DNA of 22,199 nt from Prevotella sp. (GCA_031285625.1 JAITVV010000004.1:1-22199); one strand, 5' to 3'; shown: positions 1 through 22,199, counted from the first letter of the stretch. Translations and numbers: made by a program. Notes: generated from the letters alone by a model not told the origin.

Positions 1-744
1 CCGTTGCCGGAACAGAAAGGAGCGCCTTCCTGCAACTTCATAGCCTTTACGGAGCAGGCCGTGCTGGAGTTCAAGACAACGGAGCCTGTAAGGATGGTTT
101 ATACGACTGATGGAAGCGACCCGGCGCTAACGTCTCAGGAATATACGGAACCTCTGACATTTAGGGAGACAGCGACACTGAAAATCCGTTCGGTACTGCT
201 GTCCGGTAAAATGAGCCCGGTACGTACAATTACAATAGAGAAGCAAAGCTATGCCCCGGCAATAGAAGTAGCGAAGGATGCAGCTAAGGGAATAAAAGCC
301 GAATACTATAAAGGCTGTTTCAGGACAGTGGCGGAACTTGAAGGGAAGGCTCCCGTGGAAACCGGGTATGTGGCAGCGCCGCAAGAATCAAAACACAGGG
401 TAGACGGTTACAGGGAAGTATTCCCGGATGATTTCTATTCGACAGTGCTCACCGGCTACATGGACATACCCGGGGACGGAGTCTATTATTTCAGTACGGA
501 CCATGAACTGTGGATAGACGGCAAGCAGTTGATATCGAATGAGAAGGATAACCACGGGACAGCCCGTAAGTTTTCGCGCAGCGATAAATCCGCAGCTTTG
601 GCCAAAGGCTCCCATTCATTCAGGCTGGTAAGGCTGGGCGCGATATTCGGGGGATTCCCCACCCAGTGGGAAAATATCCTTATCGCTATCCGCAAGGAAG
701 GACAGCCGGCATTCGAATATATGGATAAGAGCTATTTCAGGTGA
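1..744 (+). CDS. C-terminal part of a glycoside hydrolase, probably GH20 beta-N-acetylhexosaminidase (Fn3-associated/CHB_HEX_C + PA14-like domains); 5'-partial
   Basis: Motif MVYTTDGSDP...EYTEP...ATLKIRS, then PA14-like GIKAEYY...GYMDIPGDGVYYFSTD...LWIDGKQLI. Catalytic domain lies outside the window. Confidence 0.7.
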   Translation, partial: PLPEQKGAPSCNFIAFTEQAVLEFKTTEPVRMVYTTDGSDPALTSQEYTEPLTFRETATLKIRSVLLSGKMSPVRTITIEKQSYAPAIEVAKDAAKGIKAEYYKGCFRTVAELEGKAPVETGYVAAPQESKHRVDGYREVFPDDFYSTVLTGYMDIPGDGVYYFSTDHELWIDGKQLISNEKDNHGTARKFSRSDKSAALAKGSHSFRLVRLGAIFGGFPTQWENILIAIRKEGQPAFEYMDKSYFR

Positions 745-782
745 TATAGCATATTACGCATATAATATGATTTATAATCTTT

Positions 783-820
783 CACTCCGTTTGATGTATA
801 GCCCTCAAACGGAGTGTTTA
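783..820 (+). terminator. Probable intrinsic terminator
   Basis: 12-bp inverted repeat CACTCCGTTTGA (783-794) / TCAAACGGAGTG (805-816) followed by TTT, about 40 nt after the stop codon. Confidence 0.7.
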
Positions 821-935
821 TGAAAACCGTCACGCGAAAGATTTTCCCGAAGTGTACGTCAGTACGTTTCGCTCTATAATTTGTTGCCAGTCAGTAGCTA
901 TCCGCATTTTGATATATTCGGCGAGAAAACTTAAC

Positions 936-1088
936 AGAGGGTGTGTCAAAAGTAAAATTGCACTATCAAATTATTACCCTCTTTGTCATTCTGAATGCAA
1001 TGAAGAATCTCGACCCTCCAGACACGAGATGTTTCACTCCGTTCAACATGACAAAATGAAAGTAAAAATTACTTTTGACACACCCTCT
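936..1088. repeat. MITE/REP-like palindromic element (153 bp)
   Basis: Perfect 20-bp terminal inverted repeat AGAGGGTGTGTCAAAAGTAA (936-955 / 1069-1088) enclosing an imperfect hairpin at 982-1055. Confidence 0.75.
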
Positions 1089-1440
1089 TACTTTTGCGAA
1101 TAAAATTCGCCTGAGTGTCGGCTATAAGCCGATTGAAAGATGAACTGAAAGTTCTTTGAGATACATTACAACAAGATGGATATAACCTCATCAATAGTAG
1201 CTGTTTATCAGTAAGCTTTCGCTAAACCCTGCCTTGCATATTAAAAAACATTTATAATGCTTGAAGCAGGCACACGGGGTCTTTTTAGGCAGGTTACGGT
1301 GTAAATAGAGCATGTTTTTGGGTTTCGAAGCCAATTTATGTGTCTTTTAGCCCTGTAACCCGGCTTCAAAGGCAGTATACAGGGACCCAAGACAGGTTTT
1401 TTGTGTATTTTACCCTGTAACAAGGTTTTGGAGGCTTGTT

Positions 1441-1692
1441 TTACAGACGGTTGGCGGTTTTCAGGTAATCAGGTAATAATTCTGCAAGGTCTTTTGTGTA
1501 GTCATTGTCATAATCATGGACATGGTCAAAGAAGTAAACCAGCCATGTACGGAAGTCTACTCCAGCTGCTTTACAGCATCCCATAAACGAGTAAATAACA
1601 GCGGCATCTTCCGCGGCGTCATCATTTCCACAGAACAGATAATTGCGTCTTCCTACAGCAACAGGACGGATGGAGTTCTCAGCCAGATTATC
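1441..1692 (-). pseudogene. tnpC: IS66 transposase TnpC, C-terminal fragment
   Basis: DN-LAENSIRPVAVGRRNYLFCGNDDAAEDAAVIYSFMGCCK...LAELLP, the typical IS66 C-terminus. Confidence 0.9.
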
Positions 1693-1720
1693 AAAAAGTT
1701 TTGATAAAATTTCAGCGATT

Positions 1721-2775
1721 TTACAAACCAAGATAAGCTATGAGGTCCTTGTTTGCGGCAGCCTTCCACTTCTTGGGCATAGCTTTTGTTATAGTATCCT
1801 CCAATGTATTTATAGCTTCTTTTTTCTGTTGTTCTGTAACATCCTGATATATCATTGTGGATTGCAGAGATTTGTGTCCCAAAAGTTCCTTTATTTCAAC
1901 GATGTTGATATTATCCTCTCTCCAATGACAAGCCATGGAGTGCCTCCATAGATGGCTGTGGAGATTGAGTGGAACGTCTGAACACTTCTCATGAGCACGT
2001 TTTGCATACATTTTCAACCTTTTAGCTACGGCCGGCTGTGTTAGCATACCTTTATATCCTGTGCATGGTGAGTAGAACAGATAATCCTCTTTTGGGGACT
2101 GACTATCATGGTATATGTTCATGTATAGACGTATCCATTTTACAAGATCTTCCTGAAGATAGATAGAACGATATGTTCCTCCTTTTCCATGAAGTGTCAC
2201 GTAAGGTGATTCAGCTTCCAAATGGAGATCAGACAGCTTCAATGATAATATTTCATTTATGCGCCCGGCAACCCCATAGCTAAGCATCATTAGAACAAGG
2301 TCCCTTATCCCGATATGAGTATTTGTATCCGGTTCTGCAAACAAAGCCTTTACTGCCGCGCGACTCATACCATATACCTTGACTTTAGCAGTGCGCATCG
2401 GCTTAATATACTCTTGCAGCAACGGATAGATAGGCATAATGGGGAGCTCGACCGCCTACATATTCCAAAAGTCCTTTTATTGCTGCCATCCTTATATTGC
2501 ATGTGTCGTTCTTCACTCCACGAGACCCAGTAAGCCACATCCGCCATTCGTCAAGACAAGCAACTGAGAAGCAGTCGGTACTAAGTGTGAATGGGGTTAT
2601 CGACTTCTCTTCCATAAGAAACTTCATAAAAATGGTCAACGCTGCTTTGTATGCTCTTCGGGTATGCGCTTCCGGTTTTTATCAACGGGACGTGGACCGA
2701 ATGTCACTCATATATGAGCTTTGTCAGTTCTCGGCTCTCATTTGCTTTTCGTTGACTAATCATTTCATTTCTCAT
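1721..2775 (-). pseudogene. Tyrosine recombinase (RIT-element-like), N-terminal half broken
   Basis: Catalytic motifs AGRINE, GKG, HLWRH, LGH, TMIY in ORF 1721-2437. The N-terminus reconstructs from ATG 2775 through a TGA at 2704-2706 and frameshifts near 2670 and 2410 (SAHTRRAYKAALTIFMKFL...TCNIRMAAIK). Confidence 0.8.
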
Positions 2776-2839
2776 AGCATAATGGTTATACGCAGGAAAG
2801 TCATAACACAGGAACAATTCGACCGTATCAGGGACCACC

Positions 2840-3583
2840 ACATAGCCATGATGCTTACTGATGACCGGCAGGACAGTTTCATCCGCCTGTATGTACCCGG
2901 ACGAGAGGACGATTTCCCGCACCCTGCCATACAATGGACGGAGGGCTTCTCCAAGGCGGCTGAAGCATCCGTTGACCGTGCTTTCGCTCAGGATAACACC
3001 CAGGTCCTTCAACTAGCGCAACTGCTGGTGGAACGGTATATGGTAGCTATATTTCTGGATCAGCAGCTCAGCGGCCACTGTGGAGCCGAACATGCATTTG
3101 TAGAGAGGCAGGAGCGGCAACGGAGCTATTACAACTGTTTTTTTACCTTCCCGCGGCAGTTCCATCCTGTCTTTAAGCACATATAGCTTGCCCGGTTCGA
3201 ACTCCAGGGTCCTTGTATGCTCCCCGCCTATGCGCACATACCGGTTCCTGTCAAGGTTTTCCGGCTCGATGACAACCTTCAAGGACCGGAAGGCCTTCCA
3301 GTACATTCTTGTGGGGCCTGGCGGCTTTCTTTTTTGTGGCTGCTACCGGCAGCTCTTCGATTGTGGCCTGTACAGCTTCACCTGTTTGTCCCTGTTCCAG
3401 CAGCTTCAGGCCAAAACCCTCGAAGTCCAGGCCAAGCTGGTTGGGGTCAAGCCGCGACAGTTTCTCGGACTTACGCCCAAACATCTGACGCATAAACCAG
3501 GCCAGATTCGCATTCAGACGGGCGACTTCCTCATGTAGCCGCTTGTTCTCTTCAAATACCGACTGCACGAATGCCGCGTCCAT
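2840..3583 (-). pseudogene. tnpC: IS66 transposase TnpC, N-terminal and central fragments (frameshifted)
   Basis: RQMFGRKSEK, RIGGEHTRTLEFEPGKLYV, KYSYHIPFHQQ, YIQADETVLPV spread over three ORFs. Confidence 0.9.
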
Positions 3584-3671
3584 CTTAACTTCAAAGCCCT
3601 GTTTTTCAGCTTCTTTCATAGACGAAAGATACGAAAAACAGGGCTTTCAAATAACTTTTTAGTCTGCTTTT

Positions 3672-4016
3672 TTAAGGCGTACGGCTCATTTTCAACCGTT
3701 TCAGCCGCGCGCCCGGATCCTCGCGGATACCTTCAACCAGGAGTACCAGGTCACGCCACTCCATAAAGTAGGCTTTTGTTGCAGGATCGTACTGTGGAAG
3801 TCGGTAGTGTCCTTCTTCTAGGTGCTTCATGTACAATACCAATCCTCCGTCTTCGGCATGCAATAATTTAATAATACGCCTATCCCTGTTGATAAAAATA
3901 TACACGTTTCCGCTCCTCACATCCAGTACCACGCCGCTCAGCGAATAGATACCCCGGCGTATATCAGTTGCCCCGGGACACAGGTAGTAGCGCATCGAAT
4001 CGTTCAAGCTAAACAT
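3672..4016 (-). CDS. tnpB: IS66 accessory protein TnpB (Orf2), possibly with a small internal deletion
   Basis: MFSLNDSMRYYLCPGATDIRRGIYSL...YIFINRDRRIIKLLHAEDGGLVLYMKHLEEG. Confidence 0.88.
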   Translation of the reverse strand: MFSLNDSMRYYLCPGATDIRRGIYSLSGVVLDVRSGNVYIFINRDRRIIKLLHAEDGGLVLYMKHLEEGHYRLPQYDPATKAYFMEWRDLVLLVEGIREDPGARLKRLKMSRTP

Positions 4017-4023
4017 GGCTGGC

Positions 4024-4103
4024 CTATTTGAGTTGATGGCAGATATACAACAGCCGATCCGCTTCCGACAGGCTGTTCATCCGTACCCGGAGACCGCCAG
4101 GAA
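4024..4103 (-). pseudogene. tnpA: IS66 TnpA, 3' fragment
   Basis: Reads PGGLRVRMNSLSEADRLLYICHQLK*, stops 7 nt before the tnpB ATG, and joins in frame to the fragment at 18503. Confidence 0.7.
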
Positions 4104-4111
4104 CCTCAAGT

Positions 4112-4161
4112 AAAGCTCCGAAACGACTGATAATAAACAGTTTCGGAGCTTTCTTATTTTT
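4112..4161. terminator. Intrinsic terminator-like hairpin at the island's left end
   Basis: 13-bp perfect stem AAAGCTCCGAAAC (4112-4124) / GTTTCGGAGCTTT (4140-4152), then a T-rich tract. Confidence 0.75.
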
Positions 4162-4162
4162 A

Positions 4163-4186
4163 GGGGTCGTAAATAGGGGCGGCAAA
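4163..4186 (+). repeat. Putative integrase arm-type sites (left)
   Basis: GGGGTCGTAAATAGGGGCGGCAAA resembles GGGGTCGCAAAAAGGGTCGCAA at 18368. Confidence 0.55.
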
Positions 4187-4227
4187 TGACTATTTAGTAA
4201 GTGTCATATTATTAGTTATTTAATACA

Positions 4228-4941
4228 TTATCGTAAAATGAAAGAGATGAAATCTTTTCCTTTAGAAGTCAATTTATCATCTAATATATGGATAGGATTA
4301 CCATTCGTTTGCAACTTAGACTCGCTTGCTTTATCTTTTACCAATCTATTTGATTCCAGAAAATACATTGCTTCGGAGATATCATCTTGAGAAACGTTGG
4401 TCAAGTCACTCACAATACCCTTAAATTCAGATATAAGAGTATAATGGACTTGGTAAACAGCATTAGATTGTCTTTCATTTGGATTTTTTATTATTCCTCC
4501 TCGCTGCTCATTATAAACCTTTGGATTTTTCAGAATTTTCAAGAGGAGAAGCTCAAAACTATTCATTTGTTCTAAAGTCCTTAAATATTTTTCCGTTTTA
4601 TCGTAACTGCAATTTTTCACTGTAATACTATTTATTAGAATATTTCTAAACAAAATTCTTTTTTCTTCATTTCGCTCATTTACAATATATTTAGCAGTCA
4701 ATTCAAAAATATCAAGAAAATCAGGTTGGCTAACATAAGACACACTAACTTGTTCCTTCATTTCCTCTACCTCTTCTTTCAAGGCAATATAAAATTCCTC
4801 AAGGCGTTCATGCTTTCTTTTAGCTTGTATTGCTTCTACATCAGACCAAACCGAAGTAATAGTCCCTCCCAATACAGGTATCATGGCTGCAATACCTTTC
4901 GCTGCAATTAAGCCTTTCTCTATAATATTGTCTTTCTTCAT
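4228..4941 (-). CDS. Hypothetical protein resembling the Abi-alpha/DUF4393 family
   Basis: Intact 237-aa low-GC ORF: N-terminal IPVLGG helix, EEKRILFRNILIN segment, C-terminal wHTH-like FLESNRLV...LTSKGKDFI. Family assigned by resemblance only. Confidence 0.5.
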   Translation of the reverse strand: MKKDNIIEKGLIAAKGIAAMIPVLGGTITSVWSDVEAIQAKRKHERLEEFYIALKEEVEEMKEQVSVSYVSQPDFLDIFELTAKYIVNERNEEKRILFRNILINSITVKNCSYDKTEKYLRTLEQMNSFELLLLKILKNPKVYNEQRGGIIKNPNERQSNAVYQVHYTLISEFKGIVSDLTNVSQDDISEAMYFLESNRLVKDKASESKLQTNGNPIHILDDKLTSKGKDFISFILR

Positions 4942-5361
4942 TTCTCTAATTTATTGCTCTGAATTCCATCTTTATTTCCGATTTACAGCATTTACTTTCT
5001 AAAAGCGAAGCAGATAGGTGCAGATGAATAAAGTCTAAAAATAAGCATTAAAATTTTATTTTTATAAATATCTATTAATAAATTAGATAATATACTTCAA
5101 TAAAATTCTGATTTTTATTTAAAGATTACCTTGCTTCTATGTTGTAATCCAAATAATTTAGTAAAAAGTTTCAACATCATTATAATTTATTTATTTTAGG
5201 GTTAGGGAATTGAAGAGGAATCGGGCTCTGCTGAGGAGCAACCTGACAGCAATAGATTCCTGAGACAGTATGCAGTAATGCAGATATTAGGGAGGCAGTT
5301 TTTGCTTCCCTTTCTTCATTACTGACACTGACTATATGGCTAAAAAAGCCTTTAACAAAAT

Positions 5362-5483
5362 CCTATACCGACATCCTTCTATTAGTGGACGATTTACAAT
5401 CTCCACATTTTCCTTTTCAGTGAATAGGTGTAATTGCCACAATCTCCTAAACGTAGTTTAGCTACAAGCAAGGTATAGTGGTC
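5362..5483 (-). ncRNA. Putative bridge/seek RNA of element A (core two-loop region; transcript ends unknown)
   Basis: Scaffold shared with element B. Segment TACCTTGCTT (5466-5475) is complementary to the right junction; ATAGAAG (5376-5382) matches the donor end. Confidence 0.8.
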
Positions 5484-5534
5484 TATTACTATTGAAGAAA
5501 GTCGATATACAGACTTCTTTTGGGGAAGAATTGA

Positions 5535-6653
5535 TCATTTGACAATTCCTATTTCGTATTTTCTATTATCTCTCAGCATATAATATATTCTGCAAGCTAA
5601 TTTTCTGGCTATCTTAATAATGGCAACATTATATTCTTTACCCTCTTTACGATACCGAATAAATTCCTGCATCATGGCAGGATCTTTCTGAACTGCAATA
5701 TGGGAACTCTCCACCAGCAGCATCCTTAGGTATTTATTGTGGCGAAAAGTAATTTCTCCGGTTTGGAATGTTTCTCCGCTGGAACGATAAGTTGGATGAA
5801 GTCCAAGATAGCCTATGAATTTTTTACTACTGCTAAATCTGTTTATATCTTCAACTTCAGTCAGGATTGACATTGAGGTTATCAAGCTTATGCCGGGGAT
5901 GGTTATCAGATTGTTGAAATTCCTCTGATATTTATCACTCCGGGATAATTCCCTTATATTTCGAGTGACAGTCAGTAGTTTTTCACGATGAGATTCTATT
6001 TTGTGCAGAAGCATATTTTTGGCTATCATACCTGTAGGCTCTACCAAGTCCAGGTTTCTTATCCAACTGACAAACTTCCTCGTGAAATTATAGTTAGTCC
6101 CCTCAAAATCCTGCTTGTACTTTATACCATAAAAATTGAGCATAGATTTAACCTGATTTTTATATCGCTTAATTTCATTGACTATGCCTGTACGAACTCT
6201 TAATAACATTCTGTCATTGAGCGTAGATAAGTTTGGAACGTAGATGCCATGAAGTTGTCCGGCTCGTAATGCTAAAACTATTTTAAGACTATCAATCTGA
6301 TCTGTCTTTTGTACTTCCTGTTTTTGTGATGTCGGAATATCGGCCGGATTGACCACGATATTAGATAAACCTAACTTAGTGAGCTCATAGTGAACAGAAA
6401 AACCACAAAATCCGGCCTCGTAAGCGGTATAATAGTCTCCTCCCGGATAGTGAGTTTGGAGATACCTAAGCAGCATCGCACCATAGGCATCATCTCCTTT
6501 AGCAGATTTCAGTACGGTGGAAGTATTGTTTATTGAGAATGTTCGCCCGATAATATAGTCGGTGGTGATGGTAACAGACCATGAATTCAGATGAACGTCT
6601 AAACCGACATAGATAGGTTGACCTTCAAAATCAATATTTTTTTGTTTGCTCAT
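5535..6653 (-). CDS. IS110-family DEDD recombinase/transposase (372 aa)
   Basis: GLDVH, YEAG, KTDQID (DEDD), TIPGIS, RSSGE (conserved Ser), IARKL. Start MSKQKNIDF chosen by alignment to element B. Confidence 0.95.
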   Translation of the reverse strand: MSKQKNIDFEGQPIYVGLDVHLNSWSVTITTDYIIGRTFSINNTSTVLKSAKGDDAYGAMLLRYLQTHYPGGDYYTAYEAGFCGFSVHYELTKLGLSNIVVNPADIPTSQKQEVQKTDQIDSLKIVLALRAGQLHGIYVPNLSTLNDRMLLRVRTGIVNEIKRYKNQVKSMLNFYGIKYKQDFEGTNYNFTRKFVSWIRNLDLVEPTGMIAKNMLLHKIESHREKLLTVTRNIRELSRSDKYQRNFNNLITIPGISLITSMSILTEVEDINRFSSSKKFIGYLGLHPTYRSSGETFQTGEITFRHNKYLRMLLVESSHIAVQKDPAMMQEFIRYRKEGKEYNVAIIKIARKLACRIYYMLRDNRKYEIGIVK

Positions 6654-7099
6654 AGTGTTTGTATTTAATGGGTTAGTAGATTTCTGTAAATATAAGCACA
6701 GATAAATCACCCAATTACAAACATAGGATCTTCTATTAAACATTCTATGTTCCATTAGCAGGGACAAAACCTAAAATAATTCAGGCTTACACCTAGTGAA
6801 TACAGAATGCATATAGAACAAATGCTCATAAAATATTGAGAGTCTAAATTAACAATTTTCGCATTGTTCAGTAAACTATATTATCTATAATATTGTATTT
6901 TTGTCGGAGAAAATCGTTCTTTGTACTTAATGCAAAATGAAGTGATAAACAGAAAGTCACTCGTTTCTTAACTCTACACCGAAATAGCAAGAACGTATAA
7001 AATAATGTAATTGTCTGATTACTTGGCGATAACTTCTTTGATTTACTCTTCACTGCAAGCAGCAAAAAAGCAGAATATTGTGTATTTGAGAATCCTTTC

Positions 7100-7116
7100 C
7101 GTTACGAATGCGTTAC
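7100..7116 (+). repeat. Putative arm-type integrase binding sites
   Basis: Tandem CGTTAC-GAATG-CGTTAC 200 nt upstream of the integrase. Confidence 0.45.
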
Positions 7117-7315
7117 CTGTTTTTGGCGTTTGCTCCCTGTCAAAATAACGCTTTTCCCGTGAAAAAAGAAAGATTCCCGCCTGTTTTGAAGACAGAGCCG
7201 GAGGTGAGTTAATATTTTACCCGAATCCGGTTTCTTATTCACTGAATCACAATTATTTGCATATCACTGATTAGCTCTATAACAGTTAATTTTGTAACCT
7301 GTAAAAGAGTTAGTT

Positions 7316-8560
7316 ATGACAGAAGTAAAAGTAAGTTTCTACCTCAAACGAAATGAGGAGAAAGCCGATGGGACAGTCCCTGTTTTAGGACGTATCCGCA
7401 TCGGAAAGTCAATGGTGCAGTTCAGTGCCAAAGTAAGTGTCCCCATATCCCTTTGGGATATTACATCCGGCAGGGCTACCGGCAAAAGCAAGACAGCCCT
7501 ATCCGTCAATGCCTTATTGGATAAGACCAGTGTAGCCATCCATTCTGCCTACAAAGATTTGCTGGCGAAAAAAGAAAACATCTCCGCCGAAGAAGTGAAG
7601 AATACGTTTCAAGGCATCGCATCCGGTCAGGATACCCTTGTCAAATATTACGAAGCCCACAATGAGCAATTCCTGAAAAGTGTCGGCGTGAACCGGACTA
7701 TGGAAACTTATAAACACTTCGGGACATCCCTTGCCCATTTGAAACGGTTTATGCGCAAGAAATACAATATTTCCGATATTCCCTTTTTGGCTCTCACTCC
7801 TTCTTTTGTTGCCGACTATGACTACTACCTGAGTGTGGAACTCCAGATGTCATTGAATACCATTGTCGGAATTGTATGTCATTTGCGGAAAGTAGTTAAG
7901 ATAGCCATCAACAGCGGACTGCTTCGTAACGACCCGTTTATCGGCTATAAGTACATCACCCAGCCCATCGTTCCCAAATCCCTGACAGCGGAAGAATTGC
8001 AGATATTGATACATGCGAATCTTTCCCGTCCGAACCTGAATTTCATCCGGGACATGTTCCTGTTTTCGAGTTTTACCGGCATAGCGTTCAGTGATATGCG
8101 AGCCCTCACAAGACAAAACCTGTCCACAGCCGAAGATGGTGTTCGGTGGGTACACCTCAAACGGAAAAAGACCGGCGCACCCTGCCATATCCCGCTTTTG
8201 GAAATCCCCTTGCAACTGATTGAGAAATACAGAGGAATAGCCAAAGACGGTAAGTTATTCCCGATGATCAGTTGCAGCAAGACTAATATATACCTGAAAC
8301 GAATAGCGACGGAATGTGCTATTAACAAGCGAATTACATATCATCAGGCAAGGCACTGCTATGCCAGTGTGGTAACACTCTCTCAGGGTGTCCCGCTGGA
8401 AACGGTAGGCGAATTACTCGGACACACGGATTGGCGAGCCACCCGTATTTATGCACAGGTAAGCCATGAGAAAATTGACGAAGACATGCGCAACCTGAAT
8501 AAACGTCTGTCCGGCAAATTTCATTTGGCGGATGATAAGGTAACAGATACAGTTCAATAA
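7316..8560 (+). CDS. Bacteroidetes site-specific tyrosine integrase (arm-binding + SAM + catalytic domains)
   Basis: KVSFYLK...GRIRI N-terminus; RDMFLFSSFTGIAFSD, KKTG, HQARH, LGH, TRIY. Confidence 0.95.
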   Translation: MTEVKVSFYLKRNEEKADGTVPVLGRIRIGKSMVQFSAKVSVPISLWDITSGRATGKSKTALSVNALLDKTSVAIHSAYKDLLAKKENISAEEVKNTFQGIASGQDTLVKYYEAHNEQFLKSVGVNRTMETYKHFGTSLAHLKRFMRKKYNISDIPFLALTPSFVADYDYYLSVELQMSLNTIVGIVCHLRKVVKIAINSGLLRNDPFIGYKYITQPIVPKSLTAEELQILIHANLSRPNLNFIRDMFLFSSFTGIAFSDMRALTRQNLSTAEDGVRWVHLKRKKTGAPCHIPLLEIPLQLIEKYRGIAKDGKLFPMISCSKTNIYLKRIATECAINKRITYHQARHCYASVVTLSQGVPLETVGELLGHTDWRATRIYAQVSHEKIDEDMRNLNKRLSGKFHLADDKVTDTVQ

Positions 8561-8578
8561 TAATGAAAGAAGAATAAA

Positions 8579-9869
8579 ATGAATACAAAAAATACAGCCC
8601 CAAATAAGAGTAGTAAAGATAATCATACCGCATACAGCACTTTTGCCATTTTATTTTACATTAACAGGCAGAAGATAAAGAAAAACGGGCTGTGTCCATT
8701 GATGGGCAGAATATCCATCAATGCAGAAATCGCACAGTTTTCAGCAGGAATAGACATAGACCCATCCCTTTGGGACGCGAAAGGCTACCGCATGAAAGGC
8801 AAAAGCCGTCCTGCCATCGAAGCGAACTTCCAAATTAAACAATTAAATGACAGGATTAATCAATACTACAACCGGATACTGGACGAGCAGGGCTATATAA
8901 CGGCAGAACTTGTCAAGAATGCCGTAAGCGGAATCGGAAGGAAGAAAGAGAACTTACTGGAACTCTTCCGTGAACATAACGAAGAATATGCCAAACAAGT
9001 CGGCGTTACCCGATCCGGGGAGACCATGCAAAATTACATATCCGTCTATAAGCAAACAGTGCGCTTCCTGCGTGTTCACTACGAGATGGAAAATATACCC
9101 GTCCGGCAACTGGAATTATCATTTATCGAAAAGTTTGATGCATTCCTGCGTATTGAGCAGGGATTTTCCGCCCATACGGTATCCATTTATACAATCATGC
9201 TGCGGAAGATAGTCCGCAGGGCAATCGCTCAGGGTACATTGCATAAAAATCCCTTTGCCGCTTATATTCCCGAACAGCCGCCCCGTAAGCGCAGGCACAT
9301 GACACAGGAAGAACTGGAAAAATTCATGAACGTTCCGGTAGCATCTAAACGCCAGTGCCATTCACGGGACATGTTCGTCTTCTCAACCTTTACCGGCTTG
9401 TCATACGCGGATATGTGCAACCTCTCTCAGGAACATATCCATAAGGACAATAGCAGCGTATGGATTGAAATCAACCGGCAGAAAACCGGTAGCCGGTGCT
9501 ATACCCTTACTGGATATACCCCTGCAAATCATGGAGAAGTACAGGGAAGAACGTAAAGGAAACAAACTGTTCAATATGGTAACACTTTCCCGTGTAACAA
9601 TCAATCTGAACAAGGTCGCCAAATTATGCGGGATAGAAAAGCGAATCACCTATCATCAAAGCCGCCACAATTTCGGCACCCTTGTAACGCTGTCCAAAGG
9701 AGTTCCGTTGGAAACCGTTAGCCAAATGATGGGACACAAGTGCTTCCGCACTACTCAGATTTATGCTAAACTGACACGGCAGAAACTAAACGAAGACATG
9801 AAGAAAGTAAGCGACCGTATCGGTAAAAAATACGAATTTCCTGCTCAAAACAATAACAAAACCCCATAA
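8579..9869 (+). pseudogene. Second tyrosine integrase, frameshifted near 9500
   Basis: ...TGLSYAD...RQKTGSRCY continues in another frame as IPLLDIP...HQSRH...MGH...TQIY; consistent with loss of 2 nt in TGCTATACCC. Confidence 0.9.
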
Positions 9870-9873
9870 ACCA

Positions 9874-10245
9874 ATGAAAAAGAAAATCATAACCATAGAA
9901 AACGGCGTTGTGTCCGTTCCTGCATCAACTGAAATTAGAATGACCATCAGCGAAATTGCGGATTTGTTCGGCATTTACTACCAAATGGTGAAAAGACATA
10001 TCCGTAGCATTGAGAAATCAGGTATTGCGGGTGGGGACGAAAAAATGTCCTGTACGGTTGAGGGAATGAAAATCTATCCCGATTATTACGGTTTGGAAAT
10101 GATTATTGCCATTGCGTTCCGGGTTCAGAGCCACAATGCAGGAATTTTCAGAGAATGGCTCATAAGAAAGGTGGTAACAGTAGCCAACGCATCCGAAATG
10201 AAAATACTGATATGCAGAGAATGGAATAATATCTCTCTGAATTAA
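9874..10245 (+). CDS. Small mobile-element protein, RhuM N-terminal-like / HTH
   Basis: MTISEIADLFG...YYGLEMIIAIAFRVQS...FREW; directly follows the integrase pair. Confidence 0.7.
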   Translation: MKKKIITIENGVVSVPASTEIRMTISEIADLFGIYYQMVKRHIRSIEKSGIAGGDEKMSCTVEGMKIYPDYYGLEMIIAIAFRVQSHNAGIFREWLIRKVVTVANASEMKILICREWNNISLN

Positions 10246-10279
10246 CAGTGGCAGCGAGTTTACAGCCTTCTACTCAACG

Positions 10280-10322
10280 AAATTCCCCAAGCTTTCACAA
10301 TACAGGAAGTTTGGGGATTTTT
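10280..10322. terminator. Probable intrinsic terminator
   Basis: Imperfect stem AAATTCCCCAAGCTT / AAGTTTGGGGATTT followed by Ts. Confidence 0.55.
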
Positions 10323-10574
10323 GTATACTGGCGTGGTTGATAGTCAGGTTATAGATTCTAATTGAAAACTGTGCCACTTTTTTGAAAGAATATCTACGAT
10401 TATAAAGTTGGAAAATCTCAAAGTTTTCTTTTTACTTTTGCTAAACAAAGGTACATTCCGTGAATAAAACGGCAAGTCCCTATGTTTGTAATTGCTTAGC
10501 GTAAAAGTTAAGCATAAATCACAAGATTCTTATATTTAAAGGTTCAATATTACAAACATAAAAATTAATGACTT

Positions 10575-11654
10575 ATGCTTACTCAAAGAAAAGGATTAAA
10601 TTTTGAAGGACAAAATATCTATATAGGTATTGATGTCCATCTAAAGAGTTGGACTGTTAGAATATTAACAGAAACTGTGCCTCACAAAACATTTACACAA
10701 CCGGCACGAGCGGAGATTTTATCTGCTTATCTGTCCGAACATTTTCCTAATGGTAATTATTATTCTGCTTATGAAGCAGGCTTTTGCGGATTCTCTACAC
10801 ACTACCAGTTACAGGAATGCGGAATAAATAACATCGTTATAAATCCCTCCGATGTACCAACCTCTCAAAAAGAAAAATGGCAAAAGAATGATCCCGTCGA
10901 TAGCAGGAAGATCGCCCGTTCATTACGTGCAAAAGAGCTAATAGCCATCCATGTTCCGGATAAGATAGCTTTGTCAGACCGTTCTTTGATTCGGATGAGA
11001 AGTAGTCTGGTAAAGGATATGACAAGATTTAAGTTACGTCTAAAATCTCTCCTGTATTTTTATGGGATAAGGTTTCCAAAAGAATTTGAAAATAATAATA
11101 CTCATTGGTCCAAGCGTTTCATTAAATGGTTGCGGGAGGATATTGTTTTGGATACTTCCGCTCGTCAGGCATTAGACCTGTTTATAAGAGAAGTTGAAAA
11201 CCAGCGCATACTTTTACTTGAAGTGAACAAAAATATACGTCATTTATGTAAAACAGAAGCATATAAAAATAATATTGATTTACTGCAAAGCATTCCGGGT
11301 ATTGGTATTACCAGTGCTATTATACTCATGACACACATAGAAACTATTGATCGTTTTAAAAATACAGACTACTTGGCTTCATATGTAGGGTTGATTCCCA
11401 ACAGCCATTCCAGTGGTGAAAGCGAGAATAAAGGAGAAATGACTTTTAGAGGGCAAAACCACTTGAAAGCTATTTTGGTGGAATCCTCGTGGATTGCAGT
11501 CAGGGTGGATCCTGCTTTATCTTTAAGTTACAATACCTACATACATCGGATGCAACCCAATAAAGCGATCATCCGTATAGCAAGAAAACTGTTGAACCGG
11601 ATTTATTATGTACTGAAAAATCAAAGAGAGTATGTATGCAGTATTGTTAATTGA
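10575..11654 (+). CDS. IS110-family DEDD recombinase/transposase (359 aa)
   Basis: GIDVH, YEAG, KNDPVD, SIPGIG, HSSGE, IARKL. Confidence 0.96.
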   Translation: MLTQRKGLNFEGQNIYIGIDVHLKSWTVRILTETVPHKTFTQPARAEILSAYLSEHFPNGNYYSAYEAGFCGFSTHYQLQECGINNIVINPSDVPTSQKEKWQKNDPVDSRKIARSLRAKELIAIHVPDKIALSDRSLIRMRSSLVKDMTRFKLRLKSLLYFYGIRFPKEFENNNTHWSKRFIKWLREDIVLDTSARQALDLFIREVENQRILLLEVNKNIRHLCKTEAYKNNIDLLQSIPGIGITSAIILMTHIETIDRFKNTDYLASYVGLIPNSHSSGESENKGEMTFRGQNHLKAILVESSWIAVRVDPALSLSYNTYIHRMQPNKAIIRIARKLLNRIYYVLKNQREYVCSIVN

Positions 11655-11682
11655 TTCCTATATGGATATACAATAAATAAAT

Positions 11683-11801
11683 GACCGCTTGGCTTGGTGT
11701 GTAGCTAAATGTCTACTCCGGCAAGAATGCGGCTTTTGCCTATATAAAACTGAACAGGAAAATGTAGCACAAGTCTACTGATAGAAGTATGTCTTTATAG
11801 G
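11683..11801 (+). ncRNA. Putative bridge/seek RNA of element B (core two-loop region; transcript ends unknown)
   Basis: GGCTTGGTGT (11691-11700) is the reverse complement of 12025-12034; CGGCAA (11719-11724) equals 10470-10475; ATAGAAGT (11781-11788) equals the predicted circle junction. Confidence 0.85.
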
Positions 11802-11912
11802 ATATTTGCTGGATGTATAACATAGAAAACACAAGTCGTTTTCTACTATAATGCTATCATTGACTTTTGATAGCATAGATATTTATTGCATAATAAGTGA
11901 GTCCATTGGAAC

Positions 11913-11974
11913 ATATTTTTTCTTTTCAAACGCCCTCGAAGGTTTGGGGGAGGGGATTTGAAAAGAAAAAATAT
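11913..11974. repeat. Long hairpin in the 3' end of element B
   Basis: Perfect 18-bp inverted repeat ATATTTTTTCTTTTCAAA (11913-11930 / 11957-11974). Confidence 0.8.
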
Positions 11975-12187
11975 TTAGGAGAGTCGTGTTATTTTAGCTT
12001 AATTTATTTGGATTACAACATAGAACACCAAGCCTACGGTTTTTTGAAATATCTTCCTTTCTCGTGCCTCAAAAGAGCAAATTTCAAAAAAGTGTTGCCT
12101 GCTTTATTCTCTGCATGGATGAGATGTTTATCAAATCTAAAAAGGAAAAAAATATTGTTTGGTGTGGGTGGGGCTGTGTTTTTGCGA

Positions 12188-12487
12188 CTACTTGAACCTG
12201 TCCCTGTACCCCTCCTCCAACAGTTTTTCCACATCTGAAGACCGGTACAGGATTTTCCCGCCCAACTTGATGTAGGGAATTCGTCCCTCGTTACGGTAAT
12301 CCTACAAACTTCGTCTACTGATTTTCAATTTCGTTGCCAATTCGCTGTCTGTGTAGAAACTCTCACCGTCAAGTGTCGGCTTCTTACTGGTAAACAGGCG
12401 TTCCATCATCGAGACAATCCTCTCCAATGAAGAAAAGGCGGATTTCACCATTTCGTTATTCTCTCTGGTAATTAACTTGTTGCTCAT
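12188..12487 (-). pseudogene. Excisionase-like HTH_17 protein with internal stop
   Basis: LKISRRSL*DYRNEGRIPYIKLGGKILYRSSDVEKLL; TAG at 12302-12304 where Gln is usual. Confidence 0.85.
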
Positions 12488-12535
12488 ACATTTACTCCTT
12501 TCATTATATATCGTACTTCAATTCATTATCTGATT

Positions 12536-12832
12536 CTAATTCTGCATATAACCACCCCAACCTGCAATATGCAGGGTATAAGGTGAATCTTCGGTAGTTA
12601 GCTGATAGTGTTTCGTTCCTACACCAATATAGCAGTCTTCTTCGTCCGAGTAGATTTCATAGCAGGAGAAACAGCCATGCCCGTACTCCTCATCATAACA
12701 ATAGGCGAGCAGATAGTAATTCCCGTCATACCCCTGAAAGATATACACATCAGGATTGCCGTTTACACTTTCCCAGCCGCCCAGCCATGAGGTGGGGACA
12801 GTTTGGCACGATTGATATTCTTCTTCTTTCAT
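12536..12832 (-). CDS. DUF3876-like protein
   Basis: GGWESVNGNPDVYIFQ...YYLL...GGYMQN, located between two HTH genes. Confidence 0.7.
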   Translation of the reverse strand: MKEEEYQSCQTVPTSWLGGWESVNGNPDVYIFQGYDGNYYLLAYCYDEEYGHGCFSCYEIYSDEEDCYIGVGTKHYQLTTEDSPYTLHIAGWGGYMQN

Positions 12833-13140
12833 ATCCGTTTCCCCTTATATTTAGCCAGCTTCCGTTTTCCCTCTACTACCGGTAGAATCTTTTGCACGTC
12901 TTCCGGCTTATAATAGGTTTTGTGGCTGATTTGGGTATAAGCCAGCGTTCCGTTGTCCCGAAGCGTTTGCAGGGTTTGGGGCGAGATGTTCAATAGCTGG
13001 CATACGTCCTGATTGTCCATCCATTCGATACTGTCCCTGTTACCATGTTGGCGACAGAGGTGTTCCATTCTCCTTGTAAAGCTTTCAACTGTCGAGAGCA
13101 TTGCCTCGAATGTTTCGGCTTCGATGTTGATAATTTGCAT
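12829..13140 (-). CDS. Excisionase-like HTH_17 DNA-binding protein
   Basis: MQIINIEAETFEAM...WMDNQDVCQLLNISPQTLQTLRDNGTLAYTQI...YYKPEDV. Confidence 0.88.
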   Translation of the reverse strand: MQIINIEAETFEAMLSTVESFTRRMEHLCRQHGNRDSIEWMDNQDVCQLLNISPQTLQTLRDNGTLAYTQISHKTYYKPEDVQKILPVVEGKRKLAKYKGKRI

Positions 13141-13652
13141 ACACATATTGTTTTTAAAATTATTATTCTCACTAATTCTCATCAAAAGTAAAGTGTCCGG
13201 CTTCCTCATTCCAACAAACCGGATGCTTTGCATTTACTCTCTGTTTTTTGCAGCACCCTATTTGCTTTTACCGGTGATACATTCACCTTTTCTTTTGCGA
13301 AATAAATTAGAAAAAGCTGCTTTCCAATGGCTTTTTATTCAGGTGGCAGTAATAGGAAGAAAGTAGTGGTACTGATTTGGTATGGGTTGGCTAACTTCAT
13401 TGCATATTTTGGGCTGTGTCTGCACAGGCTGCCTTATTCCCCAGTAGTATTAGATTCGCTCTCTTTTATCAGATTCGCAAATCAGTGAAGTTTACACCAC
13501 TTGCACAGTCGCCTCTATTGAAAGTTATAGCAGAATGCTCCATACAAATCGACTTTGTATTCCATGCTGATTAATAGCTGTTTATTTGCAATCGACAATC
13601 GGTTTTCCGTTAATGGAAAGCCATAATATTCATTTTTTAAATACAGTATGCT

Positions 13653-14200
13653 ATGAACAGTGAGCAAACAAAAGAAAATCAGGAGAACAGTCAAATCCCG
13701 AATGACTGGTCGCCAACTTCGGCAAGAATGAAAAGAAAATCGTCCGAACCGATGAGTGAAGAGACGGAAGCGGAATTTCAAAAAATGTTTCAAGAAAGTA
13801 TTACCGGTGGAGACAATCCGGCACCTGATGCGAATAATGACAATGAAAGCACTGTCGCCAACGATGCTACTATCCGGCAGGAAGATCGCAACGACACATC
13901 GGACAGTCTGCAAACCCAATTTACGGAATCAACAGGGGATACACGTTCTACACAATCCAAACGTGTCAGTGGCAAACAACGAAAAGAATCGTTGGAGGAA
14001 TATCGCAAAACGTTTCTCTCTGTCCCAAGCTGAACGACCGTAAGCCTGTCTTTATCAGTTGCGGGGTTCGGGACAGGATTGACGGGATTGTCCGCAGGCT
14101 GGGCGGTAGGGGTGGAAGCGTATCGGGCTTTATTGAGAATCTTGCCCTGTACCACTTGAGTATGTACGAAGAAGACATCGAGACATGGCGAAAGCTGTAA
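13653..14200 (+). pseudogene. DUF3408-family protein, frameshifted near 14025
   Basis: SLEEYRKTFLSVP continues in another frame as KLNDRKPVFIS...IVRRLGGRGGSVSGFIENL...DIETWRKL*. Confidence 0.85.
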
Positions 14201-14216
14201 CATCCGCTTTCAAAAT

Positions 14217-14340
14217 GGATAAGCCCTGTTCAGTTGGGGCTTATCCTTTCCAATGGGACACAGGTGTCCGGCTTCAGCGTAGCGAGGTTATGTTTTGATT
14301 GCATCAAAACCCTCGCTTTGGCTGACCGCCAAAGGGGAAA
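14217..14340. promoter_or_regulatory. Hairpin cluster upstream of mobC; candidate oriT region
   Basis: Inverted repeats at 14217-14246, nested AGCGAGG..GTTTTGAT/ATCAAAAC..CCTCGCT at 14281-14317, and CTTTGGC/GCCAAAG at 14316-14334. Nick site not identified. Confidence 0.5.
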
Positions 14341-14423
14341 CCGCTCCCGATGGTCGCAGTTTCGGGTCGGGGTCGCAACCCCTTTATACTATTGAGAAGT
14401 TGAAAAACTGAAAGTTTGCAAAG

Positions 14424-14819
14424 TTGGAAAAAGACAATCAAGATACCGACAGGAAGAAAGGTGGTCGCCCGAAGAAGAGTACCGTCAGCTGGAAGAGCAA
14501 GACTATCGGGGTCTGCTTCTCCGAGCCGGAACTCTATGCCATCCGGCACAGGGCGGCTAAAGCCAATCTTCCTGTTAGTGTCTATTGTCATGATGCGGTT
14601 TTGAATGGAGTAATCAAAGAACCTCTCAAGAAAGAGGACTTGGAAACATTGAAAGGTCTGGTGAATGAGGGAAACAATCTGAATCAAATAGCTAAGACCG
14701 CCAAGTTTTTAGGTGCTAAACGGCTTGAAAATGCAGCATTACCACTGTAGGAAACCATGCAAAATATCATAAACAAACTGTCTGATGATTGGAAAAATAG
14801 TAAAAGGAAGAAGCTTTAA
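14424..14819 (+). pseudogene. mobC: MobC-like relaxosome accessory protein with premature stop
   Basis: KKGGRPKK...GNNLNQIAK; TAG at 14748-14750, with the frame continuing ETMQNIINKLSDDWK to overlap the relaxase start. Confidence 0.75.
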
Positions 14820-15663
14820 GGGATGCGTTTCGTATGTCATGGATGCAAAAGATACCAGACTTTTAGCAGGTGAAGGAGTATTTGAAACGGATGTGAAATC
14901 TATTATCAACAGCTTTTACATGCAAAGTTTACTCAATCCGAAGCTGTCGAAATGTGTCGGACACATCCCACTTTCGTTCTCTCCCGATGACAGGGAACGG
15001 CTAACAGATCACTTTATGAAATGCTTAGCTAAAGAATATATGAAAGCAATGGGCATAGAAAATACACAGTATATTATTGTAAGGCACAACAATACGAATC
15101 ATCCGCATTGCCATATTGTATTCAACTGGGTGAATAACGATGGCAAAACCATGTCCGACAAGAATGACCAATATCGGAATGAGAAAATCTGTAAACAGTT
15201 AAAAGACAAGTATAATTTGACGTATGGCAAAGGAAAAGAGAAGGTTAATGTTCAAAAACTCAAGGGAGTGGAACATACCAAGTATGAAATCTACCATGCA
15301 GTAAAAGATGCTCTGCCAAAAGTCATGAACTGGCAACAGTTTGAATACCTATTAGATAAACAGGGAATATCCATTGAGTACAAACACAGGGGGCAGACCG
15401 ATGAAGTACAGGGTATCTCATTCCGAAAAGGGGAACATTGTTTCAAGGGTTCAGACATCGACCGGAAATTCAGTTTCTCCAAATTGGATGTAATTCTAAA
15501 TGAGAATAGCTACATTCAGAAACAGCAGCAAGAGCAAAGACAGCAGGTAGTTAGTCCGAATGAAACACAGCATACAGGCAATGCTGTTTCAGAAAATATT
15601 GTATCAGGAATAGCAAATGTGGTATCCGGTATCGGAAGAGATTCTATTTATATAAAGCTCTAA
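14785..15663 (+). CDS. Relaxase/mobilization nuclease (MOBP-type), probably C-terminally truncated
   Basis: MIGKIVKGRSFKGCVSY, HIPLSF, RHNNTNHPHCHIVFN (HUH motif); 3' end runs into an opposite-strand integrase remnant. Confidence 0.88.
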   Translation: MIGKIVKGRSFKGCVSYVMDAKDTRLLAGEGVFETDVKSIINSFYMQSLLNPKLSKCVGHIPLSFSPDDRERLTDHFMKCLAKEYMKAMGIENTQYIIVRHNNTNHPHCHIVFNWVNNDGKTMSDKNDQYRNEKICKQLKDKYNLTYGKGKEKVNVQKLKGVEHTKYEIYHAVKDALPKVMNWQQFEYLLDKQGISIEYKHRGQTDEVQGISFRKGEHCFKGSDIDRKFSFSKLDVILNENSYIQKQQQEQRQQVVSPNETQHTGNAVSENIVSGIANVVSGIGRDSIYIKL

Positions 15664-15873
15664 TTCCGTTATCTTCCGATTTAAGAGGATTAGCAATGCC
15701 TTATCTTTTGGAATTTTCTTTTTCGCATCCCATTGCTCTTTTCGGACATCTAATTTCGCTGAAACTTTGGTTTCCTTTATTCCAACCCGAATGCGAAGAT
15801 ATATTGGGTATTTGCCGTTGCGTTTAATCGGCTTGTCATTTCTGATACAACTAATAATCGAATATTCTGCCAT
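15638..15873 (-). pseudogene. Tyrosine integrase, N-terminal arm-binding domain only
   Basis: KRNGKYPIYLRIRV...LDVRKEQWD...LNRKITELE, with no catalytic domain following. Confidence 0.75.
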
Positions 15874-16054
15874 TTTCTAAAATAGTTCATTAACTCGCAT
15901 GAGCTAAGTTAGTTGGCAGTTTGGAGACGGTAAAATAATTGCCAAGAAAATTTTTCGTTTAAAATGTAAGTAAATAGCAAATCAAAGCACAAAAGATGAA
16001 AATTATCGATTTTTATCTCTAAATTTGTAACTGAATAACAAATTTGAATGTAAA

Positions 16055-17275
16055 ATGATTGTCAAATTTAGCGTGCAGAATTTCGGCTCTATCAAAGACG
16101 AACAAATATTGTCTTTTGAAGCTGATAAGTCAGAACATTTAGAGGATTATTATATAATTCCGATTAATGGTTTGAGATTATTGAAGTTGGGATTAATATA
16201 TGGGGCTAATGCTTCGGGGAAAACTACAATATTGAAAGCTCTTAATTTTTTGAGGGAGATAGTGATATTTCCCAAAGAAAAAAAGATTGATAATTTTGAT
16301 TTTAGCCCTTTCTTATTTGATGCAGAAACACCTAAACAGAATACAATTCTATCTATTGAGTTTATACAAAATTCAGTACGGTATTATTATGAAGTAGAAT
16401 TGAATAAGAAGGCTATCATAAGAGAAGAATTGAATTTTTACAATCCCAATAAAGCAAACGTCTTTAAAAGAACTACTAATCTTAATACTCAATTTTCCGA
16501 AATAACCTTCGGTAGCAAGATTAAGATTGACAAGGTTTTTGAAAAAACGTTAGAATCAAATACGCTTTGGAACAATACAGTATTAGGAGGATTCCTCAAA
16601 ACCAATATTGAGCTTAAAGAATTGAAAGACGCCATAGATTGGTTTTCTATTACATTAAGCCCGATGGTTCGTAATCATACTTATTTGGAAGCAATAGTAA
16701 GTGAATTTATTGATGAACTGGCTATAAATAAGAAAAGTATTGTAAAAACTTTACAAAAAGCAGATTTTAATATTTCAAATATCTATCTGAAAGAAAAAGT
16801 TAAAACTGTAGGGCTTACCTTTTATGATATTAAATTGGAACATACAATAAATAATGAAAGATACCAGCTACCCTTTGATTTGGAATCAGAAGGAACACAG
16901 AGGTATTATAGTTTAGCAGGGCTGCTATATCTTACAATTAAAAATTCATCTATTTTTCCAATAGATGAATTGGAATCTTCTCTTCACCCTGATTTATATA
17001 CTCATTTTTTATTATCATTCTTGGTAAATTCAAAGAAGTCTCAAATCATTGCGACTACCCATAATCGAGAAATACTGAATAATAAAGATATTTTCAGAAA
17101 CGATGCTATTTGGATTACAGATAAATCTGAAAATTCTGCTACCGAACTTTATTCTCTTTCCGATTTTGACACATCGGTAATAAGGGATACAAGTAATATT
17201 TACAATGCTTATAAAATAGGTAAACTTGGCGGTATTCCTAATCTGGGAGACTACTACATTGATATTGAAGAATGA
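16055..17275 (+). CDS. ABC/AAA_21 ATPase (RloA / AbiLi-like)
   Basis: FSVQNFGSIK, Walker A GANASGKT, signature ESEGT, Walker B IDELESSLHP, TTHN, C-terminal YKIGKLGGIP. Confidence 0.9.
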   Translation: MIVKFSVQNFGSIKDEQILSFEADKSEHLEDYYIIPINGLRLLKLGLIYGANASGKTTILKALNFLREIVIFPKEKKIDNFDFSPFLFDAETPKQNTILSIEFIQNSVRYYYEVELNKKAIIREELNFYNPNKANVFKRTTNLNTQFSEITFGSKIKIDKVFEKTLESNTLWNNTVLGGFLKTNIELKELKDAIDWFSITLSPMVRNHTYLEAIVSEFIDELAINKKSIVKTLQKADFNISNIYLKEKVKTVGLTFYDIKLEHTINNERYQLPFDLESEGTQRYYSLAGLLYLTIKNSSIFPIDELESSLHPDLYTHFLLSFLVNSKKSQIIATTHNREILNNKDIFRNDAIWITDKSENSATELYSLSDFDTSVIRDTSNIYNAYKIGKLGGIPNLGDYYIDIEE

Positions 17276-17904
17276 GACAGAGTAGAAGAATACCTATAAC
17301 AGTAAAGTCCAAATATGCAATTGTTGTAGATGGAGAGACGGAGTTTTGGTATATACAAATGCTAAAGCGAAACGAAAAACTTGTTAGCGTTGATTTGAAG
17401 CCCGAAATACCCCAACGTAAAAAGCTATCGGAACAATATGCCAAAGTTCTTCAACTCTCGAAAGATTATGACAAAGTATATTGGATTGTTGATTTTGATG
17501 TCATAAACAAAGAAACACGAGAGGCGCAGAAAGGAGAAAAAACGGCTCTACAAGAACTGAAAGAATATGTCGATAACATAACAAAGAAATATACTAACAT
17601 TGTCGTAGTTATCATAAACAACCCTTGCTTTGAGTATTGGTTATTATTGCATTTCGAAGCTACCTCAAAGTTCTACTCCTCTTACTCCGATTTAGTTAAA
17701 CAGTTGAAAAAGCATCTGCCTGATTACGATAAATCACAAGTTTATTATACCAAGCAAAATAAGGATATTTATTTGCGACTTTCTTCTCAATTACCGACTG
17801 CTATTGCTAATGCTAAGAAATTGAAAGAATTTGATTTTGACAATCCAAACGCAGGAGTTAGTCAAATGCATTTTTTATTAGAAAATATTGGGATAAAGAA
17901 ATAG
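17272..17904 (+). CDS. rloB: RloB-family (AbiLii-like, TOPRIM-type) protein
   Basis: IVVDGETEFWY, WIVDFD, NPCFEYWLLLHF; ATGA overlap with the ATPase. Confidence 0.88.
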   Translation: MRQSRRIPITVKSKYAIVVDGETEFWYIQMLKRNEKLVSVDLKPEIPQRKKLSEQYAKVLQLSKDYDKVYWIVDFDVINKETREAQKGEKTALQELKEYVDNITKKYTNIVVVIINNPCFEYWLLLHFEATSKFYSSYSDLVKQLKKHLPDYDKSQVYYTKQNKDIYLRLSSQLPTAIANAKKLKEFDFDNPNAGVSQMHFLLENIGIKK

Positions 17905-17922
17905 AATATAAAATAAATTGAT

Positions 17923-18357
17923 ATGAGAAAAGAAAATTTTAATTTCAAGATTTTGAATGATTTAGTTGGTACTAAATACGGAGACTTAACAGGTTTGATT
18001 CAGGCAGACGGGCATAATAACGTAACTGAATTATATGACCTTTGTGCAGAACATGATATTAGTCGGGATAAGTATTTTTTAATTGGCTTTGGCCTTTCAG
18101 ACTTTACAATACAAGGTATCGGTCAAGATGGAGGTATTGATTGCACTGTATTATTATTAGAAAAGGATAAATATGCAAAATCTTTTGATGAAATTAAGGA
18201 AATAATAAAAGATGCACCCAAGGTAGATGTTATTAAGAGAAGATTTAGGGTCAACTATAAAGACTTAGGAAGATACATAAAAAGAATTGATGCTTTAATG
18301 CTAACAGAAATGAGCAATTACATCAAAGACATAAATATTATAGACGAAGAAGATTAA
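17923..18357 (+). CDS. Hypothetical protein (144 aa)
   Basis: Intact low-GC ORF 18 nt downstream of rloB; no family recognised. Confidence 0.75.
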   Translation: MRKENFNFKILNDLVGTKYGDLTGLIQADGHNNVTELYDLCAEHDISRDKYFLIGFGLSDFTIQGIGQDGGIDCTVLLLEKDKYAKSFDEIKEIIKDAPKVDVIKRRFRVNYKDLGRYIKRIDALMLTEMSNYIKDINIIDEED

Positions 18358-18366
18358 TTTAAAAAC

Positions 18367-18389
18367 AGGGGTCGCAAAAAGGGTCGCAA
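18367..18389 (+). repeat. Putative integrase arm-type sites (right)
   Basis: Tandem AGGGGTCGCAA / AGGGTCGCAA about 115 nt inside the right direct repeat. Confidence 0.55.
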
Positions 18390-18502
18390 TTATTGAATAT
18401 AGAGCAAAGCACTTATTATACTGGGTTTTCAAGGGATTAATAAGGCTCTAAAGTTGAGTAGACTAAAACACAATCGTCATATTATCAACTATATAAGTCG
18501 TT

Positions 18503-18808
18503 CGCCAGGAAACTCTACTTCATAGCTGTAACCACTTACTGAACAGGACGAAACTGGCTCTGATGCAGTGAACGGTGCAATCCGGAGGGTACCAGCCGGT
18601 CGCTTTCCAATGTCGACGGCCCCTTGCATTCCCCAGCGTTCTAGTGACGCAGGTAGCGGTGATGCCACTTATAAAACGTCTTCTCTCCCATGCCAAGGCT
18701 TTTGGCAAATGCCTTCGCGCTTAAACCGCTGCTCTGATATGATTCTATGACCTTAAATCCTTCACTTTCGCTTAATGCTATGCCTGGTCTGTATTCTATC
18801 GTTTCCAT
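18503..18808 (-). pseudogene. tnpA: IS66 TnpA, 5' fragment (absent from the ORF track)
   Basis: METIEY...YQSSGLSAKAFAKSLGMGEKTFYKWHHRY (TnpA HTH), stop at 18641-18643, one frameshift, then YSYEVEFPG. Confidence 0.8.
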
Positions 18809-19125
18809 ATTCGTTTTTTAGAACAAAGGTAAACCCTTGCGCTGAGGAAGAAAACATGCACTTGGATGAAGGTTTACGTATGAAGTGCCTGGTCGAATGC
18901 TTCGAGGAAATAAAGTATGGAAGTACAGGCCGGTAGGCCGGTTGAAAAGCAGAACGCACAGGATAAAAAGCATGAAAATCATATGCAAAGGAGAATGCCG
19001 GCAACGCTTGGCTTCCGGAAAAGTCTTTCCCTTATTTTTTACTTTTTATTTATCTTATCGTTTCCCGCTTTTATAGATGGCGGGCGGATTGAAATTTTAC
19101 ATAAGGCATAACCATATAAAATATC

Positions 19126-20238
19126 TCAAACGTTTATCAACTCATATTGCGTTTGGCCAAGCCCGATTTTTCCGGCATGTTCAAGTCCCGCGCTCCATTC
19201 CACATCAGGATGTATATGGGTGAACTTGTCTTTGCCCACCAGCGCGTCCCCACCTTTCGGATTGGCGCGGCTACCCGCCAGCGACGGGGCGGCGGCCACC
19301 ATGTCGACGCAGGCCCTGTCGAGCGCCACAGGGTCGAATGAAGCGGCTATGCCTATATCCGGCACAAGCGCCACATCGTTGGATGCCCAGCAATCGCACT
19401 CGGGCGAAACGTTCATAATAAAGCTGATGTGGAAATTGGGCTTTCCGTCCAAAACAGCCGCCGAATATTCGGCAACTTTTTTGTTCATGACTTCGGAAGA
19501 CGAATCCCAAGATATTTGCGCGGCGTCAAAGCGGCATACAGCCACGCATTGCCCACAACCTATACATTTTGCGTAATCGATAACGGCATGCTTCCCGGGC
19601 GATATTCCGATAGCCTGTTGGCTGCAATATTTCACGCACATACGGCAAGCGGTGCAGGCCTTCTCATCGATGAAGGGCTGCGAAGTGGAATGCAGGTCCA
19701 TTTTGCCGCCACGCGAAGCGCAACCCATCCCGATATTCTTCAGGGCGCCGCCGAAGCCGGCCATTTCGTGCCCCTTGAAGTGAGTCATCGAAATAATAAC
19801 ATCGGCGTTGACCACCGCGTTGCCGATTTTGGCCGTCCGGCAGTATTCACCGTTTGGAACAGGCATTTCCGTGTATTCCGTGCCTTTCAGTCCATCGGCA
19901 ATGATAACCGGGGCTCTGAGAGTGAGCTGATTGAAACCGTTGTCGCTGGCGGCGGTTAAATGATCGATGGCATTGCTGCGCCTGCCGGAATAAAGTGTGT
20001 TGGCATCGGTAAAGAAGACTTTCGCGCCGAAGCCTTCGAGTATCTCCACCATTTTGGCTGCATAATTATGGCGGATATAGGCAAGGTTGCCCGGTTCGCC
20101 GAAGTGTATCTTGACAGCCGTGAACTTATTCCTGAAGTCAATCTGTCCGATCCCGGCGTGTTTCACAAGCCTTTCCAGTTTATGGAGCAGGTTCGTATCG
20201 GCGTTTGTATGCAAATTTGTAAAATATACTTTCGACAT
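19126..20238 (-). CDS. DUF362-domain 4Fe-4S binding protein
   Basis: KIHFGEPGN, HFKGH...GGALKN, CTACRMCVKYC and CIGCGQCVAVC, SFDPVALD. Confidence 0.92.
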   Translation of the reverse strand: MSKVYFTNLHTNADTNLLHKLERLVKHAGIGQIDFRNKFTAVKIHFGEPGNLAYIRHNYAAKMVEILEGFGAKVFFTDANTLYSGRRSNAIDHLTAASDNGFNQLTLRAPVIIADGLKGTEYTEMPVPNGEYCRTAKIGNAVVNADVIISMTHFKGHEMAGFGGALKNIGMGCASRGGKMDLHSTSQPFIDEKACTACRMCVKYCSQQAIGISPGKHAVIDYAKCIGCGQCVAVCRFDAAQISWDSSSEVMNKKVAEYSAAVLDGKPNFHISFIMNVSPECDCWASNDVALVPDIGIAASFDPVALDRACVDMVAAAPSLAGSRANPKGGDALVGKDKFTHIHPDVEWSAGLEHAGKIGLGQTQYELINV

Positions 20239-20587
20239 GTTTAGACGTGTTGTTTTTTAGTTGCAGGTTATGGTTTTTGAGTTTTTAGCCTGGGTTCTTT
20301 TTGGGTATTTTCATTGCCAAAAGTTCTTCGGCGTCAGGTTACCGGGTTCAAATGTAAGATAACGGCTGCTCATTATCAAAAAATATCGTTGTAAATTTAT
20401 AAATGAGCTCAAAATTATGGAATCCTGAGTTTTTTGTTCTGGCCATATCCCCTACATGGAATTTTTTTGTAATACCATTGACTGTCAGTCCGGTTATGCC
20501 GTTCAAACCATGCCCGGAATGTTACGGCGGCAAAGAAACCTTTTCGGGGAATACAGCGGATGGGAACCGGATATTTGATTTTGAACG

Positions 20588-20628
20588 AAAAAAGAGGGTA
20601 CCGGATCACAGCCCGGATACCCTCTTTT
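20588..20628 (-). terminator. Intrinsic terminator (possibly bidirectional)
   Basis: AAAAGAGGGTA-CCGG...CCGG-A-TACCCTCTTTT just past the stop at 20652. Confidence 0.7.
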
Positions 20629-20651
20629 ATCCAACACAAGGCCGATTCAGG

Positions 20652-21398
20652 CTAAATATACCTGCTTATGTCGAAAGCCGTATTTCCAGGATTATACTGC
20701 TGGCCTGCAGCCTCTATCTCCTGCATAAACAATTTAGCCCTTTCCATACTTTCATTTTGCATCAGGTAAAACTTCAGGAAATCAGTCCCTTCTATTTTGC
20801 GGAATACATTTTTCGCTTTTACTTTCTCCTCTATTGTATACTCTTCTTTTCTCAGCGTATCGAACGTTTCGCCCAGTTCGTCGGGGCTGGCACCTGTCGC
20901 CATGTACATGGACAGGTCATCGCCTGCCGGCGGAGCGTTATCATACAGTCCGGGGTCGTCATTCTCCTCTTCCGGCATTTTTACTAGGCTATCACCACTA
21001 CCGGATACCGTTTCAACGTCACCGGGATCTATGCCGAGTTCCTCTTCTTAAGAGTCTACCACCTCCTTTTCCAGCGGGATACTGAAGATTACTTCGTTTT
21101 TATTGAACTTCGGCAGGTCCGACTCCTTTAAAAATCCAGTTTTGGATTTCCCGACTATCCCAGCCGTATTTACCTGCATTATAATATGCGATATGACCAC
21201 CCTTTCCTTTTTTCCATCCATATTACGGCAGTTTTCCGTTTGTTTGAGCCGCCTGTATTGCCTGTAACGGATCAGCCGCCGCAATATACCGAGTTTTTCC
21301 CATGCGTATGAAAACATTAGGAACAGGAAATAGAAAAACTGCTTGATTATAAAACACAGCATTTCAGCCAGTACGGTTATATAATATACTATTGCCAT
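20652..21398 (-). pseudogene. DUF4122-like conjugative-element protein with one internal stop
   Basis: ORFs 21048-21398 and 20652-20978 are in one frame, separated only by TAA at 21048-21050; motifs IVGKSK and ATGASPDEL. Confidence 0.6.
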
Positions 21399-21401
21399 AA
21401 G

Positions 21402-21656
21402 CTATTCTGATTTATTGTAAATATCATCGGCTATTGAACGCAGCCTGTCGTTAATCTCATTTTTATAAGTTTCAAAATGGTGGCTGATCAGGTTGAACAT
21501 GAAATTTGAAAAACTGATGCCTCCGGGTACGTTTATAAGCCTGTAAATCATGGAATACAGCTCGTCGTCGAAAAGCATGATCCTTTGCCTTCCCGGCTTG
21601 ACCGGCGGGCGGGATAAGAATAATTCGGCATATAATATTATTGTGTTATAAAACAC
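21402..21656 (-). CDS. DUF3408-like protein (start uncertain)
   Basis: YAELFL...ISFSNFMFNLISHHFETYKNEI. Confidence 0.55.
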   Translation of the reverse strand: MFYNTIILYAELFLSRPPVKPGRQRIMLFDDELYSMIYRLINVPGGISFSNFMFNLISHHFETYKNEINDRLRSIADDIYNKSE

Positions 21657-21710
21657 ATAAATAAACGATACGGTAGGCTCCGGGCGGCCGCTAAAGTATT
21701 CATACGGCTT

Positions 21711-22199
21711 TCAAAAGGCCCGGTTCATCCTGCTCCTGACCGCATCCGTATCGGACGGCTTAAAGTAACTGTTGAAGATGGTCGTAACGCTGTTGCCCGC
21801 CATTACCGCTATGTCGGCGGCATTGTAGTCCAGGTTCACCATTTTGGTAATGAAGGTGCCCCTTGCCGAATACCAGGTTATCTTCCCGTCGTAACCCAGC
21901 ATCCCGGCGATTTTATGGAGTGTTTTGTTCAGCCCGACCTTCGTCCGGTGGAGCTTTTCCTTCTTCTGCCTTTCCGTTGCCTGCTTCGCGGTAAAGACAG
22001 GCAGCACATAATTGCCGTGGCACTCTTTCCTGTATTTATCCGCTATCAGCCTGGCCTTGTCCAGGAACGGCATCTTAGCCTCCTTGGACACTTTCATCCG
22101 TTCATAGATGATCATATCCTCCCTGATGCAATCCCGGGTCAGGTGCGCCAGGTCGATCGGGGCGATACCTCCCGCGTAAAAGGTGAACAGGAACAGGTC
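21711..22199 (-). CDS. Tyrosine integrase catalytic domain, 5'-partial
   Basis: Open to the window edge: DLFLFTFYAGGIAPIDL...YERMK...TWYSARGTF...AGNS...SYF. Confidence 0.85.
   Translation of the reverse strand, partial: DLFLFTFYAGGIAPIDLAHLTRDCIREDMIIYERMKVSKEAKMPFLDKARLIADKYRKECHGNYVLPVFTAKQATERQKKEKLHRTKVGLNKTLHKIAGMLGYDGKITWYSARGTFITKMVNLDYNAADIAVMAGNSVTTIFNSYFKPSDTDAVRSRMNRAF

Follow-up and report, generated by a model that had tools for sequence, protein, structure and literature searches.

Introduction

Does a stretch of DNA from Prevotella sp. (22,199 nucleotides, referred to below as the window) carry two RNA-guided recombination systems that share a scaffold and differ in their guides, as had been predicted from the raw sequence alone? 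The analysis presented here bears on two elements, A and B, whose features are listed in Table 1. A and B are very probably distantly related IS110-family insertion sequences with an IS1111-type layout, with a bispecific guide RNA (bridge RNA or seekRNA) of approximately 130 nt and two internal loops encoded at the 3' end. The observation underlying the original prediction was confirmed, all strings that it quoted being present where it had placed them, and its interpretation was partly supported.

Table 1 Features of elements A and B in the window, numbered from its first nucleotide. A slash marks the element boundary.
Feature	Position	Strand	Details
Element A	5136..6729	-	ends by alignment to B and from end motifs common to the family, AG/NCCCTATGTTTG and ACAACATAGA/AG
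AG copies bordering A (left out of the element)	5134-5135 and 6730-6731
Recombinase gene of A	5535..6653	-	372 aa; Pfam Transposase_20 3.3e-19, DEDD_Tnp_IS110 2.7e-08
Predicted bridge RNA gene of A	5357..5489	-	covariance model R1 95.3 bits, E 4e-19
Target loop of A	5441-5477	-
Donor loop of A	5368-5423	-
Loop 1 of A, 5' part	5483-5453	-	GACCAC 5483-5478; 12-nt TATACCTTGCTT 5477-5466; hairpin GTAG-CTAAA-CTAC 5465-5453
Loop 1 of A, 3' part	5452-5436	-	12-nt GTTTAGGAGATT 5452-5441; GTGGC 5440-5436
Right half-site of A target (CAAGGTA) and AG copy	5127..5135	-	complementary to 5' side of loop 1, 10/10
Remnant like a right end, just outside the left end of A	6743..6784	-	local alignment
Element B	10477..12024	+	ends by alignment, end motifs of relatives and comparison with L019
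Dinucleotides bordering B (left out of the element)	AG 10475-10476; AC 12025-12026
Recombinase gene of B	10575..11654	+	359 aa; Pfam 3.7e-21 and 3.7e-12
Predicted bridge RNA gene of B	11677..11806	+	covariance model R1 96.4 bits, E 2e-19
Target loop of B	11689-11728	+
Donor loop of B	11745-11795	+
Loop 1 of B, 5' part	11683-11716	+	GACCGC 11683-11688; TTGGCTTGGTGT 11689-11700; hairpin 11701-11716
Loop 1 of B, 3' part	11717-11733	+	TCCGGCAAGAAT 11717-11728; GCGGC 11729-11733
Left half-site of B target (CGGCA) and AG	10470..10476	+	identical to 3' side of loop 1, 11720-11726
AC and right half-site ACCAAGCC of B target	12025..12034	+	complementary to 11691-11700, 10/10
Loop 2 (CCTAT ... GTRG-loop-CYAC ... 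ATAGAAG ... TATAGG)	A 5428-5362; B 11739-11801
Subterminal inverted repeat, left arm CTATGTTTGTAAT	A 6726-6714; B 10480-10492
Subterminal inverted repeat, right arm ATTACAACATAG	A 5148-5137; B 12012-12023

Recombinases and ends of the two elements

A and B each encode an IS110-family DEDD recombinase. The N-terminal DEDD/RuvC-like domain (PF01548) and the C-terminal Tnp domain (PF02371) are both above the Pfam cutoffs in the two proteins, which also reach the NCBIfam model NF033542, 'IS110 family RNA-guided transposase', with 175 bits for A and 197 bits for B (cutoff 140). The two recombinases share 42-43% identity, and neither reading frame is interrupted over its full length. The recombinase of B matches the solved recombinases of ISCro4 (E 1.3e-10) and IS621 (E 2.7e-09). 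In the alignment to ISCro4, which covers B only, the D of IGIDV, the E of YEAG and the D..D of NDPVDS are kept, and the SG of SSGES stands opposite ESGSS. Recombinases of the IS110 family have catalytic acidic residues and a conserved serine in the Tnp domain, for which some of these positions of B are candidates.

In both elements the recombinase gene is followed by the longer of the two non-coding regions, which is a trait of the IS1111 group: 399 nt (5136-5534) versus 76 nt upstream (6654-6729) in A, and 370 nt (11655-12024) versus 98 nt upstream (10477-10574) in B. The arms of the subterminal inverted repeats, CTATGTTTGTAAT and ATTACAACATAG, agree at 12/13 positions with one indel, are within the range of about 7-17 bp of the IS1111 group, and are kept in all relatives. 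Beyond these repeats, the left extension consists of NCC, to which the shared (A)G may or may not be counted (3-5 nt), and the right extension of A plus the shared A(G) (1-3 nt). The left arm in B holds TATGTTTG, a fit to the Bacteroidetes -7 promoter box, of which the consensus is given as TAnnTTTG in PMC7366714. In the analysis of joined ends, a Bacteroidetes-type TTTG/TAnnTTTG promoter motif is created.

A and B are each present as one copy in the genome, and therefore show no sign of recent movement. The relative L019 occupies a site homologous to that of B and is 88.5% identical to it. The remnant outside the left end of A aligns to the right end of A itself as CTGAATTATTT..GG..AACATAGAA. 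The motif TTTAGG (6770-6775) was considered as the true left half-site of A, shifted by 38 nt, and was dropped, as it lies inside this remnant. The only nearby hit of the Rfam scan was to a plant microRNA model, which a long hairpin within B (11913-11974) fitted in either orientation.

A conserved two-loop structure downstream of the recombinase genes

A structure of about 130 nt with two loops follows each gene on its 3' side, where the RNA gene had been predicted. R1, a covariance model made from relatives, matches the window at A and B only, and its sole further match in the genome is a weak one of 39 bits on contig C2. The common scaffold with different guides that had been proposed for two IS110-family elements is thus borne out by the Pfam, NF033542 and R1 matches. 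The related loci are the best 80 of 411 recombinase matches in species-representative genomes and not a random sample; they are mostly from Bacteroidota, and their record titles include Prolixibacteraceae, Mangrovibacterium and Draconibacterium, which contradicts the proposed restriction to Bacteroidales. R1 matches 78 of the 80, the other two (L012 and L014) ending before the region. The scores of A and B (95-96 bits) are like those of multi-copy relatives, such as the four-copy L004 family (99 bits).

The structure is conserved with compensatory changes. In the alignment fitted to the model, 93.4% of the cells are paired, versus 79.6% after shuffling and 32-52% after sliding, and changes on both sides are observed in 30/30 pairs; on the MAFFT seed alignment, this is the case for 23/30. 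G-U pairs are frequent on the modelled strand, with 18 UG at pair 92/185 and 11 GU at pair 108/172. As their complement, C-A, would not pair, the structure belongs to the sense strand of the gene. No Rfam family matched the region of A or B at E values up to 1, and single-sequence folds were not better than those of shuffled sequences, with uninformative z-scores (A, -1.60; B, +0.24). The exact loop-2 strings of the original prediction were present in few relatives in a regular-expression scan, the sequences having diverged. The assembled contigs of one public metatranscriptome run (share of words 0.05) comprise one of 1569 nt from a relative of A that is about 94% alike, at an L002-like site; such a contig is evidence neither of transcription nor of where an RNA would end. 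B and the DNA between the two elements were not covered by these contigs, which carries no weight either way.

Loop 1 tracks the flanks of the elements

The guide in loop 1 of A had been reported to complement the right junction at 10/10 positions, and it does. The window contains exactly two occurrences of AAGCAAGGTA, one at the junction (minus strand, 5127-5136) and one, in complementary form, within the guide (5466-5475), with 0.02 occurrences expected by chance and two matches in 0/100 shuffles. The corresponding claim for B is equally sound, as ACACCAAGCC occurs exactly twice, at the junction and as its complement in the guide, for a chance expectation of 0.00. On the left side of B, the CGGCAA of the 3' loop equals the flank at 10470-10475 as had been noticed, and the match extends by one base (CGGCAAG). 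The left guide of A agrees with the adjacent flank at 3/5 positions only, a score reached by 18% of the shuffled pairings. The right half-site of A, as CAAGGTAATC, also flanks the relatives L001 and L002 of other genera.

Loop 1 tracks the flanks of the elements across 45-46 distinct guide sets more than chance would allow. With one representative per distinct guide, and against 2000 shuffled pairings in which relatedness among elements is ignored, the right half-site matches at a mean of 5.98/7 positions over 45 guides (shuffled 3.08, sd 0.16, max 3.60) and the left half-site at a mean of 4.09/5 over 46 guides (shuffled 1.52, max 2.07). Guides in the clade comprise about 7-8 nt on the right and about 5 nt on the left. 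The covariance model and the guide-flank covariation, which the original prediction had put forward as its check, support it, the tracking of flanks holding for the relatives, for the right side of A and for B, and only poorly for the left guide of A.

Some relatives (L029, L025 and L061) exhibit two or three complete tandem target loops, followed by only one donor loop. L029 has three, and its flanks agree with the first of them and not with the loop adjoining the donor loop. The presence of several tandem target loops means that one element may address several targets.

The target proposed for B, CGGCAACACCAAGCC, is found uninterrupted and identical in four other genomes (L085, L086, L087 and L089). 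For L015, a relative with six copies, the predicted empty target occurs 16 times in its own 6.6-Mb genome, versus once for a control pattern. An empty site for A was not found among 401 genomes of the same order, to which its two flanks gave short AT-rich matches only. Among 61 relatives, the left flank of B gave one partial homologue and one 27-nt match.

Loop 2 and the junction core

Loop 2 matches the two ends of the element itself. The segment ATAGA-AG, corresponding to the right end and the core, is invariant on the 3' side of the donor loop; the donor end ATAGAAG that had been predicted there is accompanied by a complement of the left end on the 5' side. This 5' side matches the left end at 3.84/5 positions over 37 pairs (shuffled 3.40, max 3.65), in a test that is weak because the ends hardly vary, and that ignores relatedness among elements in its 2000 shuffles.

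The AA core proposed for the clade has to be replaced by AG, as AA fits only the four junctions of this window. Among the relatives, it is AG that recurs at the two junctions, in 64/64 cases on the left and 58/66 on the right. The base preceding AG at the left junction is variable (T in 23, A in 19, C in 14 and G in 8 of 64 relatives). The right junction departs from the donor G in 8/66, and B is one of two AC exceptions. The positions of B that read the core disagree, with AC on the 5' side and AG on the 3' side, and the empty sites confirm the target's own base at the right junction for the site of B only. The lineage of B may, although this is less likely than not, have tuned its right guide to a target core (AC) unlike the donor core (AG). 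Since the left junction always has the donor G and the right one sometimes does not, the pattern fits the exchange of one strand followed by replication, a route put forward in a 2025 preprint on a different IS110 element.

Proposed mechanism

In both elements the DEDD recombinase gene stands between a short left end and a long 3' non-coding end. By analogy with published relatives, the RNA of A and B would be produced, bind the recombinase and direct recombination. Loop 1 would be the target loop, the 3' side of which, having the top-strand sense of the left half (about 5 nt and AG), would pair with the bottom strand; this side would extend 1-3 nt further, mostly matching the first bases of the element. 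Loop 2 would be the donor loop, with the right end and core (ATAGA-AG) on its 3' side and, on its 5' side, a segment putatively complementary to the initial 4-5 nt of the left end. An excised circle would have its ends joined, with a predicted junction ...ACAACATAGA-AG-NCCCTATG...; the complex of recombinase and RNA would bring these ends to the target, and strands would be exchanged at the shared A(G). The resulting flanks would be LT-AG to the left of the element and AG-RT to its right.

Alternative explanations

The complementarity between loops and flanks could be thought to be fortuitous, given an AT-rich window in which just two elements had been seen. However, each 10-mer occurs twice versus 0.00-0.02 expected, and the relation recurs in 45-46 guide sets, above all 2000 shuffles; we reject this explanation, the probability of which is negligible. 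Another explanation is that the conserved 3' structure acts as DNA, either folded as a single strand or bound by protein, as in the IS200/IS605 family, where the cleavage site is chosen by DNA hairpins near the ends together with short guide sequences, also of DNA. The structure and the covariation with the flanks were both established on DNA sequence, which by itself does not distinguish an RNA from a single DNA strand, and no transcript of A or B was observed in the contigs of the single run that was looked at. Nevertheless, the common G-U pairs tie the structure to the sense strand, and the proteins are homologous to the IS621 and ISCro4 recombinases and reach the RNA-guided transposase model. 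Moreover, according to PMC11187229, IS1111-type RNA co-purifies with the transposase and is needed for movement. A role as DNA is therefore very improbable, although slightly less so than chance complementarity.

It is also conceivable that A and B are fossils, the matches between guides and flanks recording old insertions and one or both elements being immobile now. The single copy of each element would agree with this, as would B and L019, which are in homologous sites yet only 88.5% identical, consistent with long residence; furthermore, an end remnant disturbs the left flank of A, and the fit of its left guide is poor. In contrast, the full-length reading frames, the intact ends and subterminal repeats, and R1 scores of the RNA regions close to that of the four-copy L004 family all argue against this. 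We consider fossils unlikely, but with an appreciable probability, and the question concerns present activity and not the identity of the elements.

Comparison with known systems

A and B are members of a type of system described in 2024 and do not constitute a new class. The novelty implied by the original prediction is not upheld, as a 3'-encoded bispecific RNA is already a published trait of IS1111-type elements in PMC11208160 and PMC11187229, the former giving this location for 93% of IS1111 elements. That guides are naturally diverse had also been published in 2024. With regard to the IS1111 elements with seekRNAs (ISEc11, ISKpn4, ISPa11 and ISPst6; Siddiquee et al. 2024, PMC11187229), the likeness comprises the DEDD recombinase, the long downstream non-coding region, the subterminal inverted repeats (12-13 nt with one indel in A and B), and a top-strand-matching RNA segment located 5' of the bottom-strand one and overlapping it at the crossover. 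Lineage-specific targets, often in other mobile elements or repeats, are also common to those elements and to this clade. In contrast, that source gives IS1111 elements a left extension of 7 (or 6) bp and a right one of 3 bp outside the inverted repeats, whereas those of A and B are about 3-5 and 1-3, according to the way of counting the shared bases. Since these lengths differ, we call A and B IS1111-type in layout and regard them as candidate members of the group. A and B also differ by their Bacteroidota hosts and by a TTTG/TAnnTTTG motif at the joined ends in place of -35/-10 boxes. Their donor loop is a simple internal loop, unlike that of many IS1111 orthologues, in which the donor-binding bases are in a multi-loop (PMC11208160).

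The bridge RNA of IS621 (Durrant et al. 2024, PMC11208160; structures 8WT6 and others) resembles those predicted here in its target and donor internal loops, in each of which the left guide addresses the bottom strand and the right guide the top strand, and in a two-base core read by both guides; its recombinase is homologous to that of B. However, the IS621 RNA is located 5' of the gene, in the left end, its guide order is reversed, and its core is CT instead of AG. A tentative possibility, somewhat less doubtful than that of fossil elements, is that this clade is looser and more modular than IS621, with one base (A) that donor and target invariably have in common and multi-target tandem loops.

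Covariance models and target/donor covariation, as used here, also underlie the bridge-RNA catalogues of PMC11208160 and bioRxiv 10.64898/2026.10.21.760802, the latter comprising 32,190 loci and 86 covariance models. The clade is not named in the accessible catalogue text of either, and may be among the models. No title or abstract opening in the literature searched names it, and the ISfinder tables of PMC11208160 and PMC11187229 may include members.

Significance

A reader with the raw sequence alone recovered an RNA-guided recombination system, including its target. The clade to which it belongs is clean and well populated, with 411 recombinase relatives, and its guide rules have been worked out. 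Three leads emerge for the field: the junctions are asymmetric, the lineage of B has an AC/AG core mismatch, and some relatives have two or three target loops in tandem, the last being the side lead of greatest interest. As native Bacteroidota systems with host-type promoter motifs, these elements could serve genome engineering in that phylum.

Two IS110-family elements with a common predicted RNA scaffold downstream

The window, which is contig C68 of a 4.84-Mb genome in 96 contigs, carries two oppositely oriented IS110-family elements, A and B, each with one long open frame. Their recombinases are 42-43% identical. Both exhibit the Pfam domains DEDD_Tnp_IS110 and Transposase_20, and both are recognised by NF033542, the NCBIfam model named 'IS110 family RNA-guided transposase'. 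The B recombinase matches the solved ISCro4 with an E of 1.3e-10 and the IS621 recombinase with an E of 2.7e-09. An alignment of A with B spans the full length, with the stems kept and loop 1, the target loop, divergent. Every string quoted in the original prediction, which had described two reprogrammed bridge-RNA systems with an AA core, is found in its place.

Coordinates of the elements and associated features (window positions unless a locus from another genome is named)
Feature	Position	Strand	Remark
Element A	5136-6729	minus	
A long open frame	5535-6653	minus	372 aa
A match to covariance model R1	5357-5489	minus	95.3 bits
Remnant aligning with the right end of A	6743-6784	minus	42 nt
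Element B	10477-12024	plus	
B long open frame	10575-11654	plus	359 aa
B match to covariance model R1	11677-11806	plus	96.4 bits
Tandem target-loop array, L029	1341-1736		
Tandem target-loop array, L025	3604-3901		
Tandem target-loop arrays, L028	3604-3901, 5599-5896		
Tandem target-loop array, L061	3607-3900		
Tandem target-loop array, L079	3604-3901		

With the two recombinases as queries, a pattern scan across species-representative genomes returned 411 relatives, of which we retained the best 80 loci. These best 80 of 411 are mostly from Bacteroidota by record title, with a few bins labelled otherwise, and include Bacteroidaceae, Dysgonomonas, Parabacteroides, Paludibacter and Prolixibacteraceae; a common layout is present downstream of every recombinase gene. 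Folding by RNAalifold of 32 diverse examples aligned with MAFFT gave two stem-loop-stem modules with compensatory change in 23 of 30 pairs, and R1, the covariance model of the 3' RNA region, was built from that alignment. R1 finds A and B, with no match elsewhere in the window, and 78 of the best 80 loci; the other two, L012 and L014, stop short of the RNA region. In 63 distinct rows, 93.4% of the cells are paired, as against 79.6% after shuffling and 32-52% with slid partners, and all 30 pairs vary on both sides somewhere. As this 63-row alignment was fitted to R1, the MAFFT-based 23/30 is the more independent figure. Across the whole source genome, R1 matches only A, B and, weakly (39 bits), contig C2, and in a same-order sample it matches at E <=1e-5 in 7 of 151 genomes, the source genome included.

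Two more distant IS110-family genes are present in the same genome (C63:2114-3165 and C2:30326-33078), one frame-shifted and one broken by about 1.7 kb; their 3' scaffold is unlike that of A and B, the weak 39-bit match to R1 being that of the C2 copy. The 3' end of B also exhibits a 62-nt near-perfect hairpin downstream of the RNA gene (11913-11974), which is missing at the corresponding place in A. A plant microRNA model matches either strand of this hairpin (E 0.27 and 0.94), an effect of its shape only.

The interval between A and B holds genes for two tyrosine integrases and one RhuM-like gene; rightward of B are DUF3876, HTH_17 and MobA/VirD2 relaxase genes. On the basis of these integrases, the RhuM-like gene and the relaxase, the surroundings of A and B are an integrative, mobilisable element. 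The second integrase gene is apparently split into two overlapping frames (8579-9556 and 9465-9869), in the first of which the catalytic domain is represented only by its beginning (Pfam residues 240-304). Mobile and defence-like genes also make the window a mosaic (3672-4016, 1721-2437, 14785-15663 and 16055-17275), the kinds being IS66 Orf2, a further integrase, MobA/VirD2 relaxase and AAA_21 ATPase.

One public metatranscriptome run has 5% of sampled words in common with the window. A 1569-nt contig from it aligns with A (5190-6731) with 85 differences and 4 gaps and extends into a flank resembling that of the related locus L002, and short contigs over the right junction of A diverge just past the half-site. 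As contigs of an RNA library reveal neither transcription nor ends, expression of A and B remains predicted only.

Loop 1 guides follow flanks across the family

Each of the 10-mers that link guide and flank in A and B has exactly two occurrences in the window, one at the junction and the other, complementary, in the loop; the chance expectations are 0.02 and 0.00. For the family as a whole, we set element ends by shared motifs, namely AG followed by NCCCTATGTTTG on the left and ACAACATAGA followed by AG on the right; in multi-copy families, similarity ends exactly at these ends. The 78 loci together with A and B gave 80 rows, with 74 left and 71 right junctions within the fetched DNA, and one representative of each distinct guide was used for the statistics.

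The 5' side of loop 1 complements the first seven bases beyond the element with a mean of 5.98/7 over 45 guides (7 in 19, 6 in 16, 5 in 5, 4 in 2, 3 in 2 and 1 in 1), compared with 3.08 for shuffled pairings (sd 0.16, maximum 3.60 in 2000, relatedness among elements being ignored); three registers were allowed alike for observed and shuffled pairs. For the 3' side, agreement with the five bases before AG averages 4.09/5 over 46 guides, compared with 1.52 (maximum 2.07, relatedness again ignored). The covariation of guides and flanks proposed in the original prediction is thus borne out. By position, the reach is about 8 bases for the right guide and about 5 for the left. On the 3' side, the three bases past AG equal the first bases of the element in 30/46, 26/46 and 11/46 guides.

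In five loci, a single donor loop is preceded by a tandem series of two or three complete target-loop modules whose guides differ. In L025, L028, L061 and L079, the donor-proximal module fits the flanks. L029 has three modules, of which the first fits the flanks (left 6/6, right 6/8 as scored; by eye, the reverse complement AGGCCGGGC covers nine contiguous bases across the right junction) and the one beside the donor loop does not (right 3/8).

The junction dinucleotide is AG

AA fits all four junctions of this window. As a trait of the clade, it does not hold: the base preceding AG at the left junctions of relatives varies (T 23, A 19, C 14, G 8), with AG itself in 64/64. At the right junction, AG is found in 58/66, the others being AA (3), GG (3) and AC (2), the last in B and L019. 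Most loops 1 read AG on both sides (3' side in 56/56 guide sets; 5' side ending in CT or CTT in 46/56). An AG core was also used to predict, for the six-copy L015 family, an empty target of 13 nt: four bases from the left, a single AG and seven from the right. This site, located at the end of a repeated sequence, occurs 16 times in the 6.6-Mb genome, versus once for a control pattern. That genome (G435) holds the 16 unoccupied sites (e.g. L129-L136) alongside six occupied ones.

The base after the shared A departs from the donor G in 8/66 right and 0/64 left junctions. The data allow this asymmetry to be read as a single effective crossover beside the shared A, or as one exchanged strand being inherited. 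For another IS110 element, a preprint describes integration 'predominantly through top-strand insertion' (10.1101/2025.10.25.684509).

Targets of B and A

The right flank of B belongs to a conserved intergenic module, which is uninterrupted in L085, L086, L087 and L089 (...AACG[G/T/C]CAACACC[A/G]AGCC...), so that the predicted B target exists exactly as written in four other genomes. As the empty sites read CAACACC, the target has AC where the donor has AG. The right guide of B (GGCTTGGTGT) complements AC plus ACCAAGCC, its left guide reads CGGCA-AG, and the junctions after insertion are AG on the left and AC on the right. L019, from an uncultured Parabacteroides record, is 88.5% identical to B and occupies that same module. 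Over 100 nt, flank similarity is 81% and 66%, and past about 400 nt the flanks are unrelated. From this divergence, B may be an old resident of its site. The module measures roughly 150-200 nt (window 10420-10476 plus 12025-12150) and is located between converging genes of an integrative mobilisable element; a second copy in the same genome (C12:44509-44618) and one in L088 are without the target sequence.

The right guide and right half-site CAAGGTAATC of A are common to L001 (Dysgonomonas gadei) and L002 (a Mangrovibacterium bin), whose recombinase is 76% identical to that of A. The left guide of A is unlike theirs and matches the adjacent flank at only 3/5 positions. A remnant that aligns with the right end of A itself is located 11 nt beyond the flanking AG copy and 13 nt beyond the left end, so A neighbours the stump of another copy, which suggests an earlier or tandem copy. 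A TTTAGG in this remnant resembles the left guide of A, probably by coincidence. No empty site for A was found among 401 genomes of the same order.

Donor loop and candidate junction promoter

As predicted for the shared donor end, all members carry ATAGA-AG on the 3' side of loop 2, the donor loop, corresponding to the right end plus the junction dinucleotide. The 5' side complements the opening bases of the left end (GCCC/GGGC, GCCG/CGGC, ATCC/GGAT, ACCC/GGGT), with one mismatch each in A, B and the four-copy family L004. The mean is 3.84/5 over 37 pairs, compared with 3.40 shuffled (maximum 3.65), a weak test because the ends hardly vary.

In 29 of 50 distinct elements, A and B included, joining of the ends would put TTTG at a distance of 19-20 nt ahead of TATGTTTG; TATGTTTG is present in 49 of 50 listed left ends as counted by eye, L032 having TATGTTTA. 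This arrangement fits the Bacteroidetes -33/-7 promoter consensus as quoted in PMC7366714, and the candidate junction promoter would be formed only in the excised circle. The pattern would face the recombinase gene, as in the joined ends of B (12005-12024 plus 10477-10492).

Relation to known systems

According to Durrant et al., IS1111-group elements have long right ends, where a bridge RNA was predicted in 93% (PMC11208160). Siddiquee et al. describe, in four IS1111 members, a downstream non-coding region that yields a seekRNA, which co-purifies with the transposase, is needed for movement and has its top-strand match 5' of its bottom-strand match (PMC11187229). A and B resemble these elements in downstream layout and segment order. 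They differ from them in three respects: terminal extensions shorter than the 7/6 and 3 bp described there, the AG core, and a simple internal loop as donor loop. A catalogue of 32,190 predicted bridge RNAs, obtained from 86 models, is given in a 2026 preprint (10.64898/2026.10.21.760802). In the titles and abstract openings of the papers listed by full-text searches, we found none naming this clade. The original observation is confirmed. Its interpretation is correct on the main points and mistaken in generalising an AA core. The A/B system is a new member of an already described kind.
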